Shown in pieces: positions 1-64,000 of a stretch of 64,000 bases of DNA. The DNA comes from Leucoraja erinacea (lineage: Eukaryota). Every line of letters starts with the position of its first letter. The first letter of the stretch is position 1. Made by a program: the position numbers and the translations under genes. Under the pieces are notes generated by a model that made no database searches, was not told where the DNA came from, and saw only the letters and a list, made by a program, of their open reading frames with translations. Where the stretch lies: assembly GCF_028641065.1 (NCBI RefSeq), contig NC_073404.1, positions 11,904,001 through 11,968,000 of the forward strand, in the 5' to 3' direction.

Positions 1-1073
1 CTGTGGAATGAACTGCCGACCAATGAGTTTTGTTTGAACTTGAGCAGATAGGATGTGTCTGTACACTTCAGAATTCATTATGTTACTATTCATTATTGTA
101 TTATCAATTAAGATAAGTGAGCCAGTACCTTCAGCAACCATACATGCCCAGGCCATAACACCCCCACCCCGTGTTTCACAGATGAGGTGGTACGCTTTGG
201 ATCTTGGGCAGTTCCATCTCTCCTCCAGAATTTGCTCTTGCCATCACTCTCATGTTAATCTTCGTCTCATCTGTCTACAAGACCTTTTTCCAGAACTGTG
301 GTTGTTCTTTTAAGTACTTCTTGACAAACTGTAACCTGGCCATCCTTTCTTTTGCGGCTAACCAGTGGTTTGCATCTTGCACTTTAGCCTCTGTATTTCT
401 GTTCATGTGGACTGCGGTCATTGACAAATCCACACCTGACTCCCTGAAGAGTGTTTCTGATCTGTCAGACAGGTGCTTGGGGATTTTTCTTTATTAGAGA
501 GAATTCTTCTGTCATCTTCTGTGGAGGTCTTCTATGGCCTGCCAGTCCCTTCGCGATTAGTAAGCTCACCAGTGCTCTCTTTCTTTTTAATGATGTTCCA
601 AACAATTGATTTTGGTAAGCCTAGAGTTTGTCTGATGTCCCTAACAGTTTTATTCTTGTTTCTCAGTCTCATAATGGCTTCTTTGACTTTCATTCGCACA
701 ACTTTGGTCCTCATGGTGATAAAGAGCAACGAAAGTTTCCAAAGGTGATGGAAAGACTGGAGGAAAGACAAGGTACTGAGAGCTCTCTTATACTTGCATT
801 AAGGAGGCAATTAAACATACCTGAGTAATTACAAAGACCTGTGAAGCCATGTGTCCCAAACATTATGGTAACCTGAAATAGGGGGACTATGTATAAACAC
901 AGTTGTAATTTCTACATGGTGAAACCAAAATGTATAAAAATGGCCTTTAATAATAGCTGACAACGTGCACTTAAACCATGTGATTTTTTTTCTATTACAA
1001 ATCTCAAATTGAGGAGCACAGAGGCAAATAAATAAATGATGGGTCTTTGGCCCAAACATTATGGTGGGCACTG
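1..1073 (-). mobile_element. Tc1/mariner (IR/DR type) DNA transposon, left part, degenerate transposase
   Basis: Minus strand starts TA|CAGTGCCCACCATAATGTTTGGG (TA at 1074-1075). The same CCCAAACATTATGG motif recurs at ~855-868 as an inner direct repeat. ORF 532..771 encodes a paired-like HTH ending GTGRP; a DDE-region remnant (GGGVMAWAC) lies at ~140-170. Stops and frameshifts are present. Confidence 0.85.
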
Positions 1074-1847
1074 TATTGGTGGCCGAAGGAGTAGGGCAGA
1101 GAATAAATGAGGGAGGGTTCCTTTGTGATGCTGTAGAGAGGTGCTGGATGTTTTTATGTTGCTGGCATTGTGCTGCAAATAAAGTAATCAATTAGAACAA
1201 ACCAGCAGGCCATTTGGCCCATCAGTGCCATGCCAGCTCCCAGTGGTGCCATCCCATAAGTTCCCTTACTTCCTCCCCCATGCCAGTCAAATTCTCCTGC
1301 CGCACATTTGGGGGCAAATTTAAATGGTCAATTAATTAGCGGAGGGCCCGGAGGGAAGCCACATCCCACAGGGTGGAACGAAAAACTCCACACAGTCAGC
1401 ACCCAAGGTCAGGATCAGCCCCAGTGCTAACCAAGCAGGCCAGGGGGCGAGGGCAACAGGTGATGTACTGGATGCGTCAGGTGGCAAGGGCAAGGAAGGA
1501 GAGGGGTGGGGGTAAAAAATCAAAAAAAAATCGATGTGTTCTGGGGACAGAGACCTGAACCTGGAAAAGGGATGGGCACAGCCATAGATTCAGTCAGCAA
1601 GAGAGGACGGGGGTGTGCTGGGTGCATCGCTGTAGCCATAGTTTGACACCCCCCACCTCATCGATAATTCCCGGCAAAGATCCTATAGCTCCACTATAGG
1701 ATCTTTGGTTCCCAGCAGTGCTAGTCTCCAACTGGACGACACACACTCCCTCTTAAATAGAGTGGTCCAGCTGTGGCAACTATGACCGAGACACAGTGAC
1801 AAGTGTACTGGACCAGGAGACATGAGTGTTGGTAAGAGAGCCATCAT

Positions 1848-1853
1848 TTTATT
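1848..1853 (-). terminator. candidate PPM1D polyadenylation signal AATAAA
   Basis: TTTATT on the + strand, ~1.9 kb downstream of the PPM1D stop, at the end of an AT-rich UTR-like stretch. Confidence 0.4.
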
Positions 1854-2477
1854 TAGCAAAACAGTAGAGTAACGAGGGACTAATACTTGGAAACAGAGCT
1901 TTCAAATATATATATCTATACACATATATATATTAATACAAAATTAGTAAAACTCCCATCTGTAAATGTAGCAGCACCATCAGTGTAAGTGATTGGGGGT
2001 AATAATTTCTTTGTGATAAGGGAGGATCGAGCAAGTGGCACAAGGAAGGATTCCCACAAGATTCATTTCCTCTTCTTCACCCCACCTTCAGTAAAAGGAC
2101 AATCTCTGGATTGGGTTCAGGAGGCTGAGGGTTCGCGTCTCGTTGCTGAGATCACCTGGGTCGTGCAGAGTATCTAACCCGCTCGGTAACTCTGGGGAAG
2201 CTTGGCTCGAGAGGCGTGGGTGACGGGAACGTTCCCCGGCGGACACTTCGCTCGCTGCCGCCCCCACACCACCATCAGTGCAGGCCGCCTTCTCACCTAC
2301 GAAACGCCAAGTTACCGGGCTGGCCTGTGTCTGGTCAGAGGGGAAGGAGCAGGGGGACTGCAGGCAGGCTGCACAGCAGCCTACATACAGCAGACACGTT
2401 ATCCGACAGGCAGCTTGCAGTGGGCCCTATGCCAGGTGTGTGGCGGCACACAGAGGTTCCTGGTTGGTTGGCAGAAC

Positions 2478-2800
2478 ACGCACGCGGGCACGCATACACA
2501 CGCACATGCGTGCACACTTACAAAAATGCACGTGCGCACACACAAGTACACATGCACACCCAAGCACGAACACAGAGGCACACACGCGCACATACATCAA
2601 CATATACACCAATAAAGACACAGTAGCAGAGTATATACACACACACACACACATACACAAGCAAGCAGTCACACACACACAGTGCAAAACACACACAGAA
2701 GCACAAGGGACACCACACAGGAATAAACAGGCACACACTCTCTCACACACCCACACACAGGCAAACGTGTACACACAGGAACATGCATGTGTAAACACAG
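2478..2800. repeat. degenerate (CA)n microsatellite-rich tract
   Basis: Interrupted CACACA runs; these produce the His/Thr- and Cys/Val-rich spurious ORFs. Confidence 0.9.
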
Positions 2801-3764
2801 ACAAGGGCAGCCAGAATCTGGGTTGATTGTTTGCAACCTCTGCCTGAAGAGATGATTACTCTGGGAATGTCAGACCATAGAAAACCTGAAAATGGTTTAA
2901 AAAAAAAAAAAATCCTGGATAATGGGTCTCTCAAAAGGCAGCGCAGGTAACGACTGTCCTTATTGTGAGCTAAAATGGCCCCAAGATATTTGGGCAATTA
3001 ATTTAAAACAATTACTTGCTTTGCAGAGGTGATTTGCTTCCTGGAGAAATTCCCAAATACCATTTGTTTAAAACAGAAGCAAAGCAAACTGGGATTAAAA
3101 CAGATTCTTCATTAAATGAGAGGCTGGGGTTCTCGATGGAGGGAGGTGAGGAATGGAGGGAGGAGGGCGGCAGCTGTGACAACCAACAGCGCAGATGAAG
3201 GACTGGACCCAGCGTGGGCGAGCAACCAATGCACTCAGCTCTGGATCAAACACTCCCAGAGACACCGACAGCAATGATGAACAGAGGAGCCCGATCCTCA
3301 CTTCCAGCCTCAGCTGGGAGTGGTGTGGGAGGGAACCGGGAGCTACACCAGGACAAGAGAGAGAAAAAGAGAGGGAAAAAAAGAAAAAGAGAGAAAGACA
3401 CACACACACAGAGCAGGAATGGACAGGGAGGTCCAAATTAATGTGTCTTGTAAATGTCCTGAGACGGGGAGGGGGGGGGGGAGAGAGAGAGAAGAAGGGG
3501 GCTGAACAGAGGGAGGGGGGAGAAAGGGAGAGAAGGAGGGTGAAACAGACCAGAGGAGCAGAGGGAAGACTGACCCAGGAGTCTCGCCCGTTACCCAACC
3601 GAGTCGGCAGACGGTCGCGAGAGACAGCACTCTGGCGGAGTCGGCCTGCTCTGCCTCATTTTTGATTCTCTTTACAGAATTTTGAAATAATTATTTACTT
3701 GTTTCCAGAGACCCCGGCGTGCTCCCTCCCCTCCCCCACCCCCGCTCCTCAGCCCCACCCGCTG

Positions 3765-4172
3765 TCAACACACGCAGATGGTCTTCCTGTGGGGGGGCAG
3801 CAGTGAGTTCCTCAGCCGCCGCTGACCCCTCAGGCTCCTGCGCGTAGCCTGCTTGTCGGGGTTCCTGCGACGGGCGGGGGTACCCGTGCTCTCGCTGCCG
3901 CTGCCCCTCCCTCCCCGCACCTTCAGTCTCTTGGCGGGGGTGGGGGCGTCCCCATTGAGCTCCTCCAACGTCCGCTTGAGCCCGCCGCCGGCCCTGCCCC
4001 AGCCGCCCCAGGGCGATCGCCCCCCCTCCCCACCCGGGGACTGCGCCCGCCCGCGGTTCTCGGTCGCCGCGGCAACGTCGGGCGGCGGGCTCCTGCCATG
4101 CCGCACCTCTCTTCTTGCCAGCACCGGGACGAAGCCAGAGCAAAACCAGGGTGGAGACAGCTGTTCAGCGGC
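3765..4172 (-). CDS. PPM1D: PPM1D (Wip1 phosphatase) exon 6, last coding exon
   Basis: Acceptor ...ccactgcag|GCC, phase 0, 408 nt including TGA. Encodes LKRTLEE and ends RRSLRGQRRLRNSLLPPHRKTICVC*, matching the human C-terminus (..HRKTVCVC). Confidence 0.85.
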   Translation of the reverse strand, partial: AAEQLSPPWFCSGFVPVLARREVRHGRSPPPDVAAATENRGRAQSPGGEGGRSPWGGWGRAGGGLKRTLEELNGDAPTPAKRLKVRGGRGSGSESTGTPARRRNPDKQATRRSLRGQRRLRNSLLPPHRKTICVC

Positions 4173-4289
4173 CTGCAGTGGGAAGGGGGGGGGGGGAGAA
4201 GAGGACAAAGAAAGTCAGAGGAAGTAAGGGAGATCCGGCACTCCAGTGGGCTCCAACATGGCCCCAACAATGACTCCAGCCGGCCCCAG

Positions 4290-4530
4290 ATTCGTTTAGT
4301 TTTAGTTTATAGATACAGCCTGGAAACAGCCCCTCCCTACACACTAGGAGTGATTTACAGAGGCCTATTAACCTGTAAACCACACGTCTCTGGAATATGG
4401 AATGATGCCCGAGGAAACCCACACAGTTACAGGGAGAGCGTGCAAACTCCACTCAAACTGCACCCGAGGTCAGTATTGAACCCAGGTCTTCGGTGCTGTG
4501 AGGCAGCAGCTCAACCAGCTGAGCCATTGG
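4290..4530 (-). mobile_element. tRNA-headed SINE (HE1-like)
   Basis: Minus strand reads TGGCTCAGCTGGTTGAGCTGCTGCCTCACAGC...GGGTTCAATACTGACC (pol III A/B boxes) and ends in a (TAAAC)n tail. Confidence 0.75.
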
Positions 4531-5201
4531 TGTTTGTCTGGTCCAGTGATAACGCCAGCCATCCCCAACAATGAACCAAGGCGGGCCAAGGAACATTCGG
4601 GAACTGGTGAGGACCCGAGCCGCCATGGGCAAGGACCCCAGCCATTCCCGGTTGCTGGGAATAGCAGTGGGCAGCCCCAGCAAGGGCCTTATTCACCCCC
4701 TCTCCCCATGACACTGGCACAGCCTCTTGTCGCCAACCTGCGGCCAGGTCCCCACTTCTGCCCTGACCACCGAGCATCAGTGGCCGGAGATGTCTCTGTC
4801 CGGCCGAGGGGGCCTGACCAGGACTCGGGCAACAGGCAACATCCCTGGCAACCAGAGTAAGCCTCAGCAGTCGCAAGGAGAACATGCAAATTCCTCACAG
4901 ACAGCACCCAAGGTCAGGACCGAACCTCTAGCACAGTGAAGCTGCTGCTCTGCAGCTGGGATATGGGCTAAATGCAGACAAATAGGACTGGCCCAGATAC
5001 CAACTTTGTTGGCATGGACATGGTGGGCCGAACGGTCTGTCACTGTGCAGTACAGCTGGATAGTGGGCAGCCCTGGACTATGTGGCATCAAGGCACCACC
5101 CCCGCCCTCTAGCGAGCAGTGCGACGGGATCGGGTCTGGACAGTTGAAGTGGTCGGGCGGAAGGTTTCCGGCGTGGGTGCGGGTCCCCCCCCCCGACCTA
5201 C

Positions 5202-5426
5202 CTTCAGTGGAGGGGATGACGGCTGCAGCCGGGACTCCTCGAGGCGGTGGGCGATGCCACCAGCCAGCTTGAGTCGCAACTCCTCGGCGCAGGGGGGCCG
5301 CCCTCCACCCGGCGGGTCGATGCAGATCACCACGGTGCTGGTGTTGTCCGCCCGCAGCATGCGCTGCCGCCACCGGCCCAGCGCCCGGCTCACCAGCAGC
5401 CTGGCGCTCGTCGGCCCCGCATCCTC
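5202..5426 (-). CDS. PPM1D: PPM1D exon 5
   Basis: cag|GAG...AAG|gtaggt, 225 nt. Encodes RALGRWRQRMLRADNTSTVVICI, the last PP2C motif. Confidence 0.93.
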
Positions 5427-5744
5427 CTGTCAGGGACACAGACGCAGAGAGGGTTAGAGACCACCCAGGCAAGACGAGCATCCATCCACCCACAGCTGAC
5501 CCAACCCCAAGGGAACCGACAGCTCAGCCTGTGTATATTTATATACACACACACACAGAACTTTTTTTTTCTCTCTCTCGTTTTTTATATATTGTTTACA
5601 GTGTACTATGTTTACATATTTTGTTGTGCTGCTGCAAATAAGAATTTATTTGTTCTATCTGGGACATGACAATAAAACACTCCCGACTTGACTCTGATGA
5701 CCACTGTAGGTGGAGCCCAGCCACTGGTCCATACGGATCAACAA

Positions 5745-5900
5745 GGTCCGAACCATGCCAACTCCGGCCCAACCAAACCTGAACCGTGCCAACTCTCGTC
5801 CAACCGAACTTGAACCATGCCAATTCTGGTGCAACCAAACTTGAACCATGCCAATTCTGCTCCAACCAGATTTGATTCATGGCAGCTGAGGTCCAACCAG
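5745..5900. repeat. ~30-bp tandem minisatellite (GAACCATGCCAAYTCYG...CAACC), about 4-5 copies
   Basis: The repeated gaaccatgccaa...caacc units are directly visible. Confidence 0.8.
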
Positions 5901-6416
5901 ACTTAAAGCAGGCTTGAAATGATACTCTATTAAACATTGCAGCCTCACCATCTTTAGTTTATGGGAATAAAAATAACCTTATTGCCTTTTGAAAATCTTG
6001 CGGGGAAAATAACTTATCGCGAGTCTGAAACTCTCTGCCCTCTGACCCCTCCCCCCGCCCCACCTTTCACCCTTTGCTTTTATGATGCAATTTCTATAAC
6101 ACAATATTTCCTCGGAATGGAACTTTTTTGCCAAATAACAGAATTAGCTGTTCAACAAACAAACTAGTGGAAGACCTCAGCAGGTCGAGCAGCGTGTGTG
6201 GGGCAAGGGAGGGGAGGAATTGACGTATTTCGGGTCGAGACTCCACATCAGGACAGGGGATAATGCAAGAACAGAGTCTTGAAGGGTTGATTGGACTGGA
6301 AGGGTACCCTGTCTATTCTTGCCACTGCATCTTGCCTTTTACGTCCATGGTTAAGATGGAAGGTGGGGGGCTCCGTGGTGGAGGGTGGGGATGAGAGGGG
6401 GCCCCCAACTTCTCAC

Positions 6417-6607
6417 CAGTAGTCGCTGCCTGTCCTCGTTGTCGTGGCAGATGCTGACGGCGTCCTGGGCGGAGATCATGTTCCACAGCCCGTCGCTGCC
6501 CAGGATGATGTACTTGTGGTCTTGGCAGTTGATGGTGTGAACGCTCGTGTCCGGCTCCGGCGAGACCACAAACTCACCGCTGTAGAAGTCGTAGCTCCAC
6601 AGATCCC
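6417..6607 (-). CDS. PPM1D: PPM1D exon 4
   Basis: cag|GG...CTG|gtgaga, 191 nt. Encodes [24 protein letters not shown]...[13 protein letters not shown]. Confidence 0.96.
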
Positions 6608-7399
6608 CTGAGAGAAACGGTGGGATGTTAATGATCCCTATCCCTCCATATTCTTGTGCCTATCTCAAAGCCTCTTAAAACACCACTATCGTATCGGCCT
6701 CCACCACCACCACCACTGGTTCAAGTCGCCTACTCTCGATGTAAAAATAACTTTCCCTGCACATTATCGTTGAACCATGACAGTCCAGGCGAGCGACTCT
6801 CTGCTTACGAGGGCACAGCCCCACCCATCAAAAGCTCAGCCCACCTCTCCCAAATTCACGGGCGGCTGGCTGGCAGGAGACAGAAAGTGGGCATGGATGG
6901 GTCTCTTTCTGCTCGGCAGGGCATAACAGGCGGTGTGTCACAGAGAGTGGTGCCAGGCCATCAGCCTTATTCCAAATTACGCACTGATTTGGGTGAAGAA
7001 ATTGAAAGACCAGGTGCTAAAATCCTGCTGGTGACAGAACTAGGGGTCGGAGAGCAGTTTATGACGAGAGCATTGCAGGATCAAACAAGTCGCGCAGCAG
7101 ACACTGACACATGGGGGTTGGTTTTAAGAGGTGAGATAAAGAGGGGAATAGGGGCAGAGGCCAGAGTTAGCATTTAATCCTCATGACCCATTGTTAAAAA
7201 TCGCATCTGGTTTTAGTCGGCAAGGACTCGAGCATTTGTTTGCATGAGATGTCCAACCCTACTATGAAAGTAACTCACTTGGGAGGTGGTGAGTATAAGC
7301 CCCACTGCTTGTCTCACTGAAAAGACAGTGTCTCACGCAGTACGACATCTCATCAGTGCTACCAGAGTGGGAGTTAAACTGGCAGATTCCTGGCTCTGG

Positions 7400-8155
7400 G
7401 GCAAGAGACATGAAGGTAAACAGTGCAGCACAGGAACAGGCCCTTCGACCTAAGATGTCTATGCCAAACATAATGCCATAATAAACTAAACCCTCGTGTC
7501 TGCACATGATCAATTATCTCCATTCCCAGCATATCCATATGCCACAATCGTATCTGCCTCCACCACCACCCCTGCCATTGCATTCCAAGTGCCCATCTAG
7601 TCTTTGACATTTGGGGAAACGGTTCTGACTGTGTAACCTATCTGTGCCTCACATCATTTTATATACTTCTGTCAGCTCTCCCCTCAGTCTCTGGCGCTCC
7701 AGAAAAAAACAACCCATGTCTGTCCGACCTCTCCTTGTAGCTGATACCCTCTAATCCAGGCAGCATTCTGGTAAACCTCTCCTGCACTCTCTCCAAATCC
7801 TCTACATCCTACCTGTAATGGAGTGACCAGAAATCCACACAATACTACAAATGCAGCCTAACCAAAGTCCAATAAAGCTGCATCATGACTTCCTGACTCT
7901 TATGCCACATCCACGACAGCCCCTCTCTCTCTCCCATCCCTCAATCCCCCAACCAATGAAGGTATGCATACCATTGGCCTCCTTAATCACCGTATCTACT
8001 GGTGTTGCTACTTTTATAGAGCTATTGAATACTACTCTGTACATCAGTGCTGTTAAAGGTCTTGCCAATAACTGTATATCTTCCCCTTACAGTCAATCTC
8101 CCAAATGTAACTTGCTCAGATTAAACTCCATCAGCCATTTCCATCCCCGTTTCTA
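7400..8155 (-). mobile_element. degenerate CR1 LINE 3' fragment
   Basis: Minus strand shows remnants of the CR1 RT C-terminal block (LxYCVxFWSxxxR.DV..LERVQ.RFTRMLPGL) and a CR1-type 3' tail. Confidence 0.7.
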
Positions 8156-8721
8156 AAGTTGATCAACATGAGTGCCTCCACTTTTATTTGCTAACATGGA
8201 ATTAAAACAAAATCCTAAATCAGTTGGTCAAATCCGGACGCATGAACCGGACAGGAGGCAGTGAACTGCTGTTCTGGCTGCTGCCACAGGAGGGCCAGAG
8301 TGGGCTGGGTCCGAGACGCTGGTCAGCACTGAATGGCCACCAGGGAGTAGCATGGGCCACAGTGCAGTCAGGACTCCCAGACAGGAATTGTAGTGGTGGT
8401 GGGGGGTAGAGGAGGTGGGCCAGCCGCAGGCCAAGACCCTGCCCCCCACAACTCCCACAAAGGATTGGCGGCTCTCCCACCCCCTAAGCCAGGCAGCTGT
8501 TCAGGGACAGAAGAGAGTCATCACACCACTGCACATGCAGGTAAATGGGAATGATGTAGCAAGATACAAAGAGCCAGCACAGACATAATGGGCCAAAAGG
8601 CCTGCTCCTGCGCTGCATACGCAGGACCCCAAAGTCACTTGCAGGTGCCATCCGGGTCTATGCACAAGAGGGAATGGGGTAACAGCTGGCAGGCTATTGC
8701 CCAAATTTCTCATCCCGATCA

Positions 8722-9120
<399 letters not shown>

Positions 9121-9251
9121 TCAAGAGATAAGCATTTGGAGGAGAGGGTGGGACTCCTGAGAAAGGAAGGAGATCCCACGTCAGCCCAAATGTCTATCTC
9201 TGCACATCCATGCCAGCCCCTCTCTCCCACCCACAGGCAGCCCGGAGTTAC

Positions 9252-9498
9252 CTCCCGCCGAGCCCCTCAATCCGCTCCTTCTCCTTGGGGAGCTCCGGCT
9301 TGTGGTCCTGCGTCACCTCCAGTGCCTGCATGGTGCCCGGGCTCTGAGTTTGACCCGGGCCGGGACTGTCCTGTGCACCCAGCACCACGCCAGAGTCGCC
9401 CACGTGAGCCACGTACATCTTGTCCCGGCAAATGATGACCACGCTGGCGGTTGTGCCGGACGTGCTGGGCAGCCCAGTCAATGTCTTCGGCCAATCAG
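9252..9498 (-). CDS. PPM1D: PPM1D exon 2
   Basis: cag|CT GAT TGG...GGG AG|gtaac, 247 nt. Encodes [19 protein letters not shown]...VAHVGDSG...[12 protein letters not shown]. Confidence 0.96.
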
Positions 9499-11304
9499 CT
9501 GTGGGTGGGGGAGAAAGAGAGAGTGGGGGTGAGTCATGAATGAGGAGTGGAGATAATGAAATAAAAGACCCGTCCCCACCAGTACTGCACCCCAGTGTTA
9601 TACAGTGACACACCGTCCCCACCAGTACTGCACCCCAGTGTTATACAGTGACAGACACCCCCCACACTCCCCCCAATTGTCACACAACCATCATCTCTCT
9701 CTGGGTAAAGTAGTCTTGAAAGTTCTACATCAGTACTTTCATATTTCCACCGTGATAATCATCTTAAACCCACATTCCCTGTTATGAGCCAGCATATACT
9801 CATTTATTACAGACCACTTCATTCTGAAGCCTTCAAATCCAGTCCTCCCTGGTCATTCCACACATTTTTAGGAAATTATTTTAGGTAAATCTTTACTAAC
9901 CTCCTGAGTGGAGGTTCAATAAAAGCTCAGAACCATCTAACCTGCACCCCATCAACTACCTGAACATTCGCAGCCTCCACCACTGTGCACAATAACTGCA
10001 TTGCATACCATCTACAAAGATTCGGCATCTTTGGGCTCTCAAACGGGCCCTCCAACTTATCAGATCCACTCCGACCATTGATCACCCGTTCACACCAGTT
10101 CTATCTTATCCCATTTTCGCATCCACTCCCTTCATGTTAGTAGACACAAAGCCACACACCCTAGGAATATGGAAGAAAACCAGAGGAAATCCACTTGGTC
10201 ACAGAGAAAATGGGGATCATGACAGAAGCCTCCTCGTGGCGATCCCCGGAAGCGACGACACGGTGCACTCTGTGACGCATCAGGCGACCAATTCTGTCAA
10301 CATATTGGACGACGACAGAAGCCAACAGCGAGCTATACGTTGTCTGACACACGAGCGAACGAACAGAGAAAATATTCAAACTCTACACAGCAATCAAGAT
10401 CTGGACCAAAACACAGTCTCTGACGCTGCACGGTAGCGGTTCTACCAGCTGCACGACTATGTCAACCCAGTTGCTTTGACAACATCTCTCAAACCAACGA
10501 CTTTTTCAATTAAGACAACACAGTCAAGCTGATGACTTGGAAATATATCCTTATTCATTTTTGTTGGCAGGGCCCAGGAGCCCATCGGGACTTCCTCCAG
10601 CTTCAAATCCTCCACTGAATTCCAATCAACCTTCTCTACAAAATGAGGAGGCAAGAGTGACTTTGTTACAACCTAGAAACCTTGACGTCCCAGAATAAAC
10701 AAGTTCAAATCCATCCTTGGCAACAGGAATATTCATATTCAGTTATGTAAATAAATCTGGAGTGCAAAAGCTGGTTTGAAGTTTCTGAAATGTTCTATAA
10801 ACTCATCCTTGAGGCACAAATATCTAGTCATTACCCATTGCTGCCCAGACAACTTGGCTGGCTCATCACGTCACACTATTGAAACCCACCCAGAAAGGTG
10901 ATCAAAGATTCTCCATCTACACAAAAAAGTTCACATGATACATAAATTCTTCCCAATATTTATCTTCAATTTCTAAAACATTACCACAGATCACAATCTA
11001 TACCTTGCTGTGTGCAACAATGGCCATACTGCTGGCCTACAACAATGACCGTACTGCAGAAATCTCATTCACAGATTCATGGACATTCACCAGACCACTC
11101 GATCCAGCCTGTACATGGCAGTCAAAAGCAGAGGTTTACATTACAAAGAACAGCACAACACAGGAACAGACCCGTCAGTCCACAATGTCCCCGCCGAACA
11201 TGATGCCAAGTTAAACTAATCTCCTCTGACTGCATGTGATCCATCATATCCCTCCATTCCCTGCATATCCATGTGCCTATCCAAAAAAAAACTCTTAAAG
11301 GGGT

Positions 11305-12618
11305 CAAGCACTACTATTGAGTGTACCATAGATGAGTTGAGATAAATGTTTGCATGCCATGGTTTACTGGAAGAACTTGTTTCTGATAATGGGCCTCAGT
11401 TTCATTCAGAACAGTTTAAAGAGTCCATGCAATGGAATGGTGTAAAACACACACCTGTTCCCCCATACCATCCAGCCTCTAACGGGGCGGCGGAAAGATC
11501 TGTTAGAGTTGTCAAAGATGCTCTCAAGAAACAGGTTTTGCAGGGTAGTTCAAAGCTCAGCATGAAACATCGTTTGGCTAGTTTCTTGCTGAAGTACAGA
11601 ACCACACAACACGCAACGGGTTACTCACCTCAGAACTGTTGATGAAGAGAAGGCTAAGAATACGCCTAAGTCTAGCTCAACCAAATTTGGCCTTGAGAGT
11701 TGCGCAAAAACAGTTGTCAAAAACGCCATTTTGACTCCCACAAAAAGGAGGAACTTCAATCCAGATGAGCAAGTTCATGTTCTCAGTCCTCCCAACAAGT
11801 CCAGTCGTGACAAATGGGACGTTGGGAAAATAGTGGAAGTGTGTGGAACAAAAAGATACTTAATTGACGTTGGAGATAGGATCAAAAGTGTTCATGTTCA
11901 TCAAATGATTCCAGCCAAAGATGAACCAAAAACTGAGCATGAAATCCTAGTCCCTGAGTTTTTATCTGAAAGCGAGTTGGAAGAGACCATTGTGATTGAA
12001 ACACAGAGTTCAGTTAGTACAGACAAAGAACAGATTCCTCTGGTCAATGTTAGGGTACTAAAACAGAGCCGAACAAGCCTGCAGTCGAGTCAACACCAAA
12101 ACCTGTTACACCTGTTACTGTTAGGCGATCAGGCAGGATCCGTAAACCAGTAGTCAGATTCAAGAGCGGAACTCGCTATCAAAACATGGAGGGAACGGGG
12201 AATACAATTTCTTGGTGCACACTCACACGAGGCTTCGGAGGCTCAATCCAGCACTAAATGCAGCTCAACTCTGCCTGTCTCACCGGGTTAACTACAGCCC
12301 TGTCTGGACTGACGAAATACCAGCGCTGCTTCTCCGCGCTGGCCATATTTCCCGCAAGTCCAGGAAGCTCACCTGGCGGGACAGGCAGAGTTAGCTGGGT
12401 TTAGCACTATTTCTCTGCGCTGGCCCATCTGATTCCTGACCATTGCCTGCTGACTGACGTCTCTCTCGTCCAATCGGCGCCCTCGATCATCAGTCCCACC
12501 CCCACTCTCTCACGGAAAGCGGAGATTTCACCGGGTTTTAAAATCCGGATTACAAAAACTTGGGGGGGATGTCCCCCACCTCTCAAAACATGGGGGGAGG
12601 GGGGGGGGCGTGTCCCCT

Positions 12619-12676
<58 letters not shown>

Positions 12677-12880
12677 TTTCCACCCCATGTCAGATTAGGT
12701 TTGTAAATTAAATAATTCACTGCACAAGTAAAACGAAAATGTGTAAATATGTAAAATAAATACTGGTTTCAATCAAGTATCACAGCAACAAAATTGTAAC
12801 TGAGTACTTAGATTTAATACTTAAAAAAAGGAGAGCAGTGTAATGTATTCATACATATTCATGTCTATGTTAATGAGTTA
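11305..12880 (+). mobile_element. Gypsy/Ty3 LTR retrotransposon remnant (integrase, PPT, start of 3' LTR)
   Basis: ORF 11346..11642 has the integrase core (LVSDNGPQF...PYHPASNGAAERSV). The pol end RRSGRIRKPVVRLGL* is split by an insertion at 12161-12688. Purine tract AAAAAAAGGAGAGCAG is followed by TGT at ~12839. Confidence 0.85.
12161..12688. mobile_element. non-autonomous insertion with 8-bp TSD (hAT-like)
   Basis: Flanked by GTCAGATT at 12153-12160 and 12689-12696. Removing it restores the Gypsy pol end. Contains a long poly-C tract; terminal inverted repeats are weak. Confidence 0.6.
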
Positions 12881-14059
12881 GTGTTCAATATAAGCAGGGA
12901 ATGTTGGGTAATAAATCTCTCTCTCGTGATCCAGTGTGTAAGTCTTGTTCTTTATTCTGCCGTCCGGAATATAACAAAAACAATCCAACTTCAGCATATG
13001 GCTGATATCGGCAAATCTAGACAGCTTTCTGATAAACCTATTCGGCACCCCCTCCAAAGCCTTCACATCTGCGCAACTATGACCAAACTTCCTGACTCAA
13101 TTACGTCACCAATGAAGGCAAGCATGCCATACAACTTGCTTACCACTCTATCTACATATGTTGCTACCTTCAGGGAGCTATGGACTTTGACCCCAAGTTT
13201 TCACCTTTCATCAAAGCTGTATATCATCTTGCCAATAATTGTATAATTTCCTCTTTCATTTAACATACCAATGTACAACTCCTCACATTTGTTTGGATTA
13301 ATTTCTCTGCTATTTCTCCACCCATTTCTATAGTTGATTTAAATTCCACCTCACAACTTCTGGAATGCAACCTTGCTACTGATGTCCTTCATATGTTCAT
13401 CCATGCACCTTGTAAACCTGCTGAAGATTTCCATCTGCACCACTAACGATTGTCAGATGTTTACAGTCATGCTGGTTGGTGTTCTCTCTGCCAGCATAAC
13501 AGGTCCTTCCTGTTCACCCTGTCCAGAACTCTCAATTCCCTGGATTGAATCTTATTGCCTTGTTCCTTAATTTTAATAGCATTGTCATAGATTTACTAAC
13601 ATAGATTTACACGTCTTCTGTCCAACTTGTTCATTGCCTGGACTTATCCCTGTGTTTGGCCCACATCCCTTTAAACCTTTCTAATCTATGCACCTATCCA
13701 AATGTCTTTAAAACATTGAACTGCATCTTGAACTACCACCCCCACGAGCAGCTTGTTCCACTTGCCATCACTTTTTCTCTGTGAAAATGTTACCCCTCAT
13801 GTTTCTTTTTAAATCTCTTCCTTTCACCTTAAATCTAACCCTTCTAGTTTTAGTACACCCTGCCCTGGAGAAAACACTGCGACCATCTACCTTATCTGTA
13901 CTTCTCATGATTGGTTACAGCTCAACACAGTCATCCCTGCGGGACAGAAATACAGCAGATGCTGGAATCTTGGGCAAAACACAAGATGCCAGAAGCACTC
14001 AGCTGGTCAGAGAGCATCAATGGGCACTGTAAATCTTATAAAAAGGGGATCTTATAAAA

Positions 14060-15125
14060 ACATAAGAGTAGGAGTAAACGGGTCCTTTTCACAATGGCAG
14101 GCAGTGACTAGTGGGGTACCGCAAGGCTCAGTGCTGGGACCCCAGCTATTTACAATATATATTATGATCTGGATGAGGGAATTGAAGGCAATATCTCCAA
14201 GTTTTGCGGATGACACTAAGCTGGGGGGCAGTGTTAGCTGTGAGGAGGATGCTAGGAGACTGCAAGGTGACTTGGATAGGCTGGGTGAGTGGGCAAACGG
14301 TTTGGCAGATGCAGTATAATGTGGAAAAGTGAGGTTATCCATTTTGGTGGCAAAAAACAGGAAAGCAGACTATTATCTAAATGGTGGCTCGATTGGGAAA
14401 GGGGGAGATGCAGCGAGACCTGGGTGTCATGGTACACCAGTCATTGAAGGTAGGCATGCAGGTGCAGCAGGCAGTAAAGAAAGCGAATCGTATGTTAGCT
14501 TTCATTGCAAAAGGATTTGAGTATAGGAGCAGGGAGGTTCTACTGCAGTTGTACAGGGTCTTAGTGAGACCACACCTGGAGTATTGCGTACAGTTTTGGT
14601 CTCCAAATCTGAGGAAGGACATTATTGCCATAGAGAGAGTGCAGAGACGGTTCACCAGACTGATTCCTGGGATGTCAGGACTGTCTTATGAAGAAAGACT
14701 GGATACACTTGGTTTATACTCTCTAGAATTTAGGAGATTGAGAGGGGATCTTATAGAAACTTACAAAATTCTTAAGGGGTTGGACAGGCTAGATGCAGGA
14801 AGATTGTTCCCGATGTTAGGGAAGTCCAGGTCACAGCTTAAGGATAAGGGGGAAATCCTTTAAAACCGAGATGAGAAGAACTTTTTTCACACAGAGAGTG
14901 GTGAATCTCTGGAACTCTCTGCCACAGAGGGTAGTTGAGGCCAGTTCATTGGCTATATTTAAGAGGGAGTTAGATGTGGCACTTGTGGCTAAGGGGAGCA
15001 GGGGGTATGGAGAGAAGGCAGGTACGGGATACTGAGTTGGATGATCAGCCATGATCATATTGAATGGTGGTGCAGGCTCGAAGGGCCGAATGGCCTACTC
15101 CTGCACCTAATTTCTATGTTTCTAT
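14060..15125 (+). mobile_element. CR1 (HER1-like) LINE, 5'-truncated, RT and 3' end
   Basis: GVPQGSVLGP, FADD and LVRPHLEYCVQFWSP motifs; (TTCTATG)n tail; frameshifts. Confidence 0.92.
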
Positions 15126-15136
15126 AACATTCTTAA

Positions 15137-15475
15137 GGGTAGATGCAAGAAAAATGTTGGGGGAGTCCAGAACCAGGGGTCACAGTTTAAGAATAAGGGG
15201 TAGGCCATTTAGGACTGAGATGAGGAAAAACGTTTTCAGCTTGAGAGTTGTGAATCTGTGGCATTATCTGCCACAGAAGGCAGTGGAGGCCAATTCACTG
15301 GATGTATTCAAGAGAGAGTTAGATATAACTTTTAGGGTTAAAACGGAATCAGGGAATATGGGGAAATGGGAACAGGGTACTGATTCTGGAAGATCAGCCA
15401 TGATCATATTGAATGGCAGTGCTGGCTCAAAGGGCCGAATGGCATACAACTGTACATATTTTCTATGTTTCTATC
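15137..15475 (+). mobile_element. CR1 LINE 3' fragment
   Basis: ESRTRGHSLRIRG motif and the same 3' tail as the adjacent copy. Confidence 0.85.
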
Positions 15476-15789
15476 AGATGTCCATTCTCTCCACAGATGC
15501 TGCCTGGCCCGCCGAGTTTCTCCAGGACTTGGTGTTTTGATGCCGGGATTTCAGCATCTGCAGTCTCTCACGTGCCCATCACTGAGATGCTAGACACAAA
15601 ATGCTGGAGTAACTCAGCGGGACAGGCAGCACCTCTGGAGAGAAGGAATGGGTGACGTTTTGGGTCGAGACCCATCCATCCCTCAGTCTCCATTGCTGCA
15701 GGGAAAACAGTCCCAGCCTCTCACTCTTTGGCCAGAGGAAGGTCAGTCCCGGGAGAGGGGACTCCCTGGGACCGGGATTCCCCCCTCAA

Positions 15790-15960
15790 CTGTTGCAACC
15801 CGCCGTCGCCTAGCAGCGGCATCGAACCCGCACGCCATTACGTCACCGCGCGCAGCCCAATTGGACCACGAGGCCCACCGCCCCTCCCTCGACGCGCCCA
15901 CCCATTGGTTGGACTCGCTGTCAGTCACGGCACCACGTCCCCGCCCACGGGGTTTGAAGG
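15790..15960. promoter_or_regulatory. CpG-rich promoter/enhancer-like island in PPM1D intron 1
   Basis: TTACGTCA (CRE-like), CCAAT/ATTGG boxes, CCGCCC GC boxes and an X-box-like GTCGCCTAGCAGC within ~170 bp. Confidence 0.45.
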
Positions 15961-16972
15961 TGTCTCAGGGTTCCATTGGAAATGTAACGAGTTGCGGGGC
16001 TGCAGTCAGTGTTAGCCTGGCTATCCCACTCCAAGACATCCCTACCCCTCCACACCTTCAGCCCTACCACAATCCAAAGCTCTGCAACCGTACCCCCATA
16101 TTTATATCAAATTAATTCAACACGCCCCCCCCCCCCCCCCCCCAAGACAGACAGTTCTTTTTTTGAGAGAGATACGGCACAGAAACAGGTACTGAAGAGG
16201 GGTCTCGGCCCGAAAAGTCACACATTCATTTTCTCCACAGATGCTGTCTGACCCGCTGAGTAACTCCCGTTTTATCTTCTGTCTGTCTTCGGTTTAAACC
16301 AGCATCTGCAGTTCCTTCCTACATGCCGTCCCTCTTCCTCCAACATGAGTCTCCAACAAGCTACATATAGGGTTTTATATATATTTTAAACGATAAACAA
16401 ATTATTGAAATATAATCACTGTAGGGTCTGAGTTCGGGAAGCTTAATTTCATTTCGCCGCCGTTTTGTAAGCTTTGGCGCCTTGGAAACCAACCGCTACA
16501 TTTGAATAGAGCGTCCTTTCCGACTGCGAATCATTGTCAGAAATTAGGTGTGGTGGGCAAGCAGGCAGGCCTTGCGTCAAACGCCGCCTGAGCAGAGTTC
16601 ATGCCTGAAGGTTGTTAATTCAAAAGGACAAGCACACGCCGGCCGCTCTCGAGCTCCTAACAGCTGACGACAAACGTTGAAATTATCCTCCCCGAAGCAT
16701 CCAGCGAACTGAACTACTTATAGGCTTTATTTTCAAAATATCTCCAACATTCTCCTATACTCACATCACCTATCTGCCTTAAGGCGCCCAGATCGGCTCA
16801 GAGGTTAATCAGATACCAAGCAAACAACCAGTACGGCAGCCTGTACCAGCGGCCTGCGTTCCCAGGCCGTGCCACCTACTGATCCCGGTTCTCCGTTCCC
16901 TGCCACCACGGCCGTCCATACCCTGTCCGCCGGCCAGTACCCCCATCATCTGCCCTGATCCCTGCCACTCAC

Positions 16973-17345
16973 GGAGCTTCTTCCACATGGCGTAATGACA
17001 GGCGATGAATCCTTTACGTATGGCGCCACGGAATTCCTCGGGATCTTCCGACAGAAACCCGCGCTGCTTCTTGATGCACTTCCACAGGTTGTCGCGGGCG
17101 AAGACCGCTGCCTCCCGCCCGCCGTGACCGTCAAACACGGCGAAGAAGGCCACTCCGGGCCGGGGCTTCGGGCCCTGCTCGCCGTCGCCCTCCTCCTCCG
17201 CTTCCTCCTCCTCGCCGGCGCTCTCGGCCTCCCTGGGCCCCGGCTCGGGTTCGATCACCACCTGGGTCACATCCTCCATGTATTTCCTACCACCCTGGTC
17301 GGAATGAACACTGACCCGCAGCGAGAAAAGGCTGTGAGCCGCCAT
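16973..17345 (-). CDS. PPM1D: PPM1D exon 1
   Basis: gcgATGg start; 373 nt to CTC C|gtgagt. Encodes [18 protein letters not shown]...[14 protein letters not shown]...[16 protein letters not shown]. The six exons sum to 1569 nt (522 aa plus stop). Confidence 0.97.
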
Positions 17346-17870
17346 CGCCGCCGCCGGGTATTGTTTACCTCCAGGGGTGTTTGGGCATGCCCGAAACGTC
17401 AGCGCGTACAGCGCATCATCACGCAGAGGCAGCGCATTACATCACCATCCCTTGTTTACGCCATCGCGCAGAGGCAACGTATTACATCACCATCACTTGT
17501 TGCTACATCATCGCGCAAGGCCAATGCATTACGTCGCATTGCGTCAACGATGACGCAAAAAGTCATGGTGATCGGTTTGATTGCGTCATCACGCACAGGC
17601 GCTGTGGGGCAAAGAGAGGGCCTGTCCCCAGTCAAACCCAACGGCCATCGTGCCCTGAGTGAACGTGTCATAGCAACGCACAAGGGTAAATGCATTGCAT
17701 CACCATCCCTTGTTTCTGCGTCATCGCCATAAGTCCTGCCGATAAGTCACAAACAGGGCAAAGAGAGGGCCCATTCCCAGTTTGATCACCCTCATTGACC
17801 ACGCCACATCATGGCACACAGCCGAACGTCTTGCATCCCCACCCCTTGTTGGTACGTCATCGTAAACCGG
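17346..17870 (-). promoter_or_regulatory. PPM1D promoter/5'UTR CpG island with p53 half-site and bZIP-site array
   Basis: GGGCATGCCC at 17383-17392; repeated ATTACATCA, ATTGCATCA and ATTGCGTCA; high CpG density directly upstream of the ATG. Confidence 0.7.
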
Positions 17871-18004
17871 CTTGATTACGTTGTCTCACATGGGATGGTG
17901 TCTGGTTCAATGGACATCTCCCTTCTCCTATGACATCCTGGGATCTCATCATCTTCCACCCCTGGTTTTTGAGAATAGGCAAGGCTCCCATTGTGGAAAA
18001 GCAC

Positions 18005-18500
18005 GTGCACCTCATCTAACCTCATCTACTGCATCTGGTGTTCCTGATGTGCCCTCCAGTACATCTGTGAGACCAAGCATAGACTCAGCGACAGTTTCGC
18101 TGAACACTTGCGCTTGATCCACCAGTGCACATTGGATCTTCCTGTTGCTCACTATTGTAACTTCCCTTCTCATTACCTTACTGAACTTTCTGTCTTGGGC
18201 CTCCTCCATTGCCAGAGTGAGGCCACACACAGACTGGAGGAACAGCACCTCATATTCCACTGAAGCAGTTTAAATCCCAATGGCAAAACATTGAATTCTC
18301 CAAGTTTAGGTAACAACTTTTCATTCCTCCCCCTGTGCCCCACCTAAACTCTCACCAATCTTTTTCTTTCCCCTCCCCTTCCACTTGCATTCCTTCCGCA
18401 GGTTTCACAACTCTTCAATCCTTTTGTCTCGCATGATTTGCCTTGCATGATTTGCCTTTTCATCTCTGGCCTTCTCTGGCTGAGTTATTCCAACACTTTG
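18005..18500 (+). mobile_element. Penelope-like element 3' fragment (GIY-YIG), degenerate
   Basis: Remnants of SSNLIYCI.C...ETK and LGLLHCQSEA...EEQHLIF. Confidence 0.75.
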
Positions 18501-18809
18501 GGTTTTTTTTTAATGAGGAAAACTTTGTTTACTCAGCATGCAGTTGGAATCTGAAGATGTGGTGGAGGTAGGTTCCATTGTGGCTATAACGAGTGAATTG
18601 GATTAGTATGTGGCAAAGAAAAAATTGCCACAGAGTAAGGGCCGGGTGTGGAACAAGAGAGCCTCTGGAGTGGGTTGCCAGGACAGATGTGTGTTATTTT
18701 CTAACCATTCAATTATTTTATAACAGTTTTCCAACACCATTAATGCTAAGCCAAGACTAACCTGACACATGTGGGGTGACTCACTGGGAGTTAGTGCTCA
18801 ATCCATTTG

Positions 18810-19130
18810 ATTGATTGAAGAGATTGAAAGATATAGCATAGAAACAGGCCCTTCCGCCCACCAAGTCTATGCCAACCATCAATCAACTGTTCACATTAGT
18901 TCAATGTTATTCAACTTTCTCATCCACTCCTGACACACTTGGGGCAATTTATAGAGGCCAATTAACCGATAAACCCAGGTCTTTGTGATGAAAACTGGAG
19001 TACCCAGAGGAAACTCATGCAGTAACAGGGAGAAGATGCAAACTCCACAGAAACAGCTGAATTCAGAATCGAAGCCGGGTCTCTGGTGCTGTGAGGCAGA
19101 GGCTCTACCAGCTGTGCCACTGTGCCGCCC
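18810..19130 (-). mobile_element. tRNA-headed SINE
   Basis: Minus strand begins GGCGGCACAGTGGCACAGCTGGTAGAG...GACCCGGCTTCGATTC, with a CR1-type tail. Confidence 0.8.
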
Positions 19131-19169
19131 TTGGTGCTGAATCCATCCATCCATCCATCTATCTATCTA

Positions 19170-20226
19170 TCTATACATAACTAAAACTCTGATCTTGTGC
19201 TTTTCCGGTTTGAGTAGTTTTTCTATTTGCGCAGAAACAGTACACGATAGCGCTACCTTTTTTGCCACCTTACCATTCTCCTGTGCTCAAGTGCAACAAG
19301 TTTTGTTCCGATCGATGGTATATTGTAAAAGTTATTAAGGTTTAAAAATCGTATAAACCGCGCATGCGCAGATTGGTGTCAGTTACCGCCACGCAGTTTG
19401 GTCTCCTCTCCTGTCAATCAGGAAGGGGCATCGCCGGGATTGCCCGCACCCGCTGTCAGTCGGCTGGAGGTCGCCAACTCGCCACCGGCGTCGCGGTGAA
19501 GGAGTGGCAGCGGCCGGCAACGCACGACGAGCTGCGGCCGCTCGGTACCTGGTGGGGAGGGTGGTGCCACGGGCTGAGCCCGGGGATTGGCCTGGACTGG
19601 AACCAAGCCTGGTGCTGGAGCTGGAGTGAGGGCTGAACCCGGTGCTTGGGATGGGGCCGTAACCGGGACCGAGAAAGAAGCCGCTGCCTGGGCTGGAACC
19701 AAGGACGAGCCTGGGTCCGGGGTCAAGGACAAGCCCGGAGATGAAGTCGGGGCGTGGATTGGAGCCCAGGCAGCGGCCGAGCTGAGGCATGGAGTCTACA
19801 GCCAGGGCCAGGCCGAGTACGAGAACCAGGCTGAGTTCCAGGCCCTGGCGCTGCTCTACGACCTGGGTAGATGCTGGGGCAGGGAATGGTAGTGAGGGTC
19901 GGAGGATGAGGGAAATGAGGAAGAGGGAGATGGGGTGGGGAGTGAGGTGGTAGAGGGAGATGGGGGGGGTGTGGAGGAGGGAGGTGGTAGAGGGAGATGG
20001 GGGGGGTGTGGAGGAGGGAGATGGGGTGGCAGAGGGAGATGGAGAGAGTGTGGAGGAAGGAGGGGGGGTGGGAGAAGGGCGATGGGGAATATTGGAATAT
20101 TGCATTGGGGGAACGGGTTGCCTTGGGGGAATGGATGGGTGATGGAATATTGCGCGCGGGAACGGGTTGCGTTGGGGGACCAGGCCTCCCATGTGACAGG
20201 GACCCAACGGTTCCCACTTAGACTAA
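19170..20226 (+). mobile_element. non-autonomous Helitron-like element with captured gene fragment
   Basis: 5' A|TCTATACATAACTAAAAC; 3' hairpin GGGACCC-AAC-GGTTCCC (20199-20215), 7 nt, then CTAA|T (CTRR). No TSD and no TIR. Confidence 0.65.
19425..19866 (+). pseudogene. SAC3D1-like (SAC3/GANP domain) exon fragment, frameshifted and internally deleted
   Basis: Collinear motifs RLEV, AVKEWQRPA..ELRP, RYLVGRV and LRHGVYSQG..NQAEFQALALLYDLG|gt resemble remembered human SAC3D1 (RLEV, AVKEYSRPA..QLRP, RYLAGEV, AFQGLFLLYNLG). Confidence 0.65.
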
Positions 20227-20349
20227 TATTTTTTAAATATTGAGAGTTGGAAATGTTTATGCAAGTTAGTGAAAGCCAATATACAGGCACTGAGGCAGCT
20301 GAGAAAACGTTTGGTATGTTGACCTTTATTGCAAGAGGATCTGAATGAC

Positions 20350-21735
20350 AACAGACAATAGACAATAGGTGCAATAGATGAGTAGGTTATTCGGCCCTTC
20401 AAGCCAGCACCGCCATTCAATGTGATCATGGCTGATCATCCCCAATCAGCACCCCGTTCCTGCCTTCTCCCCATATCCCCTGACTCCGCTATCTTTAAGA
20501 GCCCTATCAAGCTCTCTCTTGAAAGTATCCAGAGAACCGGCCTCCACCGCACTCTGCGGCAGAGAATTCCACACTCACAGCTCTCTGTGAGAAAAAATGT
20601 TTCCTCGTCTCCGTTCTAAATGCCTTACCCCTTATTCTTAAACTGTGGCCCCTAGTTCTGGACTCCCCCAACATCGGGAACACGTTTCCTGCCTCTAGCG
20701 TGTCCAAACCCTTAATAATCATATATGTTTCAATAAGATCCCCTCTCATCCATCTAAATTCCAGAGTATACAAGCCCAGCCGCTACATTCTCTCAGCATA
20801 TGACAGTCCCGCCATCCCGGGAATTAACCTTGTAAACCTACGCTGCACTCCCTCAAATTAGGGGACCAAAACTGCAAACAATACTCCAGATGTGATCTCA
20901 CTAGGGCCCTAACTGCAGAAGAACCCTCTTTGCTCCTATACTCAACTCCTCTTGCTATAAAGGCCAACGTGCCATTTGCTTTCTTCACTGCCTGCTGTAC
21001 CTGCATGCTTACTTTCATTGACTGATGAACAAGGACCCCTAGATCCCATTGTACTTCCCCTTTTCCCAACTTGACACCATTTAGATAGTAATCTGCCTTC
21101 CTGTTTTTGCTGCCTCACATTTATCCACATTAAACTGCATCTGCCCTCTCACCCAATCTGTCCAAGTCACCCTGCATTCTCGTAGCATTCTCCTCACAGT
21201 TCACACACCCGCCCAGCTTTGTGTCATTTGCAAATTTGCTTATGTTACTTTGAATCCCTTCATCTAAATCATTGATGTATATTGTAAATAGCAGCGGTCC
21301 CAGCACCGAGCCTTGCGGTACCCCACAAGTCACTGCCTACCATTCTGAAAGGGACCCTACTGTGTCTTTCCTGTCTGCCAACCAATTTTCTATCCATGTC
21401 AGCACTCTACCCCCAATATCATGCGCCCTAATTTGGCCCACTAATCTTCTATGTGGGACTTTATCAAATGCTTTCTGAAAGTCCGGGTACACTACATCCA
21501 CTGGCTCTCTCTTGTACATTTTCCTAGTTACATCCTCAAAAAATTCCAGAAGATTAGTCAAGCATGATTTCCCCTTTGTAAATCCACGCTGACTCGGACC
21601 GATCCTATTACTGCTATCCAAATGTGCTGCTATTTCATCTTTTATAATTGACTCCAGCATATTCCCCACCACCGATGTCAGGCTAACTGGTCTATAATTC
21701 CCTGTTTTCTCTCTCCCACCTTTCTTAAAAAGAGT
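20350..21735 (-). mobile_element. CR1 LINE, 5'-truncated, (CTATTGT)n tail subfamily
   Basis: NYRPVSLTS, DFQKAFDKVPH and GVPQGSVLGP motifs on the minus strand; tail at ~20350-20368. Confidence 0.92.
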
Positions 21736-22361
21736 GTATGAGTAAAGACGTCCCACTCGAGTTATATTCTTCTTCTCTTCGTAGGCAGTGCCTCAGGGTC
21801 AGGGCTGACTTGTTTCCACTCTGGTTTTGTGGGTATGAGGCGGCTGATGACTGAAGACGTTTCCACATGGAGATACAAGGGACTGCATATGTTGGAATCT
21901 CGAGCAAAACAGAAAGTACTGGAGGAACTCAGCCGGTCAGGCAGCATCTGTGGAAGGAATGGTCAGATGGCTTTTCGGGCCTGAAGAAGGGTCCTGGCCA
22001 GAAAAGTCATCTGTCCGAGGAGAGAAATCTGAAAAAGAGAGGGATGGGGGTGCAGGACTAACCACATGATAGGTGGTTACAGGTGAGGGGAAAGGGAAAA
22101 GGGGGACTCGGAAATAACTATGAAGGAGAGGAAAGTAGTAGGGTGTGTGAATAAGGGGGAGTGATAGATGGTGGGGAAATGGGAGCGTGCCAGGTGGGGA
22201 CACTGCACAGGGGGAGAGGGTAGAGGGTATTACTTGAATTGGAAGTCGAAGACGGACGGGGAGGGGTCAGAGTATAGAGTCGGACAGCACGCAAACAGGC
22301 CATTCAGCCCCACTTGACCATGGCGGCCAGGCTCTATGCGGCCGGTACGATTGGCCGGTCG

Positions 22362-22508
22362 TCAGGCCGGCAAGACTCTGTTGCCGCCCCTCTCGGACAG
22401 GTCGATGGTCTTGGTGTTGCTGCCGGCTGCGGAGCCGGAGCTGGTCTCCTCGCTGCCGCCAAGCGGGTCACGGCCACAACACAGGGTGGTCACCAGGCAT
22501 GTCCGGAA
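22362..22508 (-). CDS. OPNP: pinopsin exon 5
   Basis: cag|TTC CGG; FRTCLVTTLCCG...NRVLPA*, 147 nt. Includes helix 8, the CC palmitoylation site and a terminal VxPx. Confidence 0.9.
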   Translation of the reverse strand, partial: FRTCLVTTLCCGRDPLGGSEETSSGSAAGSNTKTIDLSERGGNRVLPA

Positions 22509-25419
22509 CTGTGTGGGAAAGAAAGGAGAGACGGTCAGAGATGAGGGAGGGGAGCTCAGTGACCTCCCACATCTCAAAGACATGCGTGTGTCAGTGGGTT
22601 AACTGGCTGCTGTAAATTGCCCCGAGTGTGTAGCTGGGTGGTAGAATCTGGGGGGAGTTCATGGGAATGTGGGGGGAAGAAAATGGAATTAGTGTAGATG
22701 GATGATTGATGGTTGACTTGGGTCAGGTGGATTAGAGGGGCTGTCCCTGTGTTGTACTGTATGACACACAAAACAAAGCACAGTGGGGCAAGTTCAGATC
22801 ACCTGGCCTCTGTACATCCCTGTCAGCTGAGTGAACTGTTCTCTCTGGCCTAATCTGGGTCACTTTTTAGTCCAGAGACTTAAGCACAAAGCTATCATCG
22901 AACATTCCAGATGCAGTTCTGCGCTACTGGAGGTGCAGTACGTCAGTACCAACCTAAGGTCACATCAGGTAGATGCAAACACCCTTACAATCCATCACAC
23001 ATTCCAGACTCCCTACTATTGACTCCATCTACACTTCTCTCTTCTGCCTGCTCTCGTCAAGCAGAAGATACAAAAACATAAAAGCACATACCACAAGACT
23101 TGGGAACAGCTTTTTCACTGCTGTTATAAGACTTCTAAGTTGTTCTCCCATATAAGGTTCTAGTCCCAATCTTCCAACCTTCCTCATTGCTGACATTGGG
23201 CATTTTCGCCAGCACTGTAACACGGCAGTGCAGAAAACTATATTCGACACTGTGGTATTTTTACCTTTGTACAACTACCTGTTGTACTTGTGTACATTTT
23301 TTTAATGTGTCATATTATCAAAGGAATCAAGGGATATGGGGGAAAAAGCAGGAAGCAGGAAAAGTGGGGTGCTGATTTTAGATGATCAGCCATGATCATA
23401 TTGAATGACGGTGCTGGCTCGAAGGGCTGAATGGCCTACTCCTGCACCTATTTTTCCATGTTTCTATGTTTTTGGAAAGTGGGATGAAAGCGGATCTCCC
23501 GCAGAAAACCCTTGCGGTCACGGGGACAACGTCCAAACTCCGCACGGATATGCACTCCTAGTCAGTATCGAACCCGGGTCTCTGGCGCCGTAAGGCAGCA
23601 ACTCAAACTGCAGCACCACCATGCAGAGTTGCTGCCTTACAGCGTCTGTGACCCGGGTTCAATCCTAACTATGAGTGCTTGTCCGTGGGGAGTTTGTACA
23701 TTCCCCGCATGACCTGCGTGGGTTTTCTCCAGGTGCTCCGTTTTCCTCCCACACTCCAAAGACTGATTACGTGATTAATGAGAATTTTAAGCTCCAGACC
23801 AATATTATAATGAATGTTCTTTGTGGCTTGGTTCTACTGTTGCTATTCATGCTCCATATGGTATAAGATTGGAAGGACTTTACTCAGGATGGTGGTAATG
23901 TGGCTTATATTCATACATCGATCATAACTTGCCTTCGCATTAATGGAAACCACAAGCTTTGAATCATAAAATTATGACAAGGGAATTCGCCGACGACAGG
24001 AGATAGGGAATTGAATGGGACGACCAAGAATGATAATGTTATTGCTTTAGAGGAATGTTGATTTGGCAATAATACGCAGAAAAGTCAAGATAAGAATTAA
24101 TCTGCATGTTCAGCATTGAATTAATGAGAGGGATAGATGAATATGCTTTGATGAAAGTGCTTGTTGATCCAAATTTAATAGACAAAACAAGATTTGGAGA
24201 ACAATTTGCTGAATTGTTGCCAATTAAGAGTTTTTTTTCTTTCAGTCTGAAGAAGGGTCCCGACCCAAAATGTCACCTATCTCTTTTCTCCAGTGATGCT
24301 GTCTGACCCGCTGAGTTACTCCAGCACTTTGTGTCTACCTTTGGTGGAAACCAGCATCTGCAGTTCCTTCCTAGATATCTCGGGGTTCCCTTTCACTCTG
24401 TGCCTGGCCTTTGCAATTTTTTAGCCTGGCTTTCCACTCCATAGATCTACTTTTTCTCATAATCATCTGTTGGCAGCTGAGAGTCCCTCCCCGCAACCCG
24501 CTCCCCGATCCCCCAGACCATTTAATTCCACGGCACGCATACCATCAACCCCTCCCTTTGGTCCCTCTGCATCACAGACTGTGCAGTAAGGAACTGCAGA
24601 TGCTGGTTTGCACTGAGGATATTCACAAAGTGCAGAGTGGCTCAGCGAGTCAGACATCATCTCTGGATAGAAGGAATGGATGACGTTTTGGGTCGTCTGA
24701 AGAAGGGTATCGACCCAAAACTTCGCTCATTCGTTCTATCCCCAGAGATGCTGCCTGTCCTGCTGAGTTGCTCCAGCATTTTGTGCCTATCTTCAGGGAC
24801 TCTGCATTCTGCAACATCTCACAGAAATGTTCAGTCTTCAGATCTAGGACAGCAACACACCACCGACTGACTCCAGTGTCACTTCCAAGAGTCTCTTGAC
24901 CGCTGGATGCTTGTGCTTGCAACACCGTCACATTTTAAACTTTTGCATCTTCTGCTCTATTTCGGATAGAAATATCTGCACTTCTCATCTCAGCGATCTA
25001 CCAGCTGCTGATTGTAGGTCAAATAGATTAATTGCATGCAAGCCCAGGTTTTGTGAATTTAATATCCTAAAATGCCAAAAGCCAAGGCCCAAGAATGAAA
25101 AGGAATCCCTCATATCCAGGCATGGCTACTGTGGCTTCTCTGCCACAGAAGGCAGCAGAGGCCATTTCACTGGATGTTTTCACGAGAGAGTTAGATATAG
25201 CTCTTTGGGCTAACTGAATCAAGGGATATGGGGAGACAGCAGGAATGGGGTACTGATTTTGGATGATCAGCCACGATCATGTTGAATGATGGTGCTGGTT
25301 CGAAGGGACGAATGATCTACTCCTGCACCTATTTTCTATGTTTCTATTTTTATTATCTGATTTAATTCAATAGCATGCAAACACAAGCTTTTCATTATAT
25401 CTCAGTGCACATGACAATA

Positions 25420-26145
25420 ATAAACTCCTCCAACCTCATTTACTGTATGCGCTGTTCCAGGTATCAACTCCTGTACATTGGCGAGACCAAGCGCAGGTGT
25501 AATGTCTTGGTACAATATGGAGCATGTATTACATATATAACATTTCGTGCCCAGACATCACATCTCCCTCTTTACTTTACAGACATCACCGGCACTGACA
25601 TTTATAGTATATGCATGTTCCATATTGTACCAAGACATTACATCTCCCTCTTCACTTCAAAGATCTTACAGCAGGGTCACCGATCATTTCACTGAACACC
25701 TCCGCTCAGTCCGCCTTAACTTGCCTGATCTCCCGGTTGCTCAGCACTTTAACTCCCCCTCCCATTCCCAATCTGACTTTTCTGTCCTGGGCCTCCTCCA
25801 TTGTCAGAGTGAGGCCCAGCGCAAATTGAAGGACCAGCACCTCATATTTTGCTTGGGTAGCTTACACCCCAGTGGTATGAACATTGACTTCTCTAACTTC
25901 AAATAGCCCTTGCTTTCCCACTCTCACCATCCCCTCCCCCTTCCAGTTCTCCCACCAGTCTTACTGTCTCCGAATACATTCTATCTCTGTTCTGCCCACT
26001 CCCCTGACATCAGTCTGAAGAAGACCATGACCTGAAACATCATCCATTCCTTCTCTCCAGAGATGCTGCCTGTCCCGCTGAGTTACTCCAGCATTTTGTG
26101 TCTATCTTCGATTTAAACCAGCATCTGCAGTTCTTTCCTACACAT
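25420..26145 (+). mobile_element. Penelope-like element 3' part (GIY-YIG endonuclease and 3' repeat), interrupted
   Basis: NLIYCMRC...LYIGETKR / EHLRSVR..LPVAQHFN...LGSLHPSGMN. A 173-bp insertion sits at 25498-25670. Confidence 0.88.
25498..25670. mobile_element. 173-bp TGT...ACA hairpin mini-element with 5-bp TSD
   Basis: GCAGG at 25493-25497 and 25671-25675. A 24-bp perfect inverted repeat TGTAATGTCTTGGTACAATATGGA spans 25498-25642. Confidence 0.8.
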
Positions 26146-26721
26146 TAATAAACCAATTCTCCCTGAAGTTCTTGGCGAATGAGTTACCTCTTTTATGTGA
26201 GATTTTACCCTGTCAGCCGCTGTACTCCCAATATCAGTACACTTCAAAAGTCTTACCGGCTAGACAGCACCTTGGGATGTCCTTGGGTCCTCTTAAATCA
26301 ACTGCCCAGAGATTCCATCCCCAGACAGGCCACCAGATGGCAGTGGCAGGCAGGCTCCAGAGATACAGGGAGAGAGGGTTTTGGATAATCCGCTCTAAAG
26401 GGAAATTCCTATGATTCGGCAACTGGGTCACCTGGTATTGTTTGCCAAGTCAACCACCCATTCACCAGGACCTACTTACCATGTTCTCTTTAAACTCACC
26501 TCTTCTGTTTCCCATGCTCCTTTATAAACTTAAAAGATTAACTGGAATGTATATATTTTTGTTCATGAATGAAAAGTATTGGAATATTAGTAAAATCTAT
26601 TAGTCTGGCACCAGTGAATTCCTAACCCTGCCAGATGAACGGATTTCTATTGTGTTAAGGGTAGGAATGACACAGTGGTGCAGCTGGTAGAGCTGCTGCC
26701 TCACAGCGACAGAGACCTGCT

Positions 26722-27210
26722 TTGATATGGTATGGTATGGCAACTGCTCTGTCTCTGACTGGAAAGCACTACAGAGGGTGGAGAAAACTGCCCAACGCAT
26801 CACCGGTTCCTCATTCCCCAACATTGAGACTGTACAAAGCAAGCAATGTCTGCGGAGGGCGCGCAGCATCGTCAAGGACTGCTCTCACCCCAGCCACAGT
26901 CTGTTTACCCTCCTCCCATCCGGGAGGCGCTACAGGTCTCTCCGTTGCCAGACCAGCAGGTCCAGGAACAGCTTCTTCCCTGCGGCTGTTACATTACGTA
27001 ACTCTGCACCTTGGTGATTGCCAGTCACCCCCCCCCCCCCACCCCGGACACTCCTTCCCCCAGAAAAATTGCACTACTACTACTGTATGTACATATATAT
27101 ATTTATTGCTCATTATTCTATGTTCGCTCTTCTGGGGAGATGCTAACTGCATTTCGTTGTCTCTGTACTGTACACTGCACAATGACAATAAAGATTGAAT
27201 CTGAATCTGA
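26722..27210 (+). mobile_element. Rex1/Babar-type LINE 3' fragment nested in a SINE
   Basis: VWYGNCSVSDWKALQRVEKTAQRITG...HPSHSLFTLLPSGRRYR; AATAAA followed by a (GAATCT)n tail. Confidence 0.8.
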
Positions 27211-28438
27211 TCCTGACCTCAGGTAGACATAAAATGTTGGAATAACTCAGCGGGTCAGGCAGCATCTCTGCTCGACCTGAAACGACACCCATTCCTTCTG
27301 TACAGTGATGCTGCCTGACCCGCTGAGTTACTCCAGCATTTTGTGTCTACCTGTGATTTAAACCAGCATCTGCATTTATTTTCTACACATTTGATCCTGA
27401 CCTCGGCTGCTGTCTGTATGGAGTTTTGTAAGTTCTCCTAGTGTCCGCGAGGGTCTCCTTTGGCTTCCTTCCACATCCCAAAGATCTGCGGGTTTGTAGG
27501 TTAATTGGCCTCTGTCAATTGCTGCCAGTGAGTTGGGCGTGAAAGTGGATGTGAAAGTGGGATAACATAGAACCAGAGCAAACGGGTGATCGATGGTCAG
27601 CGTGGACTCGATGGACGCAAGGACCTGTTTCCGTGCTGTATCTTTCAATCAGTAGCAACATCACTGAGGCCGATTGGATAAACCACCTCACGGCCTTGAG
27701 ACCCAGCCACATCCCCCTACTCCTGTGATAGTCTCACAACCAAAACTCTGCAGAAGTGGGAGGAAGAGAAGACCGTACAACTAATGGTGCTCGTCATAAA
27801 ATATTGTGCTGGAGTTGTTGGAAATGAAAGAGTATTCTCCCGTGCAGCACCTCAGGCAGGTGAATGGAGGAATAATTAGTTTAGTTTAGTTTATTAATGT
27901 TACATGTACCAAGATGCAGTGAAAAGATGTTGTTTGAGTGCTATCCAGTTAAAGATTATGTATGAATACAATCAAGCTGTCACAGTGCACATTTAAAAGA
28001 TAAGAGGTACAACATTTAGTTCAAGATATAACAATTGAGGTCCAATAAAGTCCGAATAAAGATAGTCCGATTCAATGAGGTAGAGGGGAGGTCAGGACTG
28101 TACTCTAGCTGATGAGAGGACCGTTTAGTTACCAGATAACAGCTGGGAAGAATTTGGCAAAAAAAATAACTGGGAATATTTAACAAAGACCTCGTTTGAA
28201 CATCAAGGAATTGATTGATTGGGTGACAAGCCGGCTGTTTGTCAACCATTCCACTACAAAAGGTGGAGGACTGACAGTGATGGGTACGTCAGGCACTAGT
28301 GATGGGTGACTGGAGGGGGGGGGGGGGGGGGGGGGGGGGGGAAACAGTGTGGGGTGAGCAGTCACGCAATGAAAGGTGCAGGGAGGCGTGAATGGAGAGT
28401 TGGAGACCCACCCCACCCCCGGGATGGACCGGCCGTAC

Positions 28439-28678
28439 CTGTTTGTTCATGAAGACGTAAATGACGGGGTTGTAGATGGTGGCGGTCTTTGAGAAGTAGG
28501 AAGGCATGGAGGCCAGGGTGGGCTGAATCACGATGTCCTTATTAATTGCAATCACCATGGCAAAGGTGGTGTAGGGCAACCAGCAGACCAGGAAGGCCAT
28601 CACCATGGCGACCACCATGCGGGACACCTCTCGCTCGGCGCGCTGCGTGCTCTGGCTGTCCTTCTGTTGCTGAGCGAC
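28439..28678 (-). CDS. OPNP: pinopsin exon 4 (TM6-TM7, retinal-binding Lys)
   Basis: cag|GTC...CAG|gtacgg, 240 nt. Encodes AEREVSRMV...CWLPY...[22 protein letters not shown] (K296, NPxxY). Confidence 0.97.
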
Positions 28679-28764
28679 CTGCAGAGGGAGAGAAGATGGT
28701 TCACTCACGTTCTCTGGCATCAGTCACAGCACCGGGAGTGGACCGCTGTCCCGTCAAACGCTCC

Positions 28765-29175
28765 AAAGACAGGACTTGATATCTAAAGGGGCTGCTCCTT
28801 GCCTTCTGGCGACATTTCACACCCACCATCCTCATCGTTAGACACCCAGTGCGTAGGGGAGAGGGTAGGGTTGACGATGTCCTGGTTGGGTTGCTCCTAG
28901 GCCTGGCCATCTGCGAGTCATGGCGCCAGGCGGAAGAGGGCTTTGCCCCTTTTCCGGGTTTACATCTGTGCCCGGGTGGTTTCAGAGAGGGACTGTGCGC
29001 TGTCCACGGACACCCTATGGGATTTCCAGGACATGTATCCTTAATAAGGATGGGGAAATAGTTGTTTAAGGAAAATTTGTTTTACTTGTATTGTGGTAGT
29101 GGGTTTTGTTTTGAATTATTTGGTATTGTAAATAGTATTGTAAATAATTGAACAAATCTATTTTTGGTAAAAGAA
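28765..29175 (+). mobile_element. L1/Tx1-type LINE 3' end, copy 1
   Basis: KGLLLAFW.HF.P...LLLGLA; A-rich end; clear similarity to 30260-30680. Confidence 0.7.
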
Positions 29176-30029
29176 AAGACAGGACTTGCACACAGAGTGA
29201 AGTTCCCTCCACACTGTCCAGTCATATACTCCCTATGAGGAGCTTTAAACTACATCTAACCTCTAACCAGAACTGCATCCGCTGGGAGGTCAGCTTTCTC
29301 AACCCTCGAGTCAGTGATTTGCAAGTGCTCCTCAACTCTGGAACACAATTCGTCACATTCCTCTATTCTATCAGAATCCAACAGTTTAACACCCAGTGCA
29401 TTATCGAATGCCTAATGGGATGGCTGAATGATTGGTCCATGTGGTGAAATGGCAATTGCTGCTGAGGGAACGGATGTGCTACAATGCTGAGACCTCTGCA
29501 TCTTCCCCTTTGCCCCACCTACCCGAGTTAGATCTGATCGCGTTTATTGTCTGATCGGATCAGATAATTTGCAAAACAAAGTTTTTCACTATTTCTTGGC
29601 ACACGTGACAATAATAAACCTAAACCTAAATAAACTGAAACCTTTCACAGAATCAAAGAATGTGGAAACAAACCCATTGGCCCAACATGCACATGGAGCA
29701 TCAGGGGCAAGTTGGGCCAAAGGGCCTGTTTCCTGGACTATGTAGGACTGTGGAGTCTGAGATGCGGTTGCCTTTGGTCACTGCACTCCCCCTGCTGGTG
29801 ATGGGAGAAACTCCGTCTACCAAGGCAGGCAGGATAACGGTCACAGACAAGACAGTTGCCACTGAAGTCTCCTGTACAGGCTCCTCCCCCACACCCTGCA
29901 CTTGCTCACCCTCATTCACCGTCTGGGCACAAAGTGTTGGGGTTAGGAAGGAGAAATAGATCAGCCATGATTGAACGGCGGAGTAGACTTAATGGGCTGA
30001 ATGGCCTAATTCTACACCTATTCCTTATG

Positions 30030-30680
30030 ACCTTAAAGTGTCAATTTTTGTCGCGCGATTGGGGGTCCCTCCATTCAGGGATTCTCCCCCTCTATGTCGG
30101 GGACCTAGAGTGGATGGTACTACACTGAGGAGTCCTATGTAACCTGTTTCTCTCGCGGTTCACAGACTCACCAGCCGCCTGCCACTTTTGCGGGCTGGAC
30201 GAGTCTGTGTTCCACATCTACATGGAGTGTGTGAGGTTGCAGCCTCTGTACCGAATTCTAAAAGGGCTGCTGCTTGCCTTCTGGCTGCACTTCACACCCA
30301 CCTTTGGACACCCTGTGTGTAGGGGAGAGGGTAGGGCTGAAGATGTACTGGCTGAGTTGCTCCTAGGCCTGGCCAAGCTTGCCATCCACGGGTCACGGCG
30401 CCAGGCGGAGTAGGACTCTGCCGAGCCGGCTGCTGCCCCTTTGCCAGGATTGCATCTGCGCCCAGGTGGTTTTAGAAAGAGACTATGCGCTATCCAAGGG
30501 CACTTTGGGGGATTTCCTGGACCGCTGGTGGAATACATCTTTAATAAGGATTGTGATATAGTTATTTAAGAATATTTGATTTACTGGTATCATGGTGGTG
30601 GGTTTTGTTTTGAATTATTTAGTATTGTAAATAGCATTATAAATACTTGAACTAATCTATTTTTGCTTAAATTTAAAAAA
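30030..30680 (+). mobile_element. L1/Tx1-type LINE 3' end, copy 2
   Basis: C-terminal zinc knuckle CHFCGLDESVFHIYMEC, then LLLGLAKLAIH, then an A-rich tail. Confidence 0.75.
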
Positions 30681-30739
30681 GGAGCTGATGCTAGAAGCCT
30701 CCGGCCGTCGCGTCACAGTTGTGAGTACAGACGTTAGGC

Positions 30740-31275
30740 GGTCATGTTACAGTTGTACAAGACAATAGTGAGGCCACATTTAGAGTATTGTGTTCAGTTT
30801 TGGTCACCCTGTTATAGGAAAGATGATAAATTGGAAAAAGTGCAGAGAAGATTTACGAGGATGTTGGCAGGATTTGAGGGCCTGACCTATAGGGAGAGGT
30901 TGAGCAGGCAAGAACTTTATTCCCTGGAGTGCAGGAGGATGAGGGGTGAGGATACCCTTTTTGAAGGGTATAAAATCATGTGGGTTATAGAGTCTTTTAC
31001 CCAGAGTAGGGGAATCGAGAACAAGAGGACATAGGTTTAAGGTTTTTTTTACACAAAGGTTGGTGGGTATATGGAACAAGCTGCCAGAGGAGGTGGTTGT
31101 GACAGGTACTATCACAATGTTTAAAAGACATTTGGACGGATGCATGGATAGGACAGGTTTAGAAGGATGTGGGCCAAATGCAGGCAGGTTAGATAAGTGT
31201 AGATGGGGCATGGGAATGTCGGCGTGGGCAAGATGGGCCGAAGGGCCTATTTCCATGCTGACTCTTTGACTCTGA
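30740..31275 (+). mobile_element. CR1 LINE 3' fragment
   Basis: LYKTIVRPHLEYCVQFWSP motif and a CR1 tail. Confidence 0.85.
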
Positions 31276-31613
31276 GTTGGTGTTCAGAGCTCCTGAGTGC
31301 GGGGTGACTCAAAATGCTGCTCCTATCGGCTGCTGAGAGCTCAGATCTACATTTGGAACACACTGAAGATTAACCAACATTTTAACAGGCCCTGTGATAT
31401 CATCAAAGCAGTTTCTGAACCTGTAGCGATTCATGCCTATGCCCAGAGACGATGCTTTGGGTAGCACTAAACCCTTCAGACGGTGGGCAAATGGCCCTGA
31501 CCTCCTTGCCGGTTGGCTGGGGGACCACATGAACAAAACGGAACCACAGAGCGACTGGAGGCCGAAGGGAGGAGAGCACCGATCCCCGTGGCAGAACCAT
31601 TCAGCAAACTCAC

Positions 31614-31759
31614 GGCTCGGAGGACCACCAGCAGACTGGAGTAGGAGAAGATGATCAGGCTCAGGGGCATCATGAAGCAGGTGACGAAGAGGGCCACCAC
31701 GTAGCTGTTATTGTTGGTCCCACCCGTGTACCAATTTGGTCCACAGGACGTGCGCAGTC
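31614..31759 (-). CDS. OPNP: pinopsin exon 3
   Basis: cag|GA CTG...GCC|gtgagt, 146 nt. Encodes [40 protein letters not shown], close to chicken pinopsin [20 protein letters not shown]. Confidence 0.97.
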
Positions 31760-32199
31760 CTGGAGGCCCAGAGGGAAAATGGCGTTAATAACACAAAGCA
31801 GTCATCTCCAGAGTCTCCCCTCTCCCAGCGCACCCTGCCCCAGACAGAAGTCCCTCCATGTCAATAGGGGAAGGTCAGGTATATTCCCAACTACTTGCAC
31901 ACAGCAAGGTCCCACAACAGTAACATGATAACATAGGGAAGCCTGCTTCACTGTGATCGAATGAGTGATGAGTGGCGCCATATTTTGTGTGTAAGTGCGA
32001 GATGGGCTATGATTAGACTGCATTTGGAGTATTGTGTGCAGTTCTGGTTGTCCATCACAGGAAGGGCGTGGAGACTTTGGAGAGGGTGCAGAAGAGGATG
32101 ATCAGAATGTTAGCTGCATTAAAGAGTTTAGCTACAAGGAGAGTTTGGAGAAACTTGGAATGTTTTCTCTGCAGAAGTCGAGGATGATCCAGAATGTTC

Positions 32200-32495
32200 C
32201 ATGCACCTGACAGAGCTTGAGAGAATTAAAGAGGTGTGCCAAGCTTGTAGCTACAAGAAGAGAGGCTGAAATCGCTGAAAAACAAAGTATGAGAAAGTTT
32301 AATACTTATGAAAATGTGATATTTCCGACTTTTTTTTAAATGACTTTGCAAAACATCTGTTTTCGCTTTTTTATTATGGGGTATTGTGTGCAGTTTGATG
32401 ATAAGAAAAATGAATTTAATCCATTTTGGAATAAGGCTGTAACGTAACAAAATGTGGAAAAAGTGGAGGGGTCTGAATACTTTCTGAATGCACTG
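32200..32495. mobile_element. Tc1-like transposon end fragment inside a CR1 remnant
   Basis: Terminus GGGGTCTGAATACTTTCTGAATGCACTG|TA; CR1 sequence on both sides. Confidence 0.75.
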
Positions 32496-33346
32496 TAAGT
32501 ATGTAGAATCATGTGGCATCAAGTAGGCAGTTGGAATATTTTTCCCAGTGTCTAAATGTGAAAGACTAGATAGGTTTAGGACGAGAGAGGCAAAGTTAAA
32601 AGGAGGTGCTAGATACGTTTTTTTTACAGAGATTGCATGAGGCCTAGAACGCGCTGCCAGGGGTGGTGGAGGCAGATATGATAATGGTGTTTGAGGCTTT
32701 TAGATAGAGATATGGAAATAGATGCAGGGAATGGAGGGACATGGATCACATGCAGACAGAGATTAGTTTAACAGCATCATATCCGCATGACCGCTGCGGA
32801 TATTCTTTGCTGTTGTGTTCTGTGTTCTATTTGAACAACTGATCATCAGCTCGTGAGGGCAGAAGCTAAAGGGCACGTTGGGAAGGGGGAGAGGGAAGGA
32901 AAGAAAGTGTGATCCCAAGGGACGGTCCAAGTCCAGGTCCAGGTCCGAGTGAGGATTTGGAGACACGGGAGAACGTGCAAAGCTCCCCTTGTGTAGACCC
33001 AGTGAGAGGGAGTGTGGGACCGGACCAGAGGCTGAGGGTGGGGGGAACCTCTTACAGGCATCTACTGAATTGAAAGGTTTGGTAGGCTAGGGATTGTGAC
33101 CCAGGTGCCAAGGACCACAGATATCAGATGAATGCATCGATCTAGAATTTGCAGAAGGCTGCAGGAGTAGCAGATTCCAGGCTGGTACAGGAGGGGGTCG
33201 AGAGGGATTGGGGTTCCACAGTGAAGGCAGAGGGACAGCCGTGTGGAATCGAGTGTGGAGTAGCAAGAGGGAGTGCCCATTGGAAGGGTCTGTGCGGCGC
33301 CGTGGTGAGTTGGGGGGGGGGTCCTGAGTCTTGCTCCGGCACTTAC

Positions 33347-33529
33347 CCTCAGTAACGTAACTGCACCATCCGAACAGAGGCGGGGCCGTCCAGACCAGTG
33401 ACCAGAGCCAGGTGAAGAGGCAGCCCCAGACCGCGTGCCGCTGCTGAAAGCGGAAATCACCCAAGGGTTTGCAGACGACCACGTAACGTTCGAAGGCCAG
33501 GATCGCCAGCGACCACAGCCCCACGATAC
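33347..33529 (-). CDS. OPNP: pinopsin exon 2
   Basis: tag|GT ATC...GAG G|gtaagt, 183 nt, 14 nt longer than rod-opsin exon 2 (169 nt), matching the known pinopsin intron-2 shift. Encodes GIVGLWSLAILAFERYVVVCKPLGDF. Confidence 0.97.
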
Positions 33530-33734
33530 CTACCGGGAAAGACAGCCTCACCACTGGGTACCCGGGAGGACCAGACAATCCATGTCTCATCCTGACTCCC
33601 TCCAATCTCTTCTTCTCCCCCTCTCTCTCTCTCTCTCTCCAACCATCGCACAAGATTAAGCCATTCAACACAACCTTCCCTGTGCTGCCAGTGGCTCCTA
33701 TGATACAGAGAGGGGCCCATCTGTTTTGTTCACA

Positions 33735-35940
33735 GGATCTGGGTGTCATAGGCAAGGCCAGCAAGAAGGATAGTAAAAGCTTCTTTAGGTTTGTGAAGAG
33801 AAAAAAAATTAGTTAAGCCCAAAGTTGGACCCATGTAGACTGAAAAAGGTGAATTTATTATGGGGAACAAGGAAATGGCAAATGAGTTGAACAGGTACTT
33901 GTGGCCAGAGGATCTGGGGTGGTGAAGGAACTGAAGGAAATTCACATTAGGCAGGAAATGGTGTTGGGTAGACTGATGGGACTAAAGGCTGATAAATCCC
34001 CAGGGCCTGATGGTCTGCATCCCAGGGTACTTATGGAAGTGGCTCTAGAAATCGTGGACGCATTGGTGTTCATTTTTCAATGTTCTATAGATTCAGGATC
34101 AGTTCCTGTGGATTGGAGGGTAGCTAATGTTATCCCACTTTTTAAGAAAGGCGGGAGGGAGAAAACAGGAATTATAGGCCAGTTAGCCTGACATCGGTGG
34201 TGGGGAAGATGCTGGAGTCAATCATAAAAGATGAAATTGCGGCACATTTGGATAGCAGTAACAGGATCGGTCCAAGTCAGCATGGATTTACAAAGGGGAA
34301 ATCATGCTTGACTAATCTTCTGTAATGTATCTTGAGGATGTAACTGGGAAAATGCACAAGGGGGAGCCAGTGGATGCAGTGTACCTGGATTTTCAGAAAG
34401 CATTTGATAATGTCCCACATAGGAGATTAGTGGGCAAAATTAGGGCATATATTGGGGGTAGAATGCTGACATGGATAGAAAATTGGTTGGTAGACAGGAG
34501 ATTAACGGGTCCCTTTCAGAATGGCAGGCAGTGACTGGTGGGGTACTGCAAGTTTTGGTGCTGGGATCGCAGCTATTTGCAATATACATCAATGATTTAG
34601 ATGAAGGGATTCAAAGTAACATGAGCAAATTTGCAAATGACACAAAGCTGGGTGGCAGTGTGAACTGTGAGGAGGATGCTATGAGAATGCAAATTGACTT
34701 GGACAGGTTGGGTGAGAGGGCAGATGCATGGCAGATGCAGTTTAATGTGGAAAAAAGTGAGGTTATCCGCTTTGGTAGCAAAAACAGGAAGGCAGATTAT
34801 TGTCTAAATGGTGTCGTTGGAAAAAGGGGAAGTACAATGGGATCTGGGGGTCCTTGTGCATCAGTCAATGAAAGTAAACATACAGGTACAGCAGGCAGTG
34901 AAGAAAGCGAATGGCATGTTGGCCTTCATAACAAAAGGAGTTGAGGATAGAAGCAAAGAGGTCCTTTGCAGTTGTATAGGGCCCTAGTGAGACCACACTT
35001 GTAGTATTGTGTGCAATTTTGGTCCCCTAATTTGAGGAAGGACATTCTTGCTAATGAGGGAGTGCAGCGTGGGTCTACAAGGTTCATTCCCGGGATGGCG
35101 GGACTGTCATATGCTGAGAGAATGGAACATCTGGGCTTGTATACTCTGGAATTTAGAAGGATGAGAGGATATCTTTTTGAAACATATAAGATTATTAAGG
35201 GTTTGGACACGCTAGAGGCAGGAAACATGTTCCCGATGTTGGGGAGGTCCAGAACCAGGGGCCTCAGTTTAAGAATAAGGGGTAAGGCAATAGACAATAG
35301 GTGCAGGAGTAGGCCATTCGGCCCTTAAAGCCAGCACCGCCATTCAATGTGATCATGGCTGATCATCCCCAATCAGTACCCAGTTCCTGCCTTCTCCCCA
35401 TATCCCCTGACTCCGCTATCTTTAAGCCTTCTCTAGCTAGCTCTCTCTTGAAAGTATCCAGAGAACCGGCCTCCACTGCCTTCTGAGGAAGAGAATTCCA
35501 CAGACACAACTCTCTGTGAGAAAAAGTGTTTCCTCGTCTCCATTCTAAATGGCTTACCCCTTATTCTTAAACTGTGGCCCCTGGTACTGGACTCCCCCAA
35601 CATCGGGAACATGTTTCCTGCCTCTAGCGTGTCCAACCCCTTAACAATCTTATATATTTCAATAAGATCCCCTCTCATCCCTCTAAACTCCAGAGTGTAC
35701 AAGCCCAGCCGCTCCATTCTCTCAGCATATGACAGGCCCGCCATCCCGGGAATTAACCTTGTAAAGCTACGCTGCACTCCCTCAATAGCAAGAATGTCCT
35801 TCCTCAAATTAGGGGACCAAAACTGCACACAGCACTCCAGGTGTGGTCTCACTAGGGCTCTGTACATAGGGCATTTAGAACGGAGATGAGGAAACACTTT
35901 AACTCACAGAGAGTTGCGAGTCTGTGGAATTCTCTGCCTC
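33735..35940 (+). mobile_element. CR1 LINE interrupted by a minus-strand CR1 at 35288-35865
   Basis: KSPGPDGLHPRVL, DFQKAFD, FANDTKLGG motifs; the sequence resumes after the insert at ...GGCATTTAGAACGGAGATGAGG. Confidence 0.9.
35288..35865 (-). mobile_element. CR1 LINE 3' fragment
   Basis: ORF 35433..35897 contains ALVRPHLECCVQFWSP; CTATTGT tail. Confidence 0.9.
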
Positions 35941-37170
35941 ATAGAAAATAGGTGCAGGAGGTCATTTGGCCCTTCAAACCAGCACTGCCATTTATTGTGA
36001 TCATGGCTGATTATCCACAATCAGTAACCCGTGCCTGCCTTCTCCCCATACCCCTTGATTCTGCTAGCCCCTAGAACTCTATCTAATTCTCTTTTAAATT
36101 CATCCAGTGAATTGGCCTCTACCGCCTTCTGTGGCAGAGAATTCCACAAATTCACACTCTCTGGTTGAAACAGTTTTTACTCACCTCAGTTTTAAATGGC
36201 CTCTCCTTTATTCTTAGACTGTGGCCCCTGGTTCTGGACTCCCCTAACATTGGGAACATTTTTCCTGCATCTAGCTTGTCCAGTCCTTATATAATTTTAT
36301 ATGTTTCTATATGATCCCTTCTCATCCTAAATTCCAGTGAATACAAGCCCAGTCTTTCCAATCTTTTCTCATATGACAGTCCCGCCATCCCGGGGATTAA
36401 CCTCGTGAACCTACGCTGCACTGCCTCAATAGCAAGGATGTCCTTCCTCAAATTAGGAGAACAAAACTGCACACAATATTCCAGATGTGGTCTCACCAGG
36501 GCCCTGTACAACTGCAGAAGGACCTCTTTACTCCTATACTCAAATCCTCGCATTATGAAAGCCAACATGCCATTAGCTTTATTCACTGCCTGCTGTACCT
36601 GCATGTTTACTTTCAGTGACTGGTGTACAAGGACACTGAGGTTTTGTTGCACTTCCCTTTATCCTAATCTGACACCATTGAGATAATAATCTGCCTCATT
36701 GTACTTGCCGCCAAAGTGGATAACTTCACATTTATCTACATTATACTACATCTGCCATGCATCTGCCCACTCACCCAACCTGTCCAATTTACCCTACAAA
36801 CTCCTAGCATCCTCTTCACAGTTCACACTGCCACCCAGCTTTGTGTCAGCTGTAAATTTGCTAAAGTTACTTTTAATTCCATCATCTAAATCATTAATAT
36901 ATATTGTAAGTAGTTGCGGTTGTGGCCCCAGCACCGAGCCTTGTGGCATTCCACTCGCCACTGCCTGCCATTCTGACAGGCACCCGTTTATTCCAACACT
37001 TTCTTCCTGTCTGCCAATCAATACTCTATCCATGTCAATACCCTACCTCCAATACCATGTGCCCTAATTTTGCCTACCAACCTCCTGTGTGGGACCTTAT
37101 CAGAAGCCTTCTGAAAGTCCAGATACACTACATCCACTGGCTCTCCTTCATCCATTTTACTTGTTACTTC
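35941..37170 (-). mobile_element. CR1 LINE, 5'-truncated
   Basis: DFQKASDKVPH, PQGSVLGP and RPHLEYCVQF motifs. Confidence 0.9.
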
Positions 37171-37753
37171 TTGCTCTTTCAAAGATACAGAGTTCCAGAA
37201 TTTGGATCCAGTGGCGGAGAAGGTACGGCAGCATCTTTCCAAGTCAAAGCCAATGTCTGATTACCTTGGCTTGGGCAAACACCTCACCATTTTGCTCTTC
37301 TCACCTACACTGGCTCTTTAAGAGAAGATTCGACCCACTTCTTGCTTTTTCAGAGATACAGAATGAACCACGAATCTCCATGGTATGAAAAGCTGTGGAC
37401 TAAATGCAGGTGAATGGGAACAGTGTAGAATGGTTAGAATAGACATGGTGGGCTGAAGAGCCTGTTTTTGTGCTGGATGACTCTCTCACCCTCAGTCATG
37501 AAGTTATTGATTGGGGATGATCAGCCATGATCACAATGACTGGCGAAGGGCCGAATGGCCTCCTCCTGCACTTATTTTCTATGTTTCTATGAATGGATAA
37601 AACAGGCTTGAGAGGCCAAATAGTCCTAATTTGCCTGGTTGAGACCAGGGAACATGTAGATATCTCCTTCTCAAGGAGGGGGGCTCCCTATGTTATGGAC
37701 CAGGGGAGAGGCTGATCTCCACAGAGCTACAGGGACTACCCACAAGTACTCAC

Positions 37754-38087
37754 CTGTCAGAGACACCATGAAACCTTCGAACTGACACATGGTCTCCCCC
37801 AGGGTGAAGTAGCCGTGGATGTTGTTGGAGAAGCTGACCGTGCTGCCGAAGAAAGTGACCATCAGGTTGGCCACTGCCAGGTTGACCAGGATGTAGTTGA
37901 GGGGTGAACGGAGTTTCTTGTACTTGAGAGACACCAGGATCACCAGGCCATTGACAAAGGAGGCCAGGAAGACCACCAGCCCCATCAGCGTGGCCACCAC
38001 CATGTAGGTGCTCTTTGAGGCGTAGTGCGGCCATTGGGGGCCCTCAAAAGCACCAACGGTCCCGTTGTGAGGGGTAGCAGGAGCCAT
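37754..38087 (-). CDS. OPNP: pinopsin exon 1
   Basis: ATG at 38087 with an in-frame TGA upstream; 334 nt to ACA G|gtgagt. Encodes NGT sequon, FEGPQWP, YKKLRSPLNYILVNLAVANL and MCQFEGFMVSLTG (C110, E113). The five exons sum to 1050 nt (349 aa). Confidence 0.97.
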
Positions 38088-38129
38088 TGGAGCAGAATCC
38101 ACTGCTGCCAGTTCTCCTCACTCTGTGGA

Positions 38130-38250
38130 GCTGGCTTAACTGACCATAGTCCACGGTGGGCGCTCAGAGAGTTTGTTAAACCCTCTTTATAAAGGTGCAG
38201 CGGCTTAGCATCATATTAGACGAGCTCGCTCGCCTGGGACTATAATCTTT
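38130..38250 (-). promoter_or_regulatory. pinopsin core promoter: TATA box and CRX/OTX-type sites
   Basis: TATAAA at 38191-38186; TAAGCC at 38207-38202 and 38138-38133; TAATCT at 38243-38248. Confidence 0.65.
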
Positions 38251-41200
38251 CTTTCCATTCATTTAGGATAATTGCTGCTTTGAAAGGATCGCTTTTTTTA
38301 AAAAAGTACTTTCATTAATTATGATACACTGAAGCCATGTTTGCATTCCTGTGACTCTCAGCTGGGGGTGGGGTTAGTTTGATTCCACTTTCATGACGGC
38401 TTATTTCTCTACTTCTCCCTCTCCATCCACAAGTATCAGTGCTTCTAAATTCACAAAGATCTGCATGTTGTGTGGGTAAAAAGAGCAGATGGTGGGATAT
38501 GGATCGGTGAGAGTCGGTGATTGGGCAAGGAGTTGGCAGATGGGGTGTGATGTGGAAAAATGATAGGTTCTGCACTTTGGAAAGAAGAGTGAGAAAGAAC
38601 ATTTTTTATTTAAACTGAATGAAACTGCAAGATGGGAAATGGGGGACAGTGAGTGAGACACAAGAAGTTAGCACATGAGTATACAAGAGAGCTGATTGAA
38701 CACTGCGAAGTAGGGGAGAGTTGCAGCTATTTCACAGGTGAGACTGCTCCTCGGGTTCAGAGTCAAGTGTTTAATTGTCATAGGTACTGACAATGGAACA
38801 TTGAAATTCTCACATGCAGCAGAACACCTTAAAACACAACACACATAGTTAATATATAATATATAAATAAAAGTTCAATAAATGAAAAACCATAAATACC
38901 AGTGCAACTCTTCCCCCCCCCCTCCCCCCCTCCAGATGTCATTGGTACAAAACCAAAGACTATCCATAGAAGTTCATAGTTGATGTTAGTGTTGTGTAGT
39001 GTTCAAGAGCCTGATATCTGTTGGGAAGAAGCTGGTAATCACGGTTCAAGCTGGTGATCACGGTTCTCCGATTCCTGTACCTTCAGTGCCCGATCTGTGG
39101 TTAAGGATGTTCTTGCATTGGAGGTGATGAAGAGAAGATTAAGCCAGTCAATTCCTGGGACAAAGAGATTGTCAAACGATGATAGTTTGGGCCTGAACAC
39201 ATTGGAGTTGAGAAGAATGTGAGATGACAGGAGAGAAATAGGAACCCGAGGGTTCCTATTGATGCAAAGGGAGGTGGGTGAATGGAACGATCTGCTGGAG
39301 GAGGTAGTTGAGGCAGGTACGATCACAACATTTAAGAAATATTTAGATGGGTACATGGATAGGATTTGTTTAGAGGAATATGGGCCAAGCGCAGGCAGGT
39401 GGGACTAGTGTCGATGGGACATGTTGGGTGGTGTATGCTAGTTGGGGTGAAGGGCCTATTTCCACACTCTAACTCTGATTTTATTGAAACATGTCAGGCT
39501 CTGAGGGGAACTTTAGGGTGCATGTAAAGAACACAAGGTCCCCAGTGTGGATATCTATAACTAGGAGGTCATGTTACAGAAAAAGGAGTCGCCCATTTAG
39601 AAAGGTCGACTTATCCTTTCTTTGTTCCCGTTTCTCTTTATTTCTCTCTCTCTCTCTCTCTGTGCGTCTATCTTTCTAACTCTGTCTCCATTCTTTGTCG
39701 GTTTGCCTGTCTTCCTCTTGGTAATACACAAGTACAACAGGTAGTGCAGAAAAATAAATATCAGAATGCAGAATTTAGTGCTACGTTAGTGTTCAGCGTT
39801 GGAGCTCTTTAGCATTCCCTCTTTACCTTTCTCCCTCCATCGCTCTCTCTGACACCAGTAACTGAATATTGATGAGTAGCTGGAGGTTTGGAAAACTGTG
39901 ATGCGATTGGCAAAGATTGAAGTAGGTGTGGAGAGCTGACCTTAGCCAGTTGCCAACTCATGAGTCAACACTTACTGAATTCCCTGTTTTGGGGAGGAGT
40001 TTATTTTTTAGTCATTTTGAGATCTGGGCATCATATTTATTGCTATCTCTATTTAGCTAAGGAAGTGAGCCGCTGTCTTGAGGTACCACAGTCCATGAGG
40101 TGAAGGTGCTCCCACGGTGCTGTTGGGGAGTGCTAGGATTTAGATTTACGAGCATATATTTCCAAGTCGGAACGGTACGTGGTTTGAGGGGAGCCTAGTG
40201 GCGGTGGTGTTCCCTGCACCTGCTGTGCTGGTCCTCATCACCAACTCAATCCTACACACTAGGGCCAATTTACAACCTTTACCAAAGCCATTGGAGCATC
40301 TTGGGCAAATGAATGCAGAACATTTTTCAGGTGTTGCACACTACACGAGGGAATGAATGTCAAGGGAAGGGATGGACTGCTGGTTCAGGTGGGCTGATAC
40401 TGGCCTGGGTAGTGTCGAGCTTCCTGAATGTTTTTGGAACTGCAATCATCCAGGCAAGTGGAGAGCAGACTATCCTGCCATGCGTCTTGTTGATGGATGA
40501 ACGGTTTTGGAGCGCCAGGAGGTGAGTCGCTCACCACAGGATTGCTAGCCTCCGACCTGCTCTTGCAACCAGTGCATCTATGTGGCTGGTCCGGTAGGGA
40601 TTCTATTCGATGGTGATGCACAAGATATTGATGATGAGAGATCTGTAAAGGTTGTGTTATTGAATAGCAAGGATCTGTGGTGAGACTCACTTGTTGGAAA
40701 TTGTCATTACTTAATATCTGTGGTGTGAATATTACTTACCAGCCAGAAACCCAAATCATTCAAGAAGGCGGTGGTCGCAGAAAACGACATGCCAGTATGC
40801 GGGCTGGGGCCTTGCCTCCTGCGCCCTCAGTGGTCCTCTAGATGCTCCAAGGTTTGTTGTGGGCCGGGTCCCCAGTCCAGTGTATGAACAGTGGCCGTAT
40901 GAGGTGAGGGATGAAGCTCAAAAGTTGAAGCCTCCGGATCAACACGTCAGTGGAGTGGGCCACTGGAGGCCCTACAGGAGCCTGGGGCGCGATTAGATCA
41001 GGCACCACTCCAAGGGGCCGAGCGCATGGATCAGACGTGGCCTGCAGTGGTTTGGAGCAGTGAAGCAGCAGTAGAGGACATCATAACACGGCCAGGCCAA
41101 GTCAACCTTGCAACTCCAAGCCAGTGCCACCGCTGCCAGTACTAAGGGCCTTTATGACAAAGTTAAGACTATTTTCACAGACCATGCTTGGCTAAACTAT

Positions 41201-42794
41201 CGATGAGGTAAACCTATACAGCATGGAAATTGATAATTCGCTCCAACTCGCCCATCTGGATTCAACTGGGTTTAGAATCTAAAGGAGCATTTTAATTTCA
41301 GTGCAACAAGGAGTCAAAATGGCAAAGAGTAAACTTGAGCTGAAGGAGTTTTGGGAAAAATATTGAATTTCCATTGTGCCTTTGTGATCGCCAACATGCT
41401 CCACACTCAAAGACATCACTGCCCTTCCACATCCACGCAAGAGTAGACGGAGCCTCAACATATCTCAGGAACAAGTCCTTCAGCCCACAATGTCTGTGCC
41501 AAGTTAAACTATGGCAGACATGCTGAAGAAGGGTCTCAACAAATGTCTGTCCATTCCCTCCCCAGATGCTGCCTGATCCACTGATTTCCTGCAGTACTTT
41601 GTGTTTTGTTCAAGATACCATGTTCAAGACAGCAAAAAAATGGGCATGAGGTGTACTCCTGGAGTTAAATGAGGGGCTGATTGATCTTCTGTTCCTTTGC
41701 TCTCAATGACTTGGCAGTTTGCTGACATTCAGTAAACAGACTGACAAGTTCACCCAAGTAAGCTGGCCCTGTCCCTCTGAAGTGTGCCTGTGGATCTGGT
41801 GGAGGATTAATGAGGTGATGGGGGAGGGGGTAACTGTAGTCAGTTAGTACTTGGGAAGAGAAGGAGCATTGTCTATCATACATGTAGTCTAATAGTAAAC
41901 ATGGTAGCTGATGACCATGTATTGCTGCAGGATGTAACACATTTGTGTGTGGACACACCGCACATTAAGGAATCCAAGCACAGGCATCTTCCACCCCGAG
42001 AGAGAGGTTCTCTTCAGGGGGCCTGAAAGACATCAGGTGTGACGGTCACCCTCTGCCTTGCACTTTTACTGCCACCTCACCACCAGGGGTCACTGTCTGC
42101 CCAGGTTTGCAGCTGAGCAGTGACCCAGTTTGTCCGCTCCTGCTGGGGACAGTGTGTGGCTCAAACTGGGGTGCTCACCTGGGACTGGTGTAACCCAAGA
42201 CTCACATCTCAATGTCCTGGTTTGTTTGCTCCTGGGCCTGGCCAAGCTGTCTATACGTGGGTCCTGGCGGCGGTCAGCCACAGGTCTGCCCAAAAGCACA
42301 AGAAATTGCAGAGTTGTGGATGTAAGCCAGTCCATCTAACAAACCAGCTTCCCACCATAGACTACATCTACTTTTCATGCTGCCTCAGGAAAGTAGACAA
42401 TATAATCAAGGATACAAAATGCTGGAGTAATTCAGCAGGTCAGGCAGTATCTCCGGAGGACATGGAGAGGTAATGTTTCGGGTCAATACCTTTTTCAGAC
42501 TGGACATTTTCTCTGTAACTGTTACGCTACAATTCTGTATAACTATTTTCTGTACTCTGGTATTTTTCTCTTTGCACTGTCTGTTGGACCCGAGTATGGC
42601 TTGATTGTACTCACCTATATGGTGAAGTGATTTTACTGGATAGCATGCAAACAGAAGCTTTTCACTGTTGATACATGATAAACTAAAGCAAACCAAATAG
42701 ACAATAAACTACCATGAGCAAAACACAAAGTGCCAGAAGAACTCAGCAAGTCAAGCAATATCTGTGGAGAGATTTGACAGATGATGTTTATCTG

Positions 42795-43108
42795 GGAGAC
42801 ATGGTTGCTCAACGGGAGAGTTGCTGCCTTACCGCACCAGAGACCTGGGTTCGATCCCGACTATGGGTGCTGTCTGTACATAGTTTGTACATTCGCCCCG
42901 TGACCTGCTTGGGTTTACTCTGGGTGCTACAGTTTCCTCCTATAGTCCAAAGACGTACCGATTTGTAGGCTAATTGGCTTGGTAAAGTTGTGAATTGTCC
43001 CTAGTGTGTGTAGGATTGTGCTAGTATATGGGGAACGCTGGTTAGCATAGACATGTTGGGCTGAAGGGCCTATTTCTGCGCTATATCTCTAAACTAAACT
43101 AAACTAAT
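42795..43108 (+). mobile_element. tRNA-headed SINE
   Basis: GAGACCTGGGTTCGATCCCGAC B box, CR1-like 3' part, (TAAAC)n tail. Confidence 0.8.
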
Positions 43109-44984
43109 CTTCTTGACCCAAGATAAGTCCCAACCCAAAACAACGCCTGCCCATTTTCCTCCAATATATGCTGCTTGACATTGTGTTCCATGAGCAGTTT
43201 AATTTTTTCTTTCATTAAAAGTGCTCCAATGTCTTGAAGATAAAGTGTTAGTTCAGTAAGATGCAAGACCAAATCAATATGTTTGTGATGGCGGTAAACC
43301 TTCAGTGTTTATATGCCCAAGATTCAAACCAAGGCCTAAGCTGACGGTAAAGGTTGAAGGTTTGGAAGATGTTGGAATTCCTTGGACATATAACGGCATG
43401 GCATGTTGTAAATGTGTCACAAGGCATTCACTGTCAGAGGAGAGAATTAATGTTTAGGATGATGGATGTCTTTGTCCTGGAGAATATTCCAACAAGCTCT
43501 GTTGATGGTGGAAAGACTTTGGGGTTTCAGGATATTCTGAATCAACCTCATCTTCCATTGCTTTACTCCGACTGATTTGTTTATTCTGAGCAATGGGATT
43601 GAAAAAGTAAAATCCTCGCAAGGAAGCCTTACAATGAATGTGTTACAAAAATCAAATGCCAGATTGAGATCTCCAGTATTTTACAGTTTAAAAAAAACCT
43701 TTGAAAAGGTTGAACGTACAACTAACTATTTACTGTCTTCTGTCTGGAAGGAGATTAAAAAAGGATTATAAACAAACGCAAGCATTGTAGTCTTAAGTCA
43801 TACACAATCTGTTTAGGGCAAATCTCCAGTGCTGGGCAGTAGGTTTGAATCTTCTAATGCCAATCCTCTTCGGGCAGATTAGTTTAACACCTCAATTGTT
43901 TACATTCTGCCGCACATTCATTAGTATCTAGTTTTTGCACCTTTGTCCGATTCTTCTTTTAATTATTCAAATCCAAATGACCCAATTCGTAGCTCGGGCA
44001 ACTTTAATATCTGCACAAGTCCAATCAGACAAATGTTTCTTATTTCCACATGCAGTTTTGGTTACTGCAAAGAAACATCCACCCTGCAAATTATAGTGGA
44101 AATCTATATTTCAGCCTCAAACTCAAGGCGGATTTGTTTCTCTTTTCACAGATGCTGCGTGACCTGCTGAGTATTTAAGTTCAATTTATATTTACCAAAA
44201 TTAAAAAATCTCCCCCCACAGTTGCTCCACCAGTTGGCTGTTCCAACCCCTAGCATCTCCAATGTCTTGTGTCCCCACCCACCTGACATCACGTAAATAA
44301 ATGAAGCTTGAAAGAAACAGCATTCATTTACACGGTGCATCTGGCACCGTCTGCATTGCAACCTCGATGTTGACCAGCCACTTGCACCCCACCCGCCCAC
44401 AAATTGCTCGTTGGACAGAATTCTGCTCAGAGAAGACAAAGACTTTGGACCAACATGTCAGTATTTATATTTCACTGAGTAGTGATTACCATAGATGCAA
44501 ATCAATTTCAAAAACAGACTACATAAACAATTACTTCTGACTGTATACATAATTGTACCACTAATTCTATACAAGTGTTAGGGAGTACATATTAAACACC
44601 ACATTCGCTCCTCTTTATACTTATTTTGAAGTTTTCAATGCAGAAATGTCGATTCAAATTTTTTTTTTTTCTACACAGATGCATCATTAAAGAAAATTAT
44701 TTTTGGCAGGAAAAAACACGATCAAATTAATTTTCAGTTTACATTGTCAATGCATTAAAAAGCGTGGCTGGTTGAATAAGCCATGGGTCAGTTAACTGCA
44801 TCCCGTTGGCTCAGTGGCGGGACCTTGGGACTCAGAGGTTAAACTGCAAAGTTAAAGTTGTTCTGGTCCTCCCGAAGGGGAGGGGAATGCGAAGATCAAA
44901 CATTTCACTGTGTACTTGCAATATCCCCATACCCAACATCACACACCTGCAGGGATGGTAATCAGTCTCCAATGCAACTTAAGC

Positions 44985-45645
44985 TATGTACAAAACGTTG
45001 GTGAGGCTGCACTTGAAGTATTGTGGTCAGTTTTGGTCACCTTACTATAGGAAACATGCCATTGAGCTGGGAAAGGGTGCAGAGAAGATTTACGAGGATG
45101 TTCCCAGGATTCTTGGGCCTGAGCTATAGGGAGAGGTTGGGCAGGCTGGGAGATCATTCCTTGGAGCTTACAAGGCTGACGGGTGATCTTATAGAGGTGT
45201 ATAAAATCATGAGAAGCATAGACAGGGCGCATGCACAGTCTTTTCCCCAGGACAGGGAAATCAAGAACAAGAGGGCAGAAAGGAGAAAGATTTTGATAAA
45301 GTTACAGAACTCGGGTTTCTGGCGCTATGAGTCAGCGGCTTGACAAGCTGCGCCACAGTGTCGTCCTAGTTTTACAGGAACTTGGGGGACATCTTTTTTA
45401 CACAGAGGGTGGGGGTGTGTACGGAATAAGCTTCCAGAAGTAGTAGTTGAGGCAGGAACATAACAACATTTAAAAGATGAGTAGGAAGGAACTGCAGATG
45501 CTGGTTTATACTCCACAGATGCTGAGTTTTGCTGTCAATCTTCAATATTTAAAAGACACTTGGACGGGTACGGGACTAATTTAGATGGAACATCTTGGTT
45601 GGCATGGGCGAGTTGGGCCTCTTTCCGTGCTGTATGACTCTATGA
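44985..45645 (+). mobile_element. CR1 LINE 3' fragment
   Basis: ERVQRRFTRMFPG..LSYRERL motif and a tail. Confidence 0.8.
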
Positions 45646-46840
45646 GCTGGAGAAGATCTAATTACACAGGGCCGTAGGCTGCTTTGTGACGCATATTCCA
45701 CTGTCAGAGATTAGAAAAGAAATGGAACACACCGGGAATGGGAAATGTCGCCTCACCTGCAGCTTCAGTAAAAGGTTCCTGCACTGTGACAGAAACTAAA
45801 GTCGAGGGGGTTTAAAACCTGTTGCACGAATGCATGGCTTCTGTTCCTGGAATACATTTGGAAAAACAGGAAAAACAATTTGCTCTGAACTGATGGTCAC
45901 CCCATGCAGGGGCATCAGGCAGAGGGAGGGGTGGGGGCAGGTCACACACCATAGAGAAGCTTAGATGGCATTCCAGAATTTGCATAAATTCTCACAGTGG
46001 AAACTTCAGGCTGCACTTTGGTAGGTAGGTAATATGTCAAAATCGCAGGCACCAGAAACAGTAACAGAGGTAACCAGTGTGGAAGGCAGAACTCTACTCC
46101 CTCAACACAGCCACTCACCCATTTAAAATAATTGCATGAATTTCTTGAGTTGGTGCAGTATGGCTATTTCATACCAGCTGGCTAATTCTATCTGATTTGC
46201 AGTTTGTATTTAAGACTTTGATGCATTGAAGAAGGGAGTGGGAGTGTGGCCGCTTGCTATGTTCAGAGAACAACTTCACCCCTTTCGGACTCTTACCAAT
46301 AGTTGCTGAGGTCAAAACATGGACAACCCAGAGACCTTTTCCCCACAGCCAGTGAGCACGGGACTGAAGAGTGTCAGAGCCTCTGATCTAGCTGCCATTT
46401 GATTTCAGATGGAGGGTGAGGTGCGTCACTGGAAGACTCCGCTGATGCACCGGTAGATTCACCAGTGTAAACATGCAGCTGTGGAACCCCAGCCAGACTC
46501 AACCCAGTGTCCTGGCTGCTCTCTGGTGTCTGTGGCCTAAGGCACCATCCTTCTACCAGAGAAGGGTACGGGGTATTTTGTTTGCTAGTTCTAGTTGGAG
46601 TGAAATGGATTCACGGCTCTCTGCTACTTCAGGTGGTGCATCTGTGTGTCACAGGTAACAGCCAGTATCTCATCACCTGACCAGACCAGAGATTCACAGG
46701 GATGCATTCTCGTTGCTGTATGGAGGACATTTCTTTGGCCCCGCTGGAGAAAACAGCGAGGTGAACACGTGATTTAGATGTGTACATAATATCCAGCATA
46801 ATCAACAGCTGAGACCAAAAAGTGGTTGATACATATAAAC

Positions 46841-46846
46841 TTTATT
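46841..46846 (-). terminator. candidate FLOT2 polyadenylation signal
   Basis: AATAAA on the minus strand, ~0.9 kb after the stop. Confidence 0.35.
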
Positions 46847-47756
46847 CTTGCAGGTTGTGAATCCTGCAGTGACTTTCAAATTTAATGTACACAATCTCAC
46901 ATCGTGACCAGTATTCAGTCGAGCAGAACATCCAAAAATGTCCTCCACACATCAACCACCTATTCTCTCCTATCCTGAGACACTCATGAGGAGACCATCC
47001 AGGATTGGCCGTGTCTCCTGGTATCACCATTCCATGATCAGGTTTAACCAGTGACACAGGGGAGTCAAAAAAAAACAAAACAACCTGGTCTGTTAGAACT
47101 ACCAACTCTCTTGGTACTTGCCACCCTTTGCTTGTTCTCTGTCCATGTTGTAGGTTGGTCAGGGAGATCTTGGAATGTCCAAGCTTAAGTCCAACAACAA
47201 AGGCACTTCAAGAGTTCATTGTCCTCTGAAGTTCAGTGGAAACGAGTCTAGGTATTCAGTGTGAAAGTAAGAATCCAAGTACAGGAATGATTAGCTGAGT
47301 GGCCTTCTGCTGGGTTGATGGTTCCTTTCCAAACATCAACGCCACCAGGTTGTTAGGATTGACAGTGGCGCTGAAATAAAAAGGTAAGGAAGCCGCAGAA
47401 AGTTTCAACCCGCCAACATTTCACAAGGCTGGTGTGGTTTTCCGATGAATAACTCACCTCCACACAACCTGCAACATGGACTGGAATCTCATGTACTCTG
47501 AAAGCAAAGTGTGAACATCAGCAAATTAAAAGCAATGATTGAAAGTTTGGATCACTTTAAAAACAAAACTGCTTGATATTCTGAACCAGATTAAATTAAG
47601 GCACCAGAGGTTTAAAACTAAACCCAAAAAAAATCTAAAAAAAGAAAATCGCATAAATTTTCGTAGAAAAGGAGATCCTTATACAAGTATTCTGAGGTGC
47701 AGAGCTGTGGAGTAGTACTTTCTGTGGGGAAACATCCTAGGTTGGTTGACTGATGA

Positions 47757-47789
47757 TCAAGCTTTGGTTAAACTCTGCATCAAAGGAGT
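47757..47789 (-). CDS. FLOT2: flotillin-2 last coding exon
   Basis: Strong acceptor tctttctttcctag|ACT; TPLMQSLTKA* aligns with the human IPLIKKATGVQV*. Confidence 0.75.
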   Translation of the reverse strand, partial: TPLMQSLTKA

Positions 47790-48569
47790 CTAGGAAAGAA
47801 AGACAATGTAATGTTAAGAGATGAGTCCAACTTTGCCAGAACCAGATGCCTCTACCTGTGCACCATTCCCTGCAGTATTCAGATACTCACCTGAACACAC
47901 AGCAGACATTTAACAGAGAGCCTCTACATGGATAAGTTGGCTTGAATAACAAAATGTGAAATAAAAATGGAAACACTAAAGGTGGGCAGGCGGCATCGTC
48001 AAGCTGAAATATACCTAATAGATCTCTCTCCACCAATGCTGCCAGAACGGCTGAGTATTTCCAATTTCTTCCATTTGTTTTAAACAGTTGATCATTCAGA
48101 CACTCGAGGTTAAGCTGCAGCTGTCTAGATCAACTGTTGGCCTGGTGGCCGCGGTCTCCGGTAAGAGGGCGGCCGTTCCTGGCACCCCAAGCCGCTGAGG
48201 GTTCTACTGACGCCGGAGTACCATCACCTGGCGAGAACGGCCGGGAACATCGGGCCCCGTAACGGCGACTGTGGAGGCCTCAATAGGCCTGACTCTGGGT
48301 GGACAAGAGGATGGGGACTGGACTTTGTGCCTTCCCCCACAGTGGGAACCTCTATGGGGGGATGTTTTATGTTTTAATGTTAAACTTCTTGAATGCTATG
48401 TTGTATTTTTATTAGTGTGCTGCACGGACATCTGAATTTCCCCTGAATAAGGGGATTAATAAAGTAATAATCTAATCTAATCTAACTTTATTATGGGCAA
48501 TTCCTTGTAAATTGGAATTTTTTATTGTTTTAAAAGGTACAGCATGAAAACAGGCCCTTAAGCCCATTA

Positions 48570-49720
48570 AGCATGATAGGTCGGTGGGGGGGTGCTACGA
48601 GTCGGCTGCCGTGCCAGCAGCGTGTTCGATATTTCAACTTTTTTTGTTTATTTTGGTGTGTTAAGGGACAGAAGGGAATTAAGGGACAGAAGTTTAGGGG
48701 TAATATGAGGGGGAACTTCTTTACGCAGAGAGTGGTAGCGGTGTGGAATGAGCTCCCAGTGGAAGTGGTGGAGGCAGGTTCATTGGTATAATTTAAAAAT
48801 AAATTGGATAGGCATATGGATGAGAAGGGAATGGAGGGTTATGGTATGAGTGCAGGCAGGTGGGACTAAGGGGGAAAAAATTTGTTCGGCACGGACTTGT
48901 AGGGCCGAGATGGCCGGTTTCCGTGCTGTAATTGTTATATGGTTATATGGTGTTCAAATGTTAGTTAGGTGACTCTCGGTCTGTCTTGTGCAGGGGGTGG
49001 TGGGGGGGGGGGGGGGGGGGGGGGGAAGGGGGGGGAAACCACTTTTGGTCGCCTCCTCGACGGAGAGGCAACGTTTACCATGTCACCTCCCACACGGGCC
49101 TCACAGCTTGGATTGGAGCGGCCTTTGCCGGAGTCGGGCCCCGAGCTTCAGCAGCGGGCGCAGTGTGGACTTTCCCATCGCGGAGAGGGGGGGGGGAACC
49201 CTTGCCGGGGGTCGCCAGAGAGGAGTGCTCCGATCGCTGGCCTGGTGACTTTGGCATCATGGGGGCTGTGGTCTGCGGAGCTTCTAGCCGCGGGCGTGGC
49301 ATGGATTTACCATCCGGAGTCTGGGATCCCTAGCCGGGGATCGCCGGGGAAGAGCTCCGACCGCCGGCCTATAACATCCAGAAGCCGTGGTCTCCAGTAA
49401 GAAAGTGCCGATTCGGGCGCTCAAAGCCGCGGGGTGCGTTCGACTGTCCCGACGTCGGAGTTTAGATCATCCCGACGACAGGGCCTGTACATACGGCCGT
49501 CTGTAGCGGCAACTATGGAGGGTTTATAGTCCTGACCACGGATGAACAAAGGAGGACTGACTGAACTTTGTTGCCTTTCACCACAGTGAGGAATGCTGTG
49601 GTTGATGTTTGTGTTGAATTCGATTGTGTATTGTGTGTTCTTTTTTTAAGTGTATCCCTGCATGGCAAATTCATTTCACTGCACCTTTGTTGGTGCATGT
49701 GACGAATAGATTTGACTTTG
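48570..49720 (+). mobile_element. GC-rich non-autonomous retroelement with (GACTTT)n tail, interrupted by a CR1 fragment at 48663-48950
   Basis: CpG-rich body ending GTGACGAATAGATTTGACTTTGACTTTGA; no credible ORF. Confidence 0.5.
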
Positions 49721-49990
49721 ACTTTGACCATCAATTACCCATTCACACTAGTTCTATGCTATCCCACTTTCACATACACTACCTACACACGAGGGGCAAT
49801 TTACAGAGGCCTACAAACCTACACACCGCACGTCTTTGGGACGTGGGAGGAAGCCGGAGCACCCGGAGGAAACCCACGCGATGACAGGGAAAACGTACGA
49901 ACTCCACACAGAACCCAAGAGTCAGGATCAAACCCTGGTCTCCGGCACGGTGAGGCAGCAGCTCCACCCACCGCACCACTGTGCCACCAT
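49720..49990 (-). mobile_element. tRNA-headed SINE
   Basis: Minus strand begins GGTGGCACAGTGGTGCGGTGGG...GGGTTTGATCC. Confidence 0.75.
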
Positions 49991-50896
49991 TTTTCTGATG
50001 AAGTACCCCAGGTGTCAATGAGGGAATGCAATTAATGTAGTGCATTTGGATTTTAAAAGGGCAATTGATAACGTCCTACAAAGCATTCTTGCAACACGAT
50101 TGAAAGCCAAGGAATAAAATAAATGGGCAGATTACAGCTTTGTAGAAGTAACAGCGGTGATCGGTTAGCGTCCGCAGTGGAAGGAACGCCAGCGGAAATT
50201 TCCTGGGATCAGTTTGCGGATCACTGGGTTTCTTTGCAATCAATGACATGGGCAATGATGAAATAGAGTGGATAGTAAAAGACTTCCAAGAGGTGCAGCA
50301 GACTTGGGGTGGGTAGGCAGAATGCAGAAGAAATTTAATGCTGAGTAATGTTAAATGTCACATTTTGATTAAAAGAATGAGAAGAGGGAATGTCAATTAA
50401 GAGCTCAATTCCAGAAGTTGTGTGCGGACCGAGTGAACTAGAGGCATACATATGTTGTTGATTTAAAGTGGTCAGGCAGGTCCAGACATAAAAATACATG
50501 GGGAATGAAGACCGTTGATGGTTACAACTAGAGATGTCCAGTTCTGGTGCAACATTTTTGGAAAAATACTTGGGTCTTTGGAGAAAGAAGAATTTTATTA
50601 AATTGATTCCTGGATTGAGGTCTTCAGTCACATAGACAGGGGTTGCTCTCCTTAGGGCGAGGTTGTAGTAATGCACTGTCTGGGGCAGGAGTGGAGGCAG
50701 ATTCAACTGCAGCATTCTGGAGGGCAGTGTGAAAGTAGCAGAAAGCAAAGTATTTTCATGCAGCCAGCAGACTTGAGGGGTCAAGTGACCATCTCCATTG
50801 TGATTCCGTCAAACGCTCGCATGAAATAGTCTAACATGTTAAACAGGTACATCTACAGGATACTAGAACATTTCAGGAAAGACGCGCGACACTGAC

Positions 50897-51046
50897 CTTC
50901 GAGAGATCAATCCCTGTGAGAGCTTGGACAGAGGCAGGGACCTCAGCCAGTAAGCGCGTGACCTCTGATGTAATGCGGTGACTGTCTCCACCAAGGATCA
51001 CGATTTCATCCGTCTTAGCAAGTGGAGCTGCTACCTGTGCGGCGAT
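50897..51046 (-). CDS. FLOT2: flotillin-2 exon
   Basis: cag|ATC...AAG|gtcagt, 150 nt. Encodes IAAQVAAPLAKTDEIVILGG...PASVQALTGIDLSK. Confidence 0.96.
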
Positions 51047-51464
51047 CTGTGGATAGAGGTTTACCGTGAGTAAAATGTAGCAAAAATACATGGCACAAAT
51101 GTCTCACCATCCTCACTGCCTGATCAGTACACTGAACAACTGTCTTGACAGGATTTTTAGTTCAGAGGTACAGTGACTGAAGAATTTAGGAGATTCTCTG
51201 ACAGAGTGATTGCAGTTCTTCTTGCTAATTCCACCACTCCGGTCTTTTCACATTTGCCCTTTTCAAACGCAGATCCAGTTCCTTACTGAATCAACATTTC
51301 CACGTCTACTGGAGCAGCAGGGCACAATAGAACCATGCTTCCTCCGTGCTTCCTTCAGCTGCTCCACGGACAACTCTGAAACCTTACCCTGACAGGCTTT
51401 CTGACAGTCCACCTACAGATGTCAAGGTGCAATTCTTGCAGCATTGTTAAAACAGCCAGGTTAC

Positions 51465-51648
51465 CTTGGGAAGAGCATCCAGCACCATCGCCATCTTGGC
51501 TGCTTCTCCATACTGCCGATATCCTGCTGCCTTCAAACGCATCCTCTCAGCATCGGCTTTTCCAATGGCTACAATAGAGGAAGCCTCAGCCTCACCGATC
51601 TTGCGGATCTTTTCAGCTTGAGCCTGGGCAATCAGCACTTGCTTCACC
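51465..51648 (-). CDS. FLOT2: flotillin-2 exon
   Basis: cag|G GTG...AAG|gtaac, 184 nt. Encodes VKQVLIAQAQAEKIRKIGEAEA...AAKMAMVLDALPK. Confidence 0.96.
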
Positions 51649-52934
51649 CTGCAGAGATGCATAAGAATTAGCCTACTGTCCAACACTATAGCATGTCTTG
51701 GAATCACACCGTGCTTGCAGTGCAGCCACTGATGGAATGTGGGAGACATGGGCAGCATTTCACACATAGCAAGATCTCACAAAACATGGGGGTAAACGGT
51801 GAGCAGGACACTGCGGAAGCGCTCCTGCTACTGTGCATTAATGGTGAGGGTGCGGATATCGAGTGATTGGGCAAAACCTTGGCAAATGGAGTTCAATGTG
51901 AGGAATGTGGTTTCCCGCTGCTATCAGACTAATGAACGGGCTTCTCATTAAATATGGGCATAGACTTATTCTCTTAATCTACCTCATTGCGACCATTGCA
52001 CATTTTTAAATCTCTCTCTATAACTGAACACTATTTTTTGCACTCTGGTTATTTTTCTCTTTGCACTACCTGTGATATTTGTGTATGGCTTGATTGTACT
52101 CGTGTCCTAGTGTGATTTGACTGGACAGCTCACAAAACAAGGCTTCTCACTGCATCTTGACACACGTGACAATACTAAACCAATACCGAGAAGAATCAAA
52201 AGGTTGTGGAATTCTGCTGGAGTAACTCAGCAGGTCAGGCAACATCTGGGGAGGCAAATGGGCAGATGTGTTGGGTTGGGAAACTTCTTCAGACTAAAAT
52301 CCAAAGGAAAACTTTTATCAAAGTGGAGAGCCTGCAAATGGTTGAAGTTCATCAGAGGAGTCTATGTATCATAGTGCATGAATTACAAAACTTTGCAGGA
52401 GATTAGAAATAGAGAGATTTTGTTACAGTTGGTGCAGAATTTTGATGAGGCCACAGCAGGAAATCTACAAACTCTTTTGGTCTCCTTACCAAACTAGAAA
52501 TATTGGAGGCAGCCAAAGGATATTCACTGAGCTGATTTTTGGAATGAGACAACTGCCATATAGGCAAAGTCTAACCAGATTGGGTCTTTTTTCTTTGGAG
52601 AAGAATGGGAAGCGATCTTCTTGAGATATACAAAATGCTGAAGGGACATGACTGGGGAAATGTTGCGATGTTCTCATTCATGGATGAGTCTCGAATGAGA
52701 CACAGTTGCAAGATAAAGGACTGCTCATGTAAAACAGTTTTGTTTGCAGAAGGTCTGGGTTGCGGAGGCAAGATTATCATAAGGTTTAAAATTGCAAGTA
52801 CACTCATTTTTGAAACATTAGGGAATTGTGATTTATAGGGAATTGGTGCAGAAGTGGCCAGTGCATACCAGCCATGGTCATATTAAACAGTTGGCCAGGC
52901 TTGACGGGCCGAGTGGCCCACTCTTTCTCCTGTA

Positions 52935-53895
52935 AACACAAAATGCTGGAGTAACTCAGCGGGTGAGGCAGCATCTCTGGAGAGAAGGAATGGGCGATGT
53001 TTCGGGTCGAGACCCTTCTTCAGACTGATGTCAAGATAGAATATAGGCGGAGACAGTAAGACAAGTGGGAGAACTGGGAAGGGAATGGAGAGAGAAAGCA
53101 AGGGCTATCTGAAGTTGGAGAAGTCAATGGATTAAATTCCTCTAATTTGCGCTGGGCCTCACTCTGACAATGGAGGAGGCCCAGGACAGAAAGGTCAGAT
53201 TGGGAATGGGAGGGGGAGTTGAAGTGCTGAGCCACCGGGAGATCAGGTAGGTTAAGTTGGACTGAGTGGAGGTGTTCAGCAAAACGATCGCCGAGCCTGC
53301 GCTTGGTCTATGTAGAGAAATTGCCACCTGGAACAGCGGATACAGTAGATGAGGTTGGAGGAGGTGCAAGTAAACCTCTGCCACACCTGGAAAGACTGCT
53401 CGGGTCCTTGGATGGAGTCGAGGGGGGAGGTAAAGGACAGGGGTTGCATCTCCTGCGGTTGCAGGGGAATGTACCCTGGAGATGGTGGTTTGGGCGGGAA
53501 GGGATGAGTTGACCAGGTAGTTTTGGAGGGAACGGTCTCAGCGGAAAACAGAAAGGGGTGGAGATGGGAAGATGTTGCCAGTAATGGGATCCCGTTGGAG
53601 GTGGCGAAAATGTTGGAAGATTATATGCGGTATGTGATTGCTAATGGGGTGGAAGATGAGGTCAAGGGGGACTCTGTCGTTACGAATGGAGGGAGGAGGA
53701 GTAAGAGCGGAGCTGCGGGATATCGAGGAGACCCTAGTGAGAGCCTCATCTATAATGGAAGAGGGGAATTCTTAAAGAATGAGGACATCTCCGATGCCCT
53801 GGTGTGGAACATCTCATCCTGGGCGCAGATGCGGCATAGACGAAGGAATTGGGAGTAGTAAATAGAGTTTTTACAGGAAGCAGGGTGGGAAGATT
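52935..53895 (-). mobile_element. Penelope-like element 3' part (RT thumb, GIY-YIG, 3' repeat)
   Basis: SHPASCKNSIYYSQFLRL.RIC and VAQHFNSPSHSQSDLSVLGLLHCQSE motifs, followed by the hammerhead-like 3' repeat. Confidence 0.88.
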
Positions 53896-54046
53896 CTCTA
53901 TCTCCTACTCCCAATTCCTCTGCCCAGGATTGTAGAACATGCATTCTGTTCAACAGACCACCCCTGTGATGAGGTGCATCACAACAGAGCTTCATTAACA
54001 GAGTGACAGCAGTCAGGGGGAATGGCGGAGGAAGTCAAACACGCAC

Positions 54047-54261
54047 TTCTGGCCTTCTGCAAGCTGCTGCATCTTGAAGGCCTCTGCTTCTGCCGGCCTC
54101 TTCACCGTCCCGATCAGCTCCTTGTCCATGCGAACAACCTCTTTCTCCTCAATGTCAATCTGCTTCTTGCGCTGCACCACTTCGATCTCAATCTCTTCCA
54201 GTCTGATCTTCTGCTGCTCTTTGGCCGCCTGGAGTTCATAAGCCAGCTGAGCCTCGGCTTT
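54047..54261 (-). CDS. FLOT2: flotillin-2 exon
   Basis: tag|AAA...AA|gtgcgt, 215 nt. Encodes KAEAQLAYELQAAKEQQKIRLEEIEIEVVQRKKQI...AEGQK. Confidence 0.96.
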
Positions 54262-57159
54262 CTAAATGGGGTTGAAAAAAGAATATTTCAGTGTTCTACT
54301 CAGAGTGATTCCACTTTGGTCCTCACAGATACTGCACAAGGTTCAGATTTCTCCCTCACACATTTTAATTAGATTAAATATTTCTCTTCCTCCCTTCTTT
54401 TATGTCACACCACATTTTTCCTCCACTGAGTTGCAATCTAATACTAATTCTCAACACCAACATTTATTTCAATGAGTAAAACAGAGATGCTTGATAGAAA
54501 ATCTCCAAGAAGACAGTATTTTTAAATGGTATTTGTAGGACCCATTTGTAGGCTTGCCCTGTTTTCCTGTTAGAGCTCTTACATTAATTGATTGTATTGA
54601 AAGATACAGCATTGAAACAAGCCCTTTGGCCCACGGAGTCCATGCCGACCCTTTCACACTAGTTCTATGTTATCCCACTTTCCCTATGCACTTGGGGGAA
54701 TGTGCACAGGCCAAATACCCTATCAACCTGCACATCTTTGGGATGTGGGAGGAATTCAGAACACCCAGAGGAAGAACATGCCAATTCCCCGTGGACAGCA
54801 CCCGAGTTTAAAATTGAACCCAGGTTACTGGCATTGTGAGACACCAGCTTTAAAAGCTGCTCCACTACTCCAACTTCTTTTATATTGTGCCATGTTATTC
54901 CTCCACTGGGATACAATCTAATTTATTGCAAGGAATAAAACAGAGAAATCTGGTGCAAAATACATCTCCTGCAAGGAGACTGGCTGAGATAATCCCAATG
55001 TTTAAGAAACAGTTAGACAGGTACATGGATAGGACAGATTTTGAGGGATATGGACCAAGCGCAGGCTGATGGGACTAGCTGGGGCATATTGGTTGGTGTG
55101 GGCACGTTGGGCCGAAGGGCCTGTTTCCACACTATATCACTCTATAACTCTATGACTATGAGACAGCAACGTCCAATCTATTTGCAGTCCTGGCTTGCTT
55201 TCCTATGTTAGAACTGTTACATTAATATGTTGTTGTTGTCGACAATCTGCAGCATCCTGACTGGGACACATTTGTCATTCCCATGTCGCTGGGGGGAAGT
55301 CCCCAGAGTCGCCACTTAATCACTGCATAGATTCCAGAATACATCCTTCAACATAACAGATTTCACCCTCACCACTGATCCTGTAGCCCAAGAATGAAAG
55401 AGGAGGGAAAATGGAACTAAAATAAAGAATGTAAAAATCCAGGGTTGATTTACTGATAGGTGGTAGGTCTGCAGGGCATAAAGTGTAGCCTGTGGGTTGC
55501 AGGCTGGATTACAGGATCACTTCGCTGCTCAAATAGCCTGCAAGCCATACACTCGAGGGGTTCGGAGATATGAGTAGGTGGTAGCTGCTCTGCACAGGAG
55601 GGGAAGGACACAAGGCTTAAGGGTCGGGGAAGGGGGTGGAAACAAGGACTGTAACAGCAGATCATGGCAGTCAGTATCTGCAAAAGTGAGAGACTGGCTG
55701 ATTGTTCAGGGAACATTAAAGAATCTGGCTCGTCCCAGGCCGACACACTTGCCCAGTCTTCACAGTGTTCTGTGGTGGTCATGACCTCTGGGAACTGAAC
55801 TTCTTCAGAGTGAATCCATCAGCCTCTTCCCATAAACCAATCCTACGTGACTCCCCGCAACCTACCCCCACGTTTTAATTAGGTTCAATATTTCTCTTCC
55901 TCCCTTCTTTCATGTTGCAACACATTTTTCCTCCACTGAGTTGCAATCTAATACTAATTCTCAACAGCAACGTTTATTTCAATGAGTAAAACAGAGATGC
56001 TGCTGTTTCATGTCTTTCTCTGCCAAGAGCTTCAAACAGTGCACGTCACACAATCCGATTCCAAGGAATGCTCTTCAAGCCCAGAAAAGGCTCCAAACTC
56101 TCCGAAGATCGGATAGAGTAAAACAATTAAAAATTGAGACACAAGAAACAGCAGGTGGTGGAACTATGAGCAAAGGCAAGCTGCTAAAAGAATTCAGCAC
56201 GTCAGGCAGCATCTGGGGAAGGAATGGACAGCGTTTCGGGTCAGGTCACTGCTTTATATAATTGAAGCATAACCTCCCTGCTTTGCATTAATTTCCCGTA
56301 CAAATAAATAACACTGTGTAGGAAGGAACTGCAGATGCTGGTTTAAACCGAAGATAAGACACGATCTGCAGGAGTAACTCAGCGGGACAGGCAGCAACTC
56401 TGGAGAGAAGGAATGGGTACCGTTTCGGTCTGAGACCCTTCTTCGGACATAAATAAATTTCATTCTGTAGAAAAAAATATCAGTCAGCTTTCCTAGTTAC
56501 TTCCTGTAACTGTGAACAAGCCTTTTGTGAATCACGCATTAGGAGATCCAGATCTCTATCTCTGAGCTCTGCAATCTCTCAGTGTTTAGATAATGTTCTT
56601 TAAAATATTCATGTCAAAATGAATACTACAATTTCCCCCCAAAAATACTTCATTTGCCAGATCTCTATCCCTCACTGTTTGTGAATAAGCTCACTCATAT
56701 ATCGGAAGCTTGTGTAGTCTCTTTACAACTTATCTTCCGACCGCTCATAATGTTTTCAGCAAATGGAGTGGCCCCAAATTATTTATACAGTGCCAACAGT
56801 CAAGACCCCAGCACGGAACCCCTCATTACATGTTGCCATTCTGTTAGCCTTCCAATCACTAACCCAGGCCAATTAGTTACATCAACACGGTCAGGTTTTA
56901 TTTACCGCAATAAAATGCCTTTGGGAAATGCAAGGAGAAGCTTGTTAAATACACAAGGGCGAAAGTGATGGGAGTGAAATACGGAGATTTCTGTGGAGCA
57001 TAAATACTGACACAGAACAAAGGAACTGCAGATGCTAGTCTCTTTTTTTTTTTTTTTTTTCTAAAAGACACAAAGTGCTGGAGTAACTCAATGAGTCATG
57101 TTGAGTTACTCCAGCACTGTCTTTTAAAAAAAAATACAAGTACTGATGAAGCAGCAATA

Positions 57160-57465
57160 AAGGGCAGCACAGTGACACAGCTGGTAGAGCTACGACACCA
57201 GAGACCTGGGATCAATCTTGACCTTGGGTGCTATCTGTGTGGAGTTTGCACGCTCCCGGTGACCGCTTGGGTTTACTCCACATGCTCTGGTTTCTCCCTA
57301 CATCACAAAGATGTGCATGTCTATAGGTTAATAAAACTTTGTAAATTGCCCCGTGTGTAGGGAATGGAGGCGAAAGTGGGATAACAGAACCAGTGATCAA
57401 AAATGGTTGGGGTGAACTTGATGGGCTGAAGGGCCTGTTTTCATTCTCTCTCTCTCTAAACTAAA
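57160..57465 (+). mobile_element. tRNA-headed SINE
   Basis: Begins GGGCAGCACAGTGACACAGCTGGTAGAGC; CR1-type tail. Confidence 0.8.
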
Positions 57466-57633
57466 AAAGATTGATCAAGTTGTCTGCTCCCACGTGACCG
57501 TGACAATCCCTGGCCCAATAATCAGTCCCATTAAAATTATATATATTGTACAGTCTATGGCCTCATCAAAATCCCACTGGAACTTTCAGATACAGTATTT
57601 ATACTCACTCCTTGTTGCACAAAACAAACATAC

Positions 57634-57753
57634 CTTTATATTTATCTCCTGATTAAAAGCTGCCTTCTGCATTTCAAATGCTCGTTTGGAGTCTGCCATC
57701 TTGGTGTCTGCACTGTACTTGACATCCATGGCTTCCTTCTTGCATTCAGCTTC
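57634..57753 (-). CDS. FLOT2: flotillin-2 exon
   Basis: cag|GAA...AAG|gtatgt, 120 nt. Encodes EAECKKEAMDVKYSADTKMADSKRAFEMQKAAFNQEINIK. Not present in the ORF track. Confidence 0.95.
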
Positions 57754-58459
57754 CTGTGGATTTTAAGGATAGTGTGAGCACAAGAATAATGAGGCTCGAC
57801 TGGAATTTCACTGTAGTTGAAGTGTCCCTCACTCTTTGTTGGGAAGTTTATCCATGTAGCATTGGCACTGGGCAGCACCAGGCAAGAAATCAGAGGTTTT
57901 ATATTTATTCTTCAGAAGCTTTGTTCGCAGAAAAGCTAGCAATGCGGTGGTGCGGGGAGAGGGGAGGGGAAATATCGTGTTTCAGTTACAGCACAATGGA
58001 CATAAATCATCTGTCACCATGTGGCCAGGCAGTTTAGTTGAAGGTTGGACCACTGCCGTAAGTGCTGGACCTTGAGGAAAGCTACAGGAGTATCCCTGAC
58101 CACATGCGGCAACGGATAAACCAGAGACTGGCTGCACCTGATCAGCGCCAGGTTGTTCAGGGCGCTGAGAGCAGCCACTGCCGAGCTCGCCACTAAAGAG
58201 GAATCTCTGGCATGAGGAAGTATGTACAAAGAGAAGGGGATGCCTCAACTTCCACCACACCCTGTGAGAGAGATGGTAGTGAGCAGGTGCTGTCTTTATC
58301 ATCAAGGGCCACACTCACTTCCCCATCCAGGGTGCAGTCCTGAGTCCGTGTCTGTGTGGAACGGCCGTGCTGCTCTCCTGACACCGCCTCTGTGGTCCGC
58401 TCCACACTAAGACATGCGCTCACGTTTCATCGCTACAGGCAACATGCATCCGGCACAGT

Positions 58460-58570
58460 TAGGTGTAACCCAGTGCAAGGGATACCCAGTGCAGGGGATA
58501 TGTGTTCAGTGTGTAACCCAGTGCAGGGGATGTGTTCAGGGTGTAACTCCGTGCAGGGGATATGTACTGG
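58460..58570. repeat. short tandem repeat GTGTAACCCAGTGCAGGGGAT, 3-4 copies
   Basis: Directly visible repeated units. Confidence 0.8.
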
Positions 58571-58784
58571 TGTTAAGACTCCAGCACCAAGAGTGGTGAA
58601 ACAAATCTTTGGTAGGGTGTTATCAGCAGGGTGCAAGTGTAATTACCAATTCTTTGCTTTTAACACAAAGTGACCACGGACTGTATGCCAGTAAGTTTTC
58701 ATGCTCAGCTACGCTCCCTCTACATGAAAAATCAGGCCCCTACTCTCCCAGAATCCCTGGACTTCAGTGATTAGTGAACGTTAC

Positions 58785-58898
58785 CCGGATCCCGGCATCC
58801 CTCTCGGCTTCCACCACTCCGATCTCCGCATCTCTCTGCACCACTGCTGTCTGGGCCTTCCCCAATGAACTGAGGTACTCCACTTTGTCGTAAACATC
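58785..58898 (-). CDS. FLOT2: flotillin-2 exon (most 5' exon in window)
   Basis: cag|GAT...CGG|gtaacg, 114 nt. Encodes [38 protein letters not shown]. Confidence 0.96.
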
Positions 58899-61800
58899 CT
58901 GTGGGACAAAGAAAAATGTTTTTGAGGCCAACTAAACTCCACACAACCATTCCAAGAATGTAATCATTGGCCACACTGTGGATCTTGGCTGTGGAAATCA
59001 ACTCCCACCCAAAATCACAACACATGCCAATGCACACTGAATTACCCCTCTCTTTGTTTGACTTACCAGAACCAAAGTTTTTCTATTTACTTCACGCAGT
59101 CTTGGACATATTAATGATTTGAACAAGTGAATTTCTATGTTCTATCAGAGGTTGAGGGAGACCTCACAGAAGCATATAAAATTATACGGGGCATAGATAG
59201 GGTAGACAATCAGAAAAAGACACAAACTTCGCACATCCATGCTCTCCAGAGATGCTGCCTGACCCGCTGAGTTACTCCAGCACTTTGAATTTTTATTTGT
59301 AAATTAGTATCTGCAGTTCCTTCTGTCTAGACTGTCAGAACCTTTGTCCGAGGGTGGAAATGTCAAAAGACTAAAGGGTATAGCTTTAAGCAGAGAGGTA
59401 CAAACGTTGAAAGGAGATGTGCAGGCCAAGTATTTTTAAACAGAGTGGTGAATGCCCAGATATGGTTGTGGCGTTTAAGAAGGTTTTAGATGTGTACGTC
59501 GATATGCAGGGAATGGAGGGATATGGATCACTTGCAGGCAAAGGAAATTAGTTTATCTTGGCCTCATGTTCTGCTGAAACGCTGTGGGCCGAACTGCCGT
59601 TCCTGGGCTGTACTAAAAGTGGAATCTCTAAGTCAGTGAGTGACACAGAGCTGGGAGAGTGAATGAGCTCTGGAGGATGACGGTTGACATGGAGAGTTGA
59701 CGGAGTGAGCAGATATATCGTGTGCAAAAATGCAAGGTTCCCCTTTTTTGATGGAAATAATGGGAATGCAGATTATCTGAATGGCCAAGAATTAGAAATA
59801 AGGGGAGACACATTGAGACATGGGGGTACTTGTTCACCAATTACTGAAGGCAAGCGTGCAGGTGCAGTAGGCAATTAAGTTGGCTTTCGTAGTGAGAGGA
59901 TCTGAATGTAGGAGCAGGGATGTCTTGCTGCAATAGTGCATGTTCTTCGGGGGACCACAGCAGCATAAAAACCAGAGATTGACTGCACCCAATCAACGGC
60001 GCATCATTCACGGCACTGCTGAGCTTGCGACTAAAGAGGAATCCCTGGCACGGGGACATGTGTGCAACCAAAAGGCGAGGACACCGCAGTTTTCATCACA
60101 CCCCACGGGAGATGGTAGGGAGCAGGTAAGGACTACACTCACGGTCCCAGCCAGGGTGTTGGAATAAGATCTAGTTGAGAAGAAGGATGTTCCTGATGAC
60201 AGCGGCCTCTGTGAGTTGGGCTCACAGTCCAAAGGATAAAAGGCATCATGTTGGACTGGTTGGGGAGAAATTTCTTCAGCACAGAAGCTAGATGAAGTCA
60301 GGGTTGGAGGGATCAAGCAATGTGTGCAGAAAGCTGGAAAAGGCTACCCAATTCTTGATGATCAGCAATAATTTTATTGAATTGTGGATCAGGCTGGAAG
60401 GGCCAAATGTCCTCATCCTCTTCTATTTATCCGTGAGAAGGATGGTTCTCATATTAGATCACCAGTTCTACGGGACGTTCAACCACCTAGAATGTTAATG
60501 CAGTTTCTCTCTCCACAGATGTTGCAGGATCTGAAGGTTTCCAGCTTCTCTGATGTAGTTGAGTGAACTGCCATGCAGAGCGCTGCCTTGATGTTGACAG
60601 GACAAAAGGCCTCCTCCTGTGTGCGATGATGAGATGAATTTGTGCTGGAACACAATGAGTGGTGTGGACACTGCAGAATGCAGACAATGCTTGCCTTTCA
60701 GCAGAGAATTCATCTAAAGCACTGTGTAATCTCAGTATTTGCTCCCTATGTTCTTCAGCATTCTTCTTAATGGAACTATGTAATTCCCTTTGAAAATAAT
60801 TTTATTCTTTGGATGCCAGCTTCAGATAATTCTCCAGCCACAGAACATAGAACACTACAGCTCAGGAATAGGTCTTTTGGCCCACAATGTCGGTGCTGGA
60901 CATGATGCCAAGTTAAACTAATCTCCTCGTCTCTGCCTGCATGGAGTTCATATCCCTCCATATCTATGTGCCTATCTAAAGGATTCTTGAATGCCATTTT
61001 CATGTCTGCCTCCATCCCCACTCCAACCACCCACTCACACACGTTGCCCATTTCTTTCAAACCTTTCCCACTTGTCTTTGACATATCCACTCTGGGGAAA
61101 AAAGTTCAGACCAACTACACGGTCTATGCCTCTCATAACTTTATATACTTCAATCAGGTCTCCCCATAGCTTCCGATACGCCAGATATCTTTCATATTGC
61201 AGGTTCTGTCAATGAAGACCATATTTTAAAGGAAACAAATCTCCACAAAAGTTTGGACCTAATTTACCCCACTCCATTTACCTTGCCCCCACATTCCAAC
61301 TTTTGCTCAATTAAAATAATTAGTATATTTTAAACTGTGCTTTCCACAGATGCCTGACAAGTTAGCTGAGCCTCTGTTGACCCTGTGGCAGATGGTGTTG
61401 GGTTGGGTTTAAGTCCCAATCCCACAAACACAAAGCTCCACACTGACCACTCTCATACAGCACTGGGAGATGAAGAGCCTTTCTTACGAGATGTTAAGCA
61501 GAGGTTCTGCCTAATCTTGCAGATAGACATCAAAAACACCTTCTGACAGCCTGGAGAGTCCAAGCCAGTACCCTGGAGTTAAAGTTTACTCCTCAATTTA
61601 CATCACTAGGCCAGATTATACGGCCATTGTGTGTGTGGCATGTTTCCTACATTACACCAATGACCATATTACTAAAAATGTGCTCCAGTGGCTGAAACTG
61701 TTTAGCAGCACTTTGTCGTGAAAGGCATGATGCAGGCGCACGCTTGCTACATGACAGAAAGTAGGAGCAAAAGTCAGTCAATGTGGGGAAACATAGAACT

Positions 61801-63424
61801 AGAGTAGCAAAAGTCAGTCTATGTTTCCCCACATTGACTAGAGTGAATGCGTGATCGATGGTCAGCATGGACTTGGCGGGGTGAAGGGCCTGTGTTAATA
61901 CTGTTCTATCAATCAATATGTGTAGACCTGGTGAATGTCAGTCCAAGTAACAGGATAACTCCTGTCCAGGGAAGCGTCTCTTCACAATACGAGTTACAAT
62001 GTACAGCTGTGGTGGAGAGGCTGCACAGTTCAGAAGGCTGTGGGAGGGATGGAAGTGTCAAGGGAAGCACCCAGCAGGGACTGAGAGCCAATCTCCAGAG
62101 CAAGAGAATCAACAACAACCCCCCCCACCCCCCCCACTCATTTAAATGGTCTTCCACAAATCAACAAATTCAACTCTGACACCAACAAAATATTTTCCTT
62201 TTGAAAAATGTGCCAGAATTTTAAGAATGCCACTATTGACAAATCAACCAGGGAGTGTCCTACATCATGACTTCCTACAGAATATTCTATGGTGTTCATT
62301 TTAGTGATGAAACAAGTCAAGAAGTCACTTTAGCTCGAATTAATGTTGCTTCACAAGGCACTTTCCACGCATGAGATGTTTTCTGACACCCACTGTACAT
62401 GACAGGAGGCAGCCAGCCAGGCAACGACTGCTGGATCCAGTTCCCTGCATTACTGCCCCAAGTGGAAAGTCAGGTCGTCAGCCAGCACCTTTCTTGTTTC
62501 CATCCCCAGAGCTTCGTTAATGCATTAGCCGCTGTGTCCGCAGTCAACAATGCTTAATCTTTTCAGAATTACAGTGATGTTTCTGCACCAGGATCAGTGA
62601 ACCATTGGACATCAGAAAATTGCATCGGTTCACTGACCCATGGATTTAACTCTACCTGCTCAGTGATAAGATTAAATCACACATTCATCTTTGACTACAT
62701 AAGCACATTAATAACCGTCACACAGTGCCGTAGCAAGGGAGGGCTGCATCATGTTCTGTCTTTTCATATCAATGTTGGAAATCTATGACATCAACATTCC
62801 TTCTGCATCCTCAGTCGAGTAACATTCCTAAATAAAGACTTTGAAATGCTCATTCCACTGAGCATAGTAACACTGGGAGAGATTGAAATGATTGTCAAGT
62901 TTGCAGTTTAAGATGCGAGAACCATTACGAATATCCACTTTTTAAGAGACTCAATTTGAATGGCAAACGATTTTTCAAAGCAACTAAATATCTCAGTGTG
63001 CTTGTTTTCTGGTATTAATAAACTGAGAACATTTGGCAAAGGCGTCAGGAATGAGGATGTGTACAGGAGATTTTAAGTTGCATCTTTGAGGAAGAATGTT
63101 TAAGCTGGATGTTGGCGTGTCTGAAAGCACGCTTGTAATTAGTGGAGCAAGTAAGAATAGGGGCAAGCAAAGGGCCTGAATTAAAGGAGTGCAGAAATCA
63201 CCAAGACTCACTGGCCTGCAGGAGGTGCAGAGACGCATCAGGGACATCGAGGGGCAAAGGCAGGGATGAGGAGTTTTAAAACCAAGGCACAGATGAAGCA
63301 GAAGACAAATGAAAAATAAATGGAAGTGAGAGGTATCAGACAATTACAGAGTTCATGGTATCAGATATTGAAAGTGTTTATCAGGCGGTAGGAAATGCAG
63401 GCATGGCATATATACAATTCTGAA

Positions 63425-63845
63425 AATAGACCCAAAAAGCTGGAGTAACTCAGCGGGACAGGCAGCATCTCTGGAGAGAAGGAATGGGTGACGTTTCAGG
63501 TAGAGACCTTTCTTCAGGCTGGTTGGGGATAAGGGAAACGAGAGATATAGATGGTGATGTGGAGAGATAATGAACGATGAATCAAAGATATGCAAACAAA
63601 TAACGATGATAAAGGAAACAGGCCATTGTAAGCTGTTTGTAGGGTGAAAATGAGATGCTAGTGTGACTTGGGTGGGGGAAGGATAGAGGGGGAATGCTGG
63701 GGCTACCTGAAGTGAGAGAAATCAATATTCATACCACTGGGCTGTAAGCTGCCCAAGCGAAATATGAGATGCTGTTCCTCCAATTTGCGTTTATCCTCAC
63801 TCTGACAATGGAGGAGACCAAGGACAGAAAGGTCTGTGTAGGAAT
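63425..63845 (-). mobile_element. Penelope-like element 3' end
   Basis: LHCQSE..RKLEEQHLIFRLGSLQPSGMN, then the 3' repeat with the hammerhead core. Confidence 0.85.
63490..63517 (-). ncRNA. minimal type I hammerhead ribozyme-like motif (best-preserved copy)
   Basis: CUGAAGA-A-AGGU(CUCU)ACCU-GAAA-C-GUC: core boxes, stem II hairpin and GUC triplet are present; stem I is weak. Confidence 0.6.
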
Positions 63846-64000
63846 GGACAATTCTGGTCTTGTAACAGGAACCAAAAACTTCTCACCACATTCTTATCAA
63901 AATTTCAAGCTAAAAATAACAGAACTGTGTGAATCGTCTAGTGTTTCAGAAACGCAACTTAAAATGTCATAGGTTACAGAGAGAGGGGAGCTGGCATTTC

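Follow-up and report, generated by a model that had tools for sequence, protein, structure and literature searches.

A decayed non-autonomous Helitron with a SAC3D1 first-exon fragment belongs to a high-copy family in a skate genome

Introduction

Canonical Helitrons (HLE1) are defined by a 5′ TC, a hairpin before the terminal CTRR at the 3′ end, a target between A and T, and ends common with RepHel elements (PMC11417382). In the described mechanism, the transposon is nicked by RepHel at its 5′ TC, one strand is displaced as far as the hairpin-CTAG, and the copy is integrated at AT (PMC4778049). Among vertebrates, HelibatN3 of Myotis bats carries the promoter, first exon and intron start of NUBPL and is present in ~1000 copies (PMC4224331, PMC4778049), and a bias of Helitron capture toward gene 5′ ends was also reported in bats (PMC4224331). 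Heli1Xen1 of Xenopus laevis has made repeated captures of coding sequence, 17 of 19 from gene 5′ ends, and its 64 insertions, at most 17 per fragment, are young (PMC12001565). The vertebrate precedents in these sources are mass first-exon amplification in vesper bats and low-copy capture in Xenopus, and skates would be an independent lineage. We found no published report of Helitron gene capture in cartilaginous fish, although Repbase, Dfam and supplementary files may hold such repeats as unnamed families, and no literature linking SAC3D1 to a Helitron; skates and sharks receive no mention in the HELIANO main text.

Here we describe an element lying upstream of PPM1D in a skate genome, whose closest precedent is bat HelibatN3/NUBPL. 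We hold with high confidence that it is a decayed, likely immobile non-autonomous Helitron, that its ancestor likely took up SAC3D1 DNA in early skates, and that RepHel likely copied it to ~500-1000 sites.

Results

Layout of the element and its ends

The window is the whole 64,000-nucleotide stretch analysed (G000:C28:11904001-11968000), and the genome searched, which the named protein matches indicate to be that of a skate, comprised 2.19 Gb. The features, in window coordinates, are:

19170..20226, plus strand: non-autonomous Helitron (HLE1), 1057 bp between A19169 and T20227
19170..19459, plus strand: Helitron 5′ terminus (TC) and 5′ body, common to sister subfamilies with other cargo
19460..19866, plus strand: captured SAC3D1 exon 1 (host L045 ~4180-5110), without ATG and with frameshifting indels
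19571..19795, plus strand: decayed AEPGDEVGAW-type repeat, native to skate SAC3D1 exon 1
19795/19796: 246-bp internal deletion of the cargo (host 4794-5039 missing)
19867..19930, plus strand: captured GT donor together with ~40-60 bp from the start of SAC3D1 intron 1
19931..20090, plus strand: purine-rich simple-sequence tract, differing from copy to copy
20091..20226, plus strand: Helitron 3′ body, with hairpin at 20199-20215 (one mismatch) and CTAA end
16965..17345, minus strand: PPM1D coding exon 1, a neighbour outside the element, inside its own CpG island (16950-17600, observed/expected 1.09)

The landmarks named in a preliminary description of this DNA all hold, namely TC at 19170 preceded by A19169, the hairpin, CTAA at 20223-20226 followed by T20227, the peptide segments RLEV (19461) and AVKEW (19493), and the GT donor at 19867. 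That description had also read the hairpin and CTAA as a Helitron 3′ end. This reading stands for the family, in which hairpin-CTAG followed by T is repeated, but in the window copy the hairpin (GGGACCC-AAC-GGTTCCC), taken alone, folds no better than shuffles (-3.3 kcal/mol, z -0.37) and CTAA is a decayed form of the family CTAG. The hairpin of the autonomous partner has -8.2 kcal/mol, with z -1.99 relative to shuffles. The interval 19420-19870 is GC-rich (68%), with a CpG observed/expected ratio of 0.73. An ATCC/ATCT microsatellite adjoins the 5′ end of the element at 19141-19169, and similar ATCT runs are seen there in many family copies.

The Helitron family and its RepHel partners

The first 30 bases of the element have 179 exact matches in the genome (control 0), and a search with its 5′ 256 bp returned 4677 first-look candidates; 40 of these were scored, and identity was 83-88% in the 39 that are not the window copy itself. 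End statistics were collected from the best-scoring matches, which are not a random sample, and in these loci TC forms 54 of 67 distinct 5′ ends, with A preceding 52 of the 67 and 46 of the 54 TC-type ends. At the 3′ side of the same kind of sample, CTAG was found in 33 of 45 distinct ends and T comes next in 41 of 45, including 32 of the 33 ends of CTAG type. The lack of a target-site duplication, first remarked on the window copy, extends to the family, since a duplication of 3 bp or more was absent from all 12 two-ended copies (TA/TA only in four, a single base in one). At L002, L005 and L025, a nested insertion was seen at an AT site, with the CTAG end of one Helitron inside the first bases of another (TCTA/TAC).

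The Helitron_like_N profile matched 78 places in the genome, and 8 of these were fetched at 20 kb each. RepHel-coding copies on C1, C2 and C6 begin with TC(T)TATATTACTAAAACTCTG preceded by A, nearly the same as the 5′ end of the element, and those on C1 and C8 terminate in the same hairpin-CTAG followed by T as the family, with 85% identity between the 3′ end of the C8 copy and the last 66 bp of the element. These end-sharing copies are broken, their longest frames having 269-732 aa. Two RepHel frames on C38 and C600 (L092-L095) are open, with 1739 and 1578 aa and 97.6% identity over 8 kb, and belong to a subfamily ~80% identical at the DNA level. They represent a young Helitron subfamily, possibly active in this genome until recently; the 20 kb fetched for each contained no matching 3′ end. 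By the definition given in PMC11417382, the element is a non-autonomous HLE1. Assignment to HLE2/Helentron, which inserts at T/T and has an endonuclease domain in many partners, was rejected on the target, which here is A/T. No endonuclease Pfam domain was matched in the RepHel frame scanned.

The cargo and its host gene

The SAC3_GANP profile matched 14 places in the genome (five exons on C7, three matches on C29, and six dispersed), and only C7 and C29 hold multi-exon loci. The many exons of the C7 gene suggest that it is GANP/MCM3AP. The C29 gene has two exons and matches PDB 9rv1 (E 1.3e-8) and five batoid SAC3D1 proteins; on these matches it is identified as SAC3D1. When the element was aligned to this locus, the alignment started ~75 bp past the ATG and ran through the repeat block and the donor to 40-60 bp into the intron, with 85% identity to the host over 19796-19930. 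A capture of SAC3D1 exon 1 together with its intron start had been proposed from the window alone, and the identity of the exon and its continuation through the donor bear this out. The extent needs correction, however, because the captured exon is 5′-truncated, lacking the ATG, the first ~25 codons and the promoter, and has lost 246 bp internally. The same deletion was found in most of 29 other SAC3D1-cargo loci, several of them with another 5′ end, and the deleted region is kept in copies such as L038-L042.

The SAC3/GANP homology expected in the preliminary description was not detected by Pfam, which matched none of the five window frames, but a 104-aa window frame does match skate SAC3D1 (E 7.9e-15), its only match. 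The single-copy, syntenic alternative is excluded by the location of the true SAC3D1 on another contig and by the repeated termini. The pattern spanning the exon/intron junction has 493 genome matches at ≤2 mismatches, host gene and window copy counted (control 0), and a DNA search with the SAC3D1 cargo gave 995 first-look candidates; the junction and 5′-end matches confirm the suspected genome-wide amplification. Over the cargo, contig depths in organisms B, C and E added up to values far above single-copy depth, and these were left out of copy-number estimates.

Because the donor and the start of the intron are retained, the alignment indicates capture at the DNA level. Retrogenes nested in Helitrons are known from bats (PMC4224331), and the SAC3D1 piece might likewise have been a processed (retroposed) pseudogene fragment, or another repeat class, inserted into the Helitron. 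We consider this hardly credible: besides the retained donor and intron start, there is no junction to exon 2 and no sign of poly(A) or a target-site duplication, and the ALG13 cargo described below holds upstream DNA and ~190 bp of intron. A processed pseudogene is refuted by the retained intron, there being no exon-exon junction.

The parent genes are present elsewhere in the genome, SAC3D1 on C29 and ALG13 on C12. Exon 1 of the host SAC3D1 has 8 extra letters in the assembly (L045:4706-4714) that shift its frame. They are missing from the short-read contigs of X1 and X5 (2/2 DNA runs), in which the host frame is intact, and they are either an assembly error or an allele. A pseudogenised host SAC3D1 was rejected, since the 8 fewer letters in the X1 and X5 contigs restore the frame.

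Other cargos between the same ends

Of 30 loci picked by their 5′ end, 13 carry SAC3D1 (one behind a later insertion) and 4 carry ALG13, and the others hold GC-rich pieces without a placed source. The ALG13 cargo, ~600 bp long, is antisense in the element; it reaches from upstream DNA over the ATG, exon 1 and the donor ~190 bp into the intron, and derives from the host region G000:C12:5686715-5687318. The exons of this host gene match Pfam PF04101, and on these matches we take it to be ALG13. A search with this cargo gave 477 first-look candidates, and it was located at L003, L026, L027, L030 and L157-L175; among the 19 copies analysed, 16 have the 5′ body of the window element and 12 the autonomous 3′ end.

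A third GC-rich cargo (L007:1880-2110, L019, L126-L155) gave 217 candidates, with Helitron parts in all 30 loci fetched; its source gene was not found among 50 loci (some duplicates), which are Helitron copies or truncations. Further interiors without a placed source were seen at L002/L005/L029 and at L011/L021/L028. In some copies the SAC3D1 intron is followed by another GC-rich piece, ~110 bp long (L065:1690-1800, L196-L215; 62 candidates), which suggests sequential capture. No source for this piece was found in the 20 loci, all Helitron copies or truncations.

The SAC3D1 repeat and the age of the capture

Skate SAC3D1 (P0001, P0002) has an acidic Gly/Ala/Pro repeat of ~100 residues inside the SAC3_GANP domain. 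In the host gene the AEPGDEVGAW-type repeat lies in exon 1 (L045:4325-4795), and the insert is present in 2/2 skate proteins and in 0/3 other batoid proteins. The AWxGTKxEPG block of the window, for which no counterpart had been recognised, is a decayed copy of this native repeat. Four sites set P0002 apart from the host and P0001, and there the copies carry the P0002 residue in 13/16, 15/16, 39/44 and 36/43 cases; at sites where the difference is confined to P0002, copies mostly side with the host (4/5 and 14/16), and two more sites are mixed or have too few copies. Since the cargo keeps ancestral skate residues, capture most likely took place in early skates, after the repeat arose.

At the window locus, contigs from organisms B and C bridge the 3′ junction of the element with 0 and 1 other letters, respectively (31 of the letters belonging to the element), and pieces of the element at ~96% identity were seen in organism E. 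An empty orthologous site had been suggested as something to look for in related species, but none was seen among the joints listed for B, C or E; because the 3′ junction is shared by B and C and the ~96% pieces occur in E, all three appear to carry the insertion, which would predate their split. The repeat-derived interval 17960-18502, upstream of PPM1D, is absent in organism B, where a contig joins 17959 to 18503.

Decay of the copies and the neighbours of the element

Private non-CpG changes fell on codon positions 1-3 at similar rates (72/1514, 104/1761 and 92/1603; p 0.33), and 14 of 16 long copies have frameshifts, a pattern of neutral decay. CpG transitions in the copies (181/1226, 0.148) were about four times as frequent as in the background (121/3207, 0.038), and would imply germ-line methylation of the copies.

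The ATG of PPM1D (PDB 8t2j match, E 6.5e-38) lies on the minus strand at 17345, at a distance of 1825 bp from the element, as had been estimated earlier (~1.8 kb upstream of the start). Next to PPM1D is a multi-exon opsin gene, on the minus strand at about 22365-38117, with cone opsins as its best PDB matches; it presumably resembles pinopsin. The element had been said to add a CpG island here, and formally it does, the window copy still passing CpG-island thresholds. A functional role is another matter. The distance of 1.8 kb from the PPM1D ATG, the persistence of the element in organisms B, C and probably E, the island thresholds, and the transcripts driven by bat HelibatN3 copies (PMC4778049) would all suit an element of the same origin whose window copy was co-opted, either to regulate PPM1D as a CpG island or enhancer, or to supply an antisense exon toward the opsin gene. 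We judge such co-option quite improbable. PPM1D has its own stronger island, and the cargo, which lacks the SAC3D1 promoter, is on the strand opposite both neighbours, with its donor facing away from PPM1D. Divergence in organism E (12/305 letters in the element and 29/~709 around PPM1D exon 1) gives no sign of extra constraint. CpG loss in the window copy (10/84, compared with 366/2270 in siblings) relative to non-CpG loss (19/387 and 954/12527) is in about the same ratio as in its siblings. RNA depth over the cargo was ~1 or less, in a shallow sample of about 5% of X24 and 1% of X22 in which PPM1D exon 1 and host SAC3D1 were themselves at ~1x, and no spliced joint was listed at the window copy in ~5% of one run, which has low power. 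As weak evidence, no chimeric protein with the cargo was found among longer homologues, only SAC3D1 orthologues being returned. Most likely the window copy has no function.

Discussion

We propose that a genomic SAC3D1 piece, comprising the greater part of exon 1 with its donor and the beginning of the intron, would have been taken up by a Helitron ancestor in early skates, and that a RepHel transposase with the same ends would have mobilised the resulting non-autonomous copies in trans. The uptake was probably internal, by template switch or gap repair, or by read-through that stopped at another member of the family. Each cargo begins at roughly the same place beyond the common 5′ body; a purine-rich tract comes next, and then a common 3′ body that matches the autonomous element. 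Because the cargos share this internal position and both bodies, and because ALG13 is antisense, these routes are probably to be favoured over plain 3′ read-through, which fits less well since it would leave a host-derived terminator. No Helitron terminus was found within ~14 kb of the host SAC3D1 exon, and near the ALG13 exon there was one 29-bp match only, which is not convincing. The capture intermediate is therefore not preserved.

What is new is a high-copy gene-capturing Helitron in a skate, with at least two identified cargos, the type of capture being already known. A broader version is conceivable, though we think it unlikely: one skate Helitron lineage would have exchanged one CpG-island first exon after another at a fixed position in its interior (SAC3D1, ALG13 and one or more others), seeding well over 1000 donor- or promoter-bearing cassettes, some of them now alternative promoters or exon traps in skate genes. 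If true, serial first-exon shuffling would be an independent replay of bat HelibatN3 in cartilaginous fish. Skates allow a test of whether Helitrons favour CpG-island first exons and of how cargo swaps between fixed ends. Gene annotation, the calling of CpG islands and read mapping in skate genomes can be led astray by the hundreds of fragments resembling SAC3D1 and ALG13, and the cargo preserves an early state of the skate-specific SAC3D1 repeat.

Compared with the canonical HLE1 Helitron as described in PMC11417382, the element has TC, hairpin and CTRR, A/T insertion and RepHel-shared ends, and the window copy differs by the hairpin mismatch and by CTAA where the family has CTAG. Like HelibatN3 in the accounts cited above, the skate family is a non-autonomous canonical Helitron in a vertebrate, with DNA-level capture of a first exon and its donor, roughly 10^3 copies, and several first-exon captures in one lineage. 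Unlike HelibatN3, its host is a cartilaginous fish and its SAC3D1 cargo is a coding exon of ~900 bp without promoter or ATG; the skate ALG13 cargo does include the ATG, with upstream DNA and the donor, in an orientation antisense to the Helitron. HelibatN3 copies drive transcripts; in the skate, no spliced joint was listed at the window copy in the shallow RNA sample. With Heli1Xen1, as reported, it shares repeated captures by a vertebrate Helitron and a bias toward gene 5′ ends, but the skate copies number hundreds per cargo and are 8-25% diverged.
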